Of a DNA stretch of 64,000 nucleotides, positions 1-64,000 are shown piece by piece. Each line of letters starts with the position of its first letter. Position 1 is the stretch's first letter. The position numbers were made by a program, and so were the translations under genes. Location: contig NC_086097.1 of the NCBI RefSeq assembly GCF_963921235.1, forward strand, positions 12,958,001-13,022,000. Direction: 5' to 3'. The notes below the pieces were generated by a model. The model searched no databases, was not told where the DNA came from, and was given only the letters and a program-made list of their open reading frames with translations. The stretch is from Mobula hypostoma (taxonomy: Eukaryota).

Positions 1-899
1 TTAACCACTACAAAAGCACTGAACAATTACATGTATATAGGTAATAATAAAAAAAAAGAAACAAGCATGGGAAAGTTAAACCACAAGGAAAGTTACAATT
101 ACACAGCTGAATCAAAGATTTGTAGTACTGATAAGTGAGAGCAGGTAAGGATGGACAAAGAATACTCATGGAATTCACATCCTAAGGTTTGTGAGGGAAA
201 AAAGATCTTTTGCCATCCAACATCACTATATAGTTTATTTATGTGAGTATTAGTTGAGTCCTGCTTTCCTATTCATAGAGGATACTTCTTAACTTTAACA
301 TTGTGGCAAGATGGTGCCAGTGAACCATGGCGACGTTCTGCGGTCTACATACAATACTTCTAAATATTCTTAAATGAATCTCAAGTTCAAAGGTTAACAG
401 GTTCATTTTATTGTCAAAGTATGTATGTACAATACAACTCTGATATTTGTATTCTCCAGATAGCCATTATGATGGGTGATGATGAAAAAAAGATATCAAC
501 TCCCAACACTGCCCTCCCCTGGCATGAAAAAGAAAAGGAACAAAACTTGCAGACCCCAAAATCCCCCCCACCCTACAGACAAGACCATCGACAGTAGCAC
601 CAAACCCCCAGCTCCAGCCCACACACAAAAAATTAACAGATCACCCACGCGATTTGAAACCAATACAAAGTACAGTCAATAATCACATATGGTGACATAT
701 ATGTGCTTAGATAATAAATTTACTTTGAACTTTGAGCATTAAGTACTTCTGAATTTGTAATGAGACAAATTTTTTGCCGTCCAGATGTTACACTTCTTCC
801 ACTTAATTTGACAGAAATGACTTTGGGGTATAAAACCCCAAGGTGTAGCCTTAATTACAAATAAGGCTTAACTTAAAACCAAAGGTATTTTTCCAGAGA

Positions 900-1090
900 A
901 ACACGTCCAAAATGTGAGGAACTCAGCAGGTTCAGGCAGCATCAATGGAAAGGAATAAGCAGTTAGCGTCTCGCTCCAAAATGTTGACTGTTTATTCATT
1001 ACCATAGATGCTGTCTGACCTGCTAAGTTTCTCCAGCATTTTGAGTGTGTTCTGCTGGATTTCCAGCATCTCCAGAATCCTTTGCTTTGA
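900..1090. repeat. Decayed Penelope-derived fold-back repeat. Further copies approx: 6800-6860+7255-7320, 7660-7720, 8030-8092+8855-9080, 18930-19085, 23170-23270, 25380-25505, 25630-25730, 37225-37330, 44555-44615, 44985-45060, 54905-55000
   Basis: Shared motif GGAACTCAGCAGGTCAGGCAGCATC and its reverse complement. Confidence 0.75.
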
Positions 1091-1939
1091 TAATTTTCCA
1101 GCTTAGTGTGTTAAATTCTGAGGCAATGTGCATTCATGTTCAAAACTTCGCAAGTTCCTTCAATTACTCTCTTGAATACTTATTACAACCCTGAAAGAGG
1201 CCATTCAGCCCCTTGAATCTATGCCTGCTTGCAATAGGAACTTCCATCTCATTCTTTCTGGTCCTACTTCTCTTTAGCCTTGAAATTTTACTTCTCACAT
1301 TTACCAATGAACTTCCATTCGTTGTGTCCTAAAAGATAATTTAGCCTGTTAACTTAGTCTTTGTAGGGTGTGGGAGGAAAACAGACTACTGACAAAACCT
1401 CATATAGTTTTAGGAAAAATGTCCAGTCTCCAGCACATGAGATCAGGGTCTATCTAGGTTCCCTGAGCTGTGTGGAGGAGCACTATCTGCTGCATACACA
1501 ATTAAACAGTAGTCTGTCTTTTTATGCCTTTTAAATTATTTCCATGAATCTTTGGCTAATTGGGGCAACCACTAATTGGGCCAAAATGTACTAGTCCCAA
1601 TTAATCAGCATTTAGGAAAGGGTTTAGATCAAGTGGAATGCCAAAGACTTTTTCCCTAGGGGAGAGATGGCTACTAAAGGGGATGTATTTTTAATGTGAT
1701 TGGAAGAAAGTATTAGGAATGCCAGATTTATGTTCTTTCGCAGAGAGTGGCGGGTGTGTGGAATGCCCTGCCAGGGGTCGTGGAAGTGGCAAATATATTA
1801 GGGGCATTTAAGAACAACTTACAAAGGCAGATGAATAATAGAAAAATGGAGGGCTATGTATTTATCTTTGAGTCGGTTAAAAGGCCAGCTCAGCATCCGG
1901 GAACTCCCCATCCAATTGCGTTGAAAGACTGCTGTAGAT

Positions 1940-2995
1940 TAGTGACACCACAGGCTATGCATATTGGAAATAATATCTCCTCCTCACTGGCACATCTCAA
2001 GGATGTGTGGTTAGGCCATAGCTTTACTCTCACTATACCAGGGGTTCCCAACATGGAGGTCCATGGGCCCCATGCTTAATGACAGAAAAAAAGATTGGGA
2101 ACGTTTGCTGTACACCCACAACTGCGTGGCTAGATACAGCTCAAATGCCATCTATAAATTTGCTGAAGATGCAACAACTTTTGGCAGAATTTCAGATGGT
2201 GATGAGAAGACATACAGGAGTGAGATAGATCAGCTGGTTGAATGATGTCCCAGCAACAACCTTGCACTCTGTGCCAGTAAGATCAAGGAATTGATTGTGG
2301 ACTTCAGGATGGAGAGATTGAGGAAACACACACCAGTCCTCATTGAGGGATCAGCAGTGAAAAGTGTGAGCAGTTTGAAGTTCCCGGGTGTCAACATCTC
2401 TGAGGATCTCTCCTGGTCCCAACATATTTATGCAATTGCAGCAAAGACACAACAACAGCTAGATTTCATTCAATGTTTGAAGAGATTTGGTATCTCACCA
2501 AGGTCACTCGCAAATTTCTACAGATATACCATGGAGAGCATTCTAACTGGTTGTATTACTGTCGTGTATGGTGGGTAGGGAGGGGCTACTGCACAGGATC
2601 AAGAAAAGCTGCAGAAAATTGTAAACTCAGCCAGCTCCATCATGGCGACTGGTCTCCCCAGCATCCAGGACACCTTCGAAAGTAAATGCCTCAAAAAGGC
2701 TGCATCCATCATAAAGAACCCCCATCAACCAAGAAATGCCCTCTTCTCATTGCTACCATCAAGGGGAGATACAGGAGCCTGAAGATACACTCAATGTTAG
2801 AGGAATAGCTTATTCCCCTCTGCCATTAGATTTCTGAATGGACAGTAAACCTATGAACACTATATCAGTACTTTTCCCTCTATCTTTGCACTACTTATTT
2901 AATTAATTTTTATATATAATTCTTATTGTAATTTGAACTTTTTATTATTATGTATTGCAATGTACTGCTCCTACCAAACAACAAATTTCACAACA
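1940..2995 (+). mobile_element. Older Rex1/Babar-type LINE 3' part. Related fragments approx: 3480-3850(-), 4520-5000, 5955-6400, 6860-7250, 8093-8853(-), 9210-9560, 10220-10570, 11310-11700(-), 12690-13070, 20650-20960, 23690-24270, 24945-25250(-)
   Basis: LYTHNC, IYKFAEDAT, IVDFR, FYRYTMESILTGCITV; shared 3' UTR GGAG.TACAGGAGCCTGAAG. Confidence 0.8.
2039..2102. mobile_element. Tiny hAT-type MITE remnant inside a Rex-type LINE; related fragment near 10640-10715
   Basis: CAGGGGTTCCCAAC start and ..TTGGGAAC end interrupt the RT remnant. Confidence 0.45.
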
Positions 2996-4786
2996 GGGTT
3001 CTCATCATTAGGACAGGAAGCTGTGTGCTGTTTACTGCTTACTTGTGCTATGCACTACATGAATTTTGAGTTATATTTTGTTTTATGGGTTATGAGTGAT
3101 ATGTTTTGTGGGTGCTCCATGGCTTGGAGGAACCCTGCTTCGTTTGGTTGTATATAGGTACAGTCAGATGACAATAAACTTGAACTTGTATCAAAAGGAA
3201 CTTCTAACCCATAGAAGTGTAATATCGACAAAATGCTAGACAAACCTCACTGATTATGAGGAAGCTATTCCTATATCTATAGAGTGATGGTAGCATTTTA
3301 AAAGTATATCTTCAAGAATTTCTGTTTTTTAACTCAACTCATTTGACAATTCATGATTGATGAGGCCCTAGTTGTTCATTTTGTCAGAAGAAAGATAGGG
3401 TTAAATTGGAATGTGTGTACAGAACTTCAACAAGGATATTACCAACACTAGAGGATCTGATTTATAAGAAGTACATTTCCCATGGCAGGCAGTGATGCAG
3501 CCAGTCAGGATGCTCTCAATTGTGCCCCTGTAGAAAGCTTTTAGGATTTGGGGGCCCACACCAAACTCCTTCAACCGTCTGAGGTGAAAGAGGCACTGTT
3601 GTGCCTTTTATACCACACAGCTGGTGTGTACAGACCACATGAGATCCTTGGTGATGTGGATGTTGAGGAATTTAAAGCTGTTTACCCTCTCAGCCCCAGA
3701 TCCACTGACGTCAATAGGGGTTAGCCCGTCTCCATTCCTCCTGTAATCCACAACCACGTCCCTTGTTTTTGTGACATTGAAGGAGAGGTTGTTTTCTTGA
3801 CACCACTGTGTCAGGGTGATGACTTCTTCCCTGTTGGCCACCTTGTTATTGTTTTGATTTTTTTTGTTGTTTATCTTTGATCCCTAATTTAACATCAAGT
3901 CTTGTTCACATGTTTTATCAGTGATGTTTGCACAACAATACAACAACACAAACCAGGTCAGAAATGTTTCAGTTTTAATGTTTTGTATGTCAGTTAAGTG
4001 ATATGACCGTGGTCTAGATAATCAGCGTAAAGATGATCGAGTAATCTATCTATCAAGCAAACTTGGTGTCTGTGTTACTAAATGATGCAGAAACAGATTT
4101 TATTTTCACTATTTCTATTTAACTATCTTTCACTCTTCATATTCTTTGTTAGAAAATTTGCTTATTCTTATGCAAAATAATAAAAAGTAGATTTAAGGTG
4201 AGAGGTAATTTTTTTTTTACACAGGAAGTGGTAGGCTGTTGGAATATGATACCAGGAAGGAGATAGAATTGGAAATAATAGCAGCTTTTAAGAGCCATTT
4301 AGACAGGCACATGAAAAAGAAGGAAAGTTTGTGAAATAGGCAATGCAATGGCAGAAGGGATTACCTTCGATTTACATCATGGTCAGCACAGACTCCATGG
4401 GCTGAAGGGCCTGTGTTATGTTCTAGCTTATCACTCAGTGTAACTATCTAGCATCTTGAATGCTGTAATAAAGAATACAGACACTTTTCCACATTGGGCA
4501 GAAGTGAAATGGTCGAATTAAGTACCCCCATCATCCCAGACGTGCTTTCCTCTGGACGTGCTACCATCAAGGAGGTGATACAGGAGCCTGAAGATACGCA
4601 GGAACGATTCGTCACCTTCTGCACCAGATTTCTGAATAGATAATGAGCCCATGAACTATTCCACAGTATTTTTTACCTCTCTTCTTGTACTATTTAATTT
4701 ATTTTTCTGTATACATAATTTTTATTGTAATTTATAGCTTTTATTATTGTATATTAGAATGTACTGCTGCTGTACTATTGTCTTTG

Positions 4787-4960
4787 TTGAGAAAAGAACC
4801 AAGAGAAGGGATTTAAATGTCCACATCTCTGTGTTAGATTACAAACAATCCAAGGGAATGACTGGGAAAGTTACAGGAGATCGAGAACTAAACCTGTGAC
4901 TATCAAAACAATATAATGACTTTGTAGTTTTACTTGTCGTAAACTAAGTCTTCGTCATTT
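4787..4960 (+). repeat. Approx 175-bp diverged direct repeat, second copy at 6577-6760
   Basis: Shared AACAATCCAAGGGAATGAC, GAAAGTTACA, GAGAACTAA, ACTTTGTAGTTTTACTTGTC. Confidence 0.85.
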
Positions 4961-5059
4961 CACGCCATATGCCAGTGATATTAAACCCGATTCTGATTCT
5001 AATCACATGTATCAAGGAATTTCTAGTGATAGTTTTTACAGATTTTAAAGAGAAGCAAA

Positions 5060-5225
5060 GAATATCCACTGTCCAAAAATTTACCCTCAACTAACATTTG
5101 TAAAACAATCTACCTAGCCACTTGCCACACCACTGCATCCAAATTGACAGATGGACTTGCTATATACAGTGGTGACTACATTTCGAAAGTGTTTCATTAG
5201 CTGTAAAGTGCATTATGCTCCTAAC
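5060..5225 (+). repeat. Highly decayed Deu-domain SINE-like remnant; possible second copy approx 44320-44480
   Basis: TTTACCCTCAACTAACAT...AGTGGTGACTACATTTCGAAAGTGTTTCATTAGCTGTAAAGTGC resembles the Deu/SacSINE core as I recall it. Confidence 0.4.
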
Positions 5226-6493
5226 TTGCGATTATAAGATTCTAAGTAGTTCACTTAATCCTCCGAGTTTATTAAGCCATTCAAAAACATCACGGTTGAT
5301 CTGTAACTAGCCTTTTACTCCAGGTTTTTCTTGTATATTTGGCAACTTTAGCTATCAAAAATTAACAGCTCAGTGTCAAAAAGCTTTATCTTCAGGAGCC
5401 ATCGGCAATGAAATTTCTTTTACACAAATTCTTTCTCCCGAGCTAGCTGTCTCCCACAAATATTTAATGATTTTCAACTAGCCGCCCAGGTGGTTTCCGT
5501 TGTTCCTATAACAGGCGGTTGATTTGCGTCACCAGTTTTATGCTTGAACAGCAAGTTGAAAATCTACCCCATTGGTTCTGTAATTACCCCATTCAGAACC
5601 TCAGGAGCTGAGTTATTAGCAGCTGTAACTAGTCCATTAACACTTAAGCAGAGCTATTCCTTGAGGTTAATGGGAGGGTAATCAGTACGCACTTGCACAC
5701 ATTCAATTTAAAATACCTCTCAGCCATATTGAAAGCCTCTGTCTGTTACACACTGAAGATTTATTGTGCATAGCATTAAGGTCTTATGTTTTTAATTTTT
5801 TTTTCCAAAATCATTTATTATTTTAGGTGTATAAACTGCTGCGGATCTCCAAATCAGCCAATCAACCAATGACTGACAAAACAAATCTTTTCCAATTATA
5901 GGAAAATTTATGAGTGTGAAGAGATAGGTAAATGACAAAGATATGAGGTGTGGTCACTGGCTAACTGGCTGCATCACCGTCTGGTACGGGGGTGGGAGGA
6001 AGGTGACTACGGCGTAGGATCGAAGTAAACAGTAGTATCCAGGACATCTTCAAGGAGCAGTGCCACAAAAAGGCAGCATCCATCAATAAGGACCTTCATC
6101 ACCCAGCTCATGCCCACTTCTCATTGTTACCATCATGAAGGAGGTGCAGAAGCCTGAAGGCACACACTCAGTGATTCAGGAACAGTTTCTTCCCCTCTGC
6201 CATCCGATTCCTAAATGAACATTGAACCCATTAACACTACCTAACTAATTTTTTATTTCTGTTTTTGCACTAATTATTTAATTTTACTATATATATACTT
6301 ACTGCAGTTCACAGTTTTATCAAGTATTGCATCATACAGCTGCTGCAAAGTCAACAAACTTCAGAACATATGCTGGTGATATTAAACCTGATTCTGGTCA
6401 CATCTACTGAGAATTCATGGCTGTGTTACAGTGCAGAAGCTTTGCATTGTTATGTAATGTCCGTTTATTCTGTTAACTACAATAGTGAACCAA

Positions 6494-6494
<1 letters not shown>

Positions 6495-6523
<29 letters not shown>
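6495..6523. repeat. (TG)n microsatellite
   Basis: About 14 perfect TG units. Confidence 0.95.
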
Positions 6524-6525
<2 letters not shown>

Positions 6526-9500
6526 TAAAGTAATATGGTTGAGTGCTCAGACATTACAGTGAGTGGGGAAGTCGTTATTGAGAGAAGAACTGAGAGAAGG
6601 GATTTATCTGCCCAGATCTCTCGGTTAGAGGCCTCTAATAACTAACAATCCAAGGGAATGACCGAGAAAGTTACAAGACAGTGAGAACTAAGCCTGTAAC
6701 TCTCAAAACAAAGTAATAACTTTGTAGTTTTACTTGTCATAAATCTGAGTCTTCATCATTTGGCTTCTGAGCAGTCGAGACAAGAGAAAGAGGGGAACGT
6801 AACACACAAAATGATGGGGGAACTCAACAGGTGAGGCAGCATCTGCGGAGACAAATAAAAGGTACAGGAGCCTCAGGACTCACAGCACCAGGTTCAGGAA
6901 CAGTTATTACCCCTCAACCATCGAACTGGGGGGGGGGGGTGGATAAATTGACTCACCTCAACACTGAACTAATTCCATAGTCTGTGACTCCCTTTCAAGG
7001 ACTCTACAACTTGTGTCTCTGTATTTATTGCTTATTTATACTTAATTATTATCATTATTATTTTATTCTTTACTTTTCGTATTTGCACAGCTTGTTATCT
7101 TTTGCTCATAGTTTGTTTGTCACTCTCTGTCGTGTGTGCTTTTTCAGTGATCCTACTGTGTTTCTTTCTTCTTACTCTGAATCCCCACAGGTAGTATACA
7201 GTGATATATATGTACTCTGATAATAAACTTATTTTGAAATTTGAAATTTGAATAAAAAGTTGATGTTTCCGGCTGAGACCCTACACCAGGACTGAAATCT
7301 GCAGAATCTCTTGTGTTTAAGAGAGATATATCTAAGGCCATCTTTACTAGGTACAACTGTTAGCATAAGTCAAAAACTGCTGCTACTAGTTTTGCAAAAA
7401 GACCCAATGGAAGATTTTTTTAAAAATCTAATAACTCTTGCTTAAAGGGACAACGTCTTATAAATCTTTGCTTGGAACAGTACTGTCATCTGGCAGAGCA
7501 AAGTCCAACTCGTTGTTTATGCTTGTGTTTGAATTTGCATTCGGAACAAAATGTTAACCCTCTCTTCGAACCATCATTGTTATAGCAAGCTATCGCAGAC
7601 TTTCTATTGATGGTGCATCTGTGCTTTGTAATGCAGAAATTATGGAAACATTATCATGGCAGCATTTATGGACGGGGAAGCGCAGTTACTGTTTTAGACC
7701 CGAGACACTTCGTCTGAACTGGGCGGCATGACAGCATTATGGTCAGCACATTGCGTTACTGCACCAGCAGCTGAGGCTCAGTCCCCACCACTGTCTGTGA
7801 GGACTTTGTACGTTCTCCCTGTGATGTCGTGGATTTCCTCCTGCATCCCAAAGATGTATGGTTTAGTAGTTTAATTGGTCAAATGGGTGTAATTGGGTTG
7901 CAAGGGCTCATTGGGCCGGGAGAGCTGTATCTCTAAATTCAATTAAATTAAGACCGAGAAAGCAGGACAGCAGGGAGACACAAGAGACAGTAGAAGAAAA
8001 TCAAAAAAATTAAACTGGAGAATAAATCAAGCTGCTGCTGAAACTCAGCAGGTCAGGAAGCATCTGTGGAATGAAATGGACAGTCAACTTTTTCAAAGTT
8101 CAAAGTTCAAAATAAATTTTATTATTAAAATGCATATGTGTCACCATATACAACCTTGAGATTCATTTTCTTGTGGGCATACTCCATAAATCTATAGAAT
8201 AATAATCATAACAGAATCAATGAAAGACTGCCCAATTTAGAGCATTCAACCAAAGTGCAGAAGACAACAAACTGTGCAAATACAAAAAGAAGAAATAATA
8301 ATAAATGATGTATATACTTATAGCAGGTTGATGCTTTGCTGCTGCTTGTGTGAGGGAGGGAGAGAGGGGGCTTTGGGAGTCTAATGTTTTTCTGTCATTT
8401 ATTCTTTTTGGGTTCTTTCTTTTTTCGTGGATGTCTATGAAGGGTAAGAATTTTAGGTTGTGTGCTGGGTACATTCTCTGATAATAAAATGGAACCACTT
8501 GAACAATTTGAATAAGTATCAAAGACATGAGATGAAGTGTCCTTGAAAGTGAGTCCGTCAGTTGTGCGAGCATTTGAATGATGGGGCAAGTGAAGTTATC
8601 CCCTCTGGTTCAAGAGCCTGATGGTTAAGGCATAATAACTGTTCCTGAGCCTGGTGCTATTTGCCCTGATGACTGCACTGAGAAGAGAGCATGACCCGGT
8701 TCGTGGCGGTTCCTGATAATTGATGCTGCTTTCCTGCAGTAATTCTCCGTGTAAATGTACTCAATGGCTACGAGGGCTTTACTCATGAAGAACTGGGCCA
8801 TATTCACTACGGTAGGATTTTCTGTTTAAGGACATTGGTGCTTCCATACCAATCTGTCAAAACCCTTGCACCAGGACTAACTCTGAGTTACTGAATTCTT
8901 CCTGCAGTTTGCTTTTGCTCCAGATTCCAGCATCTGCAGTTCCTTATTTGTCTGAAAAGAAAACTACTGGAAGAACTCAAAGGTTCAGCAGCATCTGTGA
9001 GTGAAAGTGATGGTCAATGTTCAGGACTTGATCCTGCATCAGGATCCAAGCAGTGTCTCAACCCAAGATGCTTGCCAAAACTTTGCCTCTGAAAAGAGAA
9101 AACTATTCTGATTTAAGTTGCAGAGAAGGACTTAATACGGAATTCTCCGAGTTTAGGTAAGGTCACCCACCACCAAGGCCACGCCCCCTTCTCACCACAA
9201 CCATTGATCGGGCTGGAGGTTCAGAAGCCTTGGGACCCCTCCATTAGGTTCAGGAATAGTTATTAATCTACAGCTAAAAGGCTCCTGGACTGATATTGAT
9301 AACTTCATTCACCACAACCCTGACTGATTCAATGACCTTCAGGTTCATTTTCCAGGACTCTTTACAACTCATGCTCCTAGTATTTTTTATTTGTGGGTTT
9401 AGTTTTCTTTTGTATATTGTTTGTTTGTGAGTCTTTGTATGTTTATCTATAGTTCTTCATTAAATTCTATTGTATTTCTTGATCACCCTGCAAGAGATTG

Positions 9501-11923
9501 AATCTCAAAGAACTCTGATGATAAATTTTACTTTGAGATTTGAACTTTGAATTTTGACATTATTGTTTTTTTCTCTGTGTATCAGAACTGGCCATTTCTG
9601 CTTGTATCTCATCTGCAATTTTGACTCTAATTCACTTTCTCCAGCAGCAGGGCCTGACCTCTTCTACTGTTGTGTGCAATACTTGCACTGAATTTTCTGC
9701 CTTTATCTGCCAAGGTGAATCTCACAGTGTGATGCAGATAAAATTGCATTTATATATGTGCAAAATTCACCTGTGGTTTTATTCCACTGTAACAAATAAT
9801 TTCATCTGCTGAAGAACATTTGCAACAACCAATATTTGACATTTATTGTTCTTTTTGGTGAAAGTGTTGAGATACATCTCTTCCACAGCAGGTGTAAGGT
9901 GCTCCTTCTCACTGCTAACCTGCAGATCCCCCTTGGACAAAGTGTGGCACCTGCTTAGCCCCTGATCAGGGTCACATGAAGCCGTGGGAGCAGGTGGTAG
10001 ATGGTCGTATGAGCAACTGGTGCAGATCACAAGACCACTGACGCCAGGCAGCCAATCTCTGAAGAGTATTGATAAAGGCTGGGGTCACCCATCTTTTAAA
10101 GATACTCGCAGAAGAAGGCAATGACAAATGAAGGCCAAGAACAATCATGGTGATGGAAAGACCATGTCATTCGACACAGCACATAATGATGATGAATGTC
10201 CTTTGTGTAGGCTACATGGCATCCCCACCAGGACCACTAGACTAAAAGCAGTTACTTTTCCCAAACAGTAAGGCTGATCAAAGCCTCCACCTCCATGAAC
10301 CCACACCTCCAGACCCTGCCCCCATGTCTACTGCTTTATCATTTCATGTCAGAATCACTTTATGTACACACACTCATATATCTAGCGTCACTTAATGGAC
10401 ATGCAATCAATCTTTGTATATAAACTATCTCATATATTTATATTTATTGTGTTTTTAGTGTTGTGTTCTTTATCTTATTGTGTTTTGCTGTGCTGCATCA
10501 GATCTCGAGAAAAGGGGTAACAATTATTTTGTTCTCCTTTACAGTTGGAACTGACATTAAATATTTTTGAATCTTTAGAATTTCGTGATGTTTGAGTACA
10601 ATATATTTTTCAGCATGTTTGGTTTTAGATGGTCTATCGCAGAGATTCCCAACCTTCTCTATGCCATTGAGCAATACCATTAAGCAAAGGGTATGTGGAC
10701 TCCTGGACCCCCTCATCTATTGGATAAACGATAAACAATATCTTTGTCTCTGAATTTCATTGTGCTAGACGTTAAGTTTAATTTGTGCGCTATGAAACTA
10801 AAAGAAGCAACTTCAGTCCTAAGATGAGTGCTTTGGTCCATTTCTCTCTGCATTCATCAGCACTTAAACATGTAATGAAGACGTAGTGCTAAGCTCTTAT
10901 TTTATTCCACAAGTGAATTGTGTTCACTAATGCATGGTTTAAATTCTGCTTCTGGTTTTCCCTTCTTTGGGTGGGTCCCACAGGATGAAATAATTATGTT
11001 TGAAGCAGTGGATCAATTAGTGCTCGTCTCCTGAGTTTCTCCCCTTATCTCTTCTTATTGTCCGAGAGGGATATATTAGCAAACTGACACAGAGGTGGAA
11101 GGCTAATCAGTATTCCAGCTTGATGAGCGATGATAAGGAAAAGTACCAATGGAACTTGCTATTTATGTAAACCCAATTACGCTTCTCACCCACCACTTCC
11201 TTCCCACATTTAGCCTCTGTCTATTAACACTGAATGAGGCAGTAGTTTGCTAGTCAAAGTTATTGCTTTGTGCTTTGCTTTCATTATAGCTTGAGTTATA
11301 CATTGCAGAAGTTTTAAGTTCAATTTCAAGTTTATTGTTATCTGACTGTACATGTATACAACCAAATGAAACAATGTTCCTTCAGACAACAGAGTACCCT
11401 CAAAACATATATCACACACAAAATATTACTACAAGTAATTCAATAAAATATAATTCAAAATGCATGTATTATGCAGCAGAAGTAAACACTAAACAGTAAA
11501 CATCTTGCTGTCCTCGTGATAAGACCCCAGTGGTTGTAGGGTATGCATTCGTCTCACAGCTCAGTGGAAGAAGCCGTTATCCAGTGTAGCAGTTCCAGTC
11601 CTGATGCTCCTGAACTATCTCCTTAATGGTAGTGGGTCAAAGACATTGTGGGATAGGTGGCAGGGACCTTCAGCAATAATTTCGGCCCTTTGTATACATC
11701 CCTCCCAGCACAGTAGCATAGTGGTTAGCACAACTCTTTACAGTACAGTCAACCCAGATTCAATTCCTGCCACTGCCTGTAAGGAATTTGCACGTTCTTC
11801 CTGTGACCACGTGTGTTTCCTGCAGCTGCTCCGGTTTCCTGCCACAGTCCAAAGATGTTCCTGTTGGTAGGTTAATTTGTCATGAAAAATCATCCTGTGA
11901 TTAAGCTAGGATTAAATCAGGGG

Positions 11924-12175
11924 CAAATACGAGGAAATCTGCAGATGCTGGACAGTCAAGCAACACACACAAAATGCTGGTGGAACGCAGCAGGCCAAAC
12001 AGCATCCATAGGAAGAAGCACAGTCAACGTTTCGGGCCGAGACCCTTCGTCAGGACTAACTGAAAGAGGAGATAGTAAGAGATTTGAAAGTAGGAGGGGG
12101 AGGGGGACATCTGAAATGATAGGAGAAGACCGGGGGTGGGGGGTGGATCTAAGAGCTGGAAAGTTGATTGGAAAA
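11924..12175 (-). mobile_element. Penelope-like element terminal-repeat fragment inserted in an HE1-like SINE
   Basis: 13-bp TSD ATTAAATCAGGGG (11911-11923, 12176-12188); same repeat family as 30649-30861. Confidence 0.85.
12022..12057 (-). ncRNA. Minimal type I hammerhead ribozyme motif
   Basis: Minus strand: AGTC-CTGACGA-A-GGGT/CTCG/GCCC-GAAAC-GTT-GACT; stem I AGTC/GACT, stem II GGGT/GCCC. Confidence 0.75.
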
Positions 12176-13069
12176 ATTAAATCAGGGGATTGGTGGGTGT
12201 TGCAATTCAAAGGGCCAGAGGGTCTGCTCCACACTATACCTCAGTAAATGAATGGACTGGGGTGGGGGTTAGGGGAAGGGAGACCCCAGTGATCCTCTCA
12301 GCAGTTGTTAAGATCATCTGTAGGATCTAGTGTTCCAATGCCTTGCAGGTTCTGAACTACAGAGCAGTATTATTTCTCCATTCGTTGAAGTGGAGCCTAA
12401 TTCACATACCCCCTGCTAATGAGAATAAATAAAAACAGTCCTTTTACTGGTATTAAGGATCAGCACACACCACAGGCAGAAATGATCAGTTAGCTTACAG
12501 CTCGCTATTACCAGTAAGGTATATCCTGTTCATTCTGTAGGCGTGCAGCATTAAGAATTCCTATAAATGATTTTTGGGAAACTAATTAACACAGAAGGGG
12601 TTTCATAGGGATAAGGGGGAGCAGTACACAGAGACTGCATAGTCAGTCTGAAAAAACTAATTGAAGAGTAATTGTGACCACCAAGGAACAACTAAACCAG
12701 TCGGGAGAGTATTCTGACTATATCACGGCCTGGTATGGAAACACCAATGCCCAACTACGGAAAAGCCTACCAAAAGTAATGGATACAATCCAGTCCATTA
12801 CATGAAAAGCTCTTCCTACCATCGACCACATCTACATGAAGCTTCATGGTAGGAAAGCAGCATCCATCATTAAGGACCTCCTCAGTCCTGGTCCTTCTCT
12901 CTTCTCACTACTGCCATCGGGAAGGAGGTACAGGAGCCTTAGCAGTCACACCACCGGCATCAGGAACAGTTATTACTCCTCAACCATCAGGCTCCTGAAC
13001 CACTGTGGATAACTTCACTCACTACACTACTGAACTGATTCCACAACCTGTGGACTCATTTTCAAGGAC

Positions 13070-14395
13070 TCAGAAGGGAAGGGAGGAGAAGAGATGTGCA
13101 GTAGTTTTAGAAGATTCCATAGATAAGGGAGCAGAGAGAGATTCTGTGGTCATGATGAAGACACCCAGGTGGCATTTTGCCTCCCAAGTGCCAAGTTCAG
13201 GAATATCTTGGATTGGGTCACCAGCATTATAAAGGGGGAGGTTGAACCGTCAGAAGTTCTGGTACATATTGGTACTATTGACACAAGTAGGAAATGGGAA
13301 GAAGCTCTGAACAGAGAATGTAGAGACTTAAGAAGAAAGCTGAAAAGCAGGGTCCCCAGGGTAGTAATCTCTGGATTGCTGTCTGTGCCACCAGTGTGGG
13401 TAAGAATAAGATCATTTTGCAGATTAATGTGTGGCTAAGGAATTGGCGCAGGGAGCAGGGTTTCAGATTTCTGGATCATTGGAATCTCTTCTGGGAAAGG
13501 AATGGCCTGTACAAAAATGATGGGTTAAACCTGACCCCAAGGGGCACTGATATTCTTGCAGCCAGGTTTGCTAGAGCTGTTGGGGAGAGTGTGAACTAAT
13601 TTGGCAGGGGGATAGGAACCAGAATGATAGGGCTGAGGATAGTGCAATTGGTATATAAGTAGAAGCAGTGTGTAGTGAGACTGTGAGGAAGGACAAGCAA
13701 ATGATAGGGCAAAATTGCTGTCAGTGGGATGAGCTGAAGTGTAACATGGGGACTAAATCGAAAAGGGTGATAGATACTGGACTGAAGGTGTTATATTTGA
13801 ATGTACACAGTATGCAGAATAAGGTAGATGATCTTGTAGTGTAATTAGAGATTGATAAGTGTGATGTTGTGGGCATCTCTGAGTTGTGATTGAAAGAAGA
13901 TCATAGTTGGGCCTTAACATCCAAGGGTACACATTGTATCAAAAGGATAGGCAGATGGACAGGGATGTAGGGTGGCTCTGTTAGTAAGAAGCGAAATCAA
14001 ATGCTAAGGAAGAAGTGACATTAGATGAGAAGATGTAGAATCCTTGTGGGTAGAGATAAGAAACTGCAAGGGTAAAAAGACCCTGATGGGAGTTATATAT
14101 AGGCCTCCAAAAAGTAAACAGGATATGGGATACAAATTACAATGGGAAATAGAAAGGCATATATAATGGGCAATGTTATGACAATCTATATGCAGGTGGA
14201 TTTGGAAAATCAGGTTTGTGCTGAATCCCAAGAGAGGGAATTTGTAGAATGTATACTAGATGGCTTTTTAGAGCAGCTTATGGTTCAGCCCACTAGGAGA
14301 AAGACAATTATGGATTGGGTGTTGTGTAACAAACTAAATTTGATAAGAGAGCTTAAAGTAAAGGAACCTTCAATCTGCATTTTGAGAGGGAGATC
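13070..14395 (+). mobile_element. CR1 LINE fragment: esterase (SGNH)-type ORF1 end and APE endonuclease start
   Basis: VLVHIGTID, VVISGLL, FLDHWNLFW..LYKNDGL; downstream CILDGFLEQL...PTR..IMDWVLCN. Confidence 0.85.
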
Positions 14396-14869
14396 ACAAC
14401 CTTCCTGTTGAAGTGCAGCACATATTTTTCTTCACAAGGGGAGAGAGAGAGACACTTGCGTTTAAAAAACGTGCAACGTTTCTTTGCAAGGAGAGAAAGA
14501 CCGTTGTGATAAAAGAGACAGAAAATGGATGAAATTCACAAGTTCATAAACAGAGAATATGGGTTGATAATCAAAGTAAAAAATACGGAAATGGCTGGCT
14601 GCATCGGAAAATTAAATGTGTCGATTACACAACAGATAACTGGGTGATATATATTGAATGAATTGAGCAGTATTTTAAAGCAAATGGAATAGTCATTGAA
14701 AAGTAGGTATCAATGTTACTGAGTGTAATGGAGAAAAGCGTACAATTTGCTTAGAAGTTTGACTGCTCCAATCAAGCCAGCCGAAATTAGCTTTGCTGAT
14801 ATTGTGAAAGTAATGCAGGAATATTTAGAACTGACAGCAGAATACTTTAGGTTTCATAAGTGAATAAAT

Positions 14870-15945
14870 ACCATAAGACCATCGTGTCTGCTCCTCCATT
14901 TCTGGTCCAATTTTCTTCTTAGCCCTAGTCTCCTGCTTTCTCCCTCTATCCCTTCATGTCCTGACCAATCAAGAATCTATCAACCTCTGCTTTAAATATA
15001 CATAAAGACTTGGCCTCCACAGCTGCCTGTGGCAAGGAATTCCACAGATTCACCACTCTCTAGCTAAAGAAATTCCTCCTCACCTCCTTTCAAAAAGGAC
15101 ACCCCTCTATTCTGAGGCTGTGTCCTCTGGTCTTAGACTCTCCCACCTCTCTACATCCAATTTATCAAGGCCTTTCACCATTTGATAGGTTTCAGTGAGG
15201 TCACCACTCATTCTTCTGAATTATAGTGAATATAGGCTGAGAGCCATCACATACTCTTCATATGACAAGTCATTCAATCCTGGAATCATTTTCATGAGAC
15301 TCCTTTGAACGTCTCCAGGTTCAGCACGTTAAGATTAAGGGGCCTAAATCTGCTCACAATACTCCAAGTGAGCAATACTCCAACATTACATAATTGCATT
15401 TGTTTTCTAGTCTTCCAGAAACGAATGCTAACATCGTATTTGCCTTGCTCACAACAGACTTAACCCGCAAATTATCCTTTAGGGAATCCTGCACAAGAAT
15501 TCCCCTTTCTGTCTCAGTTTTTTTTGTATTTTCTCTCCTTTTAAAAAATAGTCAACCCTTTCATTTTTCCTACTGAAGTGCATAACCATACACTACTCCA
15601 CACTATATTTCCTCTGCCATTTCTTTGCCCATTCTCCTGATCTATCTGTCCTTCAGTAGCCTCTCTACTTCTTCAAAACTACCTGCTCCTCCAGCTATCT
15701 TCATAACTCCTGCAAATATTGCAACAGAGCCATCAATTGCATCATTCAGATCATTGACATATAACATAAAAGGAATCATCCCCAACACAAACCCCTGTAG
15801 AACACCATTAGTCACCAGCAGCCAGTCAGAAAAGGCTCTCATTATTCCCACTCTTTGCCACCTGCCAATCAGCCACTGCTTTATCCATGCTAGGATCTTT
15901 TATGCAATACCATGGGCTCATAACTTGTTAAGCAGCCTCATGTGT
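14870..15945 (-). mobile_element. CR1 LINE 3' part (RT), inserted in Gypsy gag
   Basis: VTNGVLQGFVLG..F.LYVNDL..FA; CR1-like tail at approx 14870. Confidence 0.8.
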
Positions 15946-16082
15946 AAGTAACACCTTATCAAAAGGAAGGGGAGACCATCTCAACATACGTGTCTGAACT
16001 GAAGGATTGGTCTGTCAGGATCTGTGGTGATAGTAATGTCACAATCAACCCAGTACTGAAAGTAGATCAATACCCTCTGCCC

Positions 16083-16435
16083 TCTTGGATAGGTGGGGCT
16101 CGTCAGCCTTGAATGGCAGACAACCTAGGAGAAGAAAAACTCTGATTTTAAAACTCTGCTGCCTTGCGGCCATGCCCACCCATGGGAAAGGCTTCGAGAG
16201 TAAACTCCGAGGAAGAAATCCGGAGGCAGGGTCCATAAGGCAGTTTGATGTTGTTTAGAACTTCACTCTGGTAACCTCTGTGACGACACTGGTACCAAGC
16301 TGTACTGGCACTTGCCCTTCCCTTGGATACATCCATAATGTGGAGAGGGGGAACCCACTGCATGGGCAACAGCTGGTTCTTCAAATCTTCACAGTCCACC
16401 AGAGGCATAAACCCCTGGGATCGACGGCTGCCTAC
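16083..16435 (+). mobile_element. Short non-autonomous retroposon (RTE-like) inserted in Gypsy RT
   Basis: 12-bp TSD TACCCTCTGCCC (16071-16082, 16436-16447); shares approx 120 bp with the tRNA SINE body. Confidence 0.75.
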
Positions 16436-17119
16436 TACCCTCTGCCCAAGAGAAAGGAAACTTTTCTGGAGGGAAACACCTCAGTAAAGCAGACTTAGCT
16501 GAGGCCTACGTACAGATGGACATGGAAGAAGGTCCAAAGTGTTCCTCACTATAAACACTCACAAAGGGCTTTCTCACTATAATAGGCTTATTTTTGAACT
16601 AGCATCTGCACCTGCAGTCTAGCTGAAAGCTATGGACCAGGTGCTGTGAGGTGAGCCAGGCGCTCAGTGTTACCTGGATGATATCATTGTTATTGGTGAG
16701 GATGACAGGGAACGTCTCCAAAGTCTCAAGACAGTGCTAAAATGATTAAAGCACTGTGTAAATTCTTTAAACCAAGCATCACTTAATGTGGTCACACCAT
16801 TGACACACAAGCCGTACAGATGTATGCTGAAAAAAAATCAAACAGTGGTGGATTCCCCAAAGGACATCTCATAGTTTGCCTACCTTTTTAGGATTTGTCA
16901 ATTACTATAACAGGTTGCTGTCAAACCTGGCAACTGTGCTCCATCTCTTGAACTCATTGCTATAGTTCAAGAGTAAATGGCAATGGCCGAAGCAGTGGGA
17001 GGTGGCTTTCAAAAAGTCAAAGGAAATGGTGATGTCAGACACTGTGCTCACACATTATAATCCACACTGTCCAGTGAAGCTTCTTTGTGACACCTCACCT
17101 TACAGTATAGGTGCAGTAG

Positions 17120-17577
17120 AGGACAACTAGAGTCCATTTTCACGTACGGATGTGAGACGTGGACACTCACCAAGACGATGTGATAGTCTCTAGCTGGTTG
17201 CTATACAAGAATGCTCCGGATTGCTCTTGATGTGAGTTGACAACAGCACATGACGAACGTTGAGCTCTATAACAACCTACCGATGCTCTCCACTAAAATC
17301 GAGGCGAGAAGACCGCAACTAGCGGGGCACTGTCTACGCCACCCCGAGCTACCTGCCAGCCTGGTCATCATATGGGAGCCCAAGCACGGGAGGATGAACC
17401 CTGGGCACCCTCCCAAGACTATGGTCTACACGCTCCTGGAAGACAGCGGCGCGGCTAATGTTGATGAACTGAACACACTGATGAGGGAGAGGGAGAAGTG
17501 GAGAGTCCTTCGTCATGCCCGACACCGGCCCCCTAGGCCTGACTCGACGTAGTAGTAGTAGTAGCAGTAGTAGTAGA
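17120..17577 (+). mobile_element. RTE-clade LINE 3' fragment
   Basis: YGCETWTLTK..., RRPQLAGHCLRH, REREKWR, followed by a (TAG)n tail. Confidence 0.8.
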
Positions 17578-18315
17578 GGACAATTAATCATGGAAATTCT
17601 GATTGATTTTCCCATTTACCCTTGGAAGAGGAAATATCTGATAAATTTACAAAAGAGGACACTCTTCTAGATGAATTCTCCCTAATACAAATTGAAAGTC
17701 TCCCTGTTATAGCAGAAATGGTAAAAAGCGAAACTAGAAAATATTCCACGATGTCTTGGGTCTACATGTCCACCCAAAATGGCTGGAATGTGCAGCAAAA
17801 AGTGCAGATTCCCCCATCTATACCAGCACCGGGATGAACACGCCTTTGACAGGGTTGCTGTATGTGGGGATTGAGAGTTGTTGTATCATCCAAGCTGAGA
17901 GCTAAAGTGTTGGATGAGCTACATGCCAGTCATCTAGGCGTAGTCAAAATGAAAGTGTTGACTCAGGGCTTTGTCTGGTGGCCTGGGATAGATCAGCGAA
18001 TCAAGCAGCTTGCTATGCACTGTTCAGGCTGCCAACACATCCATGAGAAAGGCACCCAGAGCTGTCAGAACCACTTCCTGCACTTCCAGATTCAACTCCT
18101 GCAACCATCAGGAAGGAGGCTCCTGAACCTGAAATTGTTTCACAGCCTCAAATCTTTCTGCCAAGCTGAATAACTGCCTTGTCAGGAAAGATGTTATCCC
18201 ACAGAAGTATAAAATCTGCCACAGAAATTAAATCTTTAGGTGTGAATGGGATAATTGAAAGGTTACTATGCTGTAGATGTCGATGTACTAGTTGTGTTAT
18301 ATAGTATAGTGTGTG

Positions 18316-18889
18316 TGTTACATATGAAACACACTGGTTCCGTCGGCTGCATAAGTCTAGGGAAGACAATCTCCAGCCCTGGCAAACGTGTGAGATTGAG
18401 GTGCAAGCCCACCCCAAGCCCCCTGTTTGTCTGGATGCTGCGTGATTTGTTGTCCTGTTATAAATAAGTACCATGAAATAACAGACGGTGTACCACATAC
18501 AACTAAGCGATTTACCTTTATAATTCTTAATTTGGCTAAAAGGTTAGTAAGGAAAAAGCAAAAAAAGAAAAGGTCCTATTTTGAAGAAACTGTTGGAACT
18601 CACGGTTTCCCCTTTGCCGATCCTCCTTCGATCTCCCTGGGGTTCGTCAAATCATGGCCCCGCTCCGGGTCGAGTCCTACGACCTCTTCTCTCCGGTGCC
18701 TTCTCCCTTCATCACCCCCCAAACCAAAGACCCCGCTCACACCAGTGTCAGGCACACAACAGGAAAACCACAATCCCTTCATTGGACAGCTCTCGTTCCA
18801 AACCACCCGTTATCTCCAACCATAACCCAAACACTGCTTCTCCAGAAAGACCATTACATTAGCAGTGAAACCCTTTGCAGGATTATACA
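18316..18889. repeat. Possible solo LTR
   Basis: TG..CA-bounded block interrupting the Gypsy 3' region; no clear TSD. Confidence 0.35.
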
Positions 18890-19102
18890 TATTTGAGTAA
18901 TATTGTAAATACATTTGACCAATACATCGTAAAATGCTGAAGGAACTCAGAACCTGATGAAGGATCTTGGCCCGAAACATCTACTGTTTACTCTTTTCCA
19001 TCGATTCTGTCTGGCCTGCTGAGTTCCTCCAACATTTTGTGAATGTTGCTTGGATTTCCAGCAACTGCAGATTTTCTATTGTTCGTAAATATGTAGTTTC
19101 AG

Positions 19103-19230
19103 TTAACCTTTAGATACTGTTTGGGTCAAATTTGACCCGTTTTGACATTTGACAGCAGTAAAAACACCCTAAATGCCATTTTTTAGCTGAAGTTTGATGA
19201 CTTTTCTAAAGTGACCCAAAATGCTCAAAA
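19103..19230. mobile_element. piggyBac-like transposon end fragment
   Basis: TTAA-CCTTT start followed by a perfect 16-bp palindrome GGGTCAAATTTGACCC (19123-19138). Confidence 0.45.
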
Positions 19231-20060
19231 ATGAAATACAATGTTGGAAAATGCATGAACATCCACTTTGGTAGCAGAAATAAATGTACAGACTGCTTTC
19301 TTAACAGGGAGAAAATCCAGGAATCTGAGATTCAAAGGGACTTGGGAGTCCACGTGCAGAACACTCTGAAGGTTAACTTGCAGGTTGAGTTGGTGGTGAG
19401 GAAGGCAAATGCAATGTTAGCATTCGTTTCAAGAGGCCGAGAATACAAGAGCAAGGATGTGATGCTGAGGCTTTATAAGGCATTTACTAGACCGCACTTG
19501 GAGTATTGTGATCAGTTTTGGGCTCCTTGTCTTAGAAAAGATGTTCTGGCATTGGAGAGGGTCTGGAGGAGGTTCACAGGAATGATTCTGGGAATGAAAG
19601 AGTTAATGTATGAGGAGTGTTTGATGGCTCTGGGCTTGTACTCATTGGAGTTTAGAATGAGAGGGTTTCTCATTGAAATCTATAGAATATTGAGAGGACT
19701 GGATAGAGTGGATATAGAGAGGATATTTTCTATTGTGGTTGAGTCTAGGACCAAAGCATACAGCCTCAGACTGGAGGGGTATCTATTTAGAACAGTGATG
19801 AAGAGGAATTTCTTTAGCCAGAGGGTTGTGAATCTGTGGAATTATTTGTGACATGTGGCAGTAGTGGTTAAGTCATTGGGTATATTTAAGATAGAGCTTG
19901 ACAGGTTCTTCATTAGTCAGGGCACCAAAGGTTACAGAGAGAAGGCAGGAGAATGGGGTTGAGAGGGATAATAGATCAACTACCATGGAATGGCAGGGCA
20001 AACTCGATAGGCTAAATGGCCAAATTCTGCTCCTCTGTCATACGGCTCATGGTCTTATGA
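19230..20060 (+). mobile_element. CR1 LINE 3' fragment
   Basis: ORF 19231-19851: KYNVGKC, QRDLGV, KANAML, RPHLEYC.QFWAP, FFSQRVVNLWN. Confidence 0.9.
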
Positions 20061-20964
20061 ATTCCACAACTCATGTTCTTATGATTTATTTACTTATATA
20101 TTTCTTTTTATTATTATCATTATTTTTGTATTTGCTCATTTTGTTTCTTTTGCACTTTTTGTTTTGTCAGTCTTTGTGTGCAGTTTTTAATTGACTCTAT
20201 TATTTCTATATTCTACTGTGACTGCCTGCGAGGAAATGAATCTCAGGTGACAAATGGTGACATACTGTATATGCATGTACTTTGAAAATAAACTTATTTT
20301 CAACTTTGAACTTTGAACACCCAGAGTTTGCTGCCTCAAACTTGATACATACATGGGAGAATTTTCACTCTCTCCATTCTCAGGACAAGTTCCAGATTAG
20401 GTTAATGTTCTGGGTGTTGGGAATGGAGATTAATCCTGTCAGAGCTTCCCATTATCAGAAGTTGTTGCCAAAAGCTGCATTCTACAATGTCAGGTGCTGT
20501 ACTGGAGAACAGAATTTATGATCTGATGCTCTCTTTGATCAGCACAGTGGTTCAAGAGTAGATTTTGGGTACTCATTGCTCAAGATAATGTTCGTAAATT
20601 GGTAGATTGGAGAGTTAAAGTTTGTCATCCCAACTTCTGGATCGGAAGGAAATTGCCACCAACTGCACTGGATCAGAAAAAGCTGCAGAAATTTGTAAAC
20701 TCTGCCAAATCCATCGTGGGCACCAGCCTCCCCAGCATCGAGAAAACCTTCAAAAGGCAAAGCTTCAAAAAGGCAGCATCCATCGTTAAGGACCACCCTG
20801 AGTCAGCCCATGATCTCTTCTCATTGCTACCATCAAGGAAGAGGTACACACTCAATGTTTTAGGAACAGTTTCTTCTCCTCTATCATCAGATTTTTGAAT
20901 GGACGATGAACCAGGCACCCTACCTCATGATGTTTTTTTTTTGGCTCTATTTTTGGACTACCTG

Positions 20965-23090
20965 CTTGAAGGCATGTGAAAGGATGATACAAAACTGGTT
21001 CCAAGACACATTATTTCTGCCTACTAAACCCATGGAGCCAAACACACATTTGGGAGCACAAGGACCATAAAACCTTGTTGCCTGCAGAAACTCTATTTCA
21101 TTGGAAGAGGTATTAAAATGCGAAGCTACCTGCTTCTGAAAAACATTAGGATAAATAAGTCTCCAGGGCCAGATAAAATCTACCACAGATCACAACAGAG
21201 AGCCAGGGAAGAGACTGCTCCTGGACACAGGAGTAGTACCACAGGACTGTAGGATGGCAAATGTTGTTTTGTTCTTCAAGGGAGGCAATGGAGATAATCC
21301 TGGGAATTATAGATCAGTGAGTATGATGTCAGAATTATAGTCTTGTTAGCTAGGTGGTAGGGTGGAATTAACTCTCTACCAAAGGAGGTGTAATGGGCTC
21401 CTTCACTCTACTAGCCTGCAGGTCACCATTGGGCAAGGCATAGCACTTGCTTAGCTTCCCCAACCCAGATCATGGTCATGTGAAGCCATGGGAGCAGGTG
21501 GTGGGTGGTTGTATGAGCAACTGGTGTATATCACAAGTCCTGGTTATGAGACTACTGATGCCAGGCAGGTAATATCTGAGGAGTATTGATAATGACTGGG
21601 GTCACCTGTCTGGCAAAGACGCTGCCCAGAAGAAGGCAATGGCAAGCCACCCTGTGAAAAAAAATTGCCAAGAACAATCATGGTCAAAGACCACGATCAC
21701 CCATGTTATATGACACAGCAGATAATGATGATGAGTCTTGTTATGGAGAGTCAGTATGGTTTTGTGTGGTGCAGGTTGTCCCTCGTGAATCCAATTGAGT
21801 TTTATGAGGCTGGAACAAAACAAATTGATGAAGGTAGAGCAGTAGATGCGGTGTATATGGATTTTCGTAAACTATTTGGCAAGGTTCTCCATGAATGGCT
21901 CATTCAGAAAGTCATGAGCCATGGGATCCATGGAAACTTGGCTGTGAGGTTTCAGAATTAGTTTTCCCACCAAAGGCTGAGGGTAGTAGTAGATGAATTA
22001 TATTCCTCCTGGAGGTCAGTGACTAGTTGGGGTTCTACAAGAATCTATTCTGGGACTGCTACTCTTTGTCATGAGTTGGATGAGAAAACAGAGGGATATT
22101 TTAGCAATTTTGCAGACGGCACAAAAGTTGGTGATGTTGTGGAAAGTGTAGAAGGTTGTCATAGTTTACAATGGGACATCGAAAAGATGTATGTTGGACA
22201 GAGAAGTGGCAGTTGGAGTTCAATCAAGTAAAGTGTGAAATTATATACTTTGAAAATTCAAACATGAAGGTGGAGTGCAAGGTCAAAGGCAGGATTCTCA
22301 GCATGTGGAGGAACAGAGGGATCTTGGGGTCCAGATTCACAGACACTCAAATTTGCTATGCAAGCTGATAGGGTGGTTAAGGTATATAAGCGTTCACCTT
22401 CATTAGTCAGGGGATTTAGCTCAAGAACTGCGAAGTAATATTGCAGTTCTGTAAAACACTGGTTGGATCACAACTGGAGTATTGTATTCATTTCTGGTCA
22501 CTTCATTGGAGGAAGGTTGTGGGAGCTTTAGAGAGGGTACAGAGGAGATTTACCAGGACTTTTCTCTTTGAAATGACAGAAGATGAAAGGCAACTTGATA
22601 GAAGTACATAAGATTCTGAGAGGCATAGACTGAGTGGACAGCCAGCATGTTTTTCCAAGGGCAGCTGTGACCATTCTAGAGGACACCCATTTAAGGTAAG
22701 TGAAGAGAACTTTAAGGGAGATATCAGAGGAAGTTTTTATTTATACAAATATTGGTGGGTAATTGAAAAGCACTGCTGGGGGTGATAGTAAAACCTGATA
22801 CAATGATGTATTTGAAACACTCTTTGACAGGAGCATGGATGTAAGAAAAAAGGAGAGTAATGGGCTGTGTATGAAGAAAGGGTTATATGGAGCTTAGAAA
22901 AATAGAGGGCTCTGGGTAACCATAGGTAATTTCTAAAGTAAGTACATGTTCGGCACAGCATTGTGGGCCAAAAGGCCTGTATTCTGCCGTAGTTTTCTAT
23001 GTTTCTATTGATCATGGAGTAGGATTAAAAGGGTCAGTACAACATAGTGGGCTGAAGGGTCTGTACTGCACTGTAATTCTATGTTCTACT
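20965..23090 (+). mobile_element. Decayed CR1 ORF2 (RT region to 3' tail) with a nested retroposon
   Basis: GRAVDAVYMDF.K.F.KV.H, FADGTKVG, FNQVKCE; TTCTATGT-type tails near 22995 and 23080. Confidence 0.82.
21349..21733 (+). mobile_element. Short retroposon with RTE/BovB-type tail; other copies approx 9890-10195 (+) and 48380-48560 (-)
   Basis: 10-bp TSD AGTCTTGTTA (21339-21348, 21734-21743); AGAAGGCAATGGCAA..CCAC tail motif and (GAT)n end. Confidence 0.8.
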
Positions 23091-24339
23091 TTCATAATCA
23101 TCATAGTGCCTTGGTCATTTTGAGCTATTCTAATCCCATTCAATCTACAGATCACAAATGATGAAGGGAAGACAGAAAATGCTGAAGACACTCAGTAGTT
23201 AAGTGGTATCTGTGGAAAGAGAAATGGACTTAATGTTTCAAGTTGGAGATATTTCAACAGAACTGAAAAAAAAAGAAAGAAAGAAAACATTGTGGGCAAG
23301 CTCTGCTAGTGTCAGAATATGTGGCAACACTTGCGGGCTAACCCCAGCACAGCCTTGGATGTGTTGGTTGTTAATGCAAATGGCGCATTTCACTGTAGAT
23401 TTAAATATACATGTGATAAAATAATCCGAATCTGAATCTGATCTGATGCTACCAGCCCTGGAAGCACATTAACTCTCTGTGTTATAAAAAAGAACTTGTC
23501 TCACACTTCTCATGGAGTTATACAGCATGTAAACAGACTCTTTGTCCCAACTGGTCCATGCTGAGCAAGATGCTCCATCGCCTTTGAACTTCCCTTCTCA
23601 TTTTATATACGTGCTCTCAAGTATTAACCATTTCAAGCTTGGGGAAAAAATGCCAGTCATTTACTCTCATTATTTTGTAACAAAGTAGAGGTAGTGCCTC
23701 CACTTCCGTAGGAGTTTGTGAAGATCTGGCATGACATCTAAAACTTCGACGAACTTCTATATACGTGTAGTGGAGTCTAGATATTGATTGGCTGCATCAC
23801 AGCCTGGTATGCAAACACCAATTCCCTTGAACAGAAAACCTTATAAAAAGTAATGGATAAGGCCCAGTCCTTCACAGGTAAAGCACTCCCCATCTCCCAG
23901 CATCCATCATCAGGGACCCCCACCACCCAGGATATGCTCTCTTCTCCGTGCAGCCATCAGGAAGAAGATACTGCAGGCTCAAGATTCACAACATTAGGTT
24001 CAGCAACAGTTATTACCCCTCAACCATCACTCAATTTCACTTGCCCCAACATTGAACTGTTCCCACAACCTATGGTTCACTTTCAAGGACTCTTCATCTA
24101 GTGTTCTTGATACTTATTGCTGATTTATTTAATATTATTATTTCTTTATTTTTGCACTTGCACATTTTGTTGTCTTTTTCACATTGGTAGAATGTCTTAA
24201 GTTGTTCCAATCTTTCATTGATTCTGTTATAATTTTTATTCAATGGATTTATTGAGGATGCCTGCAGTACAGTGAATGCTAAGCCAACATGTGCTGGAGC
24301 ACACATGACCAGGTACCCCTCTCTGGACACCCCATACGA

Positions 24340-24932
24340 CAGTGGTCCCCAACCACTGGGCCGCGGACCGGTACCTGGCCACAAAGCACGTGCTACTGGG
24401 CCGCGAGGAAACTATATGATTTGGTGGTATGAAATGATATGAGTCAGCTGCACCTTTCCTCATTCCCTGTCACGCACTGTTGAACTTGAGATAACCTAAC
24501 AAATCATATCAAATAACACATAAAACCTAAAATAACACTAACATATAGTAAAAGCAAGAATGATATGATAAATACACAGCCTATATAAAGTAGAAATAAT
24601 GTATGTACAGTGTAGTTTCACTTAACAGAATCGGGAAGATTAAACCAAAACCGATTCATAGAAAAAAACCAGCAAGTACACGCATGCGCAGGTCATGTAT
24701 GCGCACGTCACGCATGCGCACACAGGTGCCCGTGCACGGTTTCATGGTCATAGTAGCCTTTCTCGGGGTAAACACAAGTGTCCTGTATTTGACTGCTACT
24801 TTTGTCCCTTATTTGGGAGTGAGAAATTTGGCAACCCTACTTGAAAACCCACCCCTCACCCGGTCGGCTGGTCTGCAAGAATATTGTCAATATTAAACCG
24901 GTCCATGGTGCAGAAAAGGTTGGGGACCCCTG
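24340..24932. mobile_element. Non-autonomous hAT (Charlie-type) MITE
   Basis: TIRs CAGTGGTCCCCAACC / GGTTGGGGACCCCTG; 8-bp TSD CCATACGA / CCATACCA with central TA. Confidence 0.88.
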
Positions 24933-26289
24933 CCATACCAAGTACATATTATTATCAATATACTCTACATATAGAGTATGTCACCATATACTACCTTGTG
25001 ATTCATATTCTTGAAAATATTTACTGGAAAAAAGGAAATACAAGAACAGTTATGAAGATGTATGCATAAGCAGACTGACAAACAACCAATGTGCAAAAGA
25101 CGACAAATCGTGCAAATTATTTAATAATAATAATAATACTGAGAACATGAGTTGTAGAGTCCTTGAAAGTGAATCTGTAAGTTGTGGAATCAGTTCAGAG
25201 TTAAATTGCATGAAGTTATTCATGATGGTTCAGGAGCCTGATGGTTATAGGTTATGTGTTGATACCTGCTGGCCTTCTCGCTTTTTTCTTCCCATAGCCG
25301 TGGGCATCATTCTCCATGATTCGGCATTGACCTCTCCACCAATTTTGCCCTCCAATGGATCCTTAACTTCAACTGACGATGAGTCCAGAGGAAGGCTCTC
25401 GAAGTGTATCGTTGATGGTCAATTTCTCTACGTAACCTGCTGAGTTCCTCCAGCACTTTGTGTGTTGCTCCAGATTTCCAGTATCTGCACTCCCTTGTGG
25501 CTCCACAAAGCAAATGACCCAGAGGTTACGGGCATGTTAAAATATGTACAAGTGTTTGGAACGTATGTTACTGCCTACCAGAAGCAATGAGAAAGCTGTT
25601 GTCACACAGGTCTCTTCCCCACTGCAAGTGAAGTCATGAAAAAGGGTCTCGGCCCGAAATGTCAACTGTTTATTTACTGCCGTAGATGCTGCCTGACCTG
25701 CTGAGTTCCTCCAGCATTTTGTGTGTGTTTCCACAGTGCAAATGCTGTTTAAGCGGGAGATGTCAACCACGCTACTTGCGTAGAAGAGGTGCACTGTGCT
25801 TCAAGAAGCTGTTGAGAGCTAGCTGAGACACTCAACAAATGAATACCAGCTTCTCTACATCAAAGAAGCCTGTCCTGGTGTCAAACATCAACTCCTTGGC
25901 TGCAGCAGGCATAGACGCAATTTACCCACTTTAGAGCACACATGACCAGGTACGATGTCATGCCAAATCTGAGTGGATTGTTAGCTGTTACTCTGCATGC
26001 ATTGCAGCCTGAGCTTACTGTGGGATTTATTATAAATGAGCTAGTGATAAGTACCAGAGAGATTTCAGTTTTTGCTTAAGATCAACCTTCAATGTAAAAA
26101 GAAACATTTGACAACCCAGATCTTCGAAGGTGAAGGAGCATTTACTCTCCCGCTAGAGCTTGTAATAACGTGTGTAACCTAGTCTTTCACCTGAAGATGA
26201 TATCTTGATACCAAGAGCAGCTAGGATTTGACACTCACAAGCTGTAGGGATGTCAAAAATACCGGGCTTTTAAAGAAGATTGAATACTT

Positions 26290-26740
26290 TAAGATATATA
26301 GGAGCAGAATTAGGCTATTTGGCCCCGAATGTCTGCTCTGTCATTCAAACATGGCTGGTTTTTTTTCAGCCCCATTGCCCTACCTTTTCCTTGTAACTCT
26401 TAACCCCCTTACCAAACAAGAAGCTATCAATCTCTGCTTTAAAAATACCTGATGACCTGGCCTTTACCACCCTCCAGGGAAATAAATTTCACAGATTCAC
26501 CACTCTCTGTCCGAAGAAATTACTCCTCATCTCAGTTTTAAAGAGATGTCCCTTTTCTTCTGAAGCTGTGGTCTTGGATCCAAGATGCTCTGATTAATGG
26601 AAACAATCCCCACTACCTGCCCCCACATCCACACTGTCCTAGTCTTTCAATACGTATATGTTTCCATGAGATTCCCCCTCAACCTACTGAATTCCAAGTA
26701 CAGGACCAAAGTCAACAACTGCTCCTTGTACATTAATTTG
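26290..26740 (-). mobile_element. CR1 LINE 3' fragment
   Basis: CACAGATTCACCACTCTCTG (RVVNLW on the minus strand) and tail homology to other CR1 copies. Confidence 0.75.
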
Positions 26741-26864
26741 TAAGGGAAAACATGGAGGAATGGGACTAATAGAACAGCTCCTTTAGTAGATAGAACATCT
26801 TCAATAGTCTAAATAGCGTTCTTCTGCAGAGTAACAATTCTGTCGTTCTAACCCTACAACATTG

Positions 26865-27639
26865 TGTTACAATTTCTTAACATACCAGCAGCAGGAGATG
26901 AGAAATTGAGTCGGGTTTTTAATATTAAAATCACTATATTTATTTACATCTACTCAAAAAAATAGAAAATTAAATAAACTACTTTCTTAAACAGAAGTTA
27001 ACAGTGTTATGCATCTACAGCTCCCTTATAGTCAAACTTAGATCCTGTTCTTAACAAATCTTACTAAAGCACAGTTGTAACATGGCAGTTCAGAGAGTCC
27101 CAGTAATTCACGAAACACATGAGAGGAGAGACTTGTGGATTCATAATGCAGTGACGAGGCGATCACAATGAATTCCAAAGATTCCATGGCTAGCAAATGA
27201 AGAAACGGTTACTGAAGATCCCAGCCGAGGGATACTGTTCTGAAGTCCTTGAAGAGCAATTTCACAAAGTGACTGTCACGAAATCCACACCCATGGATTG
27301 TACAACGGACATACACGTCTCCGCAATACACAGTGTGCCGCTGATTAACCCAATCCTTTGGGTTTGTGTAAGCACTAGACTTTAACCTTCTCGATCGTGA
27401 GCTGTTCGGGATAGCTCGAAGCCTGCGATCTTCACTCTCTCTCTCTCTTTCCTTTGACTCCTCCGACTCCTTCTCAGCACTTATGTCGACATTTCTTTTA
27501 TACCATCGGCATACGTCATGAGGTAACACTCACAGATATGATACTATGGACCCCCAGTAAAATGAGAATGGGGAAACGTGACGCCCACAGTAAGTGAAAC
27601 TATGGACTCCCAGGAAAACAAAACTGTGGACACATAACA
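26865..27639 (-). repeat. 3' LTR of the Gmr1-like element
   Basis: Colinear with 33676-34766; preceded on the minus strand by a polypurine tract GGGGAGAGG (27640-27648). Confidence 0.93.
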
Positions 27640-27816
27640 CCTCTCCCCAGGAAGAGAAAATTTTGATTTGTAAGGGCAAAATTTTAACTACAATGTACAA
27701 TATGTGGAACAATACATATATGGTTATCATACAGCGCACTGCAAACTAATACAACATTTTGCAGAAGCATATACAAATAGTAAATTCCACTCCATTATTA
27801 AAATTACATTGCAGGT

Positions 27817-29480
27817 TTAACATCTGGAAAGACAGTCGACAGTTACATTATCTTTGCCTTTAATGTGAGTTATCGTGAGATCATACTCTTGCAAAATCAA
27901 GCTCCAATTCAGCAACCTTCTATTTTGTTTTTCAGCTTACTTAAAAACACCAATGGATTATGATCTGTATAAACCACAAGTGGTGTTTTGAGCTGTGCAA
28001 ACATACACATCAAAATGCTGCAAAGCCAAAATAAGTGATAATAATTCCTTTCCTATGGTGGAATAATTTATCTAATGCTCATTGAATTTCTTGGAAAAGT
28101 AAGCCACAGGTTGGTCAACATCATCATAATCATCCCTTTGTAGTTACATTGCTCCTGAAGCTTCATCACTGGCATCCACAGCTACGGAGAATGGCTTTGC
28201 AAAGTCAGGTGACCTGAGCACAGGTTGGTGACATAAGATGGCTTTCAATTTATCAACTGCCTCCTGACAAGGTTCTGTCCAAACAAACTTTTCACCCTTC
28301 TTCAGGAGGTCAATGGGAGAACAATATCAGCAAAGTTTCTTTAGAACTTGCGATAATATCCGGCCATTCCCAGAAATCTTCTAAGGACCCTTCTCCCGGT
28401 TGGAATGGGAACCTCAGAAATTGCCTGAACTTTTGCCTGAACAGGAGCCAACTTGCCTTGACCTACAACATAACCAAGATAGGTCACAGTGGCATGGGCA
28501 AATTCACTCTTAGCTAGGTTAATTGTAAGGTTGGCTTTTGAGAGCCTTTCAAACAGCTTTTCCACTGCAGAGATATGCGTTTCCCAGATGTCATTCCCCG
28601 TGACTAAATCATTAATATAAGCACCTGTGTGTTCAAAACCCTTGAATTACAGAATTAATCATTCTCTGGAATGTTCCCAGAGCATTTTTCATTCCAAATG
28701 GCAGAACATTGTATTCATACAACCCAGAAGGCTTTACAAAGGCAGAAATTTCTCTACCACTATCTGTTAATGGAACACACCAATATCCTTTGAACAGATC
28801 AATCTTTGTAAGAATCTTAGCTTTTCCAACCTTGTTTACACAATCATCCACTCTAGGGATTGGATAAGAATCTGTTTTTGTTACAACATTCACCTTTCGG
28901 TAATCAGTGCAGAATCTGATACTACCATCTGGTTTAGGTACCATGACAGAAGGTGAAGTCTAATCTGAAGTAGGAAGTCTAATAATATCATTTTCTAACA
29001 TATATTCAATTTCTTGTTCAGCAAGTTTACATTTTCAATATTCATACAAGGCATCCGTTAGTCTTGCAAGACCATAGATCTGCTCCTGGAAAGTCTTCGC
29101 TCTCCAGCGCGCAGGCCTGGGCAAGGTTGTTTGGAAGACCAGCAGTTGCCCATGCTGCAAGTTTCCCCTCTCCACGACACCAATGTTGTCCAAGGGAAGG
29201 GCATTAGGACCCATACAGCTTGGCACCGGTGTTGTCGCAGAGCAATGTGTGATTAAGTGCCTTGCTCAAGGACATAACATGTTCCCTCGGCTGGGGTTCG
29301 AACTCACGACCTTCAGGTAGCTAGTCCAATACCTTAACCACTTGGCCACGTGCCCACACACGTGTCCACATTCATACAATATGGATATTGTTTTATAGGT
29401 TTGTTATTACTCACATCTACATCACGTAAGGCCACTGTGGTTCTTTTTGAGATATTAGGAAATAAATCCTTAAATTTCAT
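27817..29480 (-). pseudogene. Gmr1-like reverse transcriptase / RNase H, disrupted
   Basis: PKPDGSIRFCTDYRKVN, KIDLFKGYW, LPFGMKNA, YIND (decayed YIDD), LRRFLGMAGYYRKF; stop at 27817-27819. Confidence 0.9.
29050..29369 (-). mobile_element. tRNA-derived SINE inserted in Gmr1 pol
   Basis: A box TGGCCAAGTGG and B box GAGTTCGAACCC on the minus strand; 10-bp TSD ATTCATACAA (29040-29049, 29370-29379). Confidence 0.88.
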
Positions 29481-30648
29481 AATTAACTAATTCACCTGCT
29501 GCCACTGCTGTGGCTGTAAATAAGCCAGTTTCTCAACAATATTTTCCAAAGTAGTCGAATTTGTCAATCTGGCTGAAATAATATTTGGTTTAAAATAGGC
29601 GTCAGATGGATCAGCTAATGAATTTCCAGAGAGCTCACATCCATCTTTGTTTACTGCAACCACCACAGCTGCAGTTTGTTTTTCATGATACAGCTTAAGT
29701 ATATGTATGTGACAAAGCTGCGTTGGCCTTCGTCTATCTGGTATTTTGACTACATAGTCCACATCATTAAGTTAAGCCACAATTTCATAGGGACCATGAA
29801 ACTTAGCTTCTAGAGGGTTTGTTTCTACAGGAAACAAAACAAGCACTTTATCTCCCAGTTTGAATGACCTCATTTTGGCTTCTTTATCATACCATTTTTC
29901 ATTCTTTCCTGGGCCGATTTTAAATTTTCCTTTGCTATGTTGCAAGCCCTTTGCAATTTGTCCTTGGACTTCAAAACATAATCTGGCAAATTAACATGCA
30001 GGTAATTGTTAACCCACTGTTCCGTTAACAATGCCAAAGGTCCTCGGACCTGGTGACTAACACCTAGGGACTCGTATACTGACTCCCTTACTACAAATAA
30101 AAGTAAATGAACTCCCTCATCCCAATCCTTCTCATTTTCAATACATAATGTCCTAATCATGGTTTTGAGGATAGAATGGAATCTCTCTAAGGCCCCTTGG
30201 GATTCTGGATGATATGCAGATGATGTAATCTGTTTGGCTCCCAGTTTATAAACTACTTGCTGGAATAATCCTGACATAAAATTACTCACTTGATCAGACC
30301 GAATTTCTTTAGGCAAGCCAAATAAAGTAAAAAAAAAACACGTTATGAGAGCCTTCGACACAATTTTGGCTTTCATATTTCTGAGAGGTATTGCCTCTGG
30401 AAATCTAGAAACTGTACACATGATAGTTAGCAAATACTGATGAGAAGCTTTAGTCTTTGGCAATAGGCCAACACAATCCACAATAAATTTAGAAAAGGGT
30501 TCACCAAATGCAGGAATAGGCTGCAGTGGGGCCACTGGAGTGACCTGATTAGGTTTACCCACAAGCTGACAAGTGTGACAAGTCCTGCAAAATTTTTCAA
30601 CATCTTTCCTCAAACTAGGCCAGAAAAACTGTCTTAAAACATTGTTCA

Positions 30649-30861
30649 ACCAACATACATCAAAGTTGCTGGTGAACGCAGCAGGCCAAGCAGCATCTAT
30701 AGGAAGAGGCGCAGTCGACGTTTCAGGCCTGACGAAGGGTCTCGGCCTGAAACGTCGACTGCGCCTCTTCCTATAGATGCTGCTTGACCTGCTGCGTTCA
30801 CCAGCAACTTTGATGTATGTTGCTTGAATTTCCAGCATCTGCAGAATTCCTGTTGTTTGCG
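30649..30861 (+). mobile_element. Penelope-derived fold-back element with hammerhead core
   Basis: 79-bp arms at 30651-30729 and 30744-30822 (1 mismatch); 15-bp TSD TTAAAACATTGTTCA (30634-30648, 30862-30876). Confidence 0.9.
30725..30760 (+). ncRNA. Minimal hammerhead ribozyme motif (stem I weakened by the inversion junction)
   Basis: CTGACGA-A-GGGT/CTCG/GCCT-GAAAC-GTC-GACT. Confidence 0.65.
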
Positions 30862-31047
30862 TTAAAACATTGTTCACAGTTTTCTTCACACCTAGATGGC
30901 CACCCAAGGGTTTACAATGGGCCAAAGTTAAAATCTCATTCCTATAGGCTTTAGGAACTACAACCTGGTGAACAATTGCCCATTCCTCACTTGCAGGAAC
31001 ATCAGGTGGTCTCCAGTTCCTCATTAACACTCCATCTTTGAAATAAT

Positions 31048-31690
31048 GGCATTTATAGCGAGAGGATTCGAGTACAGGAGCAGGGAGGTACTACTGCAGT
31101 TGTACAAGGCCTTGGTGAGACCACAACGGGAGTATTGTGTGCAGTTTTGGTTCCCTAATCTGAGGAAAGACATCCTTGCCATAGAGGGAGTACAAAGAAG
31201 GTTCACCAGATTGATTCCTGGGATGGCAGGACTTTCATATGAAGAAAGACTGGATGAACTGGGCTTGTACTCGTTGGAATTTAGAAGATTGAGGGGGGAT
31301 CTGATTGAAACGTATAAAATCCTAAACGGATTGGACAGGCTAGATGCAGGAGGATTGTTCCCGATGTTGGGGAAGTCCAGAACAAGGGGTCACAGTTTGA
31401 GGATAAAGGGGAAGCCTTTTAGGACCGAGATTAGGAAAAACTTCTTCACACAGAGAGTGGTGAATCTGTGGAATTCTCTGCCACAGGAAGCAGTTGAGGC
31501 CAGTTCATTGGCTATATTTAAGAGGGAGTTAGATATGGCCCTTGTGGCTACGGGGATCAGGGGGTATGGAGGGAAGGCTGGGGCGGGGTTCTGAGTTGGA
31601 TGATCAGCCATGATCATAATAAATGGCGGTGCAGGCTCGAAGGGCTGAATGGCCTACTCCTGCACCTATTTTCTATGTTTCTATGTTTCT
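31048..31690 (+). mobile_element. Young CR1 LINE 3' fragment inserted in Gmr1 pol
   Basis: Uninterrupted ORF 31046-31594; (TTCTATGT)n tail; ATAAT duplicated at 31043-31047 and 31691-31695. Confidence 0.92.
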
Positions 31691-31695
31691 ATAAT

Positions 31696-33565
31696 ACCCT
31701 ACTGGCACTTTATCAATCTCCTCACCTGAGAGAGCTTTTTCTCTTAAAGCTTCAATCTCAGGGTCTCTGCTCTGTTCTGCTATAAACTCCTTCATAGACA
31801 GAGATAAATCTTTATTATCAGATTTCATACCTGGATCCTCGTGAAACAATGAAGTCAGAAAAGTCCCTGACAAGTCATCAAAATCTGACTCCCTATTTGG
31901 GCTATCATGAGTAGCCGAATCATGCTGCACAAGACCACCTGCATTGGCAAGTTTTTTGGCTCTAGCTCGAGTTACTGCACACGCTGGATAAATGTTAGGG
32001 TCTATCTTTGAATCATCTTTGATTGGCTTGGTTGTCAGCTGCACTGCAGGAACAACTTTACCACCTGCTAGGTCAATCCATAACAACAAAGAAATGCCTT
32101 CCACCGGTAAACTGGGTCGTAGTCCTATTTTAACAAGTCCTGAGACTAACTCTGACTTCAAAATTACCTTGTGCAGAGGTGCAGGAACAACGTCACACCC
32201 AATACCTCGAACAAGATTTACCTCATCAATGGCAGACTCATCACCAAACTTTAGAACACTGTGTAACATAAATGACTGAGAAGCCACAGTATCTCGAAGA
32301 ATTTTCACCGGTATCAGGGTTGACCATTCCTTTACTGAAACATATCCATCTAACGTAAAATGAAGGAATTCTTTCCTAACTTGACCAGACATTTTAGTCA
32401 ATGACAGAGCTTCATCAGAATGCGTAGAACCCTGTGGGTTCACAGGTGTTTCAACATTTTGAACACAGGCTTCTGGAACTGCCTCCTTTTCCTTCTTCTT
32501 TTTCAGAAGAAAACAGTTAGCCATAACATGACCAGGTTTCCTACAATAGTGACAAATAGGACCAGAGGGCTTCTCCTTTAATTGTTTCCCTTCATCCTTA
32601 CCTTTGTCATGAGACCCAGATTTGATTTCCGGTTTACCTTGACTATCCATGCTACTCTTTCAGAAGGTCTTACTCGGGGTAAACTTAAACTTGTGGGTTA
32701 AGGCAAACTCATCTGCTAATTTAGCAGATTCTTGCAAAGTGGCAGCATCCTTTCCATCTAAATGTGCCTTTATATCAGTATGGATGCACCTTTTAAATTC
32801 TTCAATTAAAATTAACTCTTTCAGTTTCTCAAAATTACCATCCACATTTTTAGATGTGCACTATCTTTTGAAACACACAGATTTCTCATAAGCAAATTCC
32901 ACATGAGTCTGGTTCACAGATTTCCTCAAATTCCTAAACCTTTGCCTATAGGCTTCTGTAACCGATTCATAGGCTTTAAGTACAGCCTGTTTCACAATCT
33001 CATAATTAGCTGCATCTCCAATTGATAGGGCAGAATAAGCCTGCTGAGCCTTACCCTTAAATACACTCTGTAACAAGAGAGGCCAACTTTCTTTCGGCCA
33101 CCTTAGGCTCTGAGCAGCTTTCTCAAAATGCTGGAAGTATTTATCAACCATAGCCTCATCAAATGAGGGGACCAATTTAACTTCCTAACTGGCCACAAAC
33201 GGTACAACCAGCTCCCTAGAGCCAGAATTTTGCCTCTTGAGTCTTAACCTCTCTATCTTTATCTCAAACTGCCTTTGTTTGTCTCTTTCTCGTTCCTCAA
33301 CCTCTAATTTAAATCACTCTAACTTCATTTGTTCCAATCGTAACTGGATCTCAAGTTTACTTTCAGGAAACCTCTCTAATACCTCCTTCTCAAATTCCTC
33401 CTTATCTATGTAGTGCTCAACTATTACCCTCTGAATCTGCACCTTTTTCATTGAACGTTTCACCTCAGTAAGTTTTAGATTTCTAGCAATGGCCAACAAG
33501 TCGTCTGTTCTGGCATCCCTTAATGCCTTAGGGTCTGGCGTTGCCAGGAATGCCCCAATATCATT
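31696..33565 (-). pseudogene. Gmr1-like gag (SCAN-related capsid region, CCHC knuckle) and protease, frameshifted
   Basis: ORFs 33314-33610, 32861-33175, 32660-32845 and 31673-32650: YFQHFEKAAQSLRWPKESW, KELILIEEFKRC, CHYCRKPGHVMANC, LRDTVASQS (DTG decayed). Confidence 0.88.
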
Positions 33566-33653
33566 GCAGCTGGATTCCCCACACAAGTCAATCAAAAGTG
33601 TTGTAACCAATGAGATCGATAATTAAACAATCAATAAGCTCCAATTTTGTTCA

Positions 33654-33672
33654 TCTCGTAGACGAGCCCCCA
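33654..33672 (-). promoter_or_regulatory. Primer-binding site, tRNA-Pro type
   Basis: Minus strand reads TGGGGGCTCGTC just inside the 5' LTR, matching the tRNA-Pro PBS TGGGGGCTCGTCC. Confidence 0.85.
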
Positions 33673-33675
33673 ATT

Positions 33676-34766
33676 TGTTACGATTTCGTAAAGTACCAGC
33701 AGCAAAAGATGACAAATTGAGTCGGGTTTTAATACTAAAACCACTATATTTATTTAGTGTTGGCGTGTGGCCAAGTGGTTAAGGTATTCTTCTAGTTATT
33801 TGAAGGTCACTAGTTCGAGCCTTGGCTGAGGCAATGTGTTGTGTCCTTGAGCAAGGCACTTATCCACACATTGCTCTGCGACGACACCGGTGCCAAGCTG
33901 TATGGGTCCTAATGCCTTTCCCTTGGACAACATTGGTGGTGTGGAAAGGGGAGACTTTCAGCATGGGCAACTGCTGGTCTTCCATACAACCTTGCCCAGG
34001 CCTGCGCCCTGGAAACCTTCCAAGGCGTAAATCCATAGTCTCATGAGACTAACGGATGCCTATATGTTTATTTACATCTACTCAAAAATATAGAAAATTA
34101 AATAAACTACTTTCTTAAACAGAAGTTAACAGTGTTATGAGTCTATAGTTCCCTTACAGTCAAACTTAGAACCTGTTCTTAACAAATCTTGATCAAGCAC
34201 AGTCATAACATGGCCGTTCAGAGAGTCCCAGTAATTCACAAAATAGGTGAGAGGAGAGACTTGTGGATTCACAATACAGCGACGAGGCGATCATGATGAA
34301 TTCCAAAGATTCCATGGCTAGCGAACGAAGAATCGGTTACTGAAGATCCCAGCCGACGGATACTGTTCCAAAGTCCATGAAGAGCGATATCACAAAGTGA
34401 CTGTCACAAAATCCACACCCATGGATCATACGAAGGACAGAGATGTCTCCAAAATGCACAGTGTGCCGCAGATTAACCCAAACCTTTGGGTGTGGGTGAG
34501 CATTAGACTTTACCCTTCTCGATCGTGAGCTGTTCCCGGATAGCTCGAAGTCTGCGATCTTCACTCTCTCTCCCTTTCCTTCGACTCCTCCGACTCCTTC
34601 TCAACACTTAAGTCCACATTTCTTTTATTCTGTCAGCATACGTCATAAGGTAACGCTCACAGAAACAAAACTGTGGACTCCCAGTAAAATGAGAATGGGG
34701 ACACGTGATAGCCACAGTAAAAAAAACTATGGACTCCCAGGAAAACAAAACTGTGGACATGTAACA
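33676..34766 (-). repeat. 5' LTR of the Gmr1-like element (interrupted by a SINE)
   Basis: Colinear with 26865-27639 once 33757-34062 is removed; followed on the minus strand by the PBS. Confidence 0.93.
33757..34062 (+). mobile_element. tRNA-derived SINE (same family as 29050-29369) inserted in the 5' LTR
   Basis: A/B boxes; TSD TATATTTATTTA / TATGTTTATTTA; absent from the 3' LTR. Confidence 0.88.
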
Positions 34767-34799
34767 ATTGTCATCAATCACAGCGGAACAATAGAAAAT

Positions 34800-35760
34800 G
34801 TCTGGGTAGCGCCAGCCTCATGGCATGAATATCAATTTCTTGAACTTCCAGTAGTTTTTCCTCTTCCCTTTCCCTTTCCTTCAATTCCCCTCTTACCTTT
34901 TCTCTTTTCCTTACCTGCCTGTCACCTCTCCCTGGTGACCCTCCTCCTTCCCTTTCTCCCATGGTCCTCTCCTGTCCTTTCCGATTCCTCCTTCTCCAGC
35001 TCTTTACCTTTTTGCCCCCCAGCTTCTCACTTCAAACCCCCTTTGCACACACCTGGTTTAAAACCATAAGACCGTAAGACATAGGATTAAAATTAGGCCA
35101 TTGAGTCTGCTCCACCATTCCATCGTGGCTGATCCCAGATCCCACTCAACCCCATACATCTGCCTCCTCGCTACATCCTTCGATGCCCTGAACGATCAAG
35201 AAACTATCAATTTCCGCATAAGTGCACCCATGGGCTGCATCCACCGCAGTCTGTGTGTCAGAGCATTCCACCGGTTCACTACTCTCTGGCTAAGAAGAAA
35301 ATTGCTCTTTACCTCTATTCTAAAAGGTTACCCCTCAGTTTCGAGGCTGTGCCCTGAAGTTCCAGATACCCCACCATAGGAAACATACTCTCCACATCCA
35401 CCCTGTCTAGTCCCTTCAACATTCGGTAGGTTTCAATGAGATTATCCCGCTTTCTTCTAAACTCCAGTGAGCACAGGCCCAAAGATGCCAAATGCTCCTC
35501 ATATGTTAACCCCTTCATTCCTGGGATCATCCTTCTGAACCTTCACTGGACTATCTCCAGTGACAACACAGAGGCTTCACCTATCACCTTCCAGCTTGTG
35601 TTCCTTCCCCACCCCCACCCCCCACCTTCTTATTGTGGTTCTTTTCCTTTCCTTTCCAGTCCCAACGGAGGATCTCAGCCAGAAAATTGTCTGGTCGTTA
35701 ATTTCCATAGATGATGCCTGACTTGCTGAGTTCCTCCAGCATTTGTGTGTGCTGCAGTAG
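34800..35760 (+). mobile_element. Penelope-like 3' end split by a minus-strand CR1 3' fragment (approx 35063-35570)
   Basis: Pyrimidine tract plus terminal repeat on both sides of a CR1 piece (MIPGMKGLTYEEHL..LEFRRKRDNLIETY). Confidence 0.75.
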
Positions 35761-38092
35761 AAAATAAAGTCCATTCTTGAAAAAAAGACTCACCAGCATG
35801 TCAGTTGAAGTCTTTGTGCTTCAGATGGTGACACAATGTTCGTTGCAGAAAAAGCTAGGATCTGTCCAGTTGTGCAGATGCAGGATGAGATGGTACACTA
35901 AGCTGTTTTTGATACCCACTGAGCCACACGTACTAGCAACATCTTCCTACTCTTAATTTTGTTGGTTATTTACAATCCTGTTATACTCTTCTGATATTTG
36001 TACCAAGAAAAACATATTAGGATGCAGATCTGTCTGAGTAAAGTGTTTGGAAAAGAACAAATTAAATATGTGCTAGGTTGAAGCTATCTTAATTTGTATC
36101 TGGATTTCTGGAAACAATAACAAGGCAAAAGCTCATTAGAGATAACAACACAATTGCACATGAAAATGAAAACATTTGAATACTTAACGTGTACCACATA
36201 ACATAGTAAAGTTTCTCTAATTTTATCTATTTGTCCTTAATTTTTGCGGGCTGTTCTTCATCTTTCAGCAAAACTCACAGCTGTAACCACCAACGTACCC
36301 TCTCATTTTTTTTTTTGACAGCTGTGCAGACCAGCCATTGAGCAGGACAATTTTTACACAGCCTGAAAACTGTACAGCACTTTAAATGTATTTTTTTTAA
36401 TGTTTTGATGAAATAATGTCATTGTTCAGTGGGCCAGTGGTTTCTTAACAATAAGCTACCGACTTCCATTCTGTGTTTATTGTTACAATTTCTAAGTGTT
36501 GGAACTTGAAATAAAAACAACGTAAATACTCTGAAGCTCAGATGTGTTTCAAAGTGAAGGTTGTGGTACATTTATTAATAAGAAATTTCATAGATTGTAT
36601 TCATTAGGACATAACTAATGGCAGGGTATCTCACAATTATATTAGCATGGATTTAAAAATAAATAGTTAAAATCATACTAACATATTTAATTATTTTTTT
36701 TAAAAAAACATTATATTTTAAAAAATGGCTAGGTGAGTGGTAGAGTTTCAGTTACTGCTCAGCCGAGCATCCACTCAGCTTAAATGGAACAGCTGTAACC
36801 ACTCTTACCTGCCCCAGGGCATAAAATGAACTGAAACACCAAACCACATGAATGTGGTGCAACTTAATGATAGATAGGGGCTTATTTTCCTGTACTGCAT
36901 GTGGGACCAAAGGAAAATCTGGCTCTATTATGGAGGGCTGATTCACTTTACCCAATTTCGCTCTCCGAACATCGATTGTGCGGTTATTTTACTGCATGGA
37001 TTAGGGATATGGTTCCATGGAGGCCAGGAGATGAAGGGGAGATGAAAGCAGGTTAGGGAGGGGATGGGAAAGATGAACCATGGCAAAAGAAGCCCTAATA
37101 GATAAGTATGTGGGTGATGTGGGCAGATGGAGCCTAGTAGAATGAGATCTCGTGGGGGAAAATTGTCACAAATTCAAGGAGATTAGTATAGGGCACTCTC
37201 AGCCTAAAAAGCCAGAAAGAATTACTCAAGATACTGGAAATCTGAGATAAAAAAAATTCCAAAAATACTCATCAGGTTATGCAGCACCTGCAGAGAAATG
37301 GCTAACATTTTACGTCAATGAACATCCAATAGAATATGGAAAGTGAGAAAACAAGCATGCTAGGGTTGTTTTTATAGAAAAGTCCATGTGCTGAGTACAA
37401 TAGAACATAGAGCAGTACAGCACGGCACATTCTCACAATAAAGCCAACAGAAAGCTAACTAAGAGAGGTACTGGATGATGGCAAAGCAGTGTTTAAGGAT
37501 AGTATTGGAAAATTCCAACATATCAAGGGTAAAATAGTCGTAAATGAAAATGCCACACACAAAGTTTTGCAAAGCCTGTCAGTTCCTTATGCCATCTGTG
37601 ATAAAGTAGCCAGTAAGCTAGATCACATGGAGGCAGAAGTAATTCTTTCCAATGCTGAGTAGAGACCACGGGCAATGCCAGTGGTCCCAGTAGCCAAAGA
37701 GAATGGGTCTGTCAGGAGTAGTCATTTTAAGGTCACCATCAACCCAATGCTGAAAATAGATCAATAACCTCTGCCGGAGATAGAGGATATATTTGCAAAC
37801 CTTTCTGGAGGAAAATACTTCAGAAAAGGGGAATGAGCTGGGGCCTACCTACAAATGGAGGTGGAAGAAGAGTCAAATATGTATTTCAACATGAACACTC
37901 ACCATGGTGATATGACACGTCAGAACATGATTGGAAAGAGTTCTGTGCATGGGCAGAAATGATAGAATGATTGAGAACATGGTACTGTAGAAACGTGGTT
38001 TAGTTGTTGCTGTAAATAAAAGCTCTATTTCTTCCAGATGTTTCTTTATTAGTAACCCATGGTATGTATAAATATAAAGAACACAACATGGT

Positions 38093-38734
38093 ACATTGGT
38101 ACATTGGCCTTTATTAATCGAAGTATTGAGTATAAGAGCTGGAATGTTATGATGAGGTTGTATAAGGCATTGGTGAGGCTGAATCTGGAGTATCGTGTTC
38201 AGTTTTGGTCACCAAATTACAGGAAGGATATAAATAAGGTTGAAAGAGTGCAGAGAAGGTTTACAAGGATGTTGCCGGGACTTGAGAAACTCAGTTACAG
38301 AGAAAGGTTGAATAGGCTGGGACTTAATTCCCTGGAGCGTAGAAGAATGAGGGGAGATTTGATAGAGGTATATAAAATTATGATGGATATAGATAGAGTG
38401 AATGCAAGCAGGCTTTTCCACTGAGGCAAGGGGAGAAAAAAACCAGAGGACATGGGTTTAGGGTGAGGGGGGAAAAGTTTAAAGGGAACATTAGTGGGGG
38501 CTTCTTCACACAGAGAGTGGTGGGAGTATGGAATGAGCTGACAGATGAGGTGGTAAATGCGGGTTCTTTTTTAATATTTAAGAATAAATTGGACAGATAC
38601 ATGGATGGGAGGTTTATGGAGGGATATGGTCCGTGTGCAGGTCAGTGGGACTAGGCAGAAAATGGTTCGGCACAGCCAAGAAGGGCCAAAAGGCCTGTTT
38701 CTGTGCTGTAGTTTCTATGGTTTCTACGGTTTCT
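38093..38734 (+). mobile_element. CR1 LINE 3' fragment inserted in the Gypsy PBS
   Basis: LYKALVRLNLEYRVQFWSP, FFTQRVVGVWNEL; (TTCTATGG)n tail; ATGGT duplicated at 38088-38092 and 38735-38739. Confidence 0.9.
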
Positions 38735-38878
38735 ATGGTGTCAGAAGTCGTTCTGGAAGACAACATGGTATCAGAAGTTGGTCTGGAAGAATAATACGTT
38801 TCCTAACACAGGAGAGTCGAAGATAATTTTCTGAAAGAAGAGCTCGAACTGTTTTGGTGTTTGCTAACAGTTTTACAA

Positions 38879-41800
38879 ATGGAAGGTTTGCAGCCTCCAC
38901 TGACACTTCAATTGTCTGGGAATGTAGCTGAGAACTGGAGAAAATTTAAGCAACGTTTTGAATTGTTTTTATTGGCGATCAAAGCAGATGGAAAACTAGA
39001 AAAAATGAAAGCTGCGCTTCTACTCCATGTAATAGGTGATGATGCATTTGAGGTATATAATCATTTTCTTTTTGAAAATGGAGATAATTTAAAGTTGGAA
39101 TCAATAGTAGACAAATTTGAAGCATTTTGTATACCGAAGTGTAATGTGACGTACGAGCGGAATAAATTTTTTACATGTGCGCAGGGAGCTGGTGAAACAA
39201 TTGATCAATATGTTACTGAGTTGAGACACTGGAGTAAAACATGCGAGTTTGGAGAACTGACAGACTCTCTTATTAAAGACAGAATTATTTGTGGCATTTG
39301 GGATAATGGTCTGAGAGAAAGACTGTTAAGAGAACAAGACTTAGACTTGTAAAAAGCTTTGATGTGATGTCACAGGCTAAAGACATTTTCATTGAAAAAG
39401 CGCAAACATATTAGGAAAAATAATAAAATGACAACAAAACAGACAGGGTGCAAGACATCATCTGAGAGAAAAAAGCTATGTGAGTGCTGTCGGCGGCAGC
39501 ATCGGCCAAAACACTGTCCAGTGTATGGGAAAATGTGCAACGACTGCAGTAAGAGTAATCATTTTTCACAGTGTTGCAGAAGTAGAAAGAAAATAAAACA
39601 ATTAAATGCAGTGCTTGAAAATGAACTTGAAAAGTTGTACATAGCTGTGCTTTGTGAAAACAAAGAAAGTAAGAATGACTGGACTATTCCATTGGAAGTG
39701 AACCAAAACAATATTCTGTTTAATCTTGATACTGGAGCACAAGTAAATGTTCTTGCAGAACCTGAGTTTAATGCATTGAAGCCAAGACCAAAGTTACATA
39801 AGACAAATATAAAAGTGACTGAGTATTCAGGTGCAGACATTCCAGTTAAAGGAACATGTGTGGCAAAAGTATCACACAAAAATATTGTGCACATGCTTTC
39901 ATTTACGGTGGTGCCAAGGAAAGTACAGTCAATACTGGGTCTATCGGCCTGTGAGAGATTGAATTTGGTGAAAAGAGATTAGTCCTGGATAGTGACACAG
40001 AGTCAGAATACAGTGTCTTGATGAAAGAGTATGAGGACTTGTTCAAAGGGCTTGGTTGTCTTCCAGGAGAGCACATGATTAAAATTGACAACACAGTGCA
40101 ACCCGTAGCACATCCATGAAGAAAAGTACCTTTTGCATTACGTCATCAACTGAAAACAGAGCCTGACAGAATGGAATGGCTAGGAGTCATAAAAAAAAAT
40201 TGATGAACTGACTGAATAGGTCAATTCGCTTGTCATTGTTGATAAGAAAAATGGAAAACCGAGGATTTGCTTAGATCCAAGAGACTTGAATCAAGCCATT
40301 AAAAGAGAGCATTCCAAATTGCCTACTCGTGAAGAAATTATGTCACAGTTTGCTAATGCAAAGTATTTTAGTATATTAGAAGCATCCTCTGGATTCTGGC
40401 AACTTAACTAACTAGATGAACTTAGTCCAAAGTTGTGTACCTTTAACATTCCTTTTGCCAGATACTGTTTTCTTAGACTTCCGTTTGGAAATGCATCAGC
40501 TCCTGAAGTGTACCATAAAACCATTCAAATGTTATATGAGCACATTGAGGGCGTGGATACTTCCATGGACGATATTATCTTTTGGGGACCATCTAAACAA
40601 GAGCATGATGCCAGACTCAGACAAGTATTTGAGGCAACACACAAGGCAAACCTGAAGTTGAATAAAGACAACTGTCAGCTAGGAGTGACTGTGTGGGTGA
40701 TATCATCAGCAATGAGGGTGTGAGTCCTGATCCATTGAAGGTTTCTGCTATTGAGAACGTGCCAAGACCGCAATGTAAAAAGGATGTTCAAAGGTTCATG
40801 GGAACGGTCAACTACATGGGAAAATTCATACCCAATCTTTCGGAACAGCTTGCTCCATTGCGGCAGATAACAGAAAAGAAAAACGAATGGAACTGGAATC
40901 ATGAACGGGAGAAGGCATGGCAAAATCTCAAGAAAGTGCTCACTAAAGAACCTGTGTTGAAATTTTATGATGTTGAGAGACCCATCAAAATCTTATGTGA
41001 TGCATCTCAAGCAGGCTTAGGGGCAGTATTACTCCAGAAACATGATAAGGGATGGCTACCTGTGGCATGTGCATCTCGTTCATTACCTAATCCAGAAACA
41101 AGATATGCCCAAATTGAAAAAGAATTGCTCAGCATTAGTTTTGCTTCCGAGAGATTTCATCAGTTTGTGTCAGGGCAATCTATTGACGTTGAGACTGATC
41201 ATAAGCCTCTGATTGCATTGTTTCGCAAGCCTTTAAGCGATTGTCCTTTGCGAATTCAGCGAATGATGATCAAATTGCAAAGGTATGCATTGAGTGTGTC
41301 ACACACACCTGGAAAATTCATGTACACGGCTGACACACTTTCCAGAGCTGTGGATCCAACAGCAAAAGACATTCACAGGGATGCTGTTGATGTTCAGGCA
41401 TTTGTTGATATGATCATAGAGGCTGTACCTGTTTCTGCTGAAAAGTTGGTACTGCTGCGTCTTGAGACAGAGAAGGACAAAATTCTCAGTCAGGTAATAC
41501 AAGTGGTGATGGATGGATGTCCAGATAATAGGCATTACTGTACCTCTGAAGTACAAGAACATTGGAACCGTGGATCAGAACTTTCTGCTGTGGATGGGAT
41601 ATTGTACAAAGGTGGCAGAATTGTGATTCCTAAAAGTCTCCGAAAAGAAATGTTTGGGAAAATTCATGGCCACCTAGGTATTGAAAAATGTAAGAGAAGG
41701 GCTCAGGAAGTGATGTTTTGGCCCAGGATGAATCAAGAAATTGCAGAATTGGTGTCTTCTTGTCAAATCTGCCTTAAATACCAACCTAGCAACCCTAAGG

Positions 41801-42676
41801 AGCCACTGCATCCACATCCTAGTCCTCAGAGACCTTATCAGAAGGTAGGCGTTGATCTTTTTGTAACTGACAACAAAGATTATCTATTAATAACAGATTA
41901 CTACCCATTGTATCTTGAAGTGTGTGGCCTGAGCAGAACAACTGCAGAGAATGTAATTACATTCATGAAATCAGTTTTTTCCAGACATAGTGTACTTGAT
42001 GACAAACAATGGTCCACAATTCAATGGCAAAGGCATGAGATATTTTGCTCATGAATGGGGCTTTGTTCATACAACATCTAGTCCATTTTTCCCCCAGTCC
42101 AATGGATTAGTTGAGAAGTGGGTAGGAATTATCAAGAAACTGATTGCCAAAGCAAAAGATAGTGGAGGTCATTTTACTAAAACTTTGTTAGCCTATCGCA
42201 GTACTCCACTTGAATGTGGATTTTCACCTGCTCAGCTCTTGATGGAATGCCGTTTGAGATCCAATCTGCCAATAAATGAGAGCTTTCTGAGAACAGAGGG
42301 AGGTGAACAGGTGAAAAGATGGAAAGATGAACACAAAGCAAAGCAGAAAACATACTTTGACAGATGTTCTCGTCCATTACCTGAACTGCACTAAAGAGAT
42401 GAAGTAAGGATACAAGACAAAATGAACACATGGACACAGAAAGCTGCAGCACTTGAAGAAGTACGACCCAGATCATACATGGTCCAAACAGAAGAAGGAA
42501 CAGTGTTAAAAAGAAATCACAAAGACCTTAAGAAAGAGCCAACTTCAGAGTTTCAGTTAACTGACGCAGACCAGACAAAACATGGAAATAACAACGAAAC
42601 ACAAGAACTGCGTGAACCACTTAGAAGGTCTACTCGTGTTCGTAAACCCCCAGACAGACTGATAGAGACATGTTAA
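38879..42676 (+). pseudogene. gag-pol of the Mag-like Gypsy (PR-RT-RH-IN), several frameshifts and stops
   Basis: ENWRKFKQRFE gag motif, decayed Cys knuckles, FNLDTGAQVN protease, SMDDII RT, CDASQAGLGAVLLQ RNase H, GHLGIEKC..SCQIC and QSNGLVE integrase. Confidence 0.92.
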
Positions 42677-45223
42677 ATTATGCATTTGCTCTGGTCAATG
42701 ATGCTAATTGTTTTTCTTTTTAAGGAATGGAAGATGTGGTGATATGACGTGTCAGAACGTGATTGGGAAGAGTTCTGAGCATGCGCAGAAGTGATAGAAT
42801 GATCGAGAACATGGTACTGTAAAAACGTGGTTTAGTTGTTGCTGTAAATAAAAGTTCTATTTCTTCCAGAAGATGTTTCTTTATTAGTAACCCACGGTAC
42901 GTATAAATATAAAGAACACAACACTCACAAAGGACTTTATCGCTATAATAGGCTTATTTTTGGAGTAGCATCTGCACCTGCATTCTGGCAGAACGCTATG
43001 AACCAGGTGCCGCAAGCTTACCCAGACACTCAGTGTTACCTGGGTGATCAGATTGTTACCAGTGAGGATGACAAGGAACATCTTTAAAATCTCAAGACGG
43101 TGGTAAAATGATTAGAAGATTAGAGGCTTGGAGTACAACGTAACAAATGTGAATTCTACTTTCTGTGTTCACAATATTGATGTTTAAGGATTGCACAGCT
43201 GTGCTGAGAAAATTCAAGCAGTGGTAGATGCCCCAAGGCCAAAGGACATGTCACACTGAGGTCCTTTTTAGGATTTTTCAATTACTATAGCAGGTTCCTG
43301 GCTAAACTGGCTACTGTGCTCCACCCCTTGAAATCATTACAACAAATCAGGAAGAAACGGCAATGGACAAAGCAGTGTGAGGTGGCTTTCCAAAGGGTAA
43401 AGGAAATGGTGATATCAGACACTGTACTCACACTTTATGATCCATAGTGAAGCTTGCCATGCATGTTCGGGATGCCAGTATAGCCAGTACTGTCAGTCAG
43501 CTGTCCAGTACTGTCAGAACTACTTCCTGCAGTCTCAACCTCAACTCCTACAACCACCATGGAGGAGGCCAGAACCTGAGAATGCTTCACAGGCACAAGT
43601 CTCACCCGCCAAGTAAAGTGTACTCCCTTGTCAGGAAAGATGTTATCCCACAACAGTAAGAAATCCTCCACAGTGATTAAATCTTTAGGCCTGAATGGGA
43701 CAATGTAAAATTTACTATCCTGGATGTCTTGTATTATATAGTACACTGTATATACAAGTTAAGAGGCATTCTCTATTGAGTTGGAGTTCATAGCTAAGCA
43801 GGGAGGAGTGTTCTGTATATAATATTACAGTAATATTGTAAATACATTGTTTGGGTAAGCATCCCTTATTTGTTTAAATAATTAATTATGGGTAATTTGT
43901 GAAAAAACATGAATTGCGTACGTCATAGCATATGATATGCATGCGCCTCAGTTAAAGTAAAAACAAATGTACCCATGTTATCTCCTGGATCCCTTCTTTT
44001 CCTTCAAATTAGTTTTATGTTTTGGAGTTCAAACCATAGCAGAGCCAAGTTCATTAATGACACTTAAAAGATATTTGAAGTGTATTCAGTTAATTAAAAA
44101 TGTTTTTTTTTGCTGCTGTTTGTATGTGGGAGGGGTAGCTTTTGGAGTTCTAACATTTTTCTGTCATTCATTCCTTAGGGCTTTTCTTCTGTTTCATGAA
44201 TGTCTGTGAAGAGTATGGATTTCAGATTGTTTAATGTATACATTCTCTTGGAATAATTTGAACAATTGAACCGTCATATTCCAATAATTTTTGGCTGAAA
44301 ATCTTGGCTAGCAGTCAATTATAGTACCACACCTGTTAGAGACGCTGTGCTGTGCCTACACTCTCAGAAATCACAGCAGTATTCTAAAGAGCGTAACAAT
44401 TCCCCCCAATGTATCTGCAAAAAATTATTGTTACAAAAGCAATATTTTTAAATAGATCATCAGCCTAATGCTGCTTGTAACAACAGCTTCATTCTCCACA
44501 ACTGCATGAAGTTGTTCAGCTACTGACTGAATAAAATTAAAATTGAAACATTACCGCTGTTTCTCCCTCCACAGATGCTGCCTGACCTGCTGAGCATTTC
44601 CAGTGTTTTCATAGGATCTTGAAAATGTAGATCACAGAAGTGGGTCCTCACGGCAAACCTTGTACATGCTGATCACTTCCTCACATAATTCCAGTACCAA
44701 CAATTTTCTTTTTCAGTTTTAGGTTTTATTTCTGTTTTCTAATATCTGTAGTATTCTGGTTCTGTAAAAAAAAATAAATGCATTGGTGTTAAATGCTTGT
44801 GGCTAGTATTCCATGGTACCCAACTGAGTGCTGATCTTCACTAGAGAGTTATCTTAGAGAAATGACCAAAAACAGGTGATATCCATTTCTGTAGCACGTT
44901 TCAGAACTATCTGAACTGATTTACAACTGAACATTCCCCTGAATATGCCTATTGTTTGTCAATTGTTCTCCAAGGCATGTGGACAGCACCTGAAATACAA
45001 GCAGCAAATGCTGGAAGTGTTTTGCAGGTCAGGCAGCACCTGTGGAAAGAGAAGCCATTAATCATTTTAACCTTTTGTGATTTAAGGAAAATGAACCAAA
45101 AGCATGTAAGGATTAACAGAGAAAATCTTCAACTTATTGAATTTTAAAGATTATCAAAATACCTGTTGCTATTTGCTTGTGGAGTTCTTAATTGAGCCTT
45201 GAATTTAGGTCACAAATATTTCA

Positions 45224-45377
45224 TCACCAGCCTCTCGGACCCGATCCTGCAGACACATAAATTCAAAAATTGCATTCAATTCTCTATTACCTTTATTAAT
45301 GGACTCTATTAACAAGCATATTAAACTGAATGCAATTGACAAACTTGTGCGTCTGCGGGATCAGGGCCGGATGGTGA
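45224..45377. repeat. Imperfect approx 155-bp palindrome (hairpin element)
   Basis: TCACCA..CGGACCCGATCCTGCAGACACA..AATTGCATTCA pairs with TGAATGCAATT..TGTGCGTCTGCGGGATCAGGGCCG..TGGTGA. Confidence 0.7.
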
Positions 45378-45562
45378 GCCACAGACACCTGTGGAACCAA
45401 TTGATCTCAAATGTGTTTCAGCAACTGGTATGCAGCTTCGCAACCTTTCAGCCATTAACACCTCCAAAAGCCTCTCTGTGCTATGACAGTAAATCAATAT
45501 TAATTGAGATATACTGTAAAGAAAGGAAGTCAGTTTTAGACTGAAGATCCACAATACCCTGC

Positions 45563-45845
45563 GTGGGTGGCACGTTAGCGTTGTGGTTAGCACAACACTT
45601 CATGTTACAGGCAACCAGGGTTCATTTCCCGCTGCTGCCTGTAGGGAGTTTGTAAGTTCTCCCTGTAACTGTGTGGATTTCCTCCGAGTGTTCTGGTTTT
45701 CTCCGAAAGTCCGAAGTCAGTAGGTTAATTAGTCATCGTAAGTTGTCCCGTGATTAGGCTATGGTTAAAAAGGGGAATTGCTGGGCAGCATGGCTCGAAG
45801 GTCAAAAGGGCCTACTCTGTGCAGTATCTCAAATTTAAAACAATG
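45563..45845 (+). mobile_element. HE1-like V-SINE; other copies approx 7720-7950, 11705-11923+12189-12250, and 1290-1500 (-, decayed)
   Basis: tRNA-like head plus V-domain-like GGAGTTTGTA.GTTCTCCCTGT..CTGTGTGGATTTCCTCCG. Confidence 0.78.
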
Positions 45846-45879
45846 AGAAAAAAATCACCTCAGTTAGAAGCATCACATT

Positions 45880-46497
45880 TAATCAGAGCATTGAGTACAG
45901 GAGTTGGGATGTAATGTTAAAATTGGTAGGCCAAATTTGGAGTATTGTGTACAGTTCCGGTCACCGAATTATAGGAAAGATGTCAACAAAATTGAGAGAG
46001 TACAGAGAAGATTTACTAGAATGTTACCTGGGTTTCATTTCCTAAGTTACAGAGAAAGGTTGAACAAGTTGGGTCTTTATTCTTTGGAGCGTAGAAGGTT
46101 GAGAGGGGACTTGATAGAGGTATTTAAAATTATGAGGGGGATAGATAGAGTTGACATGGATAGGCTTTTTCCACTGAGAGTGGGGGAGATTCAAACAAGA
46201 GGACATGAGTTAAAGTTGAGAGATAAAGGGCAAAAGCTTAGGGGTAACAAGAGAGGGAACTTCTTTACTCAGAGTGTAGTAGCTGTGTGGAACGAGCTTC
46301 CGGCAGAAGTGCTAGAAGCAGGTTCGATGTTGTCATTTAAAGTTAAATTGGATAGCTATATGGACAGGAAAGGAATGGAGGGTTATGGGCTGAGTGCAGG
46401 TCGGTGGGACTAGGTGAGAGTAAGAGTTCGGCACGGACCAGAAGGGCCGAGATGGCCTGTTTCCATGCTGTGATTTTTATATGGTTATATGGTTATT
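45880..46497 (+). mobile_element. CR1 LINE 3' fragment
   Basis: ORF 45904-46413: RPNLEYCVQF, LERRRLRGDLIEVFKI; (TATATGGT)n tail. Confidence 0.9.
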
Positions 46498-46644
46498 TAA
46501 ATTGATCGAGTAAAGAATGGAAATATGGAGTGATAAACTATCATTAGGTTGAATCAAATTTCAGTCACTGAAGGAATGGCCACTTTTTATTAGAGCACTA
46601 CAATATGGAAACCAGCTCTTTAGCCCATCTAGTCCCCGTTGAAG

Positions 46645-46679
46645 GGTCCTGACGAAGGCTCCGGCCGGAAACGTTGACC
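46645..46679 (+). ncRNA. Minimal hammerhead ribozyme motif in a Penelope repeat (repeat extends to approx 46740)
   Basis: GGTC-CTGACGA-A-GGC/TCCG/GCC-G-GAAAC-GTT-GACC; stem I GGTC/GACC. Confidence 0.65.
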
Positions 46680-47569
46680 GATCTTTTTCACAGATGCTGC
46701 CCGACCTGCTAAGTTCCTCCAGCGTGTTGTGAGTGTTAGTTAGGCCCTGTTGAATTGTCCTCCTGTCTTTCATAGGTGGAACTAGCTGGATCACTGGTGC
46801 TGGTACATAGGCCTCTGGAGATTTGATGGAAGATAAACACAACATTGACATCAGCATGACTTGACAACGGAAAGTTTCAGCACACACTGATCTGCTCCAT
46901 GAACATTAACCATGCAGAAGCCAATTGTGCTAACGGGAAAAATGCCTCAAATATGTACACAAAAATGGGGGTGTTGTACAATCTTTCCCGGCTTTGTATC
47001 CTGAGCCACAGTATGGTTGCCAGCTGTAAGATGAATGCAGACCTACCGTGAAAAGTCCTGTAAGCTCTGAAATGCCGTATCACTTGACACTGTGCCATAA
47101 ATGAAAACTGTATCTCGTGTCTTTGCAATGGAGGTACTGACTCTGCGAATATCTGTTGCAAAATAAGTTACCTGCATTCTTTTCAATTTAATCTCCTCAG
47201 GAGCTGTCATATACTGGTGTCATAGCTGAGGGAGCAAAGAAATATTTCATATAAATTTATTACTTATCTCAACAGCCTGGTTTTCATTGTGTGGAAAAAT
47301 AATAGTACCTTATGTTCATCAACTTCAAAGAAAATGTTGGATCCTTAAAGTGCTTTGAGATCATTTTTAACAAGTAGTTCATTTCTTCCGTGTTCTAATA
47401 CAAGTACAGTATTAAGGACAAATCATTCAAAGGTGTTCATGTAAAACTGAAGAATTGTAATGAAGCAAAGTGTCAGGTCTGCACAGTCTTCACCCAGCTA
47501 ACAGGAATCATCTGCCATTCATTTCCAACACATCACTTGCAGCCTATTTAAACACAGTTCACATCACAG

Positions 47570-48015
47570 TAGCAACACAAAACGCTGGAAGAACTCAGCA
47601 GGTCAGGCAGCATCTAAGGCCTGACCGCCATTCTAAGGAAATGAATAAACAGTTGACGTTTCGAGCCAAGACACTTCATCAGAACTTGAAAGGCAGCGGG
47701 ACGTTGTCAAAATAAAAAGGAGGGGGGAGGGAAAGGAGGGTAGCTGGAAGGTGATAGGAGAAGTCAGATGGGTGGGAAAGGTAAAGATCAAGAGAGGAAG
47801 GAATCAGATAGGAGGGGAGAATGGGCCATAGGAGAAAGGAAAGGAGGGGTCCCAGGAGAAAGTGATAGGCAGGTGCGAAGTAGTAAAAGGCCAGAGTAGG
47901 GAAGGGGAGGGATTACTTTTTACCTGAAGGAGAAATTGATATTCATGCTATCAGTTTTGAGGCTATTCAGACAGAATATAACGTGTTGTTCCTCCACCCT
48001 GAGTGTGGCCTCATC
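47570..48015 (-). mobile_element. Penelope-like element 3' end with ORF C-terminus
   Basis: Minus-strand peptide EEQHVIFCLNSLKTDSMNINFS resembles the end of PLE GIY-YIG ORFs; followed by a pyrimidine-rich tract and the terminal repeat. Confidence 0.78.
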
Positions 48016-48571
48016 TAATTTCAGTCCTTTGTTCATCCATTGGACCAGCCAGCCCCAACTAGTTGCAACTAGCCACCCACTACCTTGCTGGCTGGCCGTG
48101 TTAAGTATCTGTTCTCTCTTGTTTTGAGACACCTCATGGGTTGTTATTTTGCAGTTTATTTGTTTACTGCTACATTGTTTCCACTACACTGCTTTTGGGT
48201 CAAACCTCTTCTATATTTTCTGATGCAAAGAGATGTTTTCCAAGTATCAGATTTTTTAAAAAAGTTGTAACGAAGAGCTTAGCCTAATCTTGAAGTCATT
48301 TTCAAACAATCTCACCCAGTACAGGTAGGAAGATAAACATTTTCTCTTGTAAATTAAAGAAGAAGTTCAAGAGTGCCATATGGTATGACACATGCGATGA
48401 TGGTCTTATGGCCATGATTGTTCTTGGCAAATTTTTCAGCAGGAGTGGTATTCCATTGCCTTCTTCTGGGCAGTGGCTTTACAAGATGGGTGGCCCAACC
48501 ATTATCAATACTCTTCAGAGATTGTCTGTCTAGCGTCAGTGGGCATATAACCAGGGCTTTAGATATATATA

Positions 48572-50194
48572 CAGTTGAAGTCAGACGTTTACATATACCT
48601 TAGCTAATTACATTTAAACTTAGTTTTTCACAATTCCTGACATTTAATCCTAGAAAACATTCCCATGTCTTAGGTCAGTTAGGATTACGACTTCATTTTA
48701 AGAATGTGAAATGTCAGAATAAAAATAGAGAGAATGATTTATTTCAGTTTTTATTTATTTCATCACTTTCCCAGTGGGTCAGAAGTTTACATACACTTTG
48801 TTAGTATTTAGTAGCATTGCCTTTAAATTGTTTAACTTGGGTCAAATGTTTTGGGTAGCCTTCCACAAGCTTTTCACAGTAAGTTGCTGGAATTTTGTTC
48901 CATTCCTCCAGACAGAACTGGTGTAACTGAGTCAGGTTTGTAGGCCTCCTTGCTCGCACACACTTTTTCAGCTGTGCCCACAAATTTTCTATCGGATTGA
49001 GGTCAGGGGTTTGTGATGGTCACTCCAATACCTTGACTTTATTGTCCTTAGGCAATTTTGCCAAAACTTTGGAGGTATGCTTGGGGTCATTGTCCATTTG
49101 GAAGACCCATTTGGATCCGAGCTTTAACTTCCTGGCTGATGTCTTGAGATGTTGCTTCAATATATCCACACGCTCTTCCTTCCTCATGATGCCATCTATT
49201 TTGTGAAGTGCACCAGTCCCTCCTGCAACAAAGCACCCCCACAACATGATGCTGCACCCGCATGCTTCATGGTTGCGATGGTGTTCTTCGGCTTGGAAGC
49301 CTCACCCTTTTCCCTCCAAACATAACGATGGTCATTATGGCCAAACAGTTCAATTTTTGTTTCATCAGACCAGAGGACATTTCTCCAAAAAGTAAGATCT
49401 TTTTCCCCATGTACACTTGCAAACTGTAGTCTGGCTTTTTTATGGCGGTTTTGGAGCAGTGGCTTCTTCCTTGCTGAGTAGCCTTTCAGGTTATGTCGAT
49501 ATAGGACTTGTTTTACTGTGGATATAGATACTTGTCTATCTGTTTCCTCCAACATCTTCACAAGGTCTTTTGCTGTTGTTCTGGGATTGATTTGCACTTT
49601 TCGCGCCAAAGTACCTTCATCTCTGGGAGACAGAATGCGTCTCCTTCTTGAGCGGTATGACAGCTGTGTGGTCCCATGGTGTGTATACTTGTGTACTGTT
49701 GTTTGTACAGATGAATGTGGTACCTTCAGGCATTTGAAAATTGCTCCCAAGGATGAACCAGACTGGACATCATTTTCTGACCTCAATCTAATAGAAAATT
49801 TGTGGACAGAACTGAAAAAGTGTGTGCGAGCAAGGAGGCCTACAAACCTGACTCAGTCACAACAGTTCTGTCTGGAGGAATGGAACTTACTGTGAGAAGC
49901 TTGTGGAAGGCTACCCAAAATATTTGACCCAAGTTGAACAACTTAAAGGCAATGCTACCAAATACTATCAAAGCGTATGTAAACTTCTGACCCACTGGGA
50001 AAGTGAGGAAAGAAATAAAAGCTGAAATAAATCATTCTCTCTACTATTATTCTGACATTTCAAATTCTTAAAGTAAAGTAGTGATCCTAACTGACCTAAG
50101 ACAGGGAATGTTTTTGAGGATTAAATGTCAGGAATTGTGAAAAACTGAGTTTAAATGTATTTAGCTAAGGTGTTTGTAAATTTCTGACCAACTA
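48572..50194 (-). mobile_element. Sleeping Beauty/Tdr1-like Tc1 (IR/DR group) transposon, rearranged with two right ends
   Basis: TA-CAGTTGAAGTC terminus; IR/DR with inner direct repeat CAGTGGGTCAGAAGTTTACATACAC; TA at both flanks; transposase remnant inside. Confidence 0.93.
48801..49764 (-). pseudogene. Tc1 DD34E transposase, N-terminally truncated and frameshifted
   Basis: SGSSLGAI..., WSDETKIELFG, MLWGCF, FQMDNDPKH, PDLNPIENLW, C-terminus QFKGNATKY as in Sleeping Beauty. Confidence 0.93.
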
Positions 50195-50214
50195 TAGATA
50201 ACCGCCGTTTAGAA

Positions 50215-50700
50215 TAATCCCACTTCACTGTGATTGCTAACTTGCTTTCATATTTAATCTTTTCCCTTCTAATGATTCTTTTAGTTGCTCTCTGCAGGTT
50301 TTTAAAAGCTTCCAAATCCTTTACCTCCCCACAAATTTTGCTTTGTTGGAGCCCTCTCTTTTGTTTTTCACTTGCTTTGACTTCCCTTGTCAGCCATTTT
50401 TGTACTATTTTGCCGTTTGAGTATGGACTTTTTTTTTGGAATACATCTGTCCTGAGAGATGTATTTAGATGCACTGCATTCCCTTTATCTGTCCTGCTTG
50501 TGATCTCCTCAAAGGATTCCAACAAGTTCATCAGGCAAGATTTTCCCTTAAGGAAACCATGCTGACTTTGTCATGTGTCCCCAAGTACTTCATAACTTCA
50601 TCCTTAACAATTGACTCCAACATCTTCTCAACCACTGAGGTCAGGCTAACTGGTCTATAATTTCCTTCCTGTTGCCTTCCTCCGTTGTTAAGGAGTGGAA
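50215..50700 (-). mobile_element. CR1 ORF2 internal fragments
   Basis: GNYRPVSLTSVVEKMLESI, NLLESFEEIT..DKGNAV. Confidence 0.8.
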
Positions 50701-51359
50701 TGACATTTTTCCAGAAACTCATGCCATTGCTGCTCTGCTGTCATCCATGGCAACAGCTCCTTCAAATCTACTTTGGCCAACTCCTCTCTCAATGGCCATT
50801 TACAACAAGAGGAGAGAAAAAAGGGAACCTTAACAGAAACTTACCAGAGTTAATGTCTCGTCCAAGCCAAAGCCTGACACTGCTACTCTCATCACTAGCC
50901 TACTCCCAACAATTGCCCCTGCACTTGTTCCTTTTGTACTCTTATTTAATTTGCTGTTCCTGCTTCCACTACTGATTGGACCTCCAGATGTTAGTCAATA
51001 AAGAGCAACACAACATACCCCAGTTTCCATCAATTGCTTTGTAGCTCTATGGGTCATGGCTTGTCAAATGGACACTCAAATGCTCTCTAAATTATCCCTT
51101 CAGGCTTCAGAACTTCCAAACCCTTACTAAACTCTGGGGGAAAAAATCTCATTTCATTCACCTGCGTTTAATCCTTCTAAAATCAATCACCAATTTCTCA
51201 AAAGTTCAGGTTATTAGCCCTGAACCATCAGGCTCTTAAATCAGAGTGGAGAACTTCGCTCACCTCTACACTTTCAAGGACTCTGCAACTCATGTTCTCT
51301 TTATTTATTTATTTATGATTGTTTCTTTTTCTTTTTTTTGTATTTGTTCAATTTGTTGT

Positions 51360-51843
51360 CTATGAGTCTGTGGTGGCCAATGCGGTCATCTTTGCTGTTG
51401 TGTGCTGGGGCAGCAGGCTGAGGGTAGCAGACACCAACAGAATCAACAAACTCATTCGTAAGGCCAGTGATGTTGTGGGGATGGAACTGGACTCTCTGAC
51501 GGTGGTGTCTGAAAAGAGGATGCTGTCCAATTGCATGCCATCTTGGACAATGTCTCCCATCCACTACATAATGTACTGGTTGGGCACAGGAGTACATTCA
51601 GCCAGAGACTCATTCCACTGAGATGCAGCACAGAGCGTCATAGGAAGTCATTCCTGCCTGTGGCCACCAAACTTGACAACTCCTCCCTTGGAGGGTCAGA
51701 CACCCTGAGCCAATAGGCTGGTCCTGGACTTATTTCCTGACATAATTTACATATTACTATTTAATTATTTATGGTGCAACTGTAACGAAAACCAATTTCC
51801 CCCGGGATCAATAAAGTATGACTATGACTATGACTATGACTAT
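51360..51843 (+). mobile_element. Rex1/Babar-type 3' fragment, same young family, nested in an older LINE tail
   Basis: Near-identical to 58770-59242; (GACTAT)n tail. Confidence 0.88.
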
Positions 51844-53157
51844 TTTGCATATTGGTTGTTTGTGTGCCTATGTTGTGCGCAATTCTTCACTGACTCTATT
51901 GTATTGCTTTGTATTTACTGTGAATGCCCATAAGACAATGAATTACAGGGTAGTATGTTGAGACATAGGTACTTTGTTAAAAAATTTATTTTGAACTTAA
52001 CTTTTTAAAAATCTTATTCAATATCAATTTATCACTGGATAGAATGATATATTTTAAAAGCTTTAGTATAAAAATATATCAGTCTACAAACTCTGGTTAA
52101 CTGTTCTTTCTGAAATGATCAACTATATCTGGACATGGAACAACACATTTTTCATACTCAAGTTTTCAGTGGCAGAAGGAATCAAGGGACCTTTAAAAAC
52201 AACGATGAAGGCAGTAGAGATCTTCAAGAAGTTCAGAGCAAGCTAGGCTTAACTGTGGAGAAATTTCAGAGATTAATGAGGAGCATAAATGAGAGACTAA
52301 ATCTGGAGGTTGCTCCTGCAGTTCAAGAGTATGGATTTTAGCAGCAATGAGTTGATGTTAGCAACAGTGCGATGCTAAAACATTTACATAAGATAATTTA
52401 AAGCTTAACTCAAAGTTGAAGGGGAGACAGGTAATGTTAATTGTTAGGTTTAGACCATGCAGAAGGACAGAAAGAGAAGACAAACCAGATAGAACTAATG
52501 CAGGTGACAGATTTTGGCTTTTGTCTGTGTTTACAAAGGATCCACTACTCAATTCAATCCTCAGAGTAATAATGTCTTTAATGAATCAGGAAGGTTGGAG
52601 TAGAGTCAGAGGAGTATTTGGTGGAGGGCAAAAGAAAGTTTTTCAGTATTATTTTGACATAAGGATAAACAGTGGATTCTGGTTTATTGGGACAGTGCAG
52701 GACCAGTACATACTGGCCTATTTAAGCCTATGCTCCTATTAGCTGAATCTTTATAGAAATAGTTAAAAAGGTATTAAAAGGACAAACCACTGCTTAACTA
52801 AGTAACAAATTATGCATTTTTAAATGAAATACAGAACAAAATAGAACACTATCAGTACTACCGGTGATTGTCTGTTGTATCCAACAATGACAGGAGCTGA
52901 CTTCCAGTACTACGACAGGCATGTCCCAATCTCATCGGCAAATGAGGCCCATTGGCTAGCCTCAGCGGATTTAGCCCACCTGTTGCAGCAGTGTACCAGG
53001 GTGTGGCCACGGTCACATGTACACAGCTACTTGGAGTTGCAGGTGAGACCTAAGTGTCCAGTGGGGACCAAAGACAACATTCAAGATGATTATCAATGCC
53101 TTCAAATTCTTCATAGTTCCTAACTTGTTGAGGTAGTGAAATCATTTTGTTTCACTC

Positions 53158-53375
53158 CCACAAAATGCTGGAGAAATTCAGCAGGCCAGGCACCATCTAT
53201 AGGAAAGAGTAAACAGTTGATGTTTCAGGCCAAGACCTTTCATGAGTCCTGATGAAGAATTTCAGCCTGAAACGTTGACTGTTTATACTTTTCCACAGAT
53301 GCTGGCTGGCCTGCTGAGTTTCTCCAGCATTTTGTGTGCATCACTTTGATTTCCAGCAACTGCAGATCTTCTCTT
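53158..53375 (+). mobile_element. Penelope-derived fold-back element, older copy; hammerhead core at 53245-53280
   Basis: Imperfect palindrome CACAAAATGCTGGAG...CTCCAGCATTTTGTG; AGTC-CTGATGA...GAAAC-GTT-GACT with stem II decayed. Confidence 0.8.
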
Positions 53376-53654
53376 TTTTAAATTTTATTCCCAGCCATTT
53401 CTGGCATCCCCAAGGCTGTATGCTTGAAACGGCAGTAAGCAAAACAGTTTTAAGTTGTCCTACTGCTTATTTCTTGTCAACTATCAGTGACAAAAATCAC
53501 TCTTTTTTGAACACAAGCATACACTACTGATTATCTAAAAATTGTTCACTTGAAGCACTGTGTAATGTCTAACAGCCACAGAAGCACACTTGAATGACCA
53601 TACTAAGTACTATAGTGCCCCAAATAAATGGAATCCCAGCTATTTTCTTGATTA

Positions 53655-54000
53655 GTTTTCGTTCTTTAGAAGTTGTACCACCTCCTCCTTCACCATTCCC
53701 CCATCCCCTTTTCGCTCTCTCACCTTATCACCTTGCCTGCCCATCACCTCCCTCTGGTAGTCCTCTCCCCCCCACCCCTTTTCTTTCTTCCCTGGCCTTC
53801 TGTCCTCTCCTATTAGATCCCACCTTCTCCAGCCCTGTATCTCTTTCACCAATCATCTTCCCAGCTCTTTACTTCATCCCTCCTTCTCCTGGTTTCACCT
53901 ATCACCTTGCATTTCTCCCTCCCCTCCCCCCACCTTTTAACTCTACTCCTTAGATGCTGCTTGACCTGCTGAGTTCCTCCAGCATTTTGTATATGTTGCT
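53655..54000 (+). mobile_element. Penelope-like 3' end fragment
   Basis: Pyrimidine-rich tract followed by AGATGCTGCTTGACCTGCTGAGTTCCTCCAGCATTTTGT. Confidence 0.75.
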
Positions 54001-54690
54001 CACCATACCATCTCAACATTGCAGCCCAACTCCTGTATTCAAAACATTGATTTATGAGGGCCAATGTACCAGAAGCTTTCTTTATGGCCCTATTTACCTG
54101 TGACGTCACTTTCAAGGAATCTGTATTCTCATATACCTCCATTCAACTGCACTCCTCAGCTCTCTTACGCATACTGTGTAAGACCTAGGCACGCTCGTTG
54201 ATCCTCCCAAAGTGCAACACCTCACACTTTAATTCCTTGCATTCAGTTTCTTCTGCCATTTCTGGCCCATTTTTTCCAGCTGGTCCAGATCCTACTGCAA
54301 GCATTAATAATCTTCCTTCAATTCTTCCTTTAATTGTCTCCCACTATACCCACAATCTTAATAATCTTCCTCACAACTCTTCCTTTAATAGTCTTCCAAT
54401 ACACCTGCAATCTTGGTGTCATCTGCAAATTTACTGATCCAGTTTATCACATTCCCATCCAGACTGTTGATATGGATGGCAAAAATCAATGGACCCAGCA
54501 CTGATTCCTACGGCACACCACTAGTCACAGGCCTCCAGTCAGATAGAGACTGCCATCTACTACCACTATCTGTCTTCTCCTTGAAGTCATTGTCTAATCC
54601 AACTTATTACCTCATCTTGACTGCCAAGCAACTGAACCTTCTTGACCAACATCCCATGCGGGACCTGGTCAATGGCCTTGCTAGAGTAAA
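54000..54690 (-). mobile_element. CR1 ORF2 RT fragment
   Basis: Minus strand VTSGVP.ESVLGPL.F, SKFADDTK. Confidence 0.75.
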
Positions 54691-55464
54691 GTTATCTAAA
54701 ACATATGGCAATAAGAAAAGGTGTAAATGAAGAAGAGAGAATTATCAGACTGGGGAAGAAAACTTGAAAGCATGCCACCAGTAAGAAGCAGAGACAGCAG
54801 AAAAGACATATGATTGGTGTCAAGGTATGGGAAATTTTCCAGAAAAGAGGAAGGAGATGGTCAAGAGAAAGGGATTAAATGCTGAGGGAAGCAAAAAAAA
54901 ATAGCACGCTTAAAATACTGGGGGAGCTCGGTAGGTCTGGCAACACTTATGAAGTGAAGTAAACTGTTGACATTTTGGGATGAGACCCTTCATCAGGACT
55001 CTAGTGAATTAATCAGCAATTTTAATAGCATTGTCTTGAAATAGTCTCACAGTATGATAACTTTTTAAAATAATTTGCATTGATTTTGAGGGCATCAAAG
55101 GAACTTCACCAAAAGGCAAACACATTAAAAAGGCTCCATGGGGCTTCTTAATTGGTGAACCTCTGATGCAGTTGAAATGGAACCAATTTTCCTCACTTCA
55201 TTTGCCGCTCACAGTGCAGGTGTATGCTGCCCCATTAAAATAAAACTGAGCTCAGTCAGCGGCAGCTGGCAACTGATGGTAGCATGTTTGATTTCCTTCC
55301 CAGTTTCCTGACCCACAGCTCAGCCACACTTATCACAACCAACAAGCAGACAGCTGGTCACTATTTTTTTTGCACCCTGCTACTTGGCTCAGGGTGGAAT
55401 AATCAGGACCTATTCATACTAATCTGTCACACTCAGAGAAGCATCAGAGTCGCCGCTCTATATT

Positions 55465-55979
55465 GCCCTGGTTAGACCTCACTTGGAGTAATGACATCAG
55501 TTCTGGTTGCCTCATTATAGGAAGGATATGCAACTTCTAAGAGGGTGCAGAGGAGATTCACCACGATGCTGCTTGAATTAGAGAGCATGTCTTATGAGGA
55601 AAGGTTGAACAAGCTAGGGTTGTTCTCTTTATAGTGAAGAAGGATGAGAGGTGAATTGATAGAGGTGTATATGATGATTGAAAAGCATTGAAAGAGTGGA
55701 CAACCAGCACCCTTTTACCCAGGGCAGAAATGGCTAATACAAGGGACACAATCTTAAAGTGACTGGGGAAGAGAGTGTAGGCGCATGGAACACATTGCAG
55801 TAGGAGATGGTAGAGTAAGATATATTACAGACATTTAAGAAAATCTTAATTAGGTACATACATGAAAAAAAATGGGGGACTATGTGGGGAGGGAAGGGTT
55901 AAATTGATCTTGGAGTAAGTTGAAAGGTCAGCACAACTTTATGAGCCAATGGCCTGTATTGTGCTGTACTGTTTTATAT
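55465..55979 (+). mobile_element. CR1 3' fragment whose tail is the Chapaev3-like insertion site
   Basis: LVRPHLE...QFW; the tail resumes as TATTCTATGTT after 58011. Confidence 0.78.
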
Positions 55980-58011
55980 CACTGGACAACGATTATTTTT
56001 CAGAAGTATTGCTTTCTCAGAATTTTTGTTTTGGTTTATGATAAACAGCTTGAAGCTGAACACAAATAGAATTTCAGACTACTTTTATTATGAAGGAATT
56101 TAGAGAACCAAGAAATCAGCAATTTAAATGGATATGGGAAAGCCAGTGGATGTAGTGTACCTGGACTTTCAGAAAGCCTTTGATAAGGTCCCACATAGAG
56201 GTTAGTGTGCAAAATTAGAGCAAATGGTATTGGGGGTAGGGTACTGACGTGGATAGAAAATTGGTTGGCAGACAGGAAACAAAGAGTAGGGATTAATGGG
56301 TCCTTTTCAGAATGGCAGGCAGAGACTAGTGGGGTACAGCAATGCTCAGTGCTGTGACCGCAGCTATTTAGAATATACATTAATGATTTAGATGAAGGGA
56401 TTAAAAGTAACATTAGCAAATTTGCAGATGACACAAAGTTGGGTGGCAGTGTGAAATGTGAGGAGGATGTTATGAGAATGCAGGGTGACTTGGACAGGTT
56501 GGGTGAGTGGGCAGATGCAGTTTAATGTGGATAAATGTGAGGTTATCCACTTTGGTGGCAAGAACAGGAAGGCAGATTACTATCTGAATGGTGTCAAGTT
56601 AGGAGAAGGGGAAGTACAATGAGATCTAGGTGTCCTTGTTCATCAGTCATTGAAAGTAAGCATGCAGGTACAGCAGGCAGTGAAGAAAGCTAATGGCATG
56701 TTGGCCTTCATAACAAGGGGAATTGCGTATAGGAGCAAAGAGGTCCTTCTGCAGTTGTACAGGGCCCTGGTGTGACCACACCTGGAGTATTGTGTACAGT
56801 TTTGGTCTCCAAATTTGAGGAAGGACATTCTAGCTATTGAGGGAGTGCAGCGTAGGTTAATGAGGTTAATTCCGGGGATGGCGCGACTGTCATATGTTGA
56901 AAGATTGGAGCAACTGGGGTTATATACACTGGAATTTAGAAGGATGAGAGGGGATCTGATTGAAACATGTAAGATTATTAGGGGATTGGACAAACTAGAG
57001 GCAGGAAACATGTTCCCGATGTTGGGGGAGTCCAGAACCAAAGGCCACAGTTTAGGAGTAAGGGGAGACAATTTAGAACGGAGTTAAGGAAAAACATTTT
57101 CACACAGAGGGTTGTGGTTCTGTGGAATGCTCTGCCTCAGAAGGCAGTGGAGGCCAGTTCTCTGGATTCTTTCAAAAAAGAGTTAGATGGAGCTCTTAAA
57201 GATAGCGGAGTGAAGGAATATGGGGAGAAGGCAGGAAAAGGGTACTGATTGTGGATGATCAGCCATGATCACAGTGAATGGTGGTGCTGGCTCGAAGGGC
57301 TGATCGGCCTACTCCTGCACCAATTGTCTATTGGCTATAAATTAATTAATTAAATTTATTAAATAATTGTGTTTCATTTCATATCGATTCTGATGCTTTG
57401 CAATAGTTCAACTAAGCTAAATATTTTGGTGATGATTTTCATTTGTACTCAGAGTCTAAGGCTTCTTGCTTAAGTGTCCAACAATAATCATCCAACATTG
57501 ATGGATTCCAGTTGCCCCGATACAGTCTCTCCATGGCTTCAATGTCCTGGTGAAACCTTTCATCATGCTCTTCACTGACAGCCCCAAGATTTGCAGAGAA
57601 GTCAAAATGGGAACACAGCAAATGAATCTTTAGTGACATGCTGTACTTCATAGTTTTGCATGCTTGAAGCATGTTTTCCACCAGCTGCATGCTGTTTGGT
57701 GCTCCGTAGTTGCCAAGGAAATTTTCAACCAAATGCTTGAACTCTTTCCATGCAAGTTTTGTCCAATCCCACTCGAAGTTTCCTGAATTGCCTGTCATTG
57801 ATAACTGATTTGATCTGTTGTCCAACAAAAATGCCTTCCTTAATCTTGGTGTCAGTTATTCTGACTTGAATTATACATTGAAATAACAATTATTGGTGAT
57901 TCAAAAAATGGTGGGTGAAAGGGAAATTTCATGGTGATTTTCATGATCAGAAGCACAAAATCCATAAATACTCCCAAAAGTATTCAGGAAATACAAATTT
58001 GTTGTCCATTA
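55980..58011 (-). mobile_element. Chapaev3-like (CMC) DNA transposon, internally deleted, interrupted by a CR1
   Basis: Terminus CACTGGACAAC with decayed inverted copy GTTGTCCATTA; 3-bp TAT at both flanks; ORF 57439-57828 has MSLKIHLL.SH.DF..NLGAVSEEH.ERFHQDI..ME..Y.G.W...ML.DYCW. Confidence 0.72.
56130..57338 (+). mobile_element. CR1 LINE RT to 3' end, nested in the Chapaev3-like element
   Basis: VDVVYLDFQKAFDKV, YINDLD, SKFADDTK, KDILAIEGVQRR. Confidence 0.9.
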
Positions 58012-58329
58012 TATTCTATGTTATAAAAATACATTACAGTCATCAGAGTCAGAATCAGAATCACTTTATTGCCATTATGTGAAACATAACAGAATTGATC
58101 GTGGTTCAGTGCCAAGCATATAACACAGGGCAATACTATAACAGCAACACAATAGCAACCAACAATTTACCAGATAATTGTGCAGCAGTGAGCAATCAAC
58201 AATTAACAGATGGTCACATGCACAAATGTCAACACTCAAAGTTAAATAAATGTGAACATACGAACAGACTCAATATTTATCAGCAGAACAAGGAGAGCAG
58301 GAAAGAACATTTAACGGATGTTAGAGCAT

Positions 58330-59242
58330 AAGGCCAGAAGACACCGGAGCAGAATGAGGGCATTGTCTCCCTTTCTCTTCACCATTTACACCTCGGATTT
58401 CAACTACTGCACAGAGTCTTGTCATCTTCAGAAGTTTTCGGATGACTCTGCCATAGTTGGATGCATCAGCAAGGGAGATGAGGCTGAGTACAGGGCTACA
58501 ATAGGAAACTTTGTCACATGGTGTGAGCAGAATTATCTGCAGCTTAATGTGAAAAAGACTAAAAAGCTGGTGGTAGACCTGAGGAGAGCTAAGGTACCGG
58601 TGACCCCTGTTTCCATCCAGGGGGTCAGTGTGGACATGGTGGAGGATTACAAATACTTGGGGATACGAATTGACAATGAACTGGACTGGTCTAAGAACAC
58701 TGAGGCTGTCTACAAGGAGGGTCAGAGCCGTCTCTATTTCCTGAGGATACTGAGGTCCTTTAACCAGTGCTATCATGTTTGCTGTTGTGTGCTGGGGCAG
58801 CAGGCTGAGGGTGGCAGACACCAACAGAATCAACAAACTCATTCGTAAGGCCAGTGATGTTGTGGGGATGGAACTGGACTCTCTCACGGTGGTGTCTGAA
58901 AAGAGGATGCTGTCCAAGTTGCATGCCATCTTGGTCAATGTCTCCCATCCACTACATAATGTACTGGTTAGGCACAGGAGTACATTCAGCCAGAGACTCA
59001 TTCCACCGAGATGCAACACAGAGCGTCATAGGAAGTCATTCCTGCCTGTGGCCATCAACTTTACAGCTCCTCCCTTGGAGGGTCAGACACCCTGAGCCAA
59101 TAGGCTGGTCCTGGACTTATTTCCTGGCATAATTTACATATTACTATTTAACTATTTATGGTTCTATTACTATTTATTATTTATGGTGCAACTGTAACGA
59201 AAACCAAATTCCCCCGGGATCAATAAAGTATGACTATGACTA
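58330..59242 (+). mobile_element. Rex1/Babar-type LINE 3' portion (young family)
   Basis: LSPFLFTIYTSD, LQKFSDDSAIVG, LQLNVKKTK.LVVD; AATAAA plus (GACTAT)n tail. Confidence 0.88.
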
Positions 59243-60934
59243 CCACTACTATTCAGCTGATTGATTCTGCTCCAACATTTCATCATGGCTGATCCAGGAT
59301 CTCATTCAACCCCAATACACCTGCCCTCGCACTGTATCCCTTGATGCCCTGACTAATCAGAAGTCTATCAACATCCACTTTGAATATACCCACATACCTG
59401 GAATCCACTGCAGTCTGCGGCAGACTATTCCACAGATTCACCACTCTTTGGCTTAAAAAAATCCTCCTTACTTCTGTTTTAAAAGGTTGCCCCTCAGTTT
59501 TGATGTTGTGCAGGGACAGTGAGGGTATTACACCTGAGTGAGTTTTGTTGAGAAGCTGGATAGCCACTGGAAAAGAAGCTTCAGAGCTGACATGAAGTCC
59601 TGGTGTTGGTGGACCTGTACAGTCTCCCTGATGGCAATTTGGAGAACAGGTGATGATCTTCCAAATATTTTGTGGAGCTTGCGATTCTTTTACGGTAGTG
59701 TCAGAGTGCTGGAGCAGGGATCCAAATGCAGACCCAGTGATATTAATTGAGTAGGAAATCCTGAGGTGTGAACAAAGTCGGCGTCAAAGTTCAGGCAGAG
59801 ATCGAATATCCAGAGAAATCCAAAAACCAGAATTGGGAAACAGGCAGAGTCGATATTCAGACTGATAGCTAGGGGAAAACGCACAAAAAGACAGAGTTTG
59901 ACTGGAGGTACTAATAGGTAGTGACATACCACGTTTTTCTTCAGACTGGGGAAGGCACTTACATTTCTAATATTCATTATAGTTTTTTTAGTATTGGTTT
60001 ATTCTTGTTACCTACTGTGATACAGCAAAAAGCTTTCATTTTGTGTACTATTCAGACAGATCATGCCATAGATAATTAAATTGAATGAGATTCAGAATCA
60101 GAATCACATATAATATCACTGACATATGTCTTGAAATTTGTTGTTCTGCAATGCAAAATAATGTAATACTCTCACCTAACCCTAAACCTGGCCCACACCC
60201 CTACAAACCTAAGCTCCCTCACTGCCAGGTCCCAGTCTCTCTCTCTGCTAATAGGCCTTCACTTCCATCTCGCAACCCACCCCTAATCCTAACATCCGCA
60301 CCTCTCCCTCACATCCCAACAAACCCTGGCACACACAGAGTTGCAGTTGAAGGGAAAGTACGGTGCATGTAGACAAATAAAGTTTATGACAAGGTTGTTC
60401 GGGAGATTAATATTTCAATACTTTATTTTAGTGCATGAGAGGTTAGTAGACATGTCTGATCACAGTGGAGGCCCAGATAATCAAATGTGTATTTCTCAAC
60501 AGTGCTTTTTGATTTTTCACCTTCTGGCTGCAATCCACATGCTCCTGCTCTCCTTAGGCTGCCTTTCCACCTTCCTCAATAATTTCTCTTCTTTTATCTG
60601 TTGCATGGCAGCATAAGTGGAAAATAATCAGTGTTTGAGATTCCTAACAGCTGAAGTACGTCAGTTTCTATATTCAGCTCACTGTGAAACCTTCCATGTT
60701 TGGCTCCAATTTCCAATTCTGATTAACTGTGGGACTGACCAAAGAGAATTCATTGCCCACTATCTTTCCCTTAGTATCCTGGAACCTACCATCCTCCAAG
60801 CCAGAGCTCGAATGGACTGCTTAAAATTGCAGTGATTCAGACCCATCAGAATGCTCCTATTGAGCCAATCTGGCTCCTATGAAGCGATACCATCCCCTCA
60901 TTACTTTTTCCTGTAACCTAGTTACACTCACTTT

Positions 60935-61385
60935 TAAGGGTATTGACACTTAGGATATTATATAGAAGTTGTATAAGACATTGGTGAGCCCTAATTTGGA
61001 GTTGTGTGTGCAGTTTTGATCACTTGCCTACAGGATAGATGTAAATAAGGTTGAATGTCTACAGAGAAAAATTACAAGGATGTTGCCGGCTCTGGAGGAC
61101 CTGAGATATAAGGTAAGATCAATTAGGTTATGACTTAATTCTCTGGAATGTAGAAGATTAAGAGGAGACTTGATAGAGGTATAGAAAATTATGAAGGATA
61201 TAGGTAGGGTAAATGCAAGCAGGCTTTTTCCACTGAAGTTGTGTGGGACCACAACCAGAAGTCATGGGTTAAAAGTGAAAGGAGAAAACTGTAAGTGGAA
61301 CATGAAAGAAAACTTCTTCACTCAGAGGGTCATGAGAGTGTGAAATAAGCTGCCAGCACAAGTGGTGTATGTGAGTTTGATTTCA
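60935..61385 (+). mobile_element. CR1 3' fragment (another at approx 59270-59510, minus strand)
   Basis: Nucleotide homology to the 38093-38734 copy. Confidence 0.78.
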
Positions 61386-62734
61386 ACCAAAGCCTCTCTT
61401 TGTCTTTCACAGTACTCTGGCTTTGCCTTCTCTTGTTAGCTATGGTTGTGTCATCTTGCTTTTAGAATACTTCCTCTTCGGGATAAATATATACCCTGTG
61501 CCTTCTGAATTGCTTCCATAAATTCCAGCTATTACTGCTTTGCCATCATCCCTGCCAGTGTTCTTTTCTAATCAATTGTGGCCAACTCCTCTCTCATGCC
61601 TCTGCAATTCCCTTTACTGCACTGTAATACTGATACATCTGGTTTAGCCTCTATTTCTGAAATTTCAGGGTGAATTTGACCATATTATGATCATATCCCC
61701 AAGGGTTCTTTTACCTCAAGCTCTCTAACTAATTCTGGTTTATTGCACAATACTCAGTCCAGAATAGTTGATCCCCTACTGGGCTCAGCTACAAGCTGCT
61801 CTAAAAAGCCATCTTGTAGGCATGCTAGAAATACCCCCTCTTGTAATCCAGCACCAACCTGATTTTCCCAATCTATCTGCACATTGAAATTCCCCATAAC
61901 TATTGTAACATTGCCCATTTGGCGTGCATTTTCTATCTCTCGTTGCAACTTGTAGACCCCATCCTTAATACTGTTTGAAGGTTTGTATACAACTCCCATG
62001 AGGGTGTTTTTACCCTTGCAGTTCCTTAGCTCTATCCGCAATGATTCAACACCTTTCGACCCTATGTCACCACTTTCTAATGATTTGGCTTCATTTTTTA
62101 CCAACAGATCAATGCCACCCCCTCTACCTTCCTGCCTGTCTTTTCAATACAATGTGTATCCTTGGGCATTAAGCTCCCAGTTATACTCCTCTTTCAGCCA
62201 TGATTCAACAATGCAGCTACACCACACATACCATTCTGTAACTGTGCTACAAATTCATCGACCTTACACTGTATGCTGCTTGCATTCAAATACAACGCCT
62301 TCAGTCATGCCTTCACTTTTTTCGATTTTGTCCACCTTTTGCATAGCAACAAATCCTGTTGACTGCAATTTTCCCCTTAGATCAGCCTTTCCTTGCTAGG
62401 AGTCTCACTACTGATTACTTCTGTTTGTAAACCAACTACCCAATCTTCAGCATTATCACTCTGATTCCCACCCCCTTGCCAAATTAGTTTAAACCCACTA
62501 GAACAACTCTAGCCCACCTGCCCATAAGCGTATCGGACCCCCTTGGGTTCAGATGTAAACCATCCCTCTTGTACAGGTCATACCTTCCCCAGAAAAGATC
62601 CCAATGATCCATAAATCTGAATGCCTGCCCCCTGCACCAGTTCCTCAGCCACACATTCAAAGATTCAAAGTATGCAACTCTGAAATTCTTCAATTTTCCA
62701 GGTAACCATGAAACCAAGAAAGAAAAGAAAGTTA

Positions 62735-63020
62735 GCTCGATCATCAACCCCCGAATCCCTCTTCCCACACAAAAAACAGCAAAAGGATTAAGCATATTCT
62801 CCAAATTCCTCCTCCTGCACAAAAAAAACAAACAGAATGGATCAGGTGCATCAACCCCTAAATCTCTCCTCCTGCACAAAAAAATGAGCAAAAGGGATCA
62901 AGCACATTGACAACAAATCTCTCCTCCTGCACAAAAAAAAAACAACAAAATGATCGGGCATGTCAATCCCCAAATCCCTCTCCTTGCATAACCCACCCCC
63001 ACTAAAAAAAAGATCGGGCA
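62735..63020. repeat. Imperfect tandem repeat (approx 55-bp unit, about 5 copies) inside an unclassified insertion (62660-63397)
   Basis: Recurring GGATCA.GCA.ATC..CCCCAAATCTCTCCTCCTGCACAAAAAAA units. Confidence 0.75.
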
Positions 63021-63397
63021 AAAAAACAGAGTATATAAAAATGACAAGACTGAAAAATAGAGTCTATAGTCCAAAATCCACATCGAAAATGCAGAAAAAA
63101 CCTGGGTACACTCTCTGTCCAGACACAGCAGCAGGATCTCCCCTCTCTGGTGCAGAGCAACTGATAAAAAGACAGGCGGCCAGCACTCACCCTCTGCACT
63201 TGCTTCGAAGCTTCAGTCTCACTTGTCACTTTAATTGGCAAAATGGAGTCAAACATTGGCTTGCACCCCGTCCTACAGCCAGCCCACTACAAGGTTCGCA
63301 CACGCTGCCTCTGTCTCTTGGAATCCTCTCAGAGACTGCAGAGCACTGGAACATGCAAACGGTCTCCAAACAGCCTCACTTGCCTTGATGTTTCAAT

Positions 63398-63823
63398 TCA
63401 TAGTCATAGTCATACTTTATTGATCCAGGGAGAAATTGGATTTTCATTACAGTTGCTCCATAAATAATAAATAGTAATAAAACCATAAATAGTTAAATAG
63501 TGATATGTAAATTATGCCAGTAAATTATGAAATAAGTCCAGGACCAGCCTATTGGCTCAGGGTGTCTGACCCTCCAAGAGAGGAGTTGTAAAGTTTGATG
63601 GCCACAGGCAGGAATGAGTTCCTATGACGCTCTGTGCTGCATCTCGGTGGAATGAGTCTCTGGCTGAATGTATTCCTGTGCCTAACCAGTACATTATGTA
63701 GTGGATGGGAGACATTGTCCAAGATGGCATGCAACTTGGACAGCATCCTCTTTTCAGACACCATCCTGAGAGAGTCCAGTTCCATCCCCACAACATCACT
63801 GGCCTTATGAATGAGTTTGTTCA
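63398..63823 (-). mobile_element. Rex1/Babar-type 3' fragment, same young family
   Basis: KASDVVGMELDSL..SEKRMLSKLHAIL; reverse-complement (GACTAT)n tail. Confidence 0.88.
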
Positions 63824-64000
63824 CCTGAGAAATCATCCTATTTGCACCCTCACTAGCACATTGTACAGACAGCAATCCAGAGATTACTACCTTAAAGCTC
63901 CTGTTTTTCAGCTTCCCAACATCTCTCTTCAGGACCTCCACATCTTGTCTACCTACATCGTTGTTGCCAATATGCACCAGGACTTCTGGTTGGACACCCT

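What the first reader, a model, noticed from the sequence alone, without database searches (positions are those of the whole stretch)
30634..30876. Hammerhead-bearing 213-bp fold-back retroelement inserted in-frame into an integrase zinc-binding domain
Seen: a near-perfect hairpin (79-bp arms, one mismatch) flanked by a 15-bp TSD. Insert plus TSD is 228 bp, or 76 codons, with no stop on the coding strand, so the integrase ORF reads through (NNVL occurs twice) between the HH and CC residues. The hairpin centre holds CTGACGA-stem-GAAAC-GTC. Known: Penelope-like elements carry minimal hammerheads in their terminal repeats and often integrate with an inverted 5' repeat. Inference: this is either an extremely truncated PLE insertion or a self-contained non-coding ribozyme retroposon. 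The open frame may be chance (a few percent for about 71 codons), and the host element is broken elsewhere.
Basis: partly seen in the sequence, partly recalled or inferred. Interest (0 to 1): 0.72.

Follow-up and report, generated by a model that had tools for sequence, protein, structure and literature searches.

The report
Short Penelope hairpin in dead retrotransposon
This 213-base hairpin is a real but ordinary, very short two-ended insertion of a high-copy Penelope-type jumping gene that landed in a broken retrotransposon, so the open reading frame is likely chance; the one point of interest is that such insertions were likely made by copying one RNA from both cut DNA strands.

Summary
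Observation confirmed: 213-bp insert, 15-bp TSD, 79-bp arms with one mismatch, open host frame between the integrase HH and CC residues. It is not a self-contained ribozyme retroposon. It is the shortest class of head-to-head insertion (inverted pLTR plus 39-nt tail) of a young coding Penelope-like element: full-length RT + GIY-YIG copy in L093; 17,149 exact arm matches genome-wide. Junctions differ in 32 of 32 position-sampled palindromes. The 16 copies sharing this junction carry the tail on either arm (7/9) and four haplotypes, so they arose separately. The hammerhead has a broken stem I and is buried in the hairpin (+43 kcal/mol); 0 of 97 arms start at its cut site. The insert is absent from 18 of 18 host paralogs, 12 in-frame stops lie upstream, and about 5% of such insertions would read through. 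Residual interest: one tailed plus one tail-less arm in 30 of 32 pairs, with family variants mirrored between arms, favours twin priming on one RNA. The scan has reported this pattern before on other DNA, this genome included.

The parts
30634..30648 (.). Left copy of the 15-bp target-site duplication
   Evidence: identical to 30862-30876; present once in host paralogs
30649..30729 (-). Inverted, tail-less pLTR arm (element positions about +93 to +15, counting hammerhead C3 as 0); lacks the CTGACGA half of the ribozyme
30725..30729 (.). Junction: 5-nt imperfect microhomology (AGGCC from the inverted arm against AGTCC of the parent); recurs in 16 loci
   Evidence: 5-nt overlap of the two alignments to the parent
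30729..30760 (+). Minimal type I hammerhead motif (C3 30729; stem II 30737-30748; C17 30756), stem I damaged and motif sequestered in the hairpin
   Evidence: sequence; constrained fold costs +42.8 kcal/mol here against +7.8 in the parent pLTR
30744..30822 (+). Direct pLTR arm
   Evidence: 98.5% identical over 133 nt to the pLTR of the full-length copy L093
30823..30861 (+). 39-nt one-sided 'tail', continuous in the parent with the start of the long ORF frame
   Evidence: tail defined in PMC8557442, PMC11167929
30862..30876 (.). Right copy of the TSD; its first TT also matches the parent's next bases
26860..34766 (-). Host Gmr1-type LTR retrotransposon (gag, protease region, integrase, then RT); LTRs about 26860-27640 and 33671-34766, 88.5% identical over 706 nt; broken
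31046..31690 (+). Young LINE 3' fragment (CR1-like by recalled resemblance) interrupting the host pol frame upstream of the integrase with 8 stops

Best explanation
The hairpin is a very short head-to-head insertion of a young, protein-coding Penelope-like element that sits in a broken Gmr1-type retrotransposon, and it was likely made in one event in which both cut target strands primed copying of the same element RNA. Shown: both arms are pLTR sequence of a coding RT + GIY-YIG element present in full length in this genome; such palindromes range from about 190 bp to over 2 kb, have 13-17-bp TSDs, differ in their junctions, and nearly always pair one tailed arm with one tail-less arm. Inferred: the element's endonuclease makes a staggered cut of about 15 bp; one 3' end primes reverse transcription at the tail end (+128 to +142) and the other at the internal site about 39 nt upstream (+92 to +102); both cDNAs run off or stall near the front of the hammerhead, probably close to the RNA's 5' end, and are joined by microhomology. 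The hammerhead is a passenger, predicted to be inactive in this copy. The open frame is coincidence with no product.
For: Parent: L093 holds pLTR, a 1038-codon frame and pLTR; Pfam RVT_1 E 4e-5 and GIY-YIG E 6e-4, both below the gathering scores; the DKG, YIDD and CCHH letters are in the translation. 17,149 exact matches of a 35-nt arm word, 0 for the reversed control, against 16 for this junction. Position-ordered sample: 32 of 32 junctions distinct; 30 of 32 pairs have one long and one short outer end (binomial p 3e-8 against free choice), although unpaired copies use the two ends 18:14; 56 of 56 in the similarity- or pattern-selected set; inner ends of the two arms correlate (rho 0.64, p 7e-5, unbiased set). 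Family variants are mirrored between arms: 74 of 76 (56% expected), 81 of 85 (68%), 84 of 85 (86%); a CpG-decay site is not (74 of 85, 88% expected). Either arm may reach further (13 tail-less, 11 tailed, 6 ties). In vitro, an anole PLE protein cuts and extends both strands and starts at two sites bounding the tail (PMC11167929). Host: 12 in-frame stops upstream, LTRs 88.5% identical, 18 of 18 paralogs empty.
Against: Mirrored variants would also arise if two RNAs from one source locus were used. The inner-end correlation is absent in the selected set (rho 0.21, p 0.12; those copies were picked to be short). Two of 32 pairs are not long/short (L121, L133), and one counted as long has a complex end (L159). 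In 1 of 8 long pairs the arms are no closer to each other than to other copies (L121). The neighbouring LINE fragment is also young (98-99% to other copies), so its order against the hairpin is unknown. No biochemistry or RNA-end data for this family.
Confidence: 0.9

Rival explanations
1. The hairpin is a self-contained non-autonomous retroposon (retrozyme-like): the 213-nt unit is itself transcribed, processed by its hammerhead and re-inserted by the PLE enzyme.
For: 16 loci share the exact junction; L002 differs from the window copy at one base; hammerhead core letters are present; non-LTR retrozymes are reported as PLE derivatives and in one chondrichthyan (10.64898/2026.07.22.740005).
Against: Those 16 carry the tail on the ribozyme arm in 7 and on the other arm in 9, and show four haplotypes mirrored in both arms; the junction is a 4-of-5 microhomology, and another junction recurs likewise (9 loci at -6/-6). 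No tandem array; stem I is broken; the ribozyme fold costs +42.8 kcal/mol; 0 of 97 arms begin at +26 to +30, where cleavage products would start.
Confidence: 0.04
2. Same parent element, but the second arm is made by fold-back: the first cDNA snaps back on itself and is copied, or an antisense RNA self-primes (the self-priming idea of PMC3846280).
For: Explains mirrored variants and correlated inner ends; microhomology at junctions.
Against: A copied-back arm cannot carry a tail absent from its template, so the tailed arm should always reach further; it does so in only 11 of 30 pairs, and the tail-less arm in 13. The fixed short end is also the 3' end of 14 of 32 unpaired copies, so it is a priming site in its own right.
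Confidence: 0.12
3. The in-frame insertion was tolerated or selected, giving an integrase with a 76-residue loop in its zinc-binding domain.
For: The frame is open across the insert, and the integrase catalytic D, D, E letters are present in the 406-codon stretch.
Against: The 406-codon stretch starts inside the LINE fragment; 4 point stops in gag and 8 stops in the LINE fragment precede it, and frame changes and stops follow. 0 of 18 paralogs share the insert. Chance read-through is 4-5% per short insertion, in a family with thousands of copies.
Confidence: 0.02

Closest known systems
EN+ Penelope-like elements with inverted 5'-truncated pLTR and one-sided 30-40-bp tail (PMC8557442 Fig. 2 legend; Adineta Pen2a_Av, PMC3846280)
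   Same: Head-to-head inverted pLTR, 39-nt tail at one end, long TSD, hammerhead in the pLTR, parent with RT and C-terminal GIY-YIG.
   Different: Reduced to the two termini only (213 bp); TSD 15 bp against 8-10 bp in the rotifer examples; stem II closes G.U in this subfamily.
Anolis Poseidon element PAc (PMC11167929)
   Same: Two fixed 3' ends bounding the tail; AT-rich targets; element ends do not coincide with the hammerhead cut site.
   Different: The parent here has the CX4CX2C linker of the Neptune/Nematis type (L091, L092); the sections read do not analyse how inverted pairs form.
Metazoan minimal hammerheads of PLE pLTRs (PMC4209133)
   Same: Type I topology, extra base between 9 and 10.1, palindromic ACGT in place of helix III.
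   Different: In this copy stem I has a G.A mismatch, G10.1-C11.1 is G.U, and the motif is paired to its own complement.
Non-LTR retrozymes (PMC7229834; 10.64898/2026.07.22.740005)
   Same: Short, non-coding, PLE-related, type I hammerhead, long TSD.
   Different: Retrozymes are head-to-tail tandem repeats cut into unit RNAs and circles; this is a single head-to-head palindrome with one ribozyme copy and variable junctions.
LINE-1 twin priming (recalled, not read here)
   Same: Both target strands prime on the RNA, giving an inverted 5' part.
   Different: In L1 the two cDNAs cover different parts of the RNA; here both cover the same part and start at two fixed sites.

Membership tests
EN+ Penelope-like element insertion | Derived from an element with one ORF of PLE-type RT plus C-terminal GIY-YIG | tested here: met
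   L093 1038-codon frame; RVT_1 and GIY-YIG hits (below gathering scores); DKG and CCHH letters in the translations
EN+ Penelope-like element insertion | pLTRs in direct partial tandem or inverted arrangement | tested here: met
   direct pLTRs at 4289 and 7790 in L093; inverted in L092 and in the window
EN+ Penelope-like element insertion | 30-40-bp tail at one end only | tested here: met
   39 nt at 30823-30861; one-sided in 30 of 32 and 56 of 56 pairs
EN+ Penelope-like element insertion | Hammerhead motif in the pLTR | tested here: met
   core letters and stems I and II in the parent; Rfam has no matching model at E<=1
Neptune clade | CX2-5CXXC linker between RT and EN (shared with Nematis) | tested here: met
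   CKRNKCYTC in L091 and L092; L093 reads another frame over this stretch (definition from PMC8557442)
Neptune clade | RT phylogeny with named references | not tested
   no reference set fetched, no tree built
Non-LTR retrozyme | Head-to-tail tandem units each with a hammerhead | tested here: not met
   single head-to-head palindrome
Non-LTR retrozyme | Copies share a fixed unit | tested here: not met
   32 of 32 junctions distinct; same-junction copies differ in tail side and haplotype
Non-LTR retrozyme | Self-cleavage and circular RNA | not testable with these tools
   only contigs available; the fold penalty argues against it
Gmr1-type Gypsy element (host) | Integrase upstream of RT within LTRs | tested here: met
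   rve and H2C2 at 29873-31090, RVT_1 at 28344-28959 on the minus strand; definition in PMC8220671; no tree built

The most novel reading that the evidence does not exclude
Penelope elements build their inverted ends by double priming on one RNA molecule: the two nicked target strands are assigned, one each, to the tail-end and the internal start site, both copy the same segment, and the cDNAs are joined head to head near the RNA's 5' end. This young family, with thousands of near-identical copies, is a natural data set that makes the model directly testable.
Probability: 0.55. Interest if true: 0.5.

Novelty: new member of a known kind. Interest (0 to 1): 0.22.

Why it matters
The locus itself changes little: it is one of thousands of PLE stubs, and the in-frame reading has no consequence in a broken host. 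The family statistics bear on an open question, how PLE integration produces inverted pLTRs and a one-sided tail, for which PMC11167929 says later steps are unvalidated and PMC3846280 proposed self-priming. Strict long/short pairing, mirrored variants and either arm reaching further point to double priming on one RNA and give a clear in vitro test. For annotation, such hairpins can be mistaken for miRNA precursors, MITEs or retrozymes.

Tried and rejected
Rfam scan: no hammerhead match; miRNA hits are hairpin artefacts far below gathering scores. Master-copy model for the 16 same-junction loci: rejected. Hammerhead-cut RNA as template: 0 of 97 arms start at the cut. Post-insertion homogenisation of arms as the cause of mirroring: disfavoured, since a CpG-decay site is not mirrored. 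Dating the host's death by the LINE fragment failed, as it is also young; the 4 point stops in gag and the LTR divergence serve instead. Sequencing runs: no RNA holder listed; contigs laid cannot show RNA ends or strand, and no listed contig bridged either host/insert junction, which is no evidence either way. Genome-wide counts of one-tailed against two-tailed palindromes were not obtained, so the statistics rest on 32 + 56 pairs. Literature searches for Penelope + twin priming + inverted (2 unrelated papers) and for elasmobranch Neptune elements (2 unrelated papers) found no description in the held library; subscription papers and repeat databases are not covered, and the supplements of the papers were not read. 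Look-up of earlier findings by sequence returned nothing.

Full report
Observation. A 15-bp duplication (30634-30648, 30862-30876) flanks a 213-bp insert whose arms (30651-30729, 30744-30822) pair over 79 bp with one mismatch; the fold is far beyond shuffles (z -25.3, 0 of 200). Insert plus one TSD is 76 codons, and the only stop-free frame of six is the host's integrase frame, splitting a Pfam Integrase_H2C2 match between its His and Cys pairs. The hammerhead core letters are present, with the predicted cut after 30756. Rfam returned no hammerhead match.

Parent element. A search of the 3.48-Gb own genome gave 40 scored full-length matches at 92-100% out of 1,739 candidates. Following copies with longer bodies led to coding copies. 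L093 has a pLTR, a 1038-codon open frame and a second direct pLTR preceded by a partial tandem; L092 has an inverted 5' copy. The protein hits RVT_1 (E 4e-5) and GIY-YIG (E 6e-4), both under Pfam's gathering scores, and shows DKG, YIDD and the CCHH arrangement. L091 and L092 also show the CX4CX2C linker that PMC8557442 (passages) assigns to Neptune and Nematis; no tree was built. The window's right arm and tail are 98.5% identical to the L093 pLTR over 133 nt. A 35-nt arm word has 17,149 exact matches, the reversed control none. The organism is probably a cartilaginous fish; that is my recollection of similar repeats, not a call result.

Is the hairpin a unit that copies itself? Sixteen loci share the exact junction. 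In 7 the tail is on the ribozyme-bearing arm and in 9 on the other arm, and two family variants occur in all four combinations, mirrored in both arms. The junction is a 5-nt overlap with one mismatch, and a second junction recurs in 9 selected loci. For a less biased view I took the first 100 matches listed (C1, 0-15.7 Mb), fetched 87 of them (all 24 close head-to-head pairs, the window included, and 39 of 52 others; the last 13 were left out) and mapped them on L093. They gave 32 head-to-head pairs, with 32 different junctions, added lengths from 185 bp to over 2.3 kb, and TSDs of 13-17 bp in 29 of 32 (one mismatch allowed). So each hairpin was made afresh from the coding element's RNA, and the window copy is near the short end of a continuum. 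This architecture is published: an inverted 5'-truncated copy and a 30-40-bp tail often at one end only (PMC8557442 passages; PMC3846280 passages).

Ribozyme. In the parent the motif is a minimal type I hammerhead as described in PMC4209133 (parts 1-2 of 4 read), which reports no activity for a monomer and low activity for dimers. In this copy the junction changes one base of stem I to a G.A mismatch, stem II closes with G.U, and forcing the ribozyme fold costs 42.8 kcal/mol against 7.8 in the parent pLTR. The antisense arm is transcribed first on the + strand, so the motif would pair as it emerges (inference). Of 97 arms, 57 begin between -45 and +20 and none at +26 to +30 (six long arms run past the reference), so cleaved RNA is not the template. 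This agrees with PMC11167929 (parts 1-2 of 4 read), where ribozyme mutants insert normally.

Reading frame. The host is a Gmr1-type element, with integrase before RT (PMC8220671 passages). Its LTRs are 88.5% identical over 706 nt, whereas the hairpin differs from its closest copy at 1 of 213 bases, so the hairpin came much later. In the integrase frame there are 4 point stops in gag and 8 stops in a 645-bp LINE fragment upstream; frame changes, stops and another insertion follow. The 406-codon ORF starts inside the LINE fragment. All 18 host paralogs among the 40 scored candidates have the empty site. Using real copies, the chance that a short insertion keeps a given host frame open is 4.8% (21 copies, the window's included) or 4.3% (54 selected copies). 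With thousands of insertions in a genome rich in old transposon ORFs, such cases are expected.

Mechanism. Outer ends fall at two sites, +92 to +102 and +128 to +142. Unpaired copies use them 14:18, but pairs have one of each in 30 of 32 (p 3e-8) and 56 of 56 selected cases; the exceptions are L121 and L133, and L159 is complex. Family variants are mirrored between arms (74/76, 81/85, 84/85 against 56%, 68%, 86% expected), while a CpG-decay site is not (74/85 against 88%), and 7 of 8 long pairs are closer within than between copies. Inner ends correlate in the unbiased set (rho 0.64) but not in the selected one (0.21). The tail-less arm reaches further in 13 pairs, the tailed arm in 11, with 6 ties; simple fold-back requires the tailed arm to reach further. 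Together with the in vitro finding that a PLE protein cuts and extends both strands from two start sites bounding the tail (PMC11167929), the best model is double priming on one RNA with microhomology joining. Two RNAs from one source locus cannot be excluded. Searches found no paper stating this in the held library.

Comparison with retrozymes. PMC7229834 (passages) and 10.64898/2026.07.22.740005 (part 1 of 5 and passages) define non-LTR retrozymes as tandem units processed to linear and circular RNA. This insert fails the tandem and fixed-unit tests. PMC3846280's self-priming proposal is the published rival.

Earlier scan notes: 682 findings in at least 48 genomes hold the same key words, and several follow-ups reach the same double-priming reading, one in this genome. 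I had noted the test and run the counts before seeing them; they are unchecked notes and not independent support. The idea that inner ends mark the RNA's start is stated in them and fits my 57 of 97 count, but I did not test it.

Verdict. A real feature and a new member of a known kind; the ribozyme-retroposon and functional in-frame readings are not supported. Interest 0.22, carried by the mechanistic statistics rather than by this locus.

Noticed in passing
window 11923-12057, 53166-53379, 1004-1078, 25642-25729, 53947-54000: Older copies of related PLE termini (68-85% to the insert); 53166-53379 is another palindrome, and the 11923-12057 copy keeps the G-C pair closing stem II that the young subfamily has as G.U.
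   Followed up: partly
L093 4262-4282: A pyrimidine tract ending in CAG lies directly before stem I of the hammerhead, like a splice acceptor; PMC4209133 notes an intron end at helix I in the fly element. Contigs laid could not test it.
   Followed up: partly
L003 / L109: A copy with the same junction whose 3' end runs on to about +269, into the ORF start, so priming sometimes occurs downstream of the tail.
   Followed up: no
window 31046-31690: Young LINE 3' fragment (98-99% to 39 other scored copies) ending in TTTCTATG repeats, inserted 170 bp from the hairpin in the same host; CR1 label from recall.
   Followed up: partly
window 29049-29369 and 33757-34061: Two copies of a ~310-bp repeat in opposite orientation (88% alike over 257 nt), one in the host RT region and one in its upstream LTR.
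   Followed up: no
L030; L173 6224-6369: A hairpin inserted into another copy's pLTR (L030), and an older PLE hairpin (85-87%) at a different site in a paralog of the same host family.
   Followed up: no
L093 4374-7487: The 1038-codon frame stays open but reads another frame across the zinc-finger linker that L091 and L092 show, so this copy may not be functional.
   Followed up: no
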